Below are positions 1 through 64,000 of a stretch of DNA of 64,000 nucleotides, piece after piece. Where the stretch lies: contig OX597814.1 of the NCBI GenBank assembly GCA_951406725.2, positions 174,840,001-174,904,000 on the forward strand, read 5' to 3'. Made by a program: the position numbers and the translations under genes. The notes beneath the pieces are model-generated. The model did not search any database and had not been told where the DNA came from. It worked only from the letters and a program-made list of their open reading frames with translations. Source of the DNA: Octopus vulgaris (Eukaryota). The first letter of the stretch is position 1; each line of letters opens with the position of its first letter.

Positions 1-102
1 AAATTTTAACAAAAACTTCTGATTATATACAAGTATATGGTAATAACTTGCCAGTTCTACAGCTTAGTTATGTTGCCTTTTTCTTTTTCTTTCAAAACTC
101 AG

Positions 103-150
103 ATGTCTGCGAGCTACTTGGCTCAATTTACTTTTTTACCCTGTTAACAG
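103..150 (+). CDS. Candidate 48-nt internal exon of unidentified upstream gene (phase 2/2: CLRATWLNLLFYPVN)
   Basis: Long polypyrimidine tract and ctcag acceptor at 98-102; CAG|gtatgt donor at 151; length is a multiple of 3 and open in the phase used by the downstream exons. The phase-1 reading is also open. Confidence 0.55.
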
Positions 151-1430
151 GTATGTTGATGTATTTGCAATGTGTGTTCTGACCCCTTACCAACATATTG
201 CTGTTGAGAACATCCAGTCTTCAAAACCTTAGAAAAGTTCCTTAATGCTAGTTCTATGAATCGGAAACATTCACATAGATTAGGCTGTTAAGTAGAAAGC
301 TTTAAACGATTGCAAATTTCATCTCTGAATGTAGGCCACTCCTCTAGCTTAAACAGAATTACAGAAAAGCAGTCATCATGTTAAAGTTAACAAAAGTAAT
401 TCATTAAGCTTAGTCATAAAAGCAGTTTTTTAACTCCTAGAAAAAATATTTCTTACACAGCTTTCTATTTTTTACTTGTAGGTTATTGTTATTTTTTTGC
501 TTTTTTTTTTTCGTCATTCCTGCCTTTAATCACCTTCTACACACTTCCAAATGTCTTAAAACTGTCCTTACACAAGGACATACTCTTTATATTTTTGTAA
601 TTCCAAGTTTTGTCTTATCTATTTTTGCTTCAAATATTTTCACTTTGCTTGGTGTGTATGTGTGTGTCTGTGTTAGTGTGCTTGTGTGTTTCTTGAATTT
701 GCAAGATAATTTCCTGTTCAGTTTCAATTGAATAACTTTGTTGAAATCCAATTTCATCTATTATACAACCAACATCAATGTTAATTTGAATTTATATGTG
801 TACATGTATTTGAGTGTAGGGAGATATTGATAACAAATTTAACAATGTAAATACTTTGTCAATGTGGAATGTATAAGCTCAATTAGGAACTTGAATGAAC
901 AAAAATGGGAATTTTTAGGAAGAAAAAATATTATTTTGATAAAAATAATTTAACACAATGGAATGTTGCACTCGGTAAAATTCTTTCCACATGTAATTTT
1001 TATAGTTCAAATTTTACACTTCATAGAATTTTGGTAATTATCTAAACCAAATTAAATAATTTTCCATTTTATATTTTTCATTAATACTTTTTATATGTTG
1101 GTTTGAAACTGAAAAATGAACTTGTTTCTTCTTCAACTTTTTCATGAGTATGAACAACATAGCAATAAAACCACATATATTTGCTATAAATATAATATTT
1201 TAGCTATACAGATTTGTTTCTGTTGATTGCAACTAAGTTTAAATAGGAGAAAGAATATTAAAATACTCTTTTTGCAACAAGATTTGCTTACTCTTTTATT
1301 TGTGAAAATAATACTAAGCAGCATTGTTTAGAGTAAGGAAAGTAGGTTTCTTTTATTCAGAATTGTTCTTTTACATGAGGAAATTTAATGATTGTTCAAA
1401 GTATATCCAACATCAGATATATTCAAAGTA

Positions 1431-2632
1431 TTGGGCCATCCCATAAATAATGTAGTTTTTTCAATTGCATGAACTAAAAGTCGGAGGGGGATGGGATAAA
1501 CTGCTTGCATCAACTTGCTATAAAAGAAGGTAGTAATTTTACCTTGTACTGATTTTTAGTGTAAGTTTTGAAGAGCACAGTGCGATTTTAACAGTTATTT
1601 TTCCAAAGATATAATGAAAGTGACAAAGGAGCATATTCAGCATATTTTGCTTTATGAGTTCAATAAAGACAATAACACAATGGAAAGTGCAAGGAATATT
1701 AATGCTGTATATGGGAATTGAACAATAAGTGAAAGCCAGTGTCAACAGTGGTTCCAGAAATCCCGAGCCAGAAACTACAGCCTAGAAGATGAGCCTCATC
1801 CTGGAAGATCTGTCAAGCTCGACGAGGACATCCTGCAAACCCTGGTGGAACAAAATCCCATCATAACTGTTGAGGAACTAGAAGAAAAGCTTAGATTTGA
1901 TCATTCAGCCATTCCTCGACAGCTGCATGCTATTGGGTCAATGGGTTCCTCACAAAATTTCTGGGTCTAATTGCATGCAGAGAGTGAATGTGTACTCTTC
2001 TTTGCTGTCACATCTCATGAATGAACCTTTCTGGGGGGGACCAAATAGTGACTAGTGACAAGAAATGGGTTCTCTATAAAAATGTTAAGTGCTGAAGACA
2101 GTGGGTAGGGAAAGGAGAAACACCAGCACCCCAGGCTAAAGAAGGTTTTCACCGGTATAAGGTGTTATCTGTTTGGTGGGATATGAAAGGATTAGTCCAC
2201 TTTGGACTTTTAAACCCAAACCAAACAATAACAAAGGAGATCTACTGCAAGCAGCTTAAGTTAACACTAGAAGGAAAATGACCATTTTTTTTTTTTTTTT
2301 TTCTTTATGAAAGGTGTTCTTCCATCAGGGAAACGAAGCCCCACCCACTATATTTGCCGGACATTACCCCATCTGATTATCATTTATTGCACAGTCTTCA
2401 AAATCATTTGGATGGAAAAAATATGAACTTTGTAGAAGAGGTCAGAACAGTACTGGAGGAGTATTTTTTGTCACGGACTAGTGAATTTTGGAAGAGGGGC
2501 CTTGCAAGTCTACCAGATAGATGGATAAGCATTGTAAAAAATGGAGAGTATTTTTTAGATTAAAGAACTTTATCTTAATTTTGAAAAATAAAAGAAGTAT
2601 AATAAAACTGCATTATTTATGGGATGACCCAA
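1431..2632 (+). mobile_element. Mariner DNA transposon, near full-length with dead transposase
   Basis: 29-bp TIRs (TTGGGCCATCCCATAAATAATGTAGTTTT vs reverse complement of the right end, 2 mismatches); TA on both sides (1429-30, 2633-34); transposase remnants from MKVTKEHI (1614), WVPH (~1942), VTSDKKWV, WWDMKG and YLPDITPSDYHL (YSPDLAPSD motif), with frameshifts and stops. Confidence 0.93.
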
Positions 2633-4639
2633 TAAATTACTTCATTATTTTTTTAACACAAGTCCATTTCAAATATTTTGTCTTTTGTGGTAGAATTAAG
2701 GATTAAGTATTTAAATTTCAAGAGTTTTTTTTATTTGGTGAATCTGTGATTCTAAAATCAAATAATTTTTACATTTGAACTTCTAGAGATGAAAATTATT
2801 CTGTTAGTGAAATGAAGATAAGAAAGAAAATGTTGTAAGAAAATTTAAAATTCTAATTTTTCCACATTATTTGGTTGACTCCAAACAAAAAGGATAATTT
2901 TTAAAATTAAACATTGTTTAATGAACATACATTCATTACACTTGCTATACAATTAGGGCTGACTTAAATTATTACATTAGATCAAATATGGTCAGTTATA
3001 CTCATCCAGAGATTGGAAAATTCATCCTTAAACTTTTCTTTTTAATTTTTCTTTTTACATGCATTACCATATATGACCTCAACATTCAGCACTCTTTTTT
3101 TTTAATACTTGAAAATAAACACTTGAAAATATATTAAAATAGGAAATTGTTAGCATCTCAATGTTATTGCAGAACACTTTGCCTTTAGGGTTAGGTGTTA
3201 AAGTTACACACATGCAGAATACACAATCTGACAGTGAAGAGTGTTAGACACCAAAGGCTTACATATATGGAGCTAACATTGTTTGCCTAGAAATTGTCTA
3301 TAATGTATGTGTTTTGAAGTTATAGTTGATTTCTCAGATGAATTAATTAAACTGAATGGTGAAATTTGTGATATGATAGTGTATATAATATTATACAAGT
3401 AGACAAGTTTATGTGACTTCTATCTTAATTGGTAATAAAGGAATAGTCTCTTCCTATGAGAGATTATATTGTGCTTGCATGAGAAGTAAATATAGAAATG
3501 TCAATGACACTAAACTGCCAGGAATATTTGAAAGGTCACTGCTTAGCTTTGTCTTCATGACAATAAACCTTAGCTTAGATAGTATGCAGATCTGTCATAA
3601 GTAATATGCTCAGAAAATCTAGTACCTATTTCTGATAGTCAGATGAACTTAGGCATTGCAGAATAAAATGTTCTGTCTAGAAAGAATTTGAAATGTCTAG
3701 ATTTGAACTCATGACTTATAAGCAGCATCAATTAGAGATAGCAACCATAGTATTTACTGTGGTGAAGTGCTGTCACTACTTTTTAAAAAGATACCAAGTT
3801 ACAGAAAACAACTTTGTTATAAGTGGTAGATACAGTTGTGTGTGCATGCATAACTATGAGGTATTTAATACACTTATCAATAAAAATAGCCCTAAGCATT
3901 CAATGAGTTTTAGGATTGATGGTGATACTGTAATATTTTTCCATATATTACCAAATTGTCCTATTTGACATGTCCTAGAAATTGCTGTAGAAAATTTTTT
4001 TAAATAAAATAAAAGAAGCAGGCAGCGAAAAACAGCTAACCTGAAACAACCAGATAGCAGTAAGCTATGGTAATCATGGCATTGATACAGTCATAAATTT
4101 AAATTCATGATGATTCCTGACTGAAAAAATATATGTTAATATATGAAAGTACAGGAGTTATAAGTAGAAGAAAGTAAAACTTATAAAAAGAATGTTTGAT
4201 TAGATATTAGAAGATTAGGCCTAACAAATAAAATTAAGTTGGTCCAAAACATGGCAAAGATTGTCATGTTGCCGTAAGCAGTTGATGTCTGCAAAATAAA
4301 GTAAATAATAAAACAATACCTATGAAACACAGGATACTATTTTATAGCTTACAAGAACCAGTTGGAAAGCAATTGATCACGTTTTATGAAAGGTGGGTGT
4401 AATTTTTTAGAATAATTTTGCCTTTTATCTATCTAATTCTAATCAAATAGATAAATAACAGGTAAACAGGTAAGTGATACGTTGCCTAGGTGTAAGAGTG
4501 AAGAAAGGTAACTAGCCACTATCAGGTTTACTTCTGTTGTGGATCAAGTTTATCTTTTTAACATTATTACTGTTATTTAGCTCTGAAGAGAGCCTGTTTC
4601 CTTGGCCTTACCAACCCTTTGAGACTGGTGTGATTGATA

Positions 4640-5150
4640 CTGTTGATATTTAACTTGGTGCCTGCATGGAAAATATAGATATACGGAAAGATTCAAATGG
4701 CTGCAGCTCTGGAGAGAAAAGAATTGGGGAAGTGTTTGGTGCAGCAGATGAGAAATAGCAGGAATGATTGCAGAGAGATGAGTGAATCAGATAGGTTTGA
4801 CTAGAGATGGTAACAGATTGTTTGTTCAATGGAGCTAAAATAGTTGCAGTAACAGTAACAGAGAGAAGAATTAGTACATCTGTGAAATAGTGGCTGTAGC
4901 ATCTATACAAGTGACATTTTGCCAGTCATCAGGCTTTTGGGGGAAATGCAATCAATATTTGTATATGTAACGACTGTACCTTGTCAGGTGTTGATACAGG
5001 AGATAATCAGAGTTCAGGAGAGTTAGCATTTTCAGGAAGTTTGTAGTTTTAGCTGTGTGTTGATCATGAGAGGACAGTACAGGATTGTGTCTTTGAGATA
5101 GGCAGCGATTGTTTTTTACCATTCCAAGATGTTTTGGAGCCTTTCTTCAT
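4640..5150 (-). mobile_element. Highly decayed non-LTR retrotransposon 3' fragment (CR1/Jockey-group-like)
   Basis: Minus-strand remnants (LYRCYSHY..., NSFLSRAAA...) resemble the post-RT C-terminal motifs; a similar fragment lies at ~39560-39760. Confidence 0.35.
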
Positions 5151-6149
5151 GTAACTAGAGCAAGTTAAATATGTAGATGCTACCAATTTTGAAGGAAATT
5201 ATACAATATTCCATTAGAGAACAATTGAAGCCACTACTAAACAAATAGCAATCATTTGATATGAAATTCTTGGTAAATTGTCAGGTGTTCAATATTTGAC
5301 TACAAGAAAAATAAAGTAGGTGAGATATGGTACTGCTAACTCCTGGGTTAAGAGTTCACATAAGTTGTAGGTATTTTGTTGTGTTGGTACTGAACTGAAC
5401 ACATTTTACATATCTCAGCTACCAGGACTGACTATCAAATCTCCTAATAAACCTTTAAGAGACTAGTTTCTTAACTACTGGTTGTATGTTCTTGTTTGTT
5501 AGTGAAGGTTTTTATTCTTCAGAAACTCTTTTCATTGTTCAATGTAGTCATTAGTTAAATATATTCAAATATATTCTCAATCTTTTTCCGAGAATAAATT
5601 CTTCTCAATTTAAATATCTTTATATCTAATAGACAAAAAATCCCTGATCTTCTTTTCTTATAAATGAAATAAATACTTAAAATTTTTAACAAGGTGAACA
5701 CTTAAAGCAATTTTATGGTTCTCTACAAAATTTTATTACTTGTTTTCTTATGTAGTAAAGTGTTTTGAAGGTTTGCATAAAAAACATAAATCTATGGATT
5801 TAATGAGCTTTGTTATCACATAGTTTTGGATTCTCTCCCACTGTTTGGCATCTTCAGAAAGTGAGAGTCATCTACTATATCCTCAGCCAAACCAAAGCCT
5901 TCAGAGTGAAATTGGTAAAAGGAAACTGTATGGAAGCCTGTCATGTGAGTGTGTGGAAGCCTATCGTGTGTGTACACGTGCACATGCAAGCATGACTGCT
6001 TAAATTCCCCTATTTTTACATGACATCACCTGAGCAAAACAGTGATCTCATGTTTACATTCCCTATAAATAATATATCATGTATCTCTGCACTTTCAAAA
6101 ACCAGTGAAATAAAAAGAAGTCCCTTAAAAAGAAAAGCAATATTCTATA

Positions 6150-6539
6150 CTAGCAGTATCACCCAGCATTGCTCTGGTTTGTTTCGACCCTTTAGAATTG
6201 GAATTTTTGAAAAGTAAAAAGTTTGCATTATGTAGCTTGTTATTCTCTTTAAGTGAACATTTTTCTGGTTGAAATACACCAAAAAATGGCAACACAGCAG
6301 TCAAAAAATCATAAAAAATAAGGATTTTCATAGAAAAAAAGCACCTTTTTGATGTAAATAATTTTTGGTGTTAACATGGTCCGATTTGAATTTTATCTTC
6401 TATGGAATGAAGAGCAAGCCTTCTTCTATCATACTCTCAATTTTGGTCAACTTGTGCCGCAGGGTCTCGGAGGAGATAGCGTTAGTTGAAGGCTACCAAA
6501 CCTGCCACACACAGACAACTTCAGCTTTATATATACAGA
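6150..6539 (-). mobile_element. Non-autonomous Helitron, family 1
   Basis: On the minus strand: 5' A|TC start, degenerate subterminal GC-rich hairpin and 3' CTAG|T end; second copy at 43162-43530. Confidence 0.7.
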
Positions 6540-6877
6540 TTATAGAATATTGTCTTAAGTCTCTGTCCAACACATGCCAGTATGGAATAACAGACTATGA
6601 ACAAAAAAAATATGTAATGTAAGATTACGTAAGAAAACTGTTTTGTTATTTAGTTGTTTGTAAGTTTAGATTCAACTGGAATATAGTATTTGGTTTTGTA
6701 CATTCGAACTTTCTACTGCTGTAGTTCTCATATGTTAACTGTTGTAAAAGTTGTATTGTTTTCCTGTGAGCTAAGTATCTTCTGTATCTCCGATTCATGT
6801 AATTCACTTGACATCATATGAAGTTTTATCTTGTGAACTATGTTATATATATACCATATAATGCATGATAACCCAAT

Positions 6878-6908
<31 letters not shown>

Positions 6909-7105
6909 AGATAATTAAATGTGATCTTTTTTAACATTCTTTATTCAATAGGCATGAGTATCCTACGTTTCAAGCACTCATTATGCTTTTTGAATATTTC
7001 CCTATCTGTATTATAGCAGTTTGCATGTTAGCTTTTATGTCACTGTATATATTGATATATAAGATGAAACCTGAAGTTTGAACTTGTTAACTAAAACTAA
7101 GTACT

Positions 7106-7151
<46 letters not shown>

Positions 7152-7157
<6 letters not shown>

Positions 7158-7221
7158 CAAAATAAGCAACAAGGATATCCATAGGTTATCCTGGATATCC
7201 TTGTTGCTTATTTTGATTATA
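7152..7221. repeat. Perfect 30-bp inverted repeat with 10-nt loop
   Basis: tataatcaaaataagcaacaaggatatcca / tggatatccttgttgcttattttgattata, directly after a (TA)n tract. Confidence 0.9.
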
Positions 7222-7298
7222 ATCACCCCATTTTGAATTATATGGATAATACCATACCAAATTCTGGTGCCTTTAACTTAAGTACCATATTCAACTGA

Positions 7299-7331
<33 letters not shown>

Positions 7332-8416
7332 TATATACACATGCACATATATATATAAGATCTAAAACTATAGTTTACTACATGTTTGCAGTTCCAAATG
7401 TTATATGCTATAATATAAAGTATGCTGTGGTCATTGTAAAGTGGAAGCTAAGTTTGTCGTAAACCAAGTCCAGAATCTGTCTCCCATTCTCATTTGCAGC
7501 TTTTTCCCTTTGCTTATGTCACTCATTCCTTTGAAAGGACCTCATTGCTGCAACACTCATTTTCTCCACTCCCTGAGTCAGTGCAAAGCCAACTGAAAAA
7601 TTACTTTGCAAACAACCAAACAATAGATTTATTTTGTTTTGTTTTGTTTTTTTTCAAATCAGTATAATATTGATTGATTATATATTTGAATTTCTACGAT
7701 AATTGCTAAAATATTAATTATTTTAAAAATAATTGAAACTTTCCAGAATTAGAACAATTAATTCTAATAATTTGTGTTTGTTACTTCTATGTTACATTTT
7801 GATGTGCAATATTTAATATTCAATAATAACATATTAGCATATATAAAATAAAGAAAATGTTTATTGCTAATTATATTTAGAAGTTAATTCTTTGAATAAT
7901 ATTCTTTGAAGTAAAAGAAACAAAATTAAATGTTTATTTGCCACTGGCCAATTATTATTTTCTTTTTCCTTTTACTATGTGACAGGCTATATAATTGATC
8001 AAATTGACTTCAATATATCAATAGCAAATATTTTATTTATAAAAATAATCACAGCAGGATTTGAACTCAAAGCCATATTGACAAAATTAAACTTTATGAT
8101 GCATCTAATTCTCTGCTCTGTCATTTCATTTCTTTAATCCTTTTTTTTTAATTATTACCATACATTCACTCAAATCATATTAATTTCCAACATTGGCACA
8201 ATGTCACATTTTGATGAAGTGTATAGTTATGACAAGTATTTAATTTATTATCTGAAGAAAGATGAAGAGTACGGTTGGCTTCAGTAAGTTTTGAACTCAA
8301 AAATGTTAAGAGACATAAGGAATCACAACAGTTGTACCGATCCACCTACCTAGAGTATAGTATGCCGACATTAAGTGTAGAACCACTGAAAAATGTACAG
8401 AAACACAAGGAGAGAG

Positions 8417-8448
<32 letters not shown>

Positions 8449-9295
8449 ATTTAATATCAATGCTGTTCATATGGTCTACTGGCCAGAGAAACACTGTTTT
8501 GCTTTGCATCATGTCATTACTGAAATGGGTTAGCTTCCACCTAAAATATGATTCACCAGAATCATGCCCATTAATTTCTTCAGTATTTTTCACATTTTTA
8601 TTATTAATAATATAATAGAGGAATTGGTTGTATTGACCTGCTGGATACTAAAAGCAAATTTCATTTGATATTGAAATTTACTTATTTGCTCATTTAGAAA
8701 TGAGAATAGTTTTTGAATTACAAATCTAGGGGATATCTGCATCATGTCCAAGCAAGCACCTCTACATATACTATTATTATTGACTAATGATAATGAAAAT
8801 CTTGGTGGCTACTTTCCAAGCTTTATTCAACTCAGTTGCTTAGTTACAGTTCAAAATATCATTGCTTTATGTACTCTTACTATGGTCACCTAGATTACTT
8901 CCAGTTGTACTATTCAGTTCCAGTTGTAAGTATGGAAACCTATACATGTGTGCATTAAATAATAGTAACATTATAATAACCATCTATGTCCTTGATTAAT
9001 ATTATCTATATTCTTAATGGCCCTCTTTACAGAACAATACCAATGCTAGTATTTGTAATATTGGGATTTGAGCTAAGTCAATGCCTTAATTTTAGTTAAC
9101 ATGGAGCCTTCTTGCCACGTTGTCTTGTTTTCAGAGATATCCCTGAAAAGGAAACACCAAACAAAAATTGTCTATTATTCATTATTGTTGCTTCTGTTGT
9201 TAATAATTATACTTAATGCTATGTTGACTTTGTTTAATAATGTCTTACTTATTTGTCTGAATTTTATTTCGTTTACTATTTCTTTATTATTGAAG

Positions 9296-9430
9296 TGTAC
9301 GTGATGCCATTTCTTGCAAATCTCCAGTGGATGAAGACAGCCCTGAAAGGATATCCAACATGCCTTCGGTGATAAATGACTACCCTTCAAAACTTCCCAC
9401 ATCACAGGCCAGGGCTAAACAAGTTACAAG
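9296..9430 (+). CDS. 135-nt internal exon of unidentified gene (phase 2/2: VRDAISCKSPVDEDSPERISNMPSVINDYPSKLPTSQARAKQVTR)
   Basis: Pyrimidine tract and aag acceptor; AAG|gtatgt donor; GC-richer than the flanks; open frame matches ORF 9327..9509; symmetric length. Confidence 0.8.
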
Positions 9431-9556
9431 GTATGTTATTTCAACTTCACTGAACAGAAGCAAGCATCTAGAAACTCTTGGCACATACACTCACAGTTTA
9501 TACCTTTGAGTGCATGTGTCTACATTTTAATACATCAAATACTAATTCTGCTTTAA

Positions 9557-9931
9557 GGGGAGGCACCATATTTTTGCTATAGTATTTCAGAATGAAAAAA
9601 TTAAATGTAAATATCAGAGAAAAGGATTGTATTTTAAGATACTACATAATTTTACATATATAACTTTATAAATTAATCGGCAACTGCTTTCCATTTGTTA
9701 AAATTTGAAATTTTAAAGGTTTTCAGGCTATTGTATTTGACTGTATTTTTACCCTTCTTATACTAAAAATAATTGGAATTTGATACAAAAATGTATTTAT
9801 TTAACTGTTTTTATTAAAACGCCTTTGAAAGTCTATGATATTTCAAATGTATTTTGTTGCAAATGAGCAAATTACTACTAAGTAAATAGCATTTTGAAAA
9901 GGAACTGCAATATCTCCATGATTGTCTCCCT
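9557..9931. mobile_element. Possible TTAA-flanked non-autonomous DNA transposon (Kolobok-like RR termini)
   Basis: TTAA|GGGGAGGCA at the left and TGTCTCCCT|TTAA at the right; only a short imperfect TIR. Confidence 0.3.
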
Positions 9932-10137
9932 TTAAAGATTTTTTTTTTTTCATATTAAAAATTAACGATTTTAATCAAACATTTATCCTATCAAAACATT
10001 TAAAAGTGGTGTAGAAAATCATTTTGCTTTCCATCAGAACTAGATTGTTAAGTAATTTGTAGCTAATTCTTAAATTTGATATTGAGTAAAATATCAGAAA
10101 GGTTTTGTATTTATACAACACCATGTGCACACACACA

Positions 10138-10177
<40 letters not shown>

Positions 10178-10634
10178 CACAAACATATATCATACACAAT
10201 TTTTATAGTTATAATAATCAATTTCTTTTTAATATCACCCCTTAATTTATTTAAGACATAATTTTTTTATTTCCTTCTGTGAAGCAGTATGTATATATAC
10301 ACACACACATATATAGATATAGTCATAAGTGCATCATAAGTATAAACAATATAAACAGTAGCATAATGGCTGTGCAGTTAAGGTGCTGAATTGCAGACCA
10401 CATCACCATGGGTTCAAACCTTATTGTTGCACTATTGTCCTGTAGTCCTGAACAAGGCTTATCAGTTTGCATAAGTAGTAAAAGTAAGTTCCTCTCCTTC
10501 ACATTTGAGTGGTTTGTGACAAGAAAGATATTCATTGCTCCATCAAAAACCATTCCACTTTCACTAGTATGGAAAAGTTCATGTAATAGATGCACACATC
10601 AAACATTTTTTTTATTTCTTTCATTTAAACTAGA

Positions 10635-10820
10635 GGTGCAGGGGTGGCTGTGTAGTAAGTAGCTTGCTAACCAACCACATGGTTCCGGGTTCAGTCCCAC
10701 TATGTGGTACCTTGGGCAAGTGTCTTCTACTATAGCCTTGAGCCGACCAAAGCCTTGTGAGTGGATTTGGTAGATGGAAACTGAAAGAAGCCCGTCGTAT
10801 ATATGTATATATATATATAT
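10635..10820 (+). mobile_element. tRNA-derived SINE family A (head and core running into (TA)n)
   Basis: A box TGGCTGTGTAGTAAG and B box GGTTCAGTCC, then ggcaccttgggcaagtgtcttctactatagcc...gaaagaagcccgtcg; more than 10 copies in the window. Confidence 0.85.
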
Positions 10821-11094
10821 GTGTTTCACATGCCTGTCATATTTGGTAGTATATATTGGTATTGCCTGACCCAGAGTATATATTGTTTGACTGATCCAAA
10901 TATTCAACTCATGCCCACTAGCTAAACTAAAGATGATCAGTAGGTACAACAGACAAAATGTTGTTACTATAACAACCAAGATGAGCCTGAATATCTATTA
11001 TTTGAACTGCAGCTAGTCCAAGAAATAGATAATAAACCGCAGCTAGTTCAGCTAAAAAACCTTCAGTGGTGCCCACATAAATTAAGTTACAGGA

Positions 11095-11303
11095 ACTGAC
11101 TGGCCCCTTGCCGGTGGCACGTAAAAAGCACCCACTACACTCTTGGAGTGGTTGGCGTTAGGAAGGGCATCCAACTGTAGAAACTCTGCCAGATCAAGAT
11201 TGGAGCCTGGTGCAGCCATCTGGTTCGCCAGCCCTCAGTCAAAATTGTCCAACCCGTGCTAGCATGGAAAACGGACGTTAAACGATGATGATGATGATGA
11301 TGA
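11095..11303 (+). mobile_element. (GAT)n-tailed SINE family B (RTE-type 3' tail)
   Basis: gtggcacgtaaaaagcacccactacactc...gcatggaaaacggacgttaaac followed by (gat)n; multiple copies. Confidence 0.85.
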
Positions 11304-11389
11304 ATATAAGCAAACCAATTCCAGTTGTCAAGCAATGGAGATTGAGACATACACTCACACATACACACACACCTATATGTATGTATGAT

Positions 11390-11546
11390 GGGTTTCTGTG
11401 TATCAAATTCTCTCACAACACCATAGTTAACCCAGGGATACCAGCCTATTGTAAAAGACACTTGACCAAGGTGCATTGCAGTGGGACAGAACCCAAAATC
11501 ATATCATTGCAAAGTGAGTTTCTTAACCGCACAGCCATGCCTGCAC
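11390..11546 (-). mobile_element. SINE family A, diverged
   Basis: Reverse-complement similarity to 10635-10800. Confidence 0.7.
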
Positions 11547-11967
11547 TTATGTCACTGTATAATAATTATACTTCCCACCTTTCAAAATTTTAAACAAAAT
11601 TTTTGCAGAGTAAAATAGCCAAATGTCAAGAATATTGGATCCTCATCTTAGTTCGTTCCTTAATTTGTACCTCCTGCTGGTGTTTTATTTTGTCTTAGAG
11701 CAAGCTACATTATTGTAGGGGCCTTACTTCATGTAGCTGTTAAGAATAGGTATCAGCTTGCTTTTGTCAATAAAGCTACCAGTGTAATACCGCTATTTCT
11801 TAACCCTGTGAGATTCCTCTCATTCCACTTTCATACTACAAAACTTATAGAAGAGGTTGAATACCAGAACTATGAGCATCTCATTTTCTTGAAAGAAATA
11901 ACTTTTAAGAAATTTATCTACTCAGCAATTTAACAATTTCGTTTTTAAATGTAAAATGACGATTTTA

Positions 11968-12238
11968 TCATCATCATCATCGTTTAACGTCCGTTCTCCA
12001 TGCTAGCATGGGTTGGACGGTTCAACTGGGGTCTGGAGAGCCAGTAGGCTGCACCAGGCCCAGTCTGATCTGGCAGTGTTTCTATAGCTGGATGCCCTTC
12101 CTAACGCCAACCACTCCGTGAGTGTAGTGGGTGCTTTTTACGTGCCACCTGCACAGGTGCCAGACGAGGCTGGCAAACGGCCACGATCGGATGGTGCTTT
12201 TTATGTGCCACCGGCATGGGGGCCAGACGAGGCTGGCA
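11968..12238 (-). mobile_element. SINE family B
   Basis: Reverse-complement similarity to 11095-11303; (CAT)n tail at the left end. Confidence 0.85.
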
Positions 12239-12290
12239 GATAACATTATATATATATATATATATATACATACAGAGAGAGAGAGAGAGA

Positions 12291-12678
12291 GATGCAGGCA
12301 TGGCTGTGTAGTAAGAAGCTTACTTCTAAACCACATGGTTTCAGGCTCAATCTCACTACATGGCACTGCATGGCAAGTGTCTGCTACTATAGCCTTGGGC
12401 CAATCAAAGCCTTGTGAGTGGATTTGGTTGACAGAAACTGAAAGAAGCCCATCATATACGTGTGTGTGTGCCAGCGTTTGTTCCCCTATCTCTGCTTGAT
12501 AGCTAGTATTGATGTGTTTACATGACTTAGCAATTCAGTAAAACAGACTGATAGAAGAAGTGTTAGGCTTAAAAAATAAGTCCAGTCCAGACGTCAATTT
12601 GTTCAACTAAAAAAAAAAACCTTCAGGGCAGTGCTCCATCATGGCAGCAGTCAAATAACTGAAACAAATAAAAGAATA
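12291..12678 (+). mobile_element. SINE family A, full length with 3' tail
   Basis: Family A head, internal microsatellite and tail ...ctccatcatggcagcagtcaaataactgaaacaaataaaagaata. Confidence 0.8.
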
Positions 12679-12687
12679 TGTATACAT

Positions 12688-12730
<43 letters not shown>

Positions 12731-13229
12731 GAGTCCACATTACTACATAAGGTGCATAGGGTCAGTTTCCCACTTTCTCTGGCATATAGATTATAAATTA
12801 AGGTTCACACTGTTATTTTTATCTTCTTTCATTTCTCTTTATTCATTTACTAACTTAAAAGCCACACTCTGTGTGCACTTTTAAGCTAGTTCCTGTGGAG
12901 GGCTAACTGGGCCTGCAACCCAAAAGTAAGAGCTAAATAGCACAACTATAATACGTCTATAATGACTATTTGCCCTGGTGGTGTTTGATCAGATGGATGA
13001 GAATCAATTTTGTAATGCAATCGTTTTATTGTTCCAGTCCCAAGTTGAATTCCAACTGTTGGCCATTTTGTCTCAAAGTTCTTATCTCAGTATAAAATTA
13101 ATGAAGCAAATGTCATTCATCTTTCCCTTGATCTCTGACATCATCTGACAAACGCCAACCAAGCTGGCATGAATCAGCCAAGCTTTGCCTGCTAGAAATA
13201 GCAACCCAAATGCTTTAAAATCAAATCCC

Positions 13230-13384
13230 AATGCTGGATGCTCAAGAACCAAATGAAGGGCAGATTTTCAATCTGAGAATCATCCCAATTCCAAAAAGTT
13301 ATAATATGTCTATATAAAGCAAATATAGACTGAGATACAGGGGTCCCAGACAGACAGACAGAATTTCGCTTTTATTATTATAGA
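13230..13384 (-). mobile_element. Helitron-like 5' fragment
   Basis: Minus strand begins TCTATAATAATAAAAGCGAAATT followed by (CTGT)n, typical of non-autonomous Helitron 5' ends; no 3' end found. Confidence 0.4.
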
Positions 13385-15182
13385 CTTCTATTTATTTTAC
13401 TTTTTATTCTTTTAATATATGTGCACAAAGAATTTCTAAATTTTCATGTTGTTGCAGTCAATAATTATTTGCAATTAGTTATATTAATTATACATCATGA
13501 ATTACAATTAGGATTGAAAGAGACTCCAATAAGTTTTATTTTTTATTTTTCCTATTTTTTTTCACAATCAATTCTACACAAACTTCTACTTTTTTTGTTT
13601 GTCTTTTTCCCCCCCTTGTAATTTTCCCTCATCCATAGTAGAAAGGATTGTTGTTATTATTTTTAGTAGTAGTAGTATTATTATTGAGTGAAAGAGCGGC
13701 ACATGCCATCAAAGAGACACTGGGGTAAAATATACGAAGCCCGTTATAGTCATTGTGATACCCATCTGATAAGGGCACACCAGGCACTATTATTATTATT
13801 AATATTTTTATTATTTGTTCATGTACAGAACATACTGCTCTGTCCAGAAATTAAAATCACAACTACATACCTTAAGTGCACTGTAACATTAAGTTTCATC
13901 TTTCACTATTCCAAGATGAAATTTCACCAAATTGAACTTTTTGCCAGAGTGCATGAAATAAGTGTGGCCAATATTCAACACCAGGTTCTGTACTCTAATT
14001 TATGAGATCATTATTATGACATCTCTTGTTGACAATTGGTGATCTTCAGATCAATTTACAGTGGCAGTGGTAGTACCAGCTCTTCATGCTCTTTTGTTGC
14101 TTATTTTGATAACTTTTGCTTGGAAAATGGGTCCACACCTGGACTACTGATTGAGCATAAATATTTCTCATGAAGATTTTGATTATTATACTTGGCTTGT
14201 CACAAAATGGCTTGTTTTGAAAGCTTGACATAAAGAATGAAAGAAAGGTAGAGTAGAATAAATGTCTCATAGCATTCTATTCCAGTAATTTACATTCTGA
14301 ATTGAAAACTTTATCAACTTTTCCATTCCTTCTTCGAGGAAATGATGAAATGAGTATCAGGTGTGTTCTAGGATTGATTCAATTGATTATACTTCTTTGC
14401 TGTAAATTTCTAACTTTATGCCAAAATATGAATTTTTTTTTTCATAAGACATTCAAAGATAAATTCAAATTACACATCTTACCAATTGAGCTTCATCAAA
14501 TTCTTTGATATGTTAATTACTAAAAGCAACAGAGGTTACTATGATCATGAAATACTAGAATTGGTTTAGAATGTTACTGATCAGATTTTACCCCTCATTG
14601 TACAATAGTCAGTAAGGTAGGTACCAGTAATTTATTAGTGCTTATTCAGTCAAATATACCTCTTCTGAGAAAAGTAACCATACCAGTTATGCACAGTGGT
14701 CATTGGTATTCACTAACACTTTCCTTTCAAAATTTAGACCTTAAGCCTAAATAAGAAACCATTTTTTCTGCTTAATAATTATACTGATATCTACTTTTTA
14801 GTTGTTTTATTTTTTTATTTTTTTATTCTTTTTTGTTTTCCACTCTGCCCCTATCTAGTTACATATCAATCTATAGCTAACAAGCTATCCATCTATCACC
14901 AGCTGTTAAGCATCCAATCTATCTTAATTTTATTCTACATTTACAATTTCTTTTGATTTTTTTAAAAACTAATTTTAATATCTAAACATCATCATACAGC
15001 GGTGGTACCCCAGCATGGCCGCGGCCTTCGGGCTAAAACATTTTTAAGGATTTATACAGAAATTAGTTTTTCACACACACACATACACAAGCACACACTG
15101 AAAAGATTAATTTTTACTAATTCATTCTTTAAAATCCATCATAAACAAAACCTTTGTTACTTGTCTTTCTTTAACCTTTGAC

Positions 15183-15230
<48 letters not shown>

Positions 15231-16030
15231 GGGTTTTTTATCATCTATTTGTTATAGTATTTTAATAATGTATAGTTATAGAAAAACCCTGATATTTTAC
15301 ACAAACTGGGTAAGTGGTTTGGTTGCTGTTTTAGGCTCAGCGAGCAGCTACTAAATTCCACCACTGACATGTTGTGTCACATAGCCAACAGTTGCTGCAT
15401 TGGGGGGACAACGGCAACTGTTGCAAGCCTAGCAAGCTGTGGCATTACTGGTGATGGAGGAGGTGGGAATGGAATTACTACTACTGCTACTACTACTACT
15501 GTTGCTGCAGCTGCTGGTGATGGTGATCAGAAAGTTTCGGGACCAAAGTTCTACAGCAAAGAAGCTCCAGGAACCAAAAGCAAGGATCTGGCGAGCATGA
15601 GGTGGGAAACAACCGCCACTCTCTAGCAATTTTAACAAATTTTTAAAAATCCAAAAAGCCTGCTCGCTTTCTAGGGAACATGACTGCCATCTGAAAGGCT
15701 GATATGGCCATTAGTTCTGCATAAGTTTTTCCATGTTCATTTTACATTCTTCTATCGAGCAGTGTTTGTTTGGTCTCTGTTTTGTCTGGTGATCAGAAGT
15801 ATTTAACAAACATGCTTTAATACTTAGTAGGTTAAAAATTAAAATATTTTCATATCCATAGCAATAAAAGTGCATATGTGAGAGAGAAACTGTGTATGTG
15901 TGTGTGCATGTGTATACATGCATGTGTGAGGGAAGGTTTTATGCATTGACTGTCTATATAGTGAAGTGATAAATTCTCAGCAAACAGTCTCCAATGCAGT
16001 TTTTATTCACGGTTGGGTTTTTTGTCTTAG

Positions 16031-16115
16031 GTACACAAAAGTCTCCAGAAGAGGCAAGATTATTACATCTCACTTACCATCTCTCTGGCTAAAATCTTAT
16101 AAGTATCTATTCTGA
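16031..16115 (+). CDS. Candidate alternative terminal exon (phase 2: YTKVSRRGKIITSHLPSLWLKSYKYLF*)
   Basis: ttttttgtcttag acceptor; open to TGA at 16113-16115 in the phase left by exon 9296-9430; TGCATG motifs at ~15905 and ~15918. Confidence 0.45.
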
Positions 16116-17820
16116 AGCAATGAAGTAATTCTCATTGTGATCAGAGCCTGTCCTGTACCAAAGAGATAGTGCTAAATTGGATGTGATGAAAGCATTACTG
16201 TATAGATTGAATTGATATAGTTTTGGTGGGGTTTGTTTATTTTTATCTACTGGATTGAAATAATACAACACAAGCATGTGGTTAGGATACCAAGGAAAGT
16301 GGGACCATTTTTTTTTTCAGTACAAGGTGCAAATGATAAATTATAAGTGGTTTTAGAAAATTAATTGAAAAATAAAATTATTGAAAATCCTTTCTTTCTT
16401 CTGTTGCCCTAGTTAGTACTAAATAAATGAAATTTAAAACAACTTAAATTTAATGCAGTGGAACCTGAGTTCTTATTCTATTATTTCCCATTCAGCAGTG
16501 ATTATGCCTTAATGTTTTGTCAGTTAAACCATGGGAATATTGATAGGTACCAGTGTTGGGTTGTGCACATGGCGCCAGTTGGCCTTAATTTGACTCTGGT
16601 CATGCACATCCTTCCTTATATTTTAGGACACAGAGTATCTAGCCAGGGCCTGTAAGAAGGAGATTCAGGTTGTACTTCAATCTTGGGCTCAAAAGGTTGA
16701 ATAGGAACTTATGACTATGTCTTGAGTCCTTCTCTAATGGAAAAAATCAAACCTAACAACACGCTTGAAATTTGAGAAGACTACTCTTCCTTAGGTTTGA
16801 GACCAATCTTGTTCCACCTTACCAAATTTCTCTTGGTGGTCCTGTCCATAACTGTATTATCAGTATAATTTGAGAACTATTTGGTTATTTTCTCTAGTAG
16901 ACTGCGTGAAGCCTCTTCTAGAGGCTTCTTCATTGATTTTCCATAATTATTATGAGTGGAAAAATTTTGAAATTGATATTCTAGTTGTCTGAAATTTACT
17001 GCTTAAAATAACACATCATATGTATACGTATATGGGTAACAGTTATAACTTTCATGGTTAAAATTAACTTTTAATAGACTGTCTTTCTATCCAGTAAAGA
17101 TATTTATTTCTCATCTGCTTAACTCTAAGGAAAGCCAAATCACGCATCATTTCAGTGGTTTGAAACACACACACAAAAAAAAACATTTAAGATATTCTGC
17201 ACTGTAGCTTATGACTTTCACAGAATTTCCTAGTAGAAATGGCATTAGATTAGCAGCTTGTGGTTTATGATTTCAAACTCACTATACAGTTACTTAAATC
17301 CATTATCTCAAGATACACTGAACTGCTGGTAATAATTATATAAAACCTGAGTAAAGTTGCTAGAGATATGTTGTTATTCAATTTGCAGAGGTGAGGAGAT
17401 TTGTCTCTTACCTCTTAAAAACTGTTACACAAACTGGAAATAGTGGTTTAATTGATATTGGAGATTCAAGAGAGTATTATCATTTCACTTCATTCCTAAT
17501 CAAGATCCCTAACTCTTGTAATTCAACCTGGAACTGCACTGCTATTAGAAGCTCTTCAGAAAGGCTTCTTAGCTTTCCAAGTACCATTCTGAACTTTGAA
17601 GTTCTCTCTCTCTCACCCTTTCTCTATTTCTCTCTCTCTCTCTCCCTCTCTCTCTTTGTTCCTCTCTCTCTCTCTCTCTCATATATTAATTGGAACAAAA
17701 ATTACAGAACTGGCTCTAGGGCAGAGTTTTGTGCTATGCACAAAGCTCTCAGCTCCTGAATCATTTTTATTGTCTACTCATTAATAAATAAATATATATG
17801 CATTCATACACTCTCAAAAC

Positions 17821-17883
<63 letters not shown>

Positions 17884-17890
17884 GCATAAG

Positions 17891-17930
<40 letters not shown>
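17821..17930. repeat. (CA)n / (TG)n / (TA)n compound microsatellite
   Basis: Seen directly in the sequence. Confidence 0.95.
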
Positions 17931-17933
<3 letters not shown>

Positions 17934-17945
17934 GTCGCCATATTT

Positions 17946-18056
17946 CCATCCATAACAGCTACCTCTGAAGATCGCAGAGTTACATAATTGGACTGTTACC
18001 TAACATTCTGTTAAACCTCTAGTGCAAAACCAATTGATAAGATTGGTTATGATGGA
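17946..18056 (+). ncRNA. Decayed hammerhead-ribozyme-like motif
   Basis: CTGAAGA at 17965-71; stem II gcagag/ctctagtgc; CAAAAC in place of CGAAAC; near-palindromic stem III ACCAATTGAT; outer pairing cataac/gttatg. Confidence 0.4.
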
Positions 18057-18163
18057 TATATAATACTGTATATTTCAATTTATATATATATAAATATATA
18101 TACACACACATACTTGTATACATATATATATACACACACACATATATACATATATATGCATAT

Positions 18164-18202
<39 letters not shown>

Positions 18203-18722
18203 TATATACACATACACTCATGCATACACTTACTGGTTGTAGAATTTTAGCAAATTGTTCACTCCTTTACACCTTTTTGAATTCAATATATTTATGGTGA
18301 TCCTTTTGTTTCTATACTCCAAATTGTGACATCTTTGGTATATCATAGTCTCACTATTGATTGGGTGGTGAATGGATTATATACATTCAACCCCATTCAT
18401 GGTGTAGCCACTTTTATTCTTCTATCTACAAAATAAAAAATTTTCAATACAAAAATAGATAAATATTCTTTGATTAACTTGTAACAAAATATAAAACACA
18501 TTTTTTGTTTCTTTTTCATTTGGGGTCATTTTTAGGGGATAGGGCTGGCTTAAATTATTGCTTATATTTTTTTTACTAAAAAGAAAAAATACAAATGTTA
18601 AAATTCTCACAATCTATGACCCATAACACCAGACATAACTCGATCATTGAACACTGTTCGAATGTGTACTTTTTGCTACTGGCTGCAGTTTTCTGTGATT
18701 AAATCCATTTTTATGCTTTTAG

Positions 18723-18737
18723 GAAACTGTGTTGTTT
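18723..18737 (+). CDS. Candidate 15-nt microexon (phase 2/2: R-KLCC-L); read-through gives RKLCCL*
   Basis: ccatttttatgcttttag acceptor with TGC; consensus gtgagt donor; frame-preserving in phase 2. Confidence 0.5.
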
Positions 18738-19685
18738 GTGAGTGTAGTTTTTTTTTTTTTTTCTCCATTGCCGTTATGAATATGTGAAGTAAACAACTCA
18801 ATGTAATAAATGCTTCTTTTCATAATGTTTGCTATTTCTGATATTTTGCAAACTCATTTGATATTCCTAACATTTTCGTACTTAATTTTAAACATCATTT
18901 ATTGGTCTAAAACTTAAAAACTGTTTCTCTCTTGATTAAATTTTTACATGTTGTATCATGGGAGGGTCGTTTTCTCTATAAGAAACACACTGACAACATC
19001 TGCTTCAGCATATGATTTTACATTAGGAATCTTGCAAAACGAACACAAAAACAAAATTAACTTTATATATGTATATTTACTTTAAATCACTTGAAATATG
19101 TTTTTACTACCCTGATTGAAGAGACCTGCTCAAAGGCATTTCAGCCATAACCATCCAGTTTTTTGTTGTTTTTTTCAGATTACATAGGACTACAATATAA
19201 AATATATCTTTCCCCCCATTCAGTATGATAGGGTGTGTTTGAGTGACTTTGTTGGGTTTTTTCTAGCCAGTTGAATGATCACGTGATAGTTCTGGTATTG
19301 GTTTGTGGCCTCTAAACTTTGTTTTGAATTCAAATCCTGGCAAAGTCTCAACTTAGCCTTTCATCCATCTGGGGCTGATAAAGTACCAATCGAGTACTGG
19401 AATCTATTTTTGACTCATCCCTCACTCTGACAATTGCTATCATTATATCTCAATTAGAAACTATTATCATTATTATTATTATTAGTAGTAGTGAATGTAG
19501 CAGTAGCAGCAAGCTAGCAGAATCATTAGAATGTTGGAAAAATGCTTTGCAGTATTTGATCCAGCTCTTTACATTCAGAATTCAAATCCCACTACAGCCA
19601 ATAAAGTGCCAGTCAAGTACTGGCAATGATGTCATCAACTAAGCCCTTCCCAAAAAGTTACTGGCCTTTTGCGAATATGTGAAGC

Positions 19686-19733
<48 letters not shown>

Positions 19734-19759
19734 CATTATTATTATCATTATTATTATTA

Positions 19760-19837
<78 letters not shown>

Positions 19838-19880
19838 ATAGTAGTAGTAGTAGCAGCAGCAGCAGCAGCAGTAGTAGTAG
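19686..19880. repeat. Compound trinucleotide microsatellite (ATT)n/(ATC)/(AGT)n/(AGC)n at a SINE 3' end
   Basis: Seen directly; accounts for the poly-I, L, N and S ORFs. Confidence 0.97.
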
Positions 19881-19974
19881 TTAGTGTTGCATCACTGAAA
19901 ACTAGGTCTGGATTCACTAACATAACATTCCTAGCAATAAAATCTACAAATTCTGTCCAAGTGTTGATTTCATT

Positions 19975-20200
19975 ATCATCATCATCTTCTTAACATCCAC
20001 TTTTCCACGCTTGCATGGGTTGGATGAAATTTGTTGTAGCAGATTTTCTGCAACTGAATGCCCTTTGTGTCACTGACCCTCTCCTGTTTTCAAAACAAGG
20101 TAATATTTCCCCATGGCCAGACATGCTTCTGCAGAATATTGGAAATGAATGACACTGCTTGTATGACAATGACACTCATTTACAACTTTCACACAATATC
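19975..20200 (-). mobile_element. (GAT)n-tailed SINE, second family
   Basis: Similar to 62640-62846 (+), 21250-21490 (-) and 48668-48890 (-). Confidence 0.7.
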
Positions 20201-20302
20201 AAGACAAGGAGACACAAGCATATACACTCACATGTCAAGACAAGGAGACACAAGCATATACACTCACATGTCAAGACAAGGAGACACCATATACACTCAC
20301 AT
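20199..20302. repeat. 36-bp tandem repeat, about 3 copies
   Basis: Unit tcaagacaaggagacacaagcatatacactcacatg. Confidence 0.9.
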
Positions 20303-20321
20303 GCATATGGACTGATAAATG

Positions 20322-20800
20322 ACAGATGAGAGTTCTACAATTTCTTGCTGAACAATCTACACAGATGATTTGTATGTAGTCTGGCAGCTGACTTTGCAGA
20401 CACCCATAAAATTATTAACCATCTTACAAACAATAACTCTGAGCACCTTTTCAAACTCCATCTGTCTAACACCTGTGGACATGTTTACAAAGTCAGAAAA
20501 TAGCACAGCTCCCATGACTTTCGGAAACATTTTTTCACGCTTAAGAGTTGCTGAAGTATGGAACAAACTGCTGGCATCAGTTGTTAGTTGTCGGAGCACT
20601 GCATCCTTCAAAACTTCCATGCTTCCTAAGATTCGCCAACACTACACCTGATTTTCTCCTCTCCATACACACACAAGCATGTATCTGACTCATACACTGT
20701 TCACTTTCCAGACATTTGTACATTACTGCATATTCTTTATATGCATTTTCAACAAGTTGTGGTGCACCTGAGCACTGTATACAATAATTTCATTATTATA
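20322..20800 (+). mobile_element. CR1-group LINE 3' fragment
   Basis: Decayed C-terminal motif RKHFF..LRVAEVWNKL.ASVVSCRSTASFK, then a 3' UTR ending in (att)n. Confidence 0.75.
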
Positions 20801-21594
20801 TAGTGATCAAGTGTTTGTGCTGCACGTTTAGCTCACTCCCTCCGTCAAATTGACATTGCCTGTACAAGTGCACCCTGTGCTACACATCAGATGTCAAAGT
20901 AATCACAGAACAACATCTGATGAAGTGTTTTGCTCAAAAATGCAAGCATTACCCATTCCAGAAATTGAACCTGTGATCTTGTGATTATAAGTGCAACACC
21001 CTAACCACTTAGCCACATGCCCTCACATACATACATGTGTGTATGTAGAGAGAGAGAAAGAGAGACAGGATTTCTTCAGTTTCTGTTTACAAACTGTAGT
21101 TATTACTTTGTTGGAAGGAAATAGTTTTATCAATGCAAGAATATGAACATGAAAGGTGTCAACAGTTTCAGCCTACAAAAGCAGGAACAAATCAAAGCTT
21201 TTATGCAGTCACTCAACCTACAATAAATTTCACTTATCACATACTACATCATCATCTTCATTGTTTTAACATCCACTTTTATACATGTTTGTATGAATCA
21301 GATGAAATTTGGTGTGGTAGATTTTCTACAGCCAGAGGCCCTTCTTGTTGCTAATCCTCACCTGTTTCAAAGAAGGTATTATTTCCCTATAGCTGGACAT
21401 GCTTGTGTGGCAAATTACAAATGAAGGACGCTGTCTGTATTACAGTGACATATCTTTATAACTAATGCATGATGTCAAGACAAGAGAGAGTGAGAGAGAG
21501 AGAGACACACACACACACACATGCACACACACACACACACACACATGTACACACACACACACATGTACACACACATACACATATGTGTGTGTGA

Positions 21595-21749
21595 TGGGTT
21601 TCTTTCAGTTTCCATCTACCAAGTTCACTCTCAAGACTTGGTTGGTCTTGTGCTATACTAGTTACTTGCCCAAGGTGCCATACTGTGGGTCTGAACCTCA
21701 ACGCATGGTTGGGAAACAAGCCTCTTAATCAAACAACCATGCCTGCACC
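21595..21749 (-). mobile_element. SINE family A
   Basis: Reverse-complement similarity to the family A head. Confidence 0.75.
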
Positions 21750-21825
21750 TACCACAATATGGGCATTAACTGCTGGTGATATAAATCTAGGCCTGTGATT
21801 TGCTTCTAATGTTATGCCTGAAGCG

Positions 21826-22311
21826 AATTTGAAATTGAAATCGAAATCAAATTTGATGACTAGCATCCGTGCTAGTGGAGCGCTAAGAGAACCATATGAG
21901 TGAGATTGGGGCCAGAACAACAAGCTGGCCTCCAAGCCGATGGCACGTTAAAAACACCATTCAAGCGTGATCGTTACCTGCGTCACCTTACTAGCACTTG
22001 TGCTGGTGGCACATGAAAAAACATTCGAGCGAGGTCATTGCCAGTGCCGCTAGACTGGCTCCTGTGCAAGTGGCACATAAAATGCACCATTTGAGCATGG
22101 CTGTTGTCAGTACCGTCTGACTGGCCCTCGTGCTGGTGGCACGTAAAAGCACCCACTACACTCTCGGAGTGGTTGGTGTTAGGAAGGGATCCAGCTGTAG
22201 AAACTCTGCCAGATCAGATTGGAGTCTGGTGCAGCCATCTGGTTCACCAGGCCTCTGTCAAATCGTCCAACCCATGCTAGCATGGAAAGCGAACGTTAAA
22301 CGATGATGATG
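21826..22311 (+). mobile_element. SINE family B, long copy with internal tandem subunits
   Basis: Repeated ...gtggcac(g/a)t(a/g)aaaa(g)cacc subunits followed by the family B tail and (gat)n. Confidence 0.85.
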
Positions 22312-23405
22312 TATGTAGTGATGGAAAAAATAGAAATCTGTAGGAATAGTATAGTCATTTATGAAGCAATTTAAAATAAAGAAGTATAAAATGCCTTTTC
22401 TTGTTCTTTCTTATCTTGCATGTTACTTGGTAACCCCACTAGTGCTGGTGGCATAAAAATATGCACTCAGTACACACTGTAAAGTGGTTTGCACTATGAA
22501 GGGCATCCAGCCATAGAAACCATGCCAAAGCATGGAGTACAATACAGCCCTATGTCTCACTGATCCTATCAAACCATCCCACCCAAGCCAGTATTGTAAA
22601 CAGCCATGAAATGATGATGATGACAACAACAATTCAGACTTGTAGCTTGTTTCATATTCATTATTCTATGATCTGACATGGTGATATAAAAGTTTATGCT
22701 TGAAGCTGTAGTATTTTGAGATTTTGCATATCTACAAACAAAACATTCCAGATAAAAAATAGGTCAAAAACACAGAATAATATTTCTGGAATTTTATGGA
22801 ATTAATTATTGAGATATTACTATTCTTAGGTAGAAGCAGGAAGCCATTTAAAGTGTTTCCACACACATCTCAATACACACACACTTTTATATATTTACTC
22901 TTTTATACCATTTAAATATTTAACCAAATTAATTTTCTATATTCATGATCTGTTCCCAGATAACACTGCTCCAGTGTATTTTGTGTTATAGCATCTAATT
23001 CCTGAGATTATTTGATGGCTATAATAATGATGATGATTTTAATGTAGGCAATACCATTTACATATATTAGCAACCAAATAAACATTTATTTTCTCTTTGA
23101 GTTGTTTAACTTCAAATAATTTTAATGAAAAATATTTAATCTTGTTTCTCATTTCTCACAATTATTTCTCTTGATATAATGTTTAGAACAAAAACAAAAC
23201 AAATTTTGTCTGTTTAAGCCTGATATTGCTTGAGAGTGAGTGCATTGAGCTATTTAGCTAATATTGTCCTTTCAGTTTGCTGCTAATTTTGTTGACTTCA
23301 GTTGCTTATCAAATTTTTGACGAAATTTTCAGCCAATTACTTGAGCCCTTCAAGTTTGTTCTATAGTCAATTTTTTTTTAAAGGTAGATTTCCATTTTAA
23401 CCTGG

Positions 23406-23444
<39 letters not shown>

Positions 23445-23934
23445 ACCAAAACTCAGAAAGCACTTTAGCTGTAATTAGTAACTAACACTTTATAACATAT
23501 TCTGTGAACCCCATCTAATCTCTTCTCTTTTTGTATTCCTCTTCATAATCCCCTGTCTCACCTCTAAAACTTTTCCCAGTTCTTTTTCCTCAACACCATT
23601 TCGGAATACTTTACCTTTTTTCACTTTACTACATACCTCAACCTATAGAAGTTGAAATAAATTATCAACATTATAAACCCCATCTAATCTATGAAGGCTT
23701 ACAATATTATAGTATCAATAACATTGTAAAAGATTCTCTTTGGGCTATCTAATAAAGAAAGACATCATATTGAGAAATATAGCATATACTTTAGTTACAT
23801 CCAAGTAAATGTTTGTCTTATAGAGAAACTTCTCAATACAAATTTCCTCTCTTTCTAGTCCAGCACAGTGTGGTGACTTCCCACTATTACAATTACTTCC
23901 CAGAAATTTATTTGCATCAACCACTTGCATTTAA

Positions 23935-24154
23935 CCCTTTCATTAGCAACCCAGCTGAAACCACCTCTGGCCCTGAGTACAAATGTCTTGTTTTCATAAG
24001 TTTTGAATTAAAATCTTTTACTAAACCTTAGTCACAATTTATGCTCTTAACACTAGCTGAATGATAACCAAGTTATTTTATTAAATTCTTTGTTATATTT
24101 AAAGTAATTGAAAAAAACACAGAGCATCTCAAAATAAATACAGTAACGAAAGGG
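23935..24154. mobile_element. 220-bp piggyBac-type MITE
   Basis: TTAA TSD on both sides; CCCTTTC(A/G)TTA..TAACGAAAGGG TIRs; second copy at 42073-42292 and partial inverted copy at ~59100-59194. Confidence 0.88.
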
Positions 24155-24381
24155 TTAAAACATCTTACCATTAATTACGTTATTTACGTTTTTTACTGTC
24201 AGACATATTATATCTCACTTCCCAGAATCTTGCAATCAATTCCTTTACTTAATTTTCTGCTTGAGAATTGAATCTGTCTAAATCAATTTTCTAGAAAACC
24301 AAACCCATGCCTCCAATCTGAGAGGAACAACAGAGGCACTTTCTCTTGGAGAAACAATTATAATGATCAATCAATCTAATA

Positions 24382-24551
24382 TCTAGTAAGATAAACAATG
24401 GAATAATATTGCTCTTATATTTGGGATGGTGTTGATGGTACAAACATAAACAAACATCTAAAAGAAGGTTATAGAGACTATATACTATATCTATATTAGC
24501 GAAGGCTCAGTCACCAAGACACAAGTTCTGACCTAGAAATACACTGCTTCC
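24382..24551 (+). repeat. About 170-bp direct repeat, copy 1 (copy 2 at 25371-25536)
   Basis: tctagtaagataaacaatggaataat...caagttctgacctaga...gcttcc present twice. Confidence 0.9.
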
Positions 24552-25692
24552 TTACATCCATTAGTTAACAACCAAAAATGTTATCCATCTCTCAGAGTTG
24601 GTCTAGTTACTTAATGCCAGGTCTATTCTCTCATTACTATTTTTTCCCATAATTTAAAGTACATCAAGCCAATCTTGCTTGACCTACTGGAAAAAAGACA
24701 AATCTCATTTAAATGGCTGTTAAAAAAGGAATGACATGTGGATGTGGATAGTGTAATTCTTGATATATTATGGCTGGGAAAAAAAGGGGCAGGATGGTCA
24801 CAACTAGAATGCCTTTGATAATAGGTCTGATTCAATCAGGGTTGACCTGGGACTAAATAACAAGAAATTACAATATTTTTTTCCATTCTCACATTTATCT
24901 GTGAAGTTATCTCTCTTTCATGTATTAGATTATATTTGATAAAACTGAAAAGAAAAATATTTGTATTGTATGAAAAGACATTTTCAATAGTAAATGCAAG
25001 CAAATGTGACTTATTTGTATCTTATATGTTTTACCAGTTTCATTATAATCTGATCCTTGTTTATAATGATGAAGTTTAGATTTCTCCTTGTCAATATGTT
25101 ATCGTTAAATCAAATATTAATTACAACATACTAAAGAGCATGATTACTTTACTCATTGATAGTTAAGAAAGAAATGATTACTCAAAAATAGACTCATTAA
25201 CTGTCAGATGTACTGTTATAAATTTCTTATGCCAGTGAACAAGCTACTCAACTCCAATGATGAGTTTTCCAGACAATATACTATAATGAAAACAAAAAAT
25301 TACATCTCAAAGATTTGTCTTTTTTTGTTCAAGGCCAGAAAATGCTTCAGCTACAGACTTTCTATAAATCTCTAGTAAGATAAACAATGGAATAATATCT
25401 CTCTTATATTTGGGATGGTGTTGATGGTACAAACATACACATCTAAAAGAAGAGTATAGAGACTATATACTATATCTATATTAGTGAAGGCTCAGTCACC
25501 AAGACACAAGTTCTGACCTAGAGACACACAGCTTCCCTACTCTGCCTACTCTCTTATTACCCAAATAACCTCTGCTCTTCTAAAAGTAACAATTGTATAC
25601 CACTTCCACTTAGGTTCCTCCTGACACACTAGTCTCTCCTACTCTTGAGACTCATGCTGTTTTTCATACTTAAGCCCTGCTTTCTCCTACCC

Positions 25693-26500
25693 GGATCTAT
25701 TCAGCTTGGCTGCCAGCATCAATTCTGTTTGAATTGATTTCATATTCAGTGTAATGATACACTTTTATAGGCTAATGAATGATATGAAAATCATTTTTGC
25801 TATAAATCAATAAATAAAGAGTTGTTAGCAATTAAAGTTTGAAAATTTTGGGTAATTTTAGCCACTCGTAAGCCGTAGACACATTCATTTCTGTTTCCAT
25901 AGTAACAAGTGGAACATGAGAACTCTTTTGTCTGTGAGAAAGCTCGTGTTGGCAAATATATTGAAACCACTTGTTCTACTTGTCTATTGACAATTGAGCA
26001 TGTAAATTTATAAACTGGTCAACAAATGTTTGTTTTTAGATAAATCTTTTAAGTTCATGTTATCGCATTAAATGCATACTGAATGCTTAAAACTACAAAA
26101 TATTTGTTGTTTACTCATTACTTTTTGTCATAGAGGTCGTTGTGAGGTGTGCTAAAAATAACAACTGAATTACATTTTGGGATGAATCTTTTAAGTTCGT
26201 GCTATTACGATGCTCTTAAAACTACAAAAGACGTGTTTACTCTTTCTCAACAACTTATGCTATTTTCAGGATGTTGACAAAATGTGCAGTCATGCACAAA
26301 ATGACACCTTCCAAATCTTGTTTCCTGACTGGGTGAAAATGATCAAACTTTAAACCTCTATAACTTTTTTAAAACATTTTTCTGGAAAAAATGAAATAAC
26401 TCCAGCAATTCAGCTTGGAAAAGTATATCAATGTGCCAAATTTTAAAATTTATGATAAACTTTAATTTTTGAAATGCTGGCAACCAAACCATATAGATCC
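25693..26500. mobile_element. Non-autonomous TIR DNA transposon (about 810 bp)
   Basis: Imperfect TIRs ggatctat..ttggctgccagca / tgctggcaaccaa..atagatcc; internal duplicated unit at ~26043-26116 and ~26186-26241. Confidence 0.5.
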
Positions 26501-27397
26501 ACCCACCCACCTTTTTTTCCATCCTCCTTGTTCAGAACATCAATCCCCAAGCATTCTCTTTTTACCCTTCATTTTCTCTGCAAATATACAAACTGAGCAT
26601 CAACTATATGAATCCCACCAGTATTGAGGCTCAAAGGCAAAGATCATGCTCATTACCCTTTACTCTTGATTATGCACCATCAACAAAAATAATGTTCCAT
26701 AATTTAAATGATAAATCCTACCAGGTTGCTGTTACTCTAGAGAAGAGAAACCTTTTCAAAAGAGCTCCCCATGATGTTAATGACTCGGTCTTGGCAATTA
26801 ATTAAATAACAAGCCTTTTATTTTTATCTAGCACCCACTACAGATCATCTCACATCTACATAAGCTTGGCTTTAACTTCATTTTATATTTCACTTTCACA
26901 AGCTTGCTAAATATATTTGGTTCAGGATCCTATTTATATGAAGCATCTCATATTATGTTTTTAGACTACTAACCTCCTCATTGAAGACAAACTTTTATAT
27001 ATATATAAAGCTCTTATATTTTGATCTGTTTGAACTATGGTTATCATCAGGTATCTTATTCCTGTATATGCATGTAGTATCATATTGGATTCATCAATTA
27101 AAAAAAAGTGAAAAATTTATTGGTCTGTCTATCTTGCCAGTGTACAGGCAGAGTAACTTTTTGCATGATGAGTTAAATTTAACCACTGGCTTTACCCTTG
27201 GTAGTTCCCTTCTACTAATTCTTTTGCATTCAAAAACTCATCTGGTATTATGTTCATATTCATGAATAAGACCCAATGTTGATCAAAGCATAGTGTAGAT
27301 CTATATGTTAAAGAAATTTTATATGCCAAGATGATAGGCTGTAGCCTGCCAAAAAAATTATGACTTTTTTAATATACATGTGTTTGTTCCTTTCCAG

Positions 27398-27410
27398 ATT
27401 TTCTTTCTGA
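27398..27410 (+). CDS. Candidate alternative terminal exon (phase 2: R-FSF*)
   Basis: Strong tgtttgttcctttccag acceptor followed by repeat-poor, UTR-like sequence. The phase-1 reading would instead give a hydrophobic 30-aa tail. Confidence 0.35.
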
Positions 27411-27608
27411 AGATTTTGCCATCAACATACTTTTGACAAATATCTTCATAATTATCCTAATTTCAGTCTATTACTGGGACAACATATGAATATTAAAGTT
27501 ATATCACAGAATTAAACCGTTTACTTCATTCGGCTTCATATTACTCAGATAAATCAGTTTCTGAACCAACTCTTTATTCATTTTCTTTCTATGTATGTTT
27601 GTTTGAGA

Positions 27609-27639
<31 letters not shown>

Positions 27640-27694
27640 TCTCTCTCACACACACACACACACTCTCTCTCTCTCTCTCTCTTTCTCTCTCACA

Positions 27695-27731
<37 letters not shown>

Positions 27732-29039
27732 AGAGATACATATACATACATTTAAAACTACTTAACATGATCATAATTCCTTTAAATATATCAGTGTATC
27801 CTGACCATTTTAACATTATTAATAAATTACCTAATACAAACTTTTAAAGAATATTATTCAACACTTATTTCAACTTTATCACCATGCAAAAAGCATTCCC
27901 ATAATATTAAGAAACTAAAATTACTGCCATTTTGAATCTCTTTAATAAATGGTGTTATTCAGTATTGTCTACACTTTAATATCTAAGTGTTCTGCATGGC
28001 TTTCTGGTAAGAATATATCTTTTTTATTAACCAAAAAAAGTTATTCATTTATTTACCATAAGTTTTTTTTTCTATTGTTCTGTATATTGACTCTTAGTAT
28101 GGTGAACAGGATTGCTGTTGGCCACACTAATATTTTGTATTTGGTGTTGAAATACATTGAAACGCCTTGCACTTTGTGGCCTCTTTGTAATGTGATCCAA
28201 AAGAGTGTTTTTTACTTTTTTTGTTTTACAATAATGATACCTACAAAATCATATCTATGATATTTTAAATTAATTTTTCAGAGAAATATTTGAATTCTTA
28301 TTTCATATATAAGCAAAACTCTTTGGGTGTCAGCGTTATTGAAAAACTCTATTCTAGTATAATGTGAAGTTCCTATTACATAACAGTTTATCTTAATCAA
28401 GGCAAAAATTGAATCATCATATATATTGAGAGATATATATAGCACTGAGGGTGGCAGTATTTGTTCAAGCTTTTCCAAAAGTAGTTAACAGTTTATAACT
28501 TCAAATTATAAATGGTGCATTTATTTATACATAGAATTAAAGGTTGTAAACAGCAAGATGATGGTAGTGGTGGTAGTAGTAGTAGTAATATTAGTAGTAA
28601 TAATAATGATAATAATAATGTTTACAATTTTCTTTCAAATTAGGATGTATTGCTTTAATATGAAAATTAATTGTGGCACATACATTGCAAGTATTGTTTC
28701 ATGTAGAAAAAGAATAACATTTTATTAATAAATTTGCTTATATATTTGTTTTTGGCAGAAATGTAGTTTGAATTGTTTTACTTTGTGTCTTTTTTATACA
28801 TATAAACCATCATTTGAGAGAAAGACAATTGGAATATATATTTATTGTTTTAATAGAAGGAAAAAAAATGTAATAATTGCTTTTGGTCTATATACTGCTT
28901 TGTTAAACCTGTTTACTAATTTTTTTCCATTTCTGTATCAAATTGTTGCTAGTCCTTATATAAAAAGATTAACAATGTACACACGTATACACTCATATCT
29001 CAGTCTTTCTCACTCTCTCTCTCTCTCTATTTATGTGTA

Positions 29040-29072
<33 letters not shown>

Positions 29073-31023
29073 TCATCAACCAACCATCCAAAATATTATA
29101 AATCATTACTTAAGAACATATTTGAGGGTAACAGATTTCCATATACATTCATTTACATATTTGTATTTTTGCAAGAGAGACAGGGAAAGAGAAAGCATGA
29201 GAGGTAGATGGAAGGACTATTTTACTTAGAGATTCACACTTATAAAAGATCATTTATTTTATTGATACATTTTGTTATTAGACCATAATGAAGTAACTGA
29301 TTTGTGATAAATCAAATAGAAATAATTGAATTTCAACCATTTTTTAACATCCAAAATACTTTTGCAAAATAAATAGATGATTTTATTTATTCTCAAATGT
29401 TTGTAATAACTTTTAAAAAAACTTTCTATTTGTCTGCTTTTATTCAAAAATAATATTTGAATTTTCTTTATTTATTTTTAAGAGTCCTAAATAGTTTATT
29501 ATAATAATTATTGTGCTTCTTAAATATTAAACATCAAAATACTATGTGCTCTGTTTCTGAATTTACAATTACTGCTAACTATTTCTTTGAGATATTCGAG
29601 GTAAAATATTTGTTTATCAATTAAGAGAAATAAAGGATGGGTGGGGGATTGTCTTTTTATGTAATAGATATTTTCACTCCTCTTATATATGAAATCAAGA
29701 GTCTCCCAAGCAATATTATTTTGCTTTGAGATTTGAATCAGTGTCAGAATATAGAAATATAAAAGCTATTTGTACTGTATAACAGGATCTGTTTTAGTAA
29801 TTTCCTGTACTCTTGGATAAAACCCAAGCAATATTGAAACCAATGATTATCTTGGTTAACTGTAGCCAGTTAGATAACTTGAAACTTTGGAGGAATACAG
29901 GTTGACCTTCTGGCAGCCAAGTCTATAACTACTTGAGTCTTGTTGCCAATTTTAATAATTTCACTTCAGTGGGCTGGGGTTACTTTTATTTCTCTTTTAT
30001 CATTTCTCCTAAGCCTATAAATCTTGAACTTATATCTTACTGGAGAATGTTAACCTATCCAGAGGCACTATGATAAAAAAAAATACAAGCTATATTTAGA
30101 AAGAGATATATGCTTTAAGGGATACACTTTGAAAATCTCAGACTTTAGTTAAAGCATTATAGCATCTTTTAAACAAAATTAGTTCATAGAATTTTAATTA
30201 GGAAATAGTGATCTTAAGTAGTTGTGTACACAAAGTTCCCAATAAGCTAAACTGGTAATTCTGTTTTGATTCCTAGTTATAGCTTCTTCACCTCACTTAT
30301 GTTTCTAATGCAGTTGCAAAAGTTGTGAATTCTACATCGTCCTGTATTACTAAAGTAAAAAATATATACATCCGTTTACCAAATCAATAGAAGTTAACAG
30401 CAATTATAATAACATAATATTAATATTTTGAAAGAATATTTGTATGGAATATGTTTTATTCTATACATTTTTATTTTCTCATTCAGTTCTTTACTGATCA
30501 TTTTAACATGCTCTATTTAATATTCTAAAATCAAAATTTAATTTATATTATCAATGTGTTTAAATAGAATTTGATTTTTAATATTTAAACTCTACAGTTA
30601 CTTTGTAAATTTTACTTTTCAACTTTCTTGGTAGTCATATTTCATTTCAGCTTCTAACTTTTAAATAATATCTCTCTCTAGTTCAAAGAAACTGTGCTAC
30701 AAATTGTTCCTTCTGAACTAATTCTATCATTTTTTTTTTCAATTACCTTTCTAGAATACAATTTATTACAACAACAACTAAAACCAACTTCAGATCATTT
30801 ATTTGTTTCTTTTTCTTTTGTTATATTGAATGATCTCTCTATTTTGTATAAGTGTGACAAATGTGACAAATCAATCATCTTGTTTGAATAGTAGTTAATA
30901 TTGCACTAGATATTAAAATGGATATTAATGATGAATTAGATAACCTTGTAGTTGAGTATATAACAAATAGTTTCTTGTCATTTATATTTTTAATATATGC
31001 CTCTTAAATTTCTTTTGTTGCAG

Positions 31024-31137
31024 TAAATGTGATACAGTGGTTACTTCTGAGAAGCAGGTGTACATGTCTCCTTATAGAATGCAAAATTCTGGCCCCAATA
31101 CAAGTTTAAGACTTGGACCCATGGATAAAAACCTTTT
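31024..31137 (+). CDS. 114-nt cassette exon (phase 2/2: KCDTVVTSEKQVYMSPYRMQNSGPNTSLRLGPMDKNL)
   Basis: tttcttttgttgcag acceptor; perfect gtaagt donor; open, symmetric phase 2; its GPN..GP motif resembles the terminal exon. Confidence 0.72.
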
Positions 31138-31287
31138 GTAAGTATTATCATTAAAAAAACTCGTTGTTATAATGTTGATTGATTACCAGTATGAATGAAC
31201 ATTATTGCATGTTGTATAAATTAGAAAAATCTTTAAATGATGATACTTGCTTTTTCTGTTTGTATTTTGAATTGTTTTTTTTATTAG

Positions 31288-31301
31288 ATACCATTCCTAA
31301 G
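31288..31301 (+). CDS. 14-nt stop-containing microexon (phase 2: YHS*)
   Basis: ttgttttttttattag acceptor; AAG|gtgaga donor; TGCATG at 31206 and 31370. Confidence 0.6.
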
Positions 31302-32911
31302 GTGAGATATGTTACTCTTTTTTATTGTTAAATACTGTAATTGAGAAACTCTATAAAACTGAACTGAACTGCATGTGCTAGTAACAGTTCAAGTTCTATT
31401 CAATTGTATCAGTATAATACTAGCATACATACCACCAACCCTTTGGTGAACCAAAGTCAAGACAGCTTCAGCTAAACTTCAATTCATAACTTTGCATTAT
31501 TGCCAAGTTATTCCCATATAAAACAACAATCTCTAATGATATATTGCTAGTTAGATAATAATTGTGATCTCTTCATAAACCACAAAGCTCTCACAGAATA
31601 ATCTTATCCCTGCCCCTCATTTTCATGTGATGATGATACAACCATGGTTGAAATAGTTCATGTATGGCTGCTAAATACATTCACAAAAATTCAAAGAGAA
31701 TAGTGATCTTATATGTTAAAGTGTTATACTTCAAGTTTTGCTTTTACTGTGTCTGTTAAACTCATATTTGCTTGACACAGTAAATTAGGCTCAAACTCTT
31801 TTACAAGTTCATGCACTTATTGTGTAGTGGTTTCAGGAAGTAATCTAAAGTTATTAAGATCGTATACATTCTCCAGGCTAGTTATGCATAACATCACTCA
31901 GCACATGAAAACCATCCATTTTGTGTATGCAAAAATACTTCATCTTACTGCAAAGATAGTTTATTGGACTTGGAACAGTAGGATTTAAAAAGGAAGCTTG
32001 ATAAAGTATATGATCAGCAACTGTATAATCATGATTTCAAAATCTCTTTAGAATCATCTTCTGGTTTAGTGTATTCCTGTCTAAATCTTTATAGTGAAAA
32101 TAAGTATGTTTACAAGTTTAAAATGCATTTGTTGTAGAAAAAGTTTTGTCTATTCTATAAACTTAATCTATTCAGGTAATTTTTTAAAATTTAAATCATT
32201 TTCTGTTGAAAAAAGTCAAAGTAATAATGGAGCTCTTCAAGGTAGGATAAATATTTATTCATGCATTAGTTTAACATTCATTGTTTATGTATAAGCTTGA
32301 TATTGTTCATATATTAAATATATTAACAGAGAACAGTGTTTTGGGTTTTTTTGTGAAGGTAGTCTGAACTTTAAATTGTTTCTTAGAAATGTGTTTTATC
32401 TCATTCTCTATAGCAGCTAAGATATCCATCTGTTTCATGGGAAAGAGTATAGTCTTTTACAAGAAACTATTCTATAGTGATTCCATCTAAAACAAATATT
32501 GCATCAAACTATTACACTCTCTTATTGAGAGCAGTAGTCCAGCATGACCCAGCCCAGTGGCTAAAACCAGTAAAAGAAAGAAGTTACCTGTGTGGCTTCA
32601 TTTTTATATTTAATTTTGTACTATTTTTTTTTATCAGTACCTGATGGACTAAATTCTGAATCACCTGATGTACATTTTGAATCTCATAGGTATTGGCTCT
32701 GAGCTTGTTATATCAGAAATTATTTATGTCCCCATAATACTACCTCTGCACTGATTCAGTTCTCTATAAAATTGGTATGAATGCTGGTAGTATTATCATA
32801 TAAAACATTAAATTATTGTACAATTTGTACTTTCTAATCCACTTTTAAAAATATATTCTTCACATGCTGCAAGTATGTCATCAGAAGTCTTACATGGCTA
32901 AACTGTTTCTC

Positions 32912-33100
32912 TCATCATCATAGTTATTTATCACCAACATCATTGTCTTCATCCTCATTGTCTTTACCCTCATCATTATCATTGCCATCATCATCTCTAT
33001 CGTCACCGGATTCAACATCATCATTTTCATCTTTACCAATATCTTCATCATCATCATTATACTCATTATCATTGTTGTTACTCTCATTATCATCATTGTC
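32912..33100. repeat. Degenerate (CAT)n trinucleotide tract
   Basis: Seen directly; accounts for the Met-rich and Asp-rich ORFs. Confidence 0.85.
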
Positions 33101-33154
33101 ATCACATATATAAGCATCTGTTTTAGATTTAAACACTTTGTTATTTCATCTGTG

Positions 33155-33258
33155 AGTCAAACTTTCTAAGTCTAGTCTAAAAGCTTCATTTTTAAATTCA
33201 TCATCATCATCATGGATTTAAAAATGAAGTTTTTAGACTAGACTTAGAAAGTTTGACT
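33155..33258 (+). repeat. 47-bp inverted repeat with (CAT)n loop
   Basis: Arms 33155-33201 and 33212-33258 with two mismatches, both G-U compatible on the + strand. Confidence 0.92.
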
Positions 33259-33684
33259 AACAAATTCACATAAAGATAATATAACTGTGTTTAAAAGACA
33301 TGGGCTTTGTGATTCAAATCTTGTCCAATTCTGAGATTATGTGACAGAGCAACTACAAGAACAATATGGGGGGTAAATTCACTGAAGAATTGACCTAACA
33401 GTTTAATAAAATGACACCTCAAATTTGAATACTACCAAAGCAGATTTATAACAACTTAATTTTGATGACAGGTTTAAAAGTTTAAAAGAAACACTAGAAA
33501 TTGAAAATCAATTTATGATTAGGAAAAAAGTTTCCAATAAAATCAACATCATTACTATTGCTAGTTTTTAAAATTTTCCGTTTGGCATATTCTTATCAAT
33601 TTTTGGAAATAGCTAGTTGTTTAGTTTATTTTTAAACTAATTCCCTTTTCTATTAATTCATAATTATTTATTTAACTTTTTCAG

Positions 33685-33850
33685 ACCATCTTATGTTGGA
33701 GTAAAAGGACCAAACCCAGAGAATTTCAGGGGTCCAGATTCTAATTTAGTAAAAGGTTCAGTGAAGGCTCGAGGAGCTGACCCACTCAACAGGTGTAGAC
33801 CTCTCAATTCCGTACAAAACCAAGATCCTGTTCTCGTTACAAAATTGTAA
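33685..33850 (+). CDS. Terminal coding exon of unidentified gene (phase 2: PSYVGVKGPNPENFRGPDSNLVKGSVKARGADPLNRCRPLNSVQNQDPVLVTKL*)
   Basis: ttaactttttcag acceptor; 55 codons to TAA; GC-richer island; same phase as exon 9296-9430; followed by long UTR-like sequence. Confidence 0.78.
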
Positions 33851-36800
33851 CTTATTTTCTTTTGTTCTATTTTTGTTGTTGTTTTTTTCATTTATTAATT
33901 TATTATTTTATTTGTTAGTAATAGCAATAATGTTTAAAATGCTGCTTTTCATTAACAGCCCAATTAAGAGTTAAACCAAAATATGTCTTATTTGATATGC
34001 ATTTAAGAAAGAAATTATTTTTAAAATGTATAAGCATGCTTACAAATTATTTTTGTTTTCAGTTTTCAGATGTTCTTTTGTTTTATTTATGTATAATTTT
34101 TATCTTATTTCTTTTAGATTTTTCTACAAAATGCTCTTTTTTCAATTAATTTTGAAATGTTGCTAAATTATTATTGCATGGGAAGTTAGGAAAACCAATT
34201 TATATTTTTTGTTGGTTTCTTTTTACTGAATTTTTACTCCATTGCCAACATTCAATTATAATGATTGTTGAATCTGTCTCACTATATAGGGATGAGTGAA
34301 TCAAATAGCACATGTTCAAAGGGAATTGTTTCTGTAAAACTCTGAATAAAAATCAAACAGCAAAAATTCCTTCTGAGAATGAAATTTGAAAGAGACAGAA
34401 AAACTCAACTGAATCCGGAAATATTTAGACAATATCACCAAAATGATGTTATCATTTGTGTATATTGATAATGAAAAATTTCACTCAATCTTTTGTCCAA
34501 AAACAACCTTTGAACGGCACACAGCCAAGTGGTCATCAGCTCAATATTATTTCATTTACAAAAAAAAAAAAAAGCCTTTATTGAACAGAAAAAATAGAGA
34601 AAGATGAAATAACAAAATATCTTAAATTGAAATCAAATAAAATTTTTATTTATTTTCTCCATCCACATTTAATTTTTGATTAAGAGATTCAAGAAATTAT
34701 CCTTTTTCACGTATCTGATACACTTCCTCTATCCAACTTATTTTTTAAAAAAACTTTTAAACATTAATTAATCTAATACAGCTGGTTATCTAATATCGTT
34801 TACCTAATTATATCATTAACCAGGATATAAAAATTTTATCAAAATTTTGAAGCAAACTAGGTTAAATTCTTTCTATATTGTTTTCTTTTTAATGGAAAAT
34901 AAACATAGCATGTTACTTATGAATTGAAATTAATAAAAATAACCTATGAAATTCTTTATATATATTATCAAATCTTTCGCTACTCAACCATAATTTGAGG
35001 AGTATTAATCAATTTTGGCTAACAAAACTGAAACAAGTACACTCCTCTTTTGCTGCTAATTCTCTTGAGAAAGGCTTGAGTGCCACTCACTCTCTTTTTC
35101 TCCACTTTTAAATTTGTGGCATTGTGCCTAATGTAAGAGATGAACTTTTAAGAATCTTAAGAGGAGACAGAAACCTAAATTTTGTAACAGTGTGGCTTGG
35201 AAGAGCTAAGGGTTTATTGGCTTGAATACATATGTGAGGTTTCAGCAGTTCTTCACTCAGTCTTTTGCGTATCTCTTTAAATTTATCTATCAACACTAGG
35301 AATAGCTATTTAGCAAGTAATTTTTAATAACACAAAGATTTGATAAGGTAATATTGTTAATTCTTTGGAAGTTAAAACTGATTAAATTGTTACAGATTTT
35401 GATTAACAGTTTGAAATTCTGTATTAAAATTTTTAAAAACACGTAAGTTCTTGCACAACCAAATTCAGTTCTGGCAATGAATATTTACTTCCTATGAAGT
35501 TCTTGAAAGCACTTTTTTTTATTAAATTTCTTGATATGTTTTCTTATTTCTCTATATCCTTCTTATCTTTGAAAAATATTTACTACAACAATTGCAAAAT
35601 ACTAATAATACTGTTTTACTTTCTTTTTTTCATTTAAGTGGCAAATAAACCAACTTCTCTTTTATTGAAAAATGCTAGAATCAAAACAGTGGAAAAGTAC
35701 TTACATTGAAGAACTGAATATCAAAAATAACTTAGCAAATATTCATTTATTGTACTAAATACTTAAATTGGTTGTTTCAATGAAACTTTTAATGCTTGAG
35801 GAATTTCTAGTCCTTTAAAGCAAATACAAAAAGTAACTGAATCACTTTCTTCTCATTTTATTCTCTTTTCTTTTAAATAATAAAATAAGTTTATGGCTCA
35901 AACTAATCAATTAGTTATATAAGTTACTGAATATTTAACTAATGAAATTTTTGCTCTTCAAATTTTTTCCTTTGCATTTCAAGTTATATGACCTTAAATG
36001 TATGTGTGTGTGAATATATACATATATACCCACACATATATGCACACTCATACATACATACACACACACAGACATATATATATATATAAATAAAATATAT
36101 ATATTCCTATGTATCTTACATAGGTAATCCCTCCATAAAAGAAAGTTGAACATATTGTATATAGCTTGTTGAAAATGTTTTATGAAATGCTTTTTATTTA
36201 TTTCTTTTTTTCTATAATTTTTAAAGTATTATTTAAATGTAATTATTATAAAGATATTTCACTTGAAATTTTTTAAAAAATAAATTTTAAAAAGTGACAA
36301 GTCTTTCCAGTGAAAAACAAAAATTATGAAAAACTACTCTATTTAATTCTTCATGATATTCAGTGCCTGTGAATTGGTTTAAAGAATTGGGTTCGCGCTT
36401 TATTGTCTTCTATGTCAGCTACTGATGCTTGGTCTGTAGCCAGAACTATTGAAATATCTATTGATTTCTTGTTGTTTTTAATGTACATACCAAAGTAAAT
36501 TTGCCTGGGAGGAAGAGGAGACAGATATTAAGTGGATCTGAAGAGTTAAAAGGTTTATTGTGCTCTTCTTTAAACCGCTATCATTGCACAACAAAAAAAA
36601 TGTTTAATTTTTATTGAAACTTTTTCATCTTCTGTTTTTATTTTTTTATCCCATTCATCACAAAATGTCTTTCTATTCATTTAATATATGAAGACATTTA
36701 TATCTGCTCAATTCTTATACATCATAAAGAAAACCTTTTCTTTATTTAAGGGCCTGTTACTAAAACTTATAGATAAGTATGGTTTGTGAGAAAGAGTGAA

Positions 36801-38075
36801 GCAATACATATATGTGCATGTACATCCATGCGTATAAATATATGCATTTGAGGAAGATGTTTGTATGACATATGTAAACCAGCTCCATACACAAGTGAAT
36901 CATAGACATTTACTGTCCCACCACAATAATATTGGGCACAAATACTTTACTTGACATCAATTTCTATATTAACAGCTCATCACGACATCTGTTGATAATA
37001 CTCTTGTTTTCAGCTTTCAGACATGTTGCTGGTTCATTTTTCATTGATATTAATAATGTTGCTTCAATTAATATTACAGTTATAATCCAATAACTACCTA
37101 CATGTAGATGGATTTACCAATATACGAAATATCCAGTTCTTGTTATATAGAATATACAGAGTATCTACTGTTGGTACCATGATTTCAAGGCCCTTTGTGC
37201 ATATATGTATATACTCATCTTATTCTCAACTTGAAAATCTTCAAAAATACAATATTAAGCTGTTAGTAATTTGAAACAAATATGTTTAGAAAGGAATTAA
37301 AAGAAAATTATAAGAAAACCAGAATGGTTTGCCTTTGAAATGTTGTTGTTGGTGGTATTGTAATGTCAATTTATCTCTATGCATAAAAAAAATATTTAAA
37401 GAGTTGAATTGTTTGAAAAAATAAATAACTAAAACTCATTATAATAAAAGTTAAATGAAAAAAAATGGAAGCTTCCTATATCTTTTAAGTCATATAAATT
37501 GTTACAATTTCTATATTTTTCTTTGAAATATAGAAAATCTTGGGTTTTTTTTTTTTTTTTTGAATTTTGAGTTTGTATGATAACAAGTTTGTTATTGGTT
37601 GTAGTTGTTATGATTGATATTTTAGTGTGTTCAGTTCAGTAAATATATTGAACTGAAGATATATATCAATAACTAACATTAAAATGTTTTGCTCTATGAG
37701 ACACTCATTTTGTTCTCATATTTGCTAAAAACTTGCAAACTGCACCGTTTATGTGTTTTTCACATTTTTACTTGATTTGAAGACTATATGCATGAAATTG
37801 CTCAGACAGTATGCAAAAGAAGAAAAGAAAATTTGTTGTTAATTCTTTTCCCTGCCAATTGCATATTTATAGAATAAATGCTTAACAAGTTTTAGATTGT
37901 TCAGTGTTTATAATTTTTGCTAGACATAGACTGTTTGTTGCTTTTTTTTTTTTTTTTTTACCAATGAAAATGGATTGACACTTTATGTTATTACTATCAC
38001 TATGTTGTATTCTTGGTAAAAAGTTACAACTCCTGCTCAGTTTTCAATAATTTCATCAACCTAGCTATAAATAAA
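33851..38075 (+). other. Probable long 3' UTR of the upstream gene
   Basis: About 4.2 kb of AT/T-rich sequence without recognisable SINEs, with several AATAAA (e.g. ~37873, 38070); SINEs resume right after. The end point is inferred. Confidence 0.45.
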
Positions 38076-38747
38076 TAACAACTAATTGTTGTTAGGAATA
38101 GCACCTAACCATAGAAACATGCCAAAGCAGACACTGGAGCGTAATGCTGTCCTTGGGCCCATCAAACCCTGTCAAACTGTCCAACCCATGCTAGAATTTA
38201 AACATGGGCATCAAATGATGATGAGACATGGCTGTGTTGTTAAAAAGGTTTGCTTTACAATCTTACTATACAGCACCTTGTGCAACAGTCTTCTACCATA
38301 GTCTCAGGCCAATCAATACCCTGTTATTGGAACAGGATCACAGAAAACTGCAAAAGTCCTTTGAGTGAGTGTGTGTGTATTTTTCGCAGATGTTATATTG
38401 ACGAAGAAATATAAATATAGTGAGCAAACTAAAAAGTAAAAAAAAAATTTGGGGGAATAATAAAAACATTCTTTAAATCCTTTGTGATACTTATTCTGTA
38501 CTAATTCACAAATGCTCCCTTGCCACATTTGTTGTCATAAATGTAGGGAGCCAGTGATAGACCAGTCAGAAATTTGTAACCAACAATACTATTCACTGAT
38601 TGTGATATGAAATATATAATAATACTGTTCTTCACTGTAAGTAGCACAGACCTACAGTGGCTTACTATGACTTGGTGAACCACATCCCTTATTTTTTCTA
38701 ACCCTACCTCATCAGAACTGCAACCTTCAGAAATTCTCTCTCAAGAT

Positions 38748-38968
38748 TCAAGCGAGGTCGTTGCCAGTACCGCCTGACTGGCCCCCGTGCGGGTGGCACT
38801 TAAAAAGCACCCACTACACTCTCGGAGTGGTTGGCGTTAGGAAGGGCATCCAGCTGTAGAAACTCTGCCGGATCAAGATTGGAGCCTGGTGTAGCCATCT
38901 GGTTCGTCAGCTCTCAGTCAAAATCGTCCAACCCATGCTAGCATTGAAAGCGGACGTTAAACGATGAT
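38748..38968 (+). mobile_element. SINE family B
   Basis: High similarity to 11095-11303. Confidence 0.88.
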
Positions 38969-39044
38969 TTCCTCATTAACACCAGCCTGTAAAACTTCAT
39001 GCCGAACAGGAAACTTTACAGTCTGGGAGATTTCATAAATCCTT

Positions 39045-39185
39045 TGACACAATGAGCAATGTTTCTCTTACTGAAAAATTACAATTTTCAATTAAAACAA
39101 AGTGCTCTATAAATTCATATGGGTGTGGTCATTAATTCAGTGCTGAAACCTAATCTTCCCATCAACAATTTCAGTGACATATTCA
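39045..39185 (+). repeat. About 135-bp direct repeat, copy 1 (copy 2 at 39857-39986)
   Basis: tgacacaatg...cctaatcttcccatcaacaatttcagtgacatattc present twice. Confidence 0.9.
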
Positions 39186-41528
39186 AATGATGGAAAGTGT
39201 TTTTCAAGTCTCTACCATAACTACTGTTAACTTGAGTATGCTTCATAAATCACTGGATTGCACAATGTTATGATGAGACATACAGTAGATCAATTAGAAT
39301 TTTTCTGCATGAAGAAAGATTAAATGATGGCACTGTTTGATGGTGAAGTGCACTGGATACTATTATTATCTGTACATTGTTGAGCCTATTCTATTCTTTG
39401 TTCATAGGCAGAATAGCAGTTTAAGTATCAGATGATTCATGTTAAAAAAAAACAAAACAAACACTGTGAGAAGACAGAGGGGTTACGCACCCTTGACCTT
39501 TTTCAAGCCCACTCAGACTGATGTAATTGATGTTTAGATTGAATTTCTGAAGTATGATGTCAGTAAGAAATAACTGATATAAGAAGGATATTCCAGTGAA
39601 TTGGAGTTGAGAGAAAATGGAATGGTGAAAAGTATTCTATGTGCAGTTGAGAGGATGAAATGCTGTTGAGATAAAACCACAGGGAGAGGCAGGTGTGTTT
39701 GGTAAGGATTGTATATAGTATGCTGGCGATCTAATGGTTGCAACATGCAAATATACCAATCAGCCAGTTGTCTTTTGTTTTCTTTGGGAGGTAGTGGATG
39801 GTACGGACTAAAATGTTTGACAGCTACATTGTTACAGATATATTTTATAAATGCTATGACACAATGTTTCTCTTACTGAAAAATAATTTTTGATTAAAAT
39901 GAAGTGCTCTATAAGTTCATATGGGTATAGTCATTAATTCAGTGCTGAGACCTAATCTTCCCATCAACAATTTCAGTGACATATTCCTAATATAGGATGT
40001 ACTTTCATTCTGTAGAGAGACAGTAACTGATCAAAACCAAAGTATTTTTTGGTATTAAAGAGAAATTTAGCTCTTAAAAAGTGGTTGTGCTAATGACCAA
40101 ACAAATATAACTGAAGCATTACAAGAGCAACTGACAACCACTGATTCTACAATGGTATCTACACTCCTGGAAAATCCTTATTCGGTAACCTAGGAGAGAT
40201 TTTTGAAGCCTCTGAATACTGCCCAGCTTTCTCAAAACATGAAGTAAGATACTAGGTACTGATAAAGAGAACATTCTGTTTTGTCTTTCAAACCATCAGA
40301 GTGTGAAAACATAATTGAAAACATTACCTGGATATAATGATTTATATGATAATACACTAAAAAGGTTTCTTGTTGAACTTCTCTAAGTCCATGCAAAGAT
40401 TTAAGTTCACTACTGAAAGCTATTAAAACACTAAAACCATTTCCTTTCAGATAGAACAATGAATTACACCACATCATGATGAACCTTAACTTGCTAGAAT
40501 TAGTAAACAAATATACTTAAGTGTGTTAAGTGATTTTCCAGATTGTGTTATAGATAGTAGATCAGTAAGTAATCCATTACTCTTTTTGTTTCAGCTAGTC
40601 ACAGCTCTCACTATTATCATACTCCAACATAAGATATAAAAGTTTTAATTGAAGGCTTAAAGCTGAAAACCCACTGTTTGAATTCAGAACTCAGTGAGAT
40701 ATAGAAATGTAAGAAATTTCAAAGTGAATTGAAAATACCAACATAGAGTGGATTTTTTTTTTTTTTTTGTCTGTTTAATTAAAATCCACCAAAGCAAAAG
40801 CACTTAAATATTTGCCTTAATTATGAGAAACTACATATTAGATTGTATAGAAAGTTCCATCTTATTTCAAGTCTCAACCTGTTGAAACCTGCTTTGCATA
40901 AAAACTATAAATATTGATGGCATTCAATAGTGCATGATCATTTCATGATGATTCCCTGTAGAGCATCAACCATATTTTAGTATGTCAATTTTCTGTATGA
41001 AAAACCTGTTTTGAAACCAAACAAAGAATATATTCAATACATTATGTTTTTACAAGTTTGATCACAATTCTAATGTGAGTGAAGCAGCCAAAAATGTTCT
41101 TAAGATCAAGATGCAGTGAATGAAAGAATTTGCAGAAGGCAATTTGAAATATTCAGATGTGGCAATTTCAATTTGCTTGATCAGGACATTTTTCTGTATT
41201 AAATAACAAAATACTACAGGCACCACTAACCAGGAATCTTATTACAGTGAGTTAGCTTTTTTCTGTATTTACTGTTAGCATTATGACTATTTTGTGTTGT
41301 GTCTAGGGAGAGTCATGCCAGTATTAGTATCATATGCACCAGTTCAGTTCCATTCCTTTATTTAGTCAACTAAATAAATCATTTGCTTTGACAAATATGC
41401 AAAAAAAAAAGCCATTGACCATTTAACCAAGTTAAACGATCGATTAGTTCATTTTTTTTTATATTCTTTTACATGTTTCAATCATTTGACTGTGGCTATG
41501 CTGGAGCACTACCTTGAAAAAATAAATC

Positions 41529-41601
41529 CATCCAATGTGGGGCTCAAACCTACAACCTCAAGATTAAGAGTCTCGTACTCTACCAACTGAGCTAGCCAGG
41601 C
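41529..41601 (-). pseudogene. tRNA-Lys(CTT) pseudogene
   Basis: Minus strand GCCTGGCTAGCTCAGTTGGTAGAGTACGAGACTCTTAATCTTGAGGTTGTAGGTTTGAGCCCCACATTGGATG matches the metazoan tRNA-Lys-CTT; B box GTTCGA changed to GTTTGA and stems broken; T-run downstream; no CCA. Confidence 0.88.
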
Positions 41602-42072
41602 TAGATATTTAACCAGTTGACTAACAATACAGGAATGGAATTGAACCAGTGCATGTGTTGTTAATATTAGTGTGATGACTCTCCCTAGACACAACAAAAT
41701 ATGTTTTACTTTACAAATTCGCATAATCTTGCAAACCAAATACAAAAATGAAGTAAAATTATGACCATTCATAATGATTTAAAGAAGCTAGGAAAGGTTT
41801 CAAAACTGAGACAATGGGTTCCTCATTTTTATCTTTCAGCAGAAAATCCTTGGCAAAGGCTTCACTGTTTGAAATTGCTCCATATGCATAACTTCCCAAC
41901 ACCATATCTGTACTATATTTATGAAGAAAATATTTTGAGTGGTTGGTGGGATATGGAAGGAATTATTCATTATGAGCTTTAAGAGCCAAATCAAACTGTC
42001 ACTTTTGAAGTCTACTGTCAGCAAATTCACTGTTTGCACACGACTTTGGATAAAAAAAACTTCTTGCCTTAA

Positions 42073-42292
42073 CCCTTTTGTTACCAACCCGGCTGAAACT
42101 GGCCCTGGCTCTGAGTACAAATGTCTTGCTTTCATAAGTTTTGAATTAAAATCTTCCACCAAACCTTAGTCATAATTTATGTTCCTAACACTAGCTTATT
42201 GATAACTAAGTTATTTCACTAAATTCTTTGTTATATTTAAAGTAATTGAAAGAAACAGAGAGCATCTCAAAATAAATACAGTAACAAAAGGG
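42073..42292. mobile_element. 220-bp piggyBac-type MITE nested in mariner
   Basis: TTAA / TTAT flanks; CCCTTTTGTTAC..GTAACAAAAGGG TIRs; same family as 23935-24154. Confidence 0.88.
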
Positions 42293-43006
42293 TTATAAAC
42301 TATTCTGGAGGATGGTTACTTTCATGAAGATAATACACATCTGCACAAGTCACGAAAAATCATTTTTGAAATCATTTAGATGGGGGGAAAAAAATTATAT
42401 ATACCTTCCATATTCTCAAAACCTTGCTCCAGCAGACTTACATTTATTTTGATATTTGCAACTCACAAAAATGCAGTCAGCAGAGAAGATATATATTTTA
42501 ATTCAAAATCCAAGGAATTTCTCAAATCAGATGTTGAAAAACTTACAAATGGACGGAGGCAAGTAATACAGAATGAAGAATTTATAAATATGGTTAAATT
42601 TACAATATCAAATATCACTGTTTGTACTTTTAAGTAAATACTAAAAATTGGACAGAATTGTCTAAACAATCTGGTAATTAACAGGTTAAAATAGAGAAAC
42701 TGTTGTCGATGGATCAATAAGAATAAGTTTTGTATTGCATATCTGAATTTGAAATAAATATTGGCACCTCCTAAAAATAGGCTATATTTTTTTCAAGAAG
42801 GTGAACTTGACAATATTTTTGTTAGGATACATTTATAAACACATTTTTGCATTTCATTACAGCAAGTTAAGTTGTTATGTTGGTTTTTTTTTTGTGTGTT
42901 ATTATGCCACTTTAAGCTACAAATTGTTTCGGACTATGAGCAATTATGTCAAAAGAACAAGCTGTTACAATATGCTCACTCTTTGTCTTGCTAGCTTATG
43001 ACATCT

Positions 43007-43008
<2 letters not shown>

Positions 43009-43086
<78 letters not shown>
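43009..43086. repeat. (TC)n microsatellite
   Basis: Seen directly. Confidence 0.98.
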
Positions 43087-43089
<3 letters not shown>

Positions 43090-43161
43090 TGCAGTTTCTG
43101 TGTTTTTCTCAAAAATTGAGAAAGTACGGGAGAGAAACCTATTTTTCAGATGTATTAACAA

Positions 43162-43530
43162 CTAGCAGTATCGTCTTGCATTGCTCGGGTTTGTTTCAAC
43201 CCTTTAGAATTGCATTATGTAGCTTGTTATTCTCTTTAAGTGAACATTTTTCTGGTTGAAATACACCGAAAAATGGCGACACAGCAGTCAAAAAATTATA
43301 AAAAATAGGGATATTCATAGAAAAAGAAGCACCTTTTTAATGTAAATAATTTTTGGTGTTAACATGGTCAGATTTGAATTTTTTTCTTCTACGGAAGGAA
43401 GAGCAAGCCTTCTTCTATCATACTCTCAATTTTGGTCAACTTGCACTGCCGGGTCTCGGAGGAGATAGTGTTAGTTGAAGGCTACCAAACCTGCCACACA
43501 CAGACAACTTCAGCTTTATATATAGGGAGA
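43162..43530 (-). mobile_element. Non-autonomous Helitron, family 1
   Basis: Highly similar to 6150-6539; CTAG|T 3' end and subterminal hairpin on the minus strand. Confidence 0.72.
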
Positions 43531-44137
43531 CTAAAATGAATATTCAGCATTAAACTTTCTCTTTCTCTCTGCCTCTCTCTCTTTTCGATTCCTTCAGAGA
43601 AATAGTTGGTGTCAGAGGCAGTATGAGATATGAAATACAATGGGAGTGTGTGATAGGTCATAGAGGAAGGGCTGGCAGAGTTTCAGTTACATATATATAT
43701 ATATATATAAATGAAAGAATGGAGTTGAACGACGATTTAACAAAATTCCTTTATTCTCGACATATGTGCACATGATCTCTGCCCTTGGCATGTAGCTTCA
43801 ACCGTGTTTTTCTGACGTGAATTTGCTACCCGGGTATTGGTTAACCGAATTATCCATACTAGGATAATTCATTCAACTACTTATATATATATATATATAT
43901 AAATTTGACATAGGCGATTCTTTCTTGTCTTGGGATTCACAGACAAATGGCTGGGTGGAATTGCGCAAAAAATTACACAGATGTGTAGAATGATCCAGTG
44001 GTGATGCTGGGCTTTGTATTTTTTCATAGCTCCCATGGTTCCCAAGATAATCCACTATAATAATACTCTTGTGTTTATGAATGAGAAAGAAAGAGGTGAT
44101 GCCATTTTTTTCATAGCTCCCATGGTTACCAAGATAA

Positions 44138-44573
44138 TCTACTATAATAATACTCTGGTGTTATGAATGAGAAAGGAAGGGTAATAAATGAATAAGGAAG
44201 GAAGGGATGATGTCATACTTGGTATTGGGATGATGAAAATTGTATGCTGAAAAAAATGATTCTAACACTGTTTCAACTCTGTATGAATATATGTGTGCGT
44301 ATGTAAAAGGGGTGGGTTTGGTGAATGTGTGTGCGCGTGCAATGGAAGTGGGATGGTTCATCTTTGTTTGCTTAGTATTTGGGTTTATTTTTTGATTTGG
44401 TTGAATCTTGGTTGTTTTTTTTTTTGTCAGTTATTTTTAGCATTTTGACAAAAATGTAATTCTAAAATTGTTTTTTAATGTAAGTGTGCCCAAACAAGTT
44501 GAATGCTTGCACAGAGCAGGCTTTACAGCCACATCATCCAAACTGACTGGGTGAAACCGGGCTTCACTGCTAG
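44138..44573 (+). mobile_element. Non-autonomous Helitron, family 2
   Basis: A|TCTACTATAATAAT 5' end; degenerate hairpin ctgggtgaaaccggg and CTAG|T 3' end; inverted truncated copy at 49967-50215. Confidence 0.7.
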
Positions 44574-45379
44574 TAGAGATATAATTGCGAAAGCTCCATA
44601 ATAATAAAGATATGTAATAGATTAATAAAATTGGGAATGAAACAAAAAGCCATTTTCAAAAGAATAATATCAGAATTGGTTCTCTATTTCTATTTTCTTC
44701 AACCAGACTCCAACCTGCATGTTCTTCAGAATAAAACTGATCCATTACCATCTAAGAATCAAAAGGGAATTTCACATACAAAAATGCAACTCCTTAAAAT
44801 ACTTTCTGAACAAACTTATGATTCCAGTGAAAGCATGAATGTAGAGTAGTTTGCGTGTTGGGCTCATGATCATGGGTTCAATTCTTGGATAGGTTAGTGT
44901 TTTTATCCATTGCTTATATCCACTTAGCTAAAAACTAGTACCAGTACTAGCAGTAGACATTAACCCCATAATGGAATAGCATCATGTTAAGCTGGAAGTC
45001 CATGTACCTAAATGCTATGGAAACTGGGACAAGCTTCAAAGAATGGTCTAATGGACTCAAAACAGACATAATTCCTAAGAACTTTGGACCCATTCTTCTT
45101 TGAATTTGTCCAAAAGTGGTTGAACCAAGCAAATATCTAAATCTTTGTTTTTTATCTTTTACTTGTTTCAGTCATTGCACTGCAGCCATGTCAAGGAAGT
45201 ATTTAGTTGAATAAATCAACTCCAGTACTTCTTTTAAGTCTAATACTTACTATCTCAATCTTGTTTGCAAAACTGCTGAGTTACAGGAATCTACACAAAC
45301 CAACACTGGTTGTCAAACAATGGTAAGGAACAAACAAAAGCACATACATACATACATATATATATATTTTTTTTTTTTA

Positions 45380-45627
45380 CGACCAGGCCATCAGATGTTG
45401 CTACACATCGCTGGTCACAATGCGCTTCGCATTGTTTTAGCTTTCAAATGACACCGCCCCACTGGCTAAGAGAGCAGGCCAACAGAAGGAAGAGTGAGAA
45501 AGTTGTGGTGAAAGAGTACAGCAGGGATCCCCACCACCCCCTGCTGGAGCCTCGTGGAGCTTTAGGTGTTTTTCTGGGAATCGAAACCATGAGTCTGCTG
45601 CTCTAACCACTGGGCCATCGCACCTCC
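45380..45627 (-). mobile_element. tRNA-derived SINE
   Basis: Minus strand TGGCCCAGTGGTTAG A box and TTCGATTCC B box; A-rich tail. Confidence 0.7.
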
Positions 45628-46442
45628 ACACACATATATATGTGTGTGCACACACATACAGAGGCCTCTACACAGTTTCCACTAACCAAATTAACTCAAG
45701 GCATTGGTCAACCTTGAGCTATAGTAGAAGATACTTAACCAAGATGCTGCACAGTGGGACTGAACCTGAAGCTACATAGTTGCAAAGCAAGCTTATTAAC
45801 CACATGGCCATATCTGCACCTACAAGAAAATATTCATTAAAAATTGGAAACAAAAAAAAATCAATTTTCAAAGGTAATATATCAGAAATCATTGAAAAAA
45901 TGGTTAATCAAAGTAAAAAGAATTTCTAGTGCATAGTATCATTTATTTTTCTCTTCTTTCACTCTGCTTGTCTTTCAAAACCAGAATAGAAGAGAAAAAA
46001 ATAAAAACTGAACAAATTTTCATTCAGCAAGTCCCTTTTTGTCCCTGCTAAATTGAATAATTTTTTAAAAATATTATTTAGGGAAACTTGCAAACATGCA
46101 AAGAAAAATATAATATACATCATTGTCATAGATTTTGTCATCATTTTTACATCCAGTTTTTCCATGTTGGCATGGGTTAGATGGGGCATTTTTGAGGCAG
46201 TTTTCTCTGAACTGATGTCCTTATTTTCAAAAGGGGTACTTTATTTCAGATTTTTAGATATCAACTGCGAAGTTTCAAGACCTTTTGTTTATGCAAGATA
46301 TAACATCCCCACAGTCCAAGTGGTATCATTTTGAAGGCATTTTGAACACACATACACATTTACAATGAGCTTCCTTACAGTTTGTATCCAAAAAACTTCA
46401 TTCATAGAGAACTGGTCATTCCAAAATTGTAGCAGAAGACAC

Positions 46443-46942
46443 TCTTTTACTTGTTTCAGTCAATTGACTGTAGCCATGCTGGAGCACCGCCTTTTGTCAA
46501 ACAAATCGACCCCAGGACTTATTCTTTGTAAACCTAGTACTTTTTCTATCGGTCTCTTTTGCCGAACCGCTAAGTTACAGGGACGTAAACATACCAGCAT
46601 TGGTTGTCAAGTGATATTGGGGGGACAAACACAGACACACAAACATATACACACACAAATATATATATATGTATATATAAGAGATAATGGTGTCATTGAG
46701 GACACTATAAATGCTCTAATATCTATACAGCCTTGGTTTTTTATCTCATTACACAAAAAATTATTATATATATATATACGACAGGCTTCTTTCAGTTTCA
46801 ATCTACCAAATCCACTCACAAGGCTTTGGTCGACCCGAGGCTATAGTAGAAGACACTTGCCCAAGGTGCCACACAGTGGGACTAAACCCGGAACCCTGTG
46901 GTTGGTAAGCAAGCTACTTACCACACAGCCACTCTTACGCCT
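46443..46942 (-). mobile_element. SINE family A, full length
   Basis: Reverse complement of the 62009-62430 type; accounts for the 212-aa ORF 46365..47003. Confidence 0.85.
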
Positions 46943-47465
46943 ATTCTATGCTTTTACAGTCATGTGTTCAAGATGCTTTGGAATTGACCCCAAAGCAACA
47001 TAATAGCAAAGTGAACATCTATACCATACACTTAGAACTGTGACTTACACTTGAGGAAAAACAAAAATTGTTTATATTTAGCTCCAGGTCATTTTGAGTG
47101 AGCAAATGTATGGCAGATACATTCCAGTTATGACTACTCTGTCTTTGTTTCAGACACTAAGAACTGTAAATGACATTATCCAATGTATCATTTTGTAAAT
47201 TTTAATTATTACAAGATTATAGGTACTGGCATAGTTAACCATAGGGTTACATTTGCTACCCATCCATGTGGTTTGGAGGTTGTTTCCACTGCATAACATT
47301 ATGAGTAGGTGTCTTCTACTATAGTCTTAGGCTGATCAACAATGAATTCTGAGTGGAAACTGAAATGTTATATGTTATACAATGCACACAAAAAGAAGAC
47401 GACACAGGAAGGACAGGTTTTAACAAATGTTGAGGTTAGTTTAAAACTTGAAAAGAAGGGAAAGA

Positions 47466-47503
47466 GTTTTGATGTTTCACACACTAGACGTTCATAAGAA
47501 AAC
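47466..47503 (-). ncRNA. Decayed minimal hammerhead motif
   Basis: Minus strand gtttt-CTTATGA-acgtctagtgtgt-GAAACATC-aaaac: stem I gtttt/aaaac intact; G5>T in the core; ACGT palindrome decayed to ACAT. Confidence 0.5.
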
Positions 47504-48891
47504 AATAAAAGAATGGGAAAATGTGGTTGGAAAAAATAGAGGTTATTTGTTCTGCGTGGTTGTAAGGATATAATTAGGTAAAGATCACACAAATAAAATG
47601 AGTAAAAGGAGGAGGCAAAGAAACAATACATACAGTAAGATAAGCAAAACGCATGACTGTAAAAGCATAGAATTATGAAGTGAAATAATGACATTGGAAG
47701 AATTTGTACAATGAAAATGAATATACCAATGAAAGAAACGGAGGACTCTAATATTTCAGATTGTACTCTTTATCAAAGGAGAGGAAAAGAAATGAGATTC
47801 AAGTAAAATAGAAATCTAGAAAATTAATGATACCAAATTTACGTCTGCTTACAAAGCAAAACTAGTGTAAAATAGAAGTTAGGGAGTGGGATAATGTGAC
47901 CAGAAATGGAAATTCAATTTGGACCACAGTGAAATTAAGAGAAAGAGAAAGAGAATAAGTAAGGAAAGAGGAAAGGGAGAAGAGTGAAAGCAGAAAGAAG
48001 TGTGTGCATATGTATAGTGAATTGTTAAATGTGCTATATTTTTATGTAGATATTAGATAGCATCAAATATGTGTCAAGGACCATATAGTTCATGTGTCTG
48101 GACTTGTAATAATAATTCTGGCAATATATATTAACCAGCTTATAATGTAAATATATACAGTTCAATTTGACAACTCCACTAGAATGGAGGAAAGCACTAA
48201 TATATGATATATGATGTATAAAAACATGTAATATACAAATAAATATCTGTAAATATAAAACCATCCGAATTTCTGAGTACCTCATTTCTTCTAATATAAA
48301 ATACCTGTACATCGTCTCCAAACCTTCTAATATATGTATACATATATGTGTGTATGTATATACACACAAATACTGAAGATATTAGTCCCAAATCAACTTT
48401 GATTGAACCGACCAATGATCAGAAGTATTCTATCTGTAACCATCTTATCTTTTATTTACACTGTGTATCGAAGACAACATTAAAAATGTCATTTGTTTTC
48501 TAAGATGTTATGGAGTAATTTGAGGGAGATTTGACTGCTGATTATACATCTCATCCATAAGCAATTTATACATCTCACGACAGGATAGCATTGAGTCCAT
48601 GAACAGTGACAAATTTGACAAGTTCTAATATACCTGAAATTTCTACAAGAATAGCATTACCAACCAACATCATCATCTTTGTTTTAGAGTCCGCTTTTCT
48701 GTGCTTGCATGGGTCTGATGGAATTTGTTGAGGCAGATTTACTATGGCCAGATGCCCTTCCTATCCCCAAAAGTCTCTAGTTTCCAAGCAAGGTGATAAT
48801 CCCTAACTGATTGAACAACAAACAGCCTGAAAACAAACAACACTGTCTGAATGAGCCTTTTGATTACAAAGATCATACAAAATGTCAAGAT

Positions 48892-49051
48892 AGGTGCAGG
48901 AGTGACTGTGTGGTAAGTAGCATGCTTACCAACCACATGGTTCTGGGTTCAGTCCCACTATGTGGCACCTTGGGCAAGTGTCTTCTATAGCCTCAGGCTA
49001 ACCAAAGTCTTGTGAGTGGATTTGGTAGACGGAAACTGAAAGAAGCCCGTC

Positions 49052-49081
<30 letters not shown>
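48892..49081 (+). mobile_element. SINE family A head and (TA)n
   Basis: High similarity to 10635-10820. Confidence 0.85.
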
Positions 49082-49085
<4 letters not shown>

Positions 49086-49747
49086 TACAAAATTAGAAAA
49101 TGGAGAAACATACCTAAATCAATAAAACATCAACTATCAGATGATACCCAATCAATACTTTATTACACCATTACATATCAGTAAAGGCATTATACAAAAT
49201 ATACAGTAAATGTAATAGACAAAGAGATATAAGTATAAAATTTCAAATATAATATGTAATTAAATCAAATCCGACAGCTGTTTCGGCAGCGAGGGCAGTC
49301 ATACCTCATTTAACCTATAAGCCATAAAGGCAGGTATAAATGAGGCATTAACAAGGATGCCCCACGGCCTCTTCAGAGAATTAAATTTGTTATAATTGTG
49401 AAAAAAATTATTTATCCATATACATATAAATATAAAAATGTAAAATATAAAAAACTTATGCATAAACTTCATAATGCTACACTTATATAATATAATACTC
49501 ATTGGTACAATAATGCAAGTGCAAACATAACTGTATCTATTATTATTATTATTATTATTATTAATATTAATAGTTATTATATTTGAAATTTTATACTTAT
49601 ATCTCTTTGTCTATTACATTTACTGTATATTTTGTATAATGCCTTTACTGATATGTAATGGTGTAATAAAGTATTGATTGGGTATCATCTGATAGTTGAT
49701 GTTTTATTGATTTAGGTATGTTTCTCCATTTTCTAATTTTGTAGTAT
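49082..49747. mobile_element. Fold-back element: 173-bp perfect inverted repeats enclosing a hammerhead (Penelope-like remnant)
   Basis: Arms 49082-49254 and 49575-49747 are exact reverse complements by manual comparison; embedded between (TA)n tracts. Confidence 0.8.
49263..49385 (-). ncRNA. Type I hammerhead ribozyme with minimal palindromic stem III and extended stem II
   Basis: Minus strand CUGAAGA (49376-49370), stem II GGC/GCC closing a ~90-nt hairpin (GGGGCA/UGCCCU; augccucauuua/uaaaugagguau), then GAAAC-AGCU-GUC; predicted cleavage between 49273 and 49272; imperfect stem I. Confidence 0.78.
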
Positions 49748-49907
49748 TAATTTACGGTAATATTATTACCTTTACCCATATAATACAATAGATGAACTGA
49801 TTGTTTGGCAATTTTTAACATCTATGTATTAGTCTTGTTGGGTACCTATCTAGCAGTATATTGGATATATGTTATCCCATGGTGGGTTGAATTTTCAACC
49901 CCTATCT

Positions 49908-49966
<59 letters not shown>

Positions 49967-49967
<1 letters not shown>

Positions 49968-50213
49968 TAGCAGTTAAACTCAGTTTCAACTAGTTGGTTG
50001 GATGATGTGGCTGTAAAACCTGCTTTGTGTAAGCTTTCGACTTGTTTGAGCACGCTTACATTAAAAAACAATTTAAGAATGACTTTTTCTGTCAAAACGC
50101 TAAAAATAACTGACCAAAAAAAAAAAACAACCACGATTCAACCAAATCAAAAAATAAACCCAAATATTAAGCAAACAAAGATGACCCATCCCACTTCCAT
50201 TGTGTACACACAT

Positions 50214-50215
<2 letters not shown>
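49967..50215 (-). mobile_element. Helitron family 2, 5'-truncated
   Basis: Reverse-complement similarity to ~44330-44573; CTAG at 49967-70. Confidence 0.7.
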
Positions 50216-50251
<36 letters not shown>

Positions 50252-50321
50252 CTTTGCAAGCAGAATTTAGTGTCTAATGAAAGAAAGGTATGCATAAGTG
50301 GGCATAGGCCATGGGTTATGG

Positions 50322-50903
50322 TCTCACTTGGCTTGCCGGGTTTTCTCAAGCACAGCATATTTCCAAATGTCTCAGTCACTAGTCATTGCCTCGGTGAGGC
50401 CTAGTGTTCAAAGGTCATGCTTCACCACCTCATCCCAGGTCTTCCTGGGTCTACCTCTTCCACAGGTTCCCTCAACAGCTAGGGTGTGGCACTTTTTCAC
50501 ACAGCTGTCCTCATCCATTCTCACCACATAACCATATCAGCACAGTTGTCTCTCTTGCTCACCACATTTGATGCTTCTTAGGTTCAACTTTTCTCTCAAG
50601 GTACTTACACTCTGTCGAGTATGCACACTGACATTGGAGCATACTGGCTTCATTCCTTGCAAGCTTACGCATGTCCTCAGCAGTCACAGCCCATGTTTCA
50701 CTGCCATGTAGCATGGCTGTTCATACACATGCATCATACAGTCTACCTTTTATTCTGAGTGAGAGGCCCTTTGTCACCAGCAGAGGTAAGAGCTCTCTGA
50801 ACTTTGCCCAGGCTATTCTTATTCTGGCAGCTACACTTTCAGTGCACCCACCCCCGCTACTGACTTGGTCACCTAGGTAATGGAAGCTATCAACTACTTC
50901 TAA
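50322..50903 (-). mobile_element. RTE-clade LINE 3' fragment
   Basis: Minus strand LEVVDSFHYLGDQVSSGGG..RIRIAWAKFRELLPLL..GRLYDACV..MLHGSETWA..GRPRKTWDEVVKHDL, with stops. Confidence 0.9.
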
Positions 50904-51629
50904 TTAATATATCAACTAAATAATCAAGAATATATGGAAGTTCTGTTAGGACCCAGTTTATAAAACTATTTCTACTCTTGACATAACCATGGTTGCAATA
51001 TTGATTCCTTTTAACATATATTTTTGGTTAATGTATGCAAGGATATGTTTATACACTAGTATGGACATGGGATGCAATTGGCACTTAATTCACTAAAACC
51101 ACAATGTGAGACAGGATAGACGTGGGATTCCTCTAATAAATTGATACCTGATTGAGTTAGATGGAGAGATGTATTGTAGAATTATTTTGGTATATGTGGT
51201 TGCACGGGGAAAACATCACAAAATGATAACAAGGATCTTGATGACGAGGAAAATGGGGATGATATGATGATGATAATGATGGTGATATCCATAATTAAAT
51301 TACATCACTATTTTCTAATTAATTTCGTTTTTGCATATGGTCACCAGACTCATAAAATATTATTCAAAAGACAATTCAAATTTTTCTTCTCAACATACAT
51401 CGATATTTAATTTCATAGAAAAAAACAATTAGATATCACAAGTTTATTCTTCATTGCTTATCCCACCTCCACCCATACACACATATACATACACTTTCCA
51501 TGGGATTGTCCCGTCTCATGTGCTAGGTCTCTTTATTTTTTTTTTCTTTCTCTTTGCTTGTACTATAAGTTATTTGAAATAGAAAATTTCAGGATCTTTT
51601 GTCTTTCTCTTTTATCGAATTTGATAAAC

Positions 51630-51720
51630 TGTGGAAACTATAACTTCCCGCTCTTTGACCTTTTTTCTGTTTTCCTTTGAGGGAGAAATCTGTTTGCATC
51701 ATATGCTCGATTTTATTTTG
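51630..51720 (+). promoter_or_regulatory. Probable ENTR1 promoter / non-coding first exon
   Basis: Relative CpG retention; acttcccgc motif next to a pyrimidine-rich ctcttt; possible gtaagc donor at 51720, upstream of the first coding exon. Confidence 0.3.
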
Positions 51721-51956
51721 TAAGCTCATCATTTGACTGATATTTAATGCGAACAAAGAAATAAATGAATAAATTTGTTTGGGATATGTTTATTTTTTTT
51801 ATTGAAATATAATTTTGCTATAAACGATTTATTTATTCACATAATTTTAGCGCAGTTGTTTCAGTTCAATATTTTAACTAATTGTTCACTTAGCTTAGTT
51901 TTATTATAATTATGAATCACACTCCATACAATAGACGGTCCCTGGGTTCGTCAATA

Positions 51957-52161
51957 ATGGCGGAAGGTGGGGGTGAAGAAGGCGATGAAAATCCATTCTC
52001 TTATAAGAACTTTGTACATACTAAGGATAAAAACATTTTAACACCACAGAATGACGACGAATTCGAAAGATCTTCCCAAGGCAATGATATTTTGGACGGC
52101 ACTAATGCATTATTTCCCGACAATGATTTCACAAGTCCTGTTTGTCAGCCGGCCGAACAAG
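51957..52161 (+). CDS. ENTR1: ENTR1/SDCCAG3 homolog, coding exon 1 (MAEGGGEEGDENPFSYKNFV...PAEQ)
   Basis: ataATGGcg start context; NPFSxK motif; G|gtatat donor (phase 1) joins in frame to 54525. An upstream in-frame ATG at 51912 is possible. Confidence 0.85.
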
Positions 52162-53230
52162 GTATATGTTTGTAATATCAGTTGTTTTAGATTACTCATT
52201 ACTCAACTCAGCTTTTTTATTGTCTTTACTTTGTGTTTGCATCCTATATCTTTGTTATATTTACCAAATAGTTCATATATATATGTGTGAGTGTGTATAA
52301 ATATATAATATGTGCACACGCGCACACAAAGGATGTATATAATTATGCAATCTTTTCATAACTTCGCATATAAAACAATATAGTTGTAAGCTATATCACA
52401 TCTGCTGCATCACTTTTAAACATAAGATTCATTTTTATTAATTAAATTGATGACTTCACGAAGATTAATAAGCGAAAAAAACTAAAACGACAGTTTCGCT
52501 TCATGAATTTAGAACCTAAAAAGCAATATTTACCATAATATAATCGTATGTGCAAGACAACAAAGGAATCTTTCACTATACAGTTGCTTGACCAGCAAGA
52601 AATAACCATGAAACCTTCCTGGAATCACACCCTATCGTCTTAAAAATAAAGAAGACTTTAAACAACGTAGTCTTTGATATATAAAAAAGACGGGAAAGTC
52701 ATGCCTGAAACGTCTTCTATCATAGGTCTGCTTGATCATGGCTGACCCAGAATTAAACAACAATAGCTTCTATAAAGTAAATAATTTCCATTAATTAAGC
52801 TTTATTAACATTATATCTTCCTGTATTTAACGGGTCTTTCGATTCATACAATTTTGATTGTATTGTAAATAATGGGACCTCCTCCCCGTCTCAGACATAT
52901 TGCTCTGTACCTTGCCAACGAACTTTGTGATAATACCTCAACTTTTAGTACTGTTTAGTATTCTAACAAATTGGTTTAGTATTTTTATCTCTACGGTTTA
53001 TAGAATATTTTGCATTCTTCTAGGTCAGTATTTTTCAGTGTGTGTATATTATTAATACCAAACTTTAAGTACCAAAGGTGGGTTATTCCAGCATCTACGC
53101 CCCTTTTCAAATATGAAAACATTGTCTTTTGTTTATTTTTCTAACCCTATTTGAAATTTAAGAATTTATTAGTGGTTCTGTTACACACACCTGTGTGTTA
53201 AAAAAGTAAAGGAATTAAATTTTTGCTAAA

Positions 53231-53260
53231 TTGTGTTAATATCAACGGATATTAACACAA
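53231..53260. repeat. Perfect 13-bp hairpin
   Basis: ttgtgttaatatc-aacg-gatattaacacaa. Confidence 0.85.
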
Positions 53261-54133
53261 AAATCTTTCTCTCTCTCTCTCTCATTTATATATTCATATA
53301 TATTCATTCTTTCTTTAATTAGCAAAAAAGTAACCTACAAAACGCATTTTAAGCTGGACTCCAGTGTACGACTGTCTCACTTTTTAGTCTTCTTTTCGTT
53401 TGTTATTTCACTGTCTGGTCGCTGTGAATATATATAAATTTATATATATATATATATTAACGTGTATATATAAAGTCATATATATTCTTAAATGTGAGTG
53501 AGGGACAATGGACATGGCCAAATCAGTAGTAGAATGCCAGACTGGTTGCTTTATAGCTCATTGTTCTTAGGTCAGATCTTATTAGGATCGTCTTTCGTCT
53601 TTCCAAAGCCAAAATAAAAAGTATAATATAAACTAGGTTGAGTCAATCGATTATATATCCCTCTGTTAAAAAATTGTATATAGTAAAACATAAAAAATCA
53701 ATATCGATTTCTTTTGAATTGTCACCAGGCCTAGTGTTCTTTAGAAGATTTAGTCATCAAAATTAACAATGTATTTAGGCCTGTTTACTTCACTATTTAT
53801 ACCCCTTACAATTTATAAGAGTTATTCGGCGGCACCTCTCCTGAGAAAGGTTTGCTTTTTTAGAAACTTAATCGTATCGTTTCACGTGTGGTTGAGGAAC
53901 TTGCTTCCCAACCATGTAATCTTTAGCCCCCACTGCACGGTACCTTTTACTATATAACTCCAGACTGACCAAAGCCTTGTTATTGCATTTGGTAGATGGA
54001 AACTGAAAGAAACCTGTCAAAAATGTGTATGTGTGTATATATAAACACACACACACACGCTCGAGTAAGTAGACAAAGGAAAGAAAAGGGTATTCAACAC
54101 ATTTAGTAGGAGTTACATGTATTATTTAAAAAC

Positions 54134-54256
54134 AGTTTGATTCGGTTCGGTGCTACTTCAAGTTTCGCAGGCCCCTAACGGGCGTCAGAAACCTGAGATA
54201 GTTGGGTTCCCGTTAGGGCCTGCAGAACTTGAAGTAGCTTAGAACCGAATCAAACT
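54134..54256. repeat. About 48-bp imperfect inverted repeat in ENTR1 intron
   Basis: agtttgattcggttc..gctacttcaagtt..gcaggccc.taacggg / cccgttagggcctgc..aacttgaagtagc..gaaccgaatcaaact. Confidence 0.9.
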
Positions 54257-54524
54257 TTTTAATAATAATAATAATTATTATCATTATATATAAAATCATG
54301 TAGCAACACCAAATGGCGGTGCCCCAGCATGGCCACAGCTCGTGAGCTGAAACTAGATAAAAATAAAATGATATTGTCTATTGGTATAAAAATATTTTAT
54401 GGTATTTCTTCAAATGTAATTTTCAAATTTAAGAATTGTGCGTTGCTTAATCTTATCAAAGTTAATTAGTATGTTTTTCTTTTAGCATTTGCTAACCGAT
54501 ATCTGTTTTAAAAATCAATTTCAG

Positions 54525-55066
54525 ATGGAAAATCAAAACCCAAAAAGAAATCTTCAGATGGAAATCCATTTTCATTCAAAAAATTCCTTGCACATTCTGG
54601 TTCTAAGAATCGCCGTCATAATGGTCCTGCACATGACCTACCTGATTTTGTACAGGATCACTACTTCGGAGACACATCTCGAGACCGCAATGTCTTGGAT
54701 CTGGACCTTCCAAATTGCATTTTGAGTTCTAATTATGTTAGTGGTGCTTCTGATTTGAACAACTCAAAAAACGATTTAAGTAATCATGAAGCTCAGGAAA
54801 GGCGCAGGACTTTGTTGGGGGAAAACCAAATTAGGAATGAACTGACAAACACTTCTCCAAATATTGAAAATGATTTATCATTTAAGACTGAGTCAGAAGA
54901 TTCTCAACCTCAGTTAGCTTCTAGTCTTCCCGATTTTCTTTCTGATGGCGCTTTTGTAAATAATAATGATAACACCCGGTACCCTGCCATAACTGTTCAA
55001 GTTAATCAGGGCCGTCAGATGGCTGCTCTGCAAATTAATGGTGATACAGAACTAGAATTGAGAAGA
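54525..55066 (+). CDS. ENTR1: ENTR1/SDCCAG3 homolog, coding exon 2 (DGKSKPKKKSSDGNPFSFKKFL..LPDFVQDH..SLPDFLSD..ELELRR)
   Basis: gctaac branch point; tttcag acceptor; 542-nt open frame; AGA|gtaagt donor (phase 0). Confidence 0.9.
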
Positions 55067-55364
55067 GTAAGTTTGCTTTCTGTTCCTTATTTATCAGTAA
55101 TAAAATTGTTTTTTATTGTTTGTTTCTTTTATTGACAGCTTCTTTAATCTTTTTAGTGCTAAACCTACTTGTGACCACCCATACTAAAGTGTTCGTATAT
55201 AAATTAAAATCTCAATCCAAATCTCATTATAACTTGAATGATAATGTAATGTTTCACTTGGAAGCCCTTCCAAAATCTTGATTATATTGAATTAGACAGG
55301 TAATCTATTCATTAGAAGTAGAGTCATGAGACATCTATCTTTGTTCTTTAATATTACATGTGTA

Positions 55365-56340
55365 TCATCATCATCATTAATATATCCACTTTTTCATGCT
55401 TGCATGGGTTGAACAAGTTTTCTCCGACACATCTTGCCATACACTATGTTCCTTTGTCAATTTTGGGATACTCAACATCCTGAAATCATCACTTCTATCC
55501 ATGTCTTCCTTGATTTTCTTCTACATTTTCCTTTGGCTTGGATACTCTGGCATATCTTTTACCCATCTGTTATGATCCATTTATATTGCACATCCATACT
55601 AATATAGTCTTCTCTCTTACACATTATATGTAATACCTCTTCAACTCAGTTTATCTCTCAGCTTTTTGTACCACATTACTGAAGCATATTAACATTATAC
55701 ATCCAGTAGACCATGTATGCTTCATCTCCCTCCATTCCTTGTACTTCCTATGCTAATAGCATACATTGTACCTTATCCTCAAAGAGAGAATACCCTTGTT
55801 GCTAGAAAAAGTAGTTGCTCCCTGAACTTTTCTCATTCTAGCTGCTATGCTTTCAGTGTACCTTCCTTCACAGTTTATTAGATTGTCTAGATAACATAAG
55901 CTTTCAATTACTTCTGTGGAACCATCCAAACATTGAAAATGATTCAATTTACTTGTACTCTAACTGCTAGCTACCCCTGTACATCTATCATACAAAGTCT
56001 TCATTCAGTGTCAACCTGCCTGTGCAACTCTTGTGCATCCATGTTTCACATCATGTACACCATGTGGAGTCCCTATTAACTACTTCTAAGTCTTCCCCAC
56101 ACTCTGCTATAAGAACTGGGTCATTGGCATAGTTCCCATAGACAGCCAGTTTTAAATTCCTCTGTTATAGCTTGAATTATAAATAGAAGGGTGCTGAAAA
56201 CTGAGTTTGATGAGTGCTTGCCTGCATACCAAATTCTTCATTGAACTCAATTCCAACTCTCAATTTGCTGACTGTATTTCTTCAGAAAGACTACAAGACT
56301 GCAAACCGTGTGGGGTACTCTGTCAAAGGCCTTCTCTAGA
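55365..56340 (-). mobile_element. Decayed RTE-clade LINE fragment
   Basis: RT remnants (YAND, from the YADD motif), EVIESLCYLDNLI..ESIAARMR, and a (CAT)n tail at the left. Confidence 0.75.
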
Positions 56341-56911
56341 TCAATTAATGTTAAAACCTCCTCTTGAAGTTATTTTGCACAAATCTGAACTGCATCTTAT
56401 CTAAACTAATTCTCTTCCTAATCAATTGTGTTGATACTCTTTCTGTTATTTTTATAATGAAGTCCATCAATTTGATGCTTCTACAGTTGCTTCTTTCAAA
56501 AGCATCTTTGCTCATGAAGCAGTTGCATATTATATTGCTATAGCAATCATTGGGTATAAGACCTCCCTATATTATCTGGTTGATTATATGAGTGACTAAC
56601 TTAAGTCCTACTACTTCAGCCACTATACCTGATAGACTTGCTGCTTTCCTCATATTTTATTCCGTTTGACTGTATTTCTGAAATGAGATAACAACTTAAA
56701 TTTTTCTTAATTGTCTACTTGGAAGCTGTGTTTCTACTTATAGTGCTTTAACACTCTTAATCATTGGATCACTATCTCTAAGACTGTTTATTAATGTAAT
56801 TTAGAGACATTTCGGTCAATTCCAATAATGACAGCCATATTCTACTGGAGTCTGTATACCAAGCTTATTGAATATTCCATTGTTGTTGCATAGCTCCAAT
56901 GTTTGAAGAAT

Positions 56912-57064
56912 GCGTTGTGAGTTCAAATCCCGCCGAGGTCGACTTTGCCTTTCATCCTTTTGGGGGTCGATAAATTAAGTACCAGATATGCACTGGGGTC
57001 GATGTAATTGACTTAATCCGTTTGTCTGTCCTTGTTTAGCCCCTTGTAGACAGTAAAGAAATAG
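56912..57064 (+). mobile_element. SINE family C, 5'-truncated
   Basis: High similarity to ~61055-61221. Confidence 0.85.
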
Positions 57065-57794
57065 GTATGTGTGATGTGGTCTGCATACAAAGCTGTATGT
57101 ATGTTTTATGGGGGTGTAGGAAAATTGTGTAGTTATAAGTTGAAAACAGCAGGTGAGAGGAATTGCATATTTTTAAAGTGTTGCTCTTGTGCACTTCTTA
57201 GACCTGACAGCTGGTTTGCAAATCATTGTTTTGTATTGTTTCTTAAAAAACAACACAAAAGGTTCTGAAAATGCTTGTAAATATAGAGCTCCTGAAGATG
57301 ATTGTTGATTGAATTAAAATGCATTGCAGCAGACACAAATACTCCAAAAATAAGGCTGATAGCATGAAAATTATCAGAACTTTTTCCACTTCCTTCTTAT
57401 TCTCACTGTTATTTCACATTTGCAAACTAAAATATGAAGAAAAATATTTCCTTCATATTACTGAAGAATAGGTATTCTACATGTAAAGTTACAGGTTCAG
57501 TCACTGGTCAAGGATATCATTCTTCACTTAGCTTCTTCATCTACCCAATGTTTACAGCTTCAGCAGCTGCTGTTGTTAACCATTAGGCACCTGAAAATGT
57601 TCCTCAGTTGTGTTGTTCCTGTTCTCCCACTTTCTATGTGTTGAATGGCAACCAAAGTGGTTTGAACAGATTCTAATAATGCATTTCTACAGTATACTTG
57701 AATTTTCTGGAGCTTGGAAGCATACACTGCCATTGGAGCATGCTTGCTTCATTTCTTTCTATCATTTACAAATCTGCATTCAAAACTCATATTT

Positions 57795-58025
57795 TACTAT
57801 CAAGCAGCACTGCACATTGTACTTGAGAATCATATAATCTGCCCTTTACTCTGAGCGAGAAACCATCTATCATTAGAAGAGGTAATACCACCTTGAACTT
57901 TTTCCACTTCCTTCTTATTCTGACTACTATGCTTTCATAGTGCCTACCTCCACTACTAATTAGCTTATCTAGGAAATAAAAACTATCAATTACTTCTAAG
58001 GAGCTTTCTGAGCATTTGAAGGAAT
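57795..58025 (-). mobile_element. RTE LINE fragment
   Basis: LEVIDSFYFLDKLISSGG..VRIRRKWKKFK..LRVKGRLYD, homologous to 50322-50903. Confidence 0.8.
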
Positions 58026-59445
58026 TTATTTCACATGTACTCATACTTCTAACTACTCAGCCATAGATATGATTTTATCATTGGCCTGTGTGAATATGAT
58101 TTGCATTGGAAATAGTAAATAAGGTGCATACTTGTGTACCATGCGAAGTAGTAACTAACATTTTGGACAAGGCTCTTTGTATTTGAAGAGATAACATTGG
58201 AGCTATGCTGCAAGAATGGAATCTTCAATAAGCTTAGTGTACAAACTTACCTTGCACTTCAGTATACAGCTATTCGGTTTTTATTTCTTTCGTTAGTTGT
58301 TTTCAAGTTATGTAGGAGCTGTCATAATTTTTGTTACAATGAGAAAGCCTCTCTACAGTCACTTGAAATAAAATCAAAGCTCCTTTAAATCACTTCTCAC
58401 TGTCTTAGAAAAGGACATGATGGATACTGAAGTCCCTGCAGATGGAGGTAAAAAAATGACAAGTTGGTCATGGCTAGCGTGTTTTTGATAATTGGTCTGC
58501 TTGACTTGGAGCTAAACAATACAGACCAGGTGGGTGATATATCAGAACATGTGATGTCAAAAGCATTTGCTCTAATCTCCCATCACTATTTATTATCATT
58601 ATCTTTTATGCAGTTATTCACAAAATATAGCAGCATTTCTCTTCTTTTACTGTTGTCAGTAAATTTACTGTATTTTTCGTACTCCTTTATGTTTTTGAAT
58701 CATAAAGACATTTTCTCCAAAGGTGGGATGCTATATTATTGCAGGCATGTTGCAATGAGAAAATTTAATACAGCATTACAAAACAAAAATAAGATATCAC
58801 CATGCAGTATCCAAGCTATTTACTTGAGTTTTATGAGCATTATCAGTAACATAGTACATAGGTAGTAACTGGAAAAGAATTGTTGAACTTCTAGACAGTA
58901 GGATAGCATCATAACATTTTAATAGATAATAATTCTCAATTTTCTTGATTTCTTTATTAATGTTAATTATTCAGGCGTTATCCTAGTAAAAAATATATAC
59001 TTAATAAATTCCATCCATATCAAGTTCTCTAGATTTCTTTATACAACAGACACCATCCATAAACATCTCATGCCTATACCAGCATACTCTGTACTTTCTT
59101 TGGTGAAAGATTTTAATTTAAAACTTATGAAAACAAGACATTTGTACTCAGAGCCAGAGCCGGTTTCAGCCAGGTTGGTGACAAAAGTGTTAATTTATTT
59201 TTAAAGTAACATTTAAAAATTCCATCTCTCTTATTTCATGAAAAATTTGAAAAGTACACTGTAAAGTGGTTGGTGTTAGAAAGGGCATCCAGCCCTAGAA
59301 ACCATGCCAAAACAGATATGGAGCTCAGGCAGCTCTTCAGCTGGCCAGCTCATGTCAAACCATCCGACCCATGCCAACATGGAAAATGGATGTTAACTGA
59401 TGATGATGTTACTTTTCTCTTAAGTAACAAAATAATTAATTAATA

Positions 59446-59654
59446 CAAACAGATGCAGCATGGATTTTTGTCAGTGAACAGGTCGCAGTCTTAAAGCGAT
59501 GAAAATATTTTGACAAATTAAATTTAAATATTGAAGTGAATCGTACAGCTTTTGTGTGTTTCTTAAATGGCTTACAAACGCCTTCCACGCTGCAATTGTT
59601 TTCATTTCAGCACACGATCTCGGATCAAATCACTTGCTATGCAAGTACATCTCC
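59446..59654 (+). mobile_element. 209-bp insertion flanked by a 14-bp direct repeat, carrying a hammerhead-like motif (retrozyme-like)
   Basis: ataattaattaata at 59432-59445 and 59655-59668; CpG-containing interior. Confidence 0.6.
59467..59517 (+). ncRNA. Variant minimal type I hammerhead ribozyme (G3:C8 core)
   Basis: tttgtca-GTGAACA-g-gtcgc(agtcttaaa)gcgat-GAAA-atat-T-T-tgacaaa: perfect 7-bp stem I, 5-bp stem II, palindromic AATATT stem III. Confidence 0.6.
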
Positions 59655-59718
59655 ATAATTAATTAATAGAGAGTGAGATAATACAGTTTTTACTTTAATA
59701 TAATTTTCTTTCTTGCAG

Positions 59719-59792
59719 CTTCGAGAAGAGAACTGTGAACTGCGCAAAGAACTTTGTAAAGCTCAGCAACAAGCAGCAAAAGAGGCAAATAG
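59719..59792 (+). CDS. ENTR1: ENTR1 coding exon 3 (LREENCELRKELCKAQQQAAKEANR; coiled coil)
   Basis: ttttctttcttgcag acceptor; AG|gtaagc donor; phase 0 in, phase 2 out. Confidence 0.9.
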
Positions 59793-60062
59793 GTAAGCGT
59801 TTGAAAAGATTTGATTTTGATGTGTCTGTTCTTAATGAATGTCTAAATAAATTTATAATGTTAATAGTTCATAGAAAATTTACTCAGCTATCACAAGTTC
59901 ACATAAGTTTTCTGTGACATCTTTTCTAGTAACCATTTGCTAGGTGTTGAAATATTAGTATCAGTGAGACATCAGTCTTATGGAACTGTGTTGATAATTA
60001 ATGCTGGTGGTGAGGTGAAAGTTGGTCATGTTTGTCTGTTAGTGATGTTTTCTACGTAGTAA

Positions 60063-60260
60063 GGGCAGTGAGTTGGCAGAATCATTAGCATGCCAGGCAG
60101 GATGCTTAGTGGCATTTTGTTCTGAGTTCAAATTCTGCCAAGGTCAACTTTGCCTTTCATCTTTTTGGGGTCTATAAATTAAGTACCAGTTGAGCACTGG
60201 AATTGATGTAATTGACCCCCACCCCAAATTGCTGTTCTTGTGCCAAAATTTGAAAACAAT
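60063..60260 (+). mobile_element. SINE family C-related, diverged
   Basis: ggcagtgagttggcagaatcattagc..ttgcctttcatc..aagtaccagt. Confidence 0.75.
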
Positions 60261-60989
60261 ATTTTCTATCAGTTTTAAAATATAAAAAGCTGCCATCAAA
60301 ATGACTTTGTAATGTAAAATCCAATCTAGATTACTGGAAATGTTCCTTAATTAGAGATCAGTATCTTTACTTTGACTGCAGAAATTAAAAAAGTTTATTA
60401 GTAGCTCTTAAATTCTTAATTTGAAATGTATTGATCCTTTTATTCTATATTTTTGGATTTGGCCATTACTGGTAGAAAATATTAAGTCATATTTTGTTAC
60501 AATAATTATTTATGTAAAAATATTGATCTTATTTTCAATAATATGTAAAAACAAAACTATTTTTTGAACTAACACAGTCTATTATATTTTATTGTATGTA
60601 ATGTGCTGGAAATCATTATGTAGTTATGAGACCATCACAAACTACATCATACTAAACCTCAGATTAGTTCTGAACTGTTCTATGACCAAAGACATTTCTA
60701 ATTTCACCATCTGGACTGCATTTTCCAATGTGTAATTTTTTTTTTAATCTTAAAACAATTGGGTGTAATTTGAGGAAGATTTAGCTTCTATTTCTAACAG
60801 TTTAAATGACAATGTAAAGACTCCTTTGGTGGCTCCTCATCTTCATGTGCTTATTGCAAGTAGTAGTTTCCCCATTACTTTCCCAGGTATTGTGAAAAAA
60901 AAAAATTATTTGTCACCTATTTTGCATTACTTACAAGAATGAAGTGTGCTATTTGTGGTTCCTCTGTTTGACTATAAGGATAGTTAATT

Positions 60990-61221
60990 AGGCAGTGAGC
61001 TGGCAGAAACGTTAGCCCACCGGGCGAAATGCGTAGCCGTATTTCATCTGCCGTTATGTTCTGGGCTCAAATTCCACCAAGGTCGACTTTGCCTTTCATC
61101 CTTTCGGGGTCGATAAATTAAGTACCAGTTATGCACTGGGGTCGATGTAATCGACTTAATCCGTTTGTCTGTCCTTGTTTGTCCCCTCTGTGTTTAGCTC
61201 CTCGTGGATAGTAAAGAAATA
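60990..61221 (+). mobile_element. tRNA-derived SINE family C, full length with 17-bp TSD
   Basis: TSD tataaggatagttaatt at 60973-60989 and 61222-61238; CpG-rich, young-looking copy. Confidence 0.92.
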
Positions 61222-61355
61222 TATAAGGATAGTTAATTGTCTGCAGTAAGGATACACAATTGCATAGCTGGAGGTTAGGTACAATCTAATTAACTACAGT
61301 ATTTAAATTGTGTGCTAGGAAATATTAATCTGAGGTAAATATTTATCATTTCTAG

Positions 61356-61467
61356 AGTCAACAAAGTTCTGAAAGAGATGGAAGAAAAACAGAAGTGTGA
61401 AAAGCAAGAAACAGAAGACCTTGAGAAGATCATCCAGCAAGTGGAGGCAAATCTTGAGACAACTACC
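61356..61467 (+). CDS. ENTR1: ENTR1 coding exon 4 (VNKVLKEMEEKQKCEKQETEDLEKIIQQVEANLETTT); gene continues beyond window
   Basis: tcatttctag acceptor (phase 2); ACC|gtgagt donor; ETEDLE..QQVE.NLE matches the ENTR1/SDCCAG3 coiled-coil motif LE.VVQQVEQNLE as recalled. Confidence 0.9.
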
Positions 61468-61680
61468 GTGAGTTACAAGATAAATAGTAATTTTTACTGG
61501 GAAACCCCCAACCACTTTATAATTGTGAGGTTTCTATAATGTAGTGAGAATGAATTACCTATAGATGCCTTCTGCATGAAAAATATTAAATTAATATTGA
61601 TAAGTAGGAATTAAAAAGCATAATTAGAAATAGTTATGCATAGGTATGTCATACAAACGAGTTGTTATAGGTGCAGGGTG

Positions 61681-62003
61681 AGGGCGCGTGGCTTAGTGGT
61701 TAGGGCATTCGGCTCATGATCGTAAGGTTGTGAGTTCGATTCCCAGCGACGCGTTGTGTCCTTGAGCAAGACACTTTATTTCACGTTGCTCCAGTCCACT
61801 CAGCTGGCAAAAATGAGTTGTACTTGTATTTCAAAGGGTCAGCCTTGTCACTCTCTGTGTCACACTGATTATCCCCGAGAACTACATTAAGGGTACACGT
61901 GTCTGTGGAATGCTCAGCCATTTGCACGTTAATTTCACGAGCAAGCTGTTCCGTTGATCGTATCAGCTGGGACCCTCGTCGTCGTAACCAGCGGAGTCTT
62001 TTT
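61681..62003 (+). mobile_element. tRNA-derived SINE family D inserted into the head of a family A SINE
   Basis: A box TGGCTTAGTGG; B box GTTCGATTCC; core gtgtccttgagcaagacact; TSD ttataggtgcagg at 61665 and 62004. Confidence 0.85.
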
Positions 62004-62008
62004 TTATA

Positions 62009-62184
62009 GGTGCAGGAGTGGCTGTGTAGTAAGTAGCTTGCTTACCAACCACATGGTTCTGGGTTCAGTCCCACTGTGTGGCACCTTGAGCAAGAGTCTT
62101 CTACTGTAGCCTCGGGCCAACCAAAGCCTTGTGAGTGGATTTGGTATATGGAAACTGAAAAGAAGCCTGTCGTATATATGTGTG

Positions 62185-62236
<52 letters not shown>

Positions 62237-62430
62237 TTTGTCCCCCCAACATAGCTTAACAACCAATGCTGGTGTTTACGTCCTTGTAACTTAGTGGTTT
62301 GGTAAAAGAGACAGATAGAATAAGTACTAGGCTTACAAAGAATAAGTCCTGGTGTTGATTTACTCGACTAAAGGTGATGCTCCAGCATGGCCACAGTCAA
62401 ATGACTGAAACAAGTAAAAGAGTAAAGTAA
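62009..62430 (+). mobile_element. SINE family A, full length
   Basis: Head, (TA)n middle and tail ccagcatggccacagtcaaatgactgaaacaagtaaaagagtaaag. Confidence 0.88.
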
Positions 62431-62639
62431 AATATTAGTCAATGAATTTTTTTCCTCACTAGGGGAGGTATGGGTGTGTGGCTAAGAAGTTTGCTTTCTG
62501 ATTCCACTATGTGACACCTTGGGCAAGTGTCTTCTATTGTTGCTCCAGGCTGACCAGATCTACTGTGAGTAGATTTAGTAGGAAGAATCTGAAAAGCTTG
62601 TTGTATATGTGTTGCCCATGCTTAGGCATCACATGCTGG

Positions 62640-62846
62640 TTATAAATTAGTGTCGTTGTCATACAAACGAGTTGTTCATTTCCAGTCTCCCATGAAAAAC
62701 ATGTCTAGCCATGGGGAAATATTACCTTGCTTGGAAACAAGTAAAGGTTGGTGACAGGAAGGCATTTGGCCATAGAAAATCTGCCTCAACAAATTCCATA
62801 TAACCCTTGCAAGCATGGAAAAGTGGACGTTAAATGATGGTGGTGA
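62640..62846 (+). mobile_element. (GAT)n-tailed SINE, second family
   Basis: Ends gcaagcatggaaaagtggacgttaaatgatg; homologous to 19975-20200. Confidence 0.75.
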
Positions 62847-62978
62847 TATTTCATGGAGGAATTAAAAAGTTAATTAGAAATAATTACACATGAAGAAAAA
62901 TGATTTTAGTCAATAGCAAATATTTTTTTTTTCCTAATTAGTTTTTTAATGCTCTCAATTTTAACCCTTTAGCATTTT

Positions 62979-63432
62979 AATTGGCCGGCATCTGTGCTAG
63001 TGGAGCACTAAGAGTACCATACGAGCGTGATCGTTGCCAGAGCAACAAGCTGGCCTCTGTGCCGGTGGCGCATAAAAAAGACCATTTGAATGTGATGGTC
63101 ATCTGCGTCGCCTTACTGGCACGTGAAAAAACACTCAAGCGAGGTCGTTGCCAGTGCCGCTGGACTGGCTCCTGTGCAGGTGGCACATGAAAAGCACCAT
63201 TTCAGCGTGGCTGTTGCCAGTACCACCTGACTGGCTCTCGTGCCGGTGGCATGTAAAAGCACCCACTACACTCTCGGAGTGGTTGGCTTTAGGAAGGGCA
63301 TCCAGCTGTAGAAACTCTGCCAGATCAGATTGGAGTCTGGTGTAGCCATCTGGTTTGCCAGACCTCAGTCAAATCATCCAACCAATGCTAGCATGGAAAG
63401 CGGACGTTAAACGATGATAATGATCATGATGA
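62979..63432 (+). mobile_element. SINE family B long copy, apparently inserted into a TTAA-CCCTTT MITE starting at 62961
   Basis: Homologous to 21852-22311; left flank TTAACCCTTTAGCATT; non-SINE sequence resumes at ~63433-63620. Confidence 0.8.
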
Positions 63433-63691
63433 TATCAGACCCAAATATTCTACCTGTTTTATGTTCACACTGGCCAGATCTGGCCTTCTCACACCTACCC
63501 TACAATGTCATTTTAAAAATAAACAATCACATCATCAAAATCTTCAAGCTATGAGATAATATATGATTAATTCAGAACAATGTGAATAAATAAGCATTGT
63601 ATTTGATAAAAACACTAAACTATTGTTTGTCAAGGCAGGTGGCGTCTCAGTTATTTATGCTTCAAATAATGTTTTTTTACAACAACCAATA

Positions 63692-64000
63692 CCGTAAATC
63701 CTCGAGTATAACCCACCCTTGAGTATAATACGCAGGGGATTTTTAGGGTCTGTACCTCTGAAAAACCTAAACCTTGTGTATAATACACACCCTTCTCTAA
63801 CTTGAGTTGTACATAATTAAGCCAGCAGCATCTAGTCGAACAAACACTTCTGCGCATGCGAATTACAGTAATGGTGATGTTCTTAACTGTTATATGGGAA
63901 TGTAAATATGTTTGCAAATTGTTTTTGTTACACGTGTTCTGAATACTTTTATTTTAATAAATGTTGCTTACTGCAAGTTATGGATGATTCTTTTATGACT
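63692..64000. mobile_element. One end of a pogo/Tc2-like DNA transposon
   Basis: TA|CCGTAAATCCTCGAGTATAA terminus with subterminal gtataa(t)ac repeats; the other end is outside the window. Confidence 0.55.

Follow-up and report, generated by a model that had tools for sequence, protein, structure and literature searches.

The insert and its host intron

The window, by which we mean the whole 64-kb stretch of Octopus vulgaris DNA that was analysed, contains an insert in an intron of a host gene (Table 1). As reported in the preliminary description, exact 14-bp repeats enclose 209 nt, and the next exon begins 208 nt 3′ of the cut site predicted below, close to the roughly 200 nt given earlier. 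The host gene may be ENTR1, a name that fits the motifs NPFS and LPDFVQDH in the upstream exons; the gene had no Pfam match, and its Atlas match (0.79) carried no name. In a contig from a run labelled organism C, the match to the host intron and exon begins only at position 59655, as expected of an empty site. At window positions 59466-59474, the G3 of the motif described below places CAG behind a T-run in the sense strand of the host intron, which could act as a cryptic acceptor 245 nt ahead of the true exon.

The insert occurs once in the window. The 3′ repeat shares its first 5 nt with the end of the element, and AACAG before ATG, as found here, also opens several other solo copies. The anatomy of the genomic copies, their linkage to an open reading frame (ORF), and the resemblance of 31 encoded residues to the N-terminus of a sister family identify the insert as the last 209 nt of a pseudo-LTR. 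Judged by sequence, it is the truncated end of a ~5-kb Penelope-like element (family A) and not a stand-alone small element. The small retroelement previously suggested as the carrier is thus upheld in its retroelement origin and not in its independence.

Table 1. Coordinates of the features discussed (window positions unless a locus or contig is named)
Feature	Position	Strand	Remarks
5′ copy of 14-bp AT-rich target-site duplication	59432..59445	+	exact repeat
5-nt linker	59446..59450	+	no match to pseudo-LTR
3′-terminal piece of family A pseudo-LTR	59451..59659	+	begins at the family's sharp 5′ boundary
Stem I, 7 bp	59467-59473/59511-59517	+	
Core GTGAACA	59474-59480	+	G3=59474, C8=59479
Extra nucleotide G after A9	59481	+	
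Stem II	59482-59486/59496-59500	+	loop II between; whole span 59482..59500
GAAA	59501-59504	+	
Palindrome AATATT	59504-59509	+	would form helix III between two ribozymes
U17	59510	+	
First 31 codons of the element's ORF	59567..59659	+	resembles N-terminus of intact sister-family ORF
Tail, ~60 nt between the family's two 3′ ends (putative reverse-transcription start sites)	59600..59659	+	
3′ copy of target-site duplication	59655..59668	+	exact repeat
Next host exon	59719..59792	+	covered without intron in one sequencing run presumed to be RNA
Sister-family hammerhead motifs	L154:1837-1870 and 6425-6458		
Tandem arrays of the G3:C8 unit	C2:17908242-17912921; also C22, C28, C15		

The carrier is a Penelope-like element

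Copies that extend upstream (526 exact matches) lead to an ORF with reverse transcriptase (RT) motifs, a linker zinc finger and a GIY-YIG domain. No full-length family A ORF was found; the longest open frame, 1025 aa at locus L145, includes YVDD and GIY-YIG, and in it Pfam PF01541 scored above the cut-off and RVT_1 gave only E 0.052. The ORF stop lies 967-1034 nt upstream of the ribozyme motif (12 arms), and the motif with G3 and C8 was present in all 8 ORF-bearing family A loci that we fetched. The translation also reads a CCHH motif in the endonuclease and, between RT and endonuclease, a CX2-5CxxC zinc finger, a Neptune trait shared with Nematis that is found in 66 of 83 relatives. We assigned the element to the Neptune/Nematis type of Penelope-like elements from these ORF motifs and domains rather than from an RT tree.

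The pseudo-LTR has partial tandems, inverted 5′ arms and a tail. We mapped the 3′ ends of 49 copies, picked by the core pattern alone: 24 end at query positions 219-237 and 24 at 160-180. Arms lie head to head at 23 of the 39 loci selected by the core pattern (20 of the 23 pair one long with one short arm), and TA repeats follow 36 of 60 3′ ends. The two 3′ ends, the head-to-head arms and the TA-repeat targets correspond to the Penelope signatures of PMC8557442 and PMC11167929.

At the 5′ boundary, a G precedes the equivalent of position 59451 in 24 of 37 short copies, where long copies carry C or T. An extra G is expected from copying a cap, although many of the short copies are inverted junctions, to which microhomology could contribute. 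The boundary also resembles a splice acceptor, with a CTAAC branch point, a pyrimidine tract and YAG (CAG in 34 and TAG in 8 of 43 copies), and may on this sequence context be a splice boundary rather than an RNA start. We looked for a spliceosomal intron in the pseudo-LTR and found the acceptor-like site before the piece, yet no copy with a clear spliced first exon. The dual initiator-like and acceptor-like character can be seen at 59446-59453 of the window, at L111:2150-2175 and at L146.

Three other loci were noted in this search. A same-strand pair of copies 3.45 kb apart, considered as a repeat-ORF-repeat arrangement, was rejected as a segmental duplication. Within the pseudo-LTR of another family A copy (L110:2220-3108) lies a transposase gene, mariner-like by its motifs. 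Locus L109:8550-9500 holds another Penelope-type ORF end with GIY-YIG-like motifs, which belongs to neither family A nor its sister family (family B).

A hammerhead-like motif with G3 and C8

The pseudo-LTR piece contains a minimal type-I hammerhead-like motif at 59467..59517 (+), with a predicted cut between 59510 and 59511. The stems, core, extra G, GAAA, AAUAUU palindrome and UUU triplet all lie where the preliminary description placed them. A three-way junction with stems I and II, GAAA and NUH is present; helix III is represented by the palindrome only. The consensus C3 and G8 are absent and are replaced by G3 and C8, so that positions 3 and 8 are Watson-Crick complementary, which counts as one event in a comparison whose rows were partly selected.

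We searched the window with a descriptor of the minimal type-I hammerhead that accepts any Watson-Crick 3:8 pair and requires at least 4 bp in stem II and at least 6 bp in stem I. The single match was 59467-59517, and the same descriptor found 1 match per 100 simulated 64-kb sequences. The folding energy of the motif is ordinary (z -1.5) and the predicted fold retains stems I and II. An Rfam scan gave no hammerhead match, from which it follows that CUGANGA-based models miss the motif, as had been anticipated.

Copy number and conservation of the core

The insert is a dispersed repeat in the Octopus vulgaris genome. A core pattern of 20 nt, with positions 3, 7 and 8 left free, had 7,079 exact matches, and the control had 0. 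Among the first 100 matches listed, G3 occurs in 97 and C8 in 98, and C3 together with G8 in none. Conservation of the two bases across genomic copies had been named earlier as the check to make: in 165 distinct copies from the fetched loci, G3 is present in 162 and C8 in 155, so that both are family-wide and not private mutations. Both are also kept in the ORF-linked copies. Position 11.1 (59500) is C in 140 of the 165 copies and T in the window copy, which identifies the G10.1·U11.1 closing stem II in the window as CpG decay. Within the motif, subfamilies differ in loop II, CpG sites and a change in T-run length aside. The spacer and the ORF start are conserved about as well as the core within the family, and conservation among copies is therefore no proof of selection by itself.

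We compared contigs from four other organisms (B to E), a comparison that captures reads at least 80% alike. No variant letter reaches 10% at 59474-59481 or 59501-59510; letters vary within loop II, at CpG sites and at a single position of stem I, where a G·U pair still forms. We also searched for other G3:C8 families in the octopus genome and obtained 209 matches against 83 for the control. None of the 100 listed was convincing: they were mutants of family A, an unrelated repeat, or unpaired chance matches. One small repeat (L333:1491-1542, with four similar matches) has GTGAACA and GAAA, and its poorly paired stem II leaves a reading as a G3:C8 hammerhead unsupported. In a pattern scan of metagenomes (120 loci), stem I closed only at chance level.

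The sister family and covariation of positions 3 and 8

Family B has intact frames of 1310 aa, 54.7% identical to family A over 815 aa, and its protein is 98.9% identical to a protein attributed to Octopus vulgaris. A C3:G8 motif lies ~110 nt before the start codon and has 3,222 exact matches in the genome. Position 9 of this motif is C in 96 and A in 3 of the first 100 matches listed, while the ORFs are intact. The family is young and abundant with C9, which suggests a relaxed need for catalysis and indicates that the core can decay in a thriving lineage.

Eight further minimal hammerhead motifs with C3:G8 and a related stem II occur in the genome (L071-L078), each apparently from an older, low-copy family. 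Two of them, L072 and L078, were considered as Penelope elements and set aside: the adjoining ORF-motif matches were weak (E 0.04 and 0.2) and on the other strand. We aligned 12 motifs (four from family A, one from the sister family and seven of the eight further motifs). The 3-8 pair is C-G eight times, G-C four times and never unpaired, although seven of the eight C-G rows were picked by a pattern that fixes C3 and G8, and those seven are not shown to be Penelope elements. Two core changes would hit exactly the paired positions and be complementary about once in 230 by chance, counted over 13 core positions. That the only two departures of the core fall on paired positions and complement each other is an argument for selection. 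In these alignments G3:C8 is a family-wide natural swap that arose in one evolutionary event, and the covarying pair proposed earlier is borne out by the homologous motifs, which carry C3:G8. The flip would have been retained since the 3-8 pair still mattered.

Tandem arrays of a 166-nt unit

A subfamily forms tandem arrays of 166 nt. Its units share one junction, which has 78 exact matches on four contigs, 28 of them in one array. The motif is intact in 18 of 19 units examined of the C2 array; the other arrays are more decayed (1 of 8, 8 of 15 and 1 of 6 units intact). Tandem units with an intact hammerhead, which characterize retrozymes, are thus found in one array and not in the window copy. 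Several arrays bear a Penelope tail or an inverted arm, which makes it likely that Penelope machinery copied them. The arrays provide natural dimer substrates, and they are relevant to the proposal that retrozymes arose from Penelope repeats.

Mechanism, activity and alternative explanations

The reading that we consider probable is that the insert derives from the end of a Penelope-like element and stands alone, and that its pseudo-LTR hammerhead, with G3:C8 throughout the family, is likely slow and requires either dimerization or the element's protein to cut. The element RNA would start at 59451. Reverse transcription would start inside this RNA ~150 or 210 nt downstream and copy back to the 5′ end, and a monomeric transcript would yield thousands of solo inserts of 150 or 210 nt with the ribozyme uncut. 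Transcription that reads through from a copy further upstream would be required for long copies. In the host intron, the window copy is probably carried along passively.

Catalysis by the G3:C8 motif is argued here from the literature and may be weak. Copies beginning at the cut site were not enriched: 63 were counted, compared with 152 at a control position 3 nt further along. This result and the loss of A9 in the sister family hint at weak activity. Stem-I microhomology explains 22 of the 63 cut-site starts, and control-site starts outside an A-to-G subfamily number 26 of the 100 listed and about 40 in all; the counts are uninformative on catalysis. In the energy model, closing helix III in a monomer costs ~6 kcal/mol, and a swapped dimer has about the same energy as two monomers.

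We weighed four other readings. The motif could be a catalytically dead relic in a family that spread without cleavage, with G3 and C8 fixed by drift or by a role at the level of DNA or splicing. G3 does make both an initiator-like word, TCAGT, and a CAG after a pyrimidine tract, the sister family thrives without A9, copies are not in excess at the cut site, and in the in vitro work of PMC11167929 insertion did not require cleavage. Such an overlapping role accounts for G3 but not for C8. The two changes complement each other exactly, and subfamilies and the four other organisms alike keep the remaining 11 core positions intact; we regard a dead relic as rather improbable. Another reading is a first natural, active G3:C8 hammerhead family, fixed in an octopus Penelope lineage in several species and invisible to CUGANGA searches, whose 166-nt offshoot would cleave as dimers into unit-length circles, a Penelope-derived retrozyme being born. 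This is conceivable, and we hold it as a tentative reading only.

The preliminary description also proposed that the ribozyme could cut the host pre-mRNA at 59510/59511. The insert does lie in the intron in sense orientation, and the predicted fold keeps stems I and II, but the copy is alone in 64 kb and, as a monomer, cannot close stem III at the modelled cost, and swapping strands into a dimer brings no benefit in the energy model. The window copy has moreover lost the G10.1-C11.1 pair, the insertion is apparently absent from a related organism, and minimal Penelope hammerheads had no monomer activity and were weak as dimers in the available part of PMC4209133. Because the copy is solo, cleavage of the host transcript is unlikely in this model, and self-cleavage that affects host processing seems to us very doubtful. 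Least credible of all is a view of the 209-nt insert as an independent element, either a non-autonomous SINE or a retrozyme that replicates through its own circles. Its sharp 5′ end, the thousands of short copies and the existence of the array subfamily would suit such an element, but the solo copies start 16 nt ahead of stem I and not at the cut site, terminate at one or the other of the autonomous element's two 3′ ends and contain the start of its ORF. Only the array subfamily is retrozyme-like, and even there Penelope tails and inverted arms occur. We retain the solo Penelope-like end-piece with a slow hammerhead as the preferred reading.

Comparison with known systems

By its motifs and copy number, the family is a natural, high-copy core variant; both the type of ribozyme and the type of element that carries it are already known. 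We found no natural G3:C8 hammerhead in the openly readable literature, only engineered variants, and priority is thus uncertain. Many Penelope-linked hammerhead variants were reportedly described by Lünse, Weinberg and Breaker in 2017. A family with thousands of copies in a single genome escapes hammerhead surveys that rely on CUGANGA, and the pair of sister families, with a compensated G3:C8 in one and an uncompensated C9 in the other, makes the role of Penelope hammerheads directly testable.

The element resembles Neptune and Nematis, as far as these are covered in the accessible part of PMC8557442, in having RT followed by a C-terminal GIY-YIG domain, the linker zinc finger, CCHH, a tail, inverted arms and microsatellite targets. 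Its tail is ~60 nt, compared with 30-40 in those elements. Tail, inverted arms and microsatellite bias are described for Penelope-like elements in PMC8557442 and a preprint, and two internal RT start sites for a Penelope element of the anole in PMC11167929. The 166-nt array is like the non-LTR retrozymes (PMC7229834; bioRxiv 10.64898/2026.07.22.740005, as available in part) in its derivation from a pseudo-LTR and its one hammerhead per unit. It differs from them in that its hammerhead is minimal with a G3:C8 core and is known from sequence alone; the window copy forms no array.

Penelope repeats carry a known class of hammerheads in which A9 is followed by an additional nucleotide and loop III is palindromic (Cervera and de la Peña 2014, PMC4209133). 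The octopus motif shares with them the position in the pseudo-LTR, an extra nucleotide between 9 and 10.1, G10.1-C11.1, the palindromic helix III and the predominance of solo copies. The extra nucleotide is G in the octopus family and H in their consensus. The core is G3:C8, unlike the rows in the examined supplement alignments of PMC4209133, which are C3:G8 and U3:A8, include none from octopus and lack G3:C8. Engineered C3G/G8C changes gave partial rescue (PMC11167929, PMC8495972 and PMC3884650, in the portions available), once in a Penelope hammerhead, that of PMC11167929, which needed protein to cut. These laboratory mutants have the identical core change; the octopus version is natural and has U17, which would avoid a G3-C17 version of the inactive 3-17 pairing discussed in PMC3884650. 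Natural U3:A8 hammerheads are known (Perreault 2011, PMC3088659, as far as accessible), and they share with the octopus family a natural covariation of the 3-8 pair. U3:A8 is a transition swap, whereas the octopus G3:C8 is a double transversion that needs an unpaired intermediate and would, if true, complete the set of 3-8 pairs known from nature, which so far has C-G and U-A.
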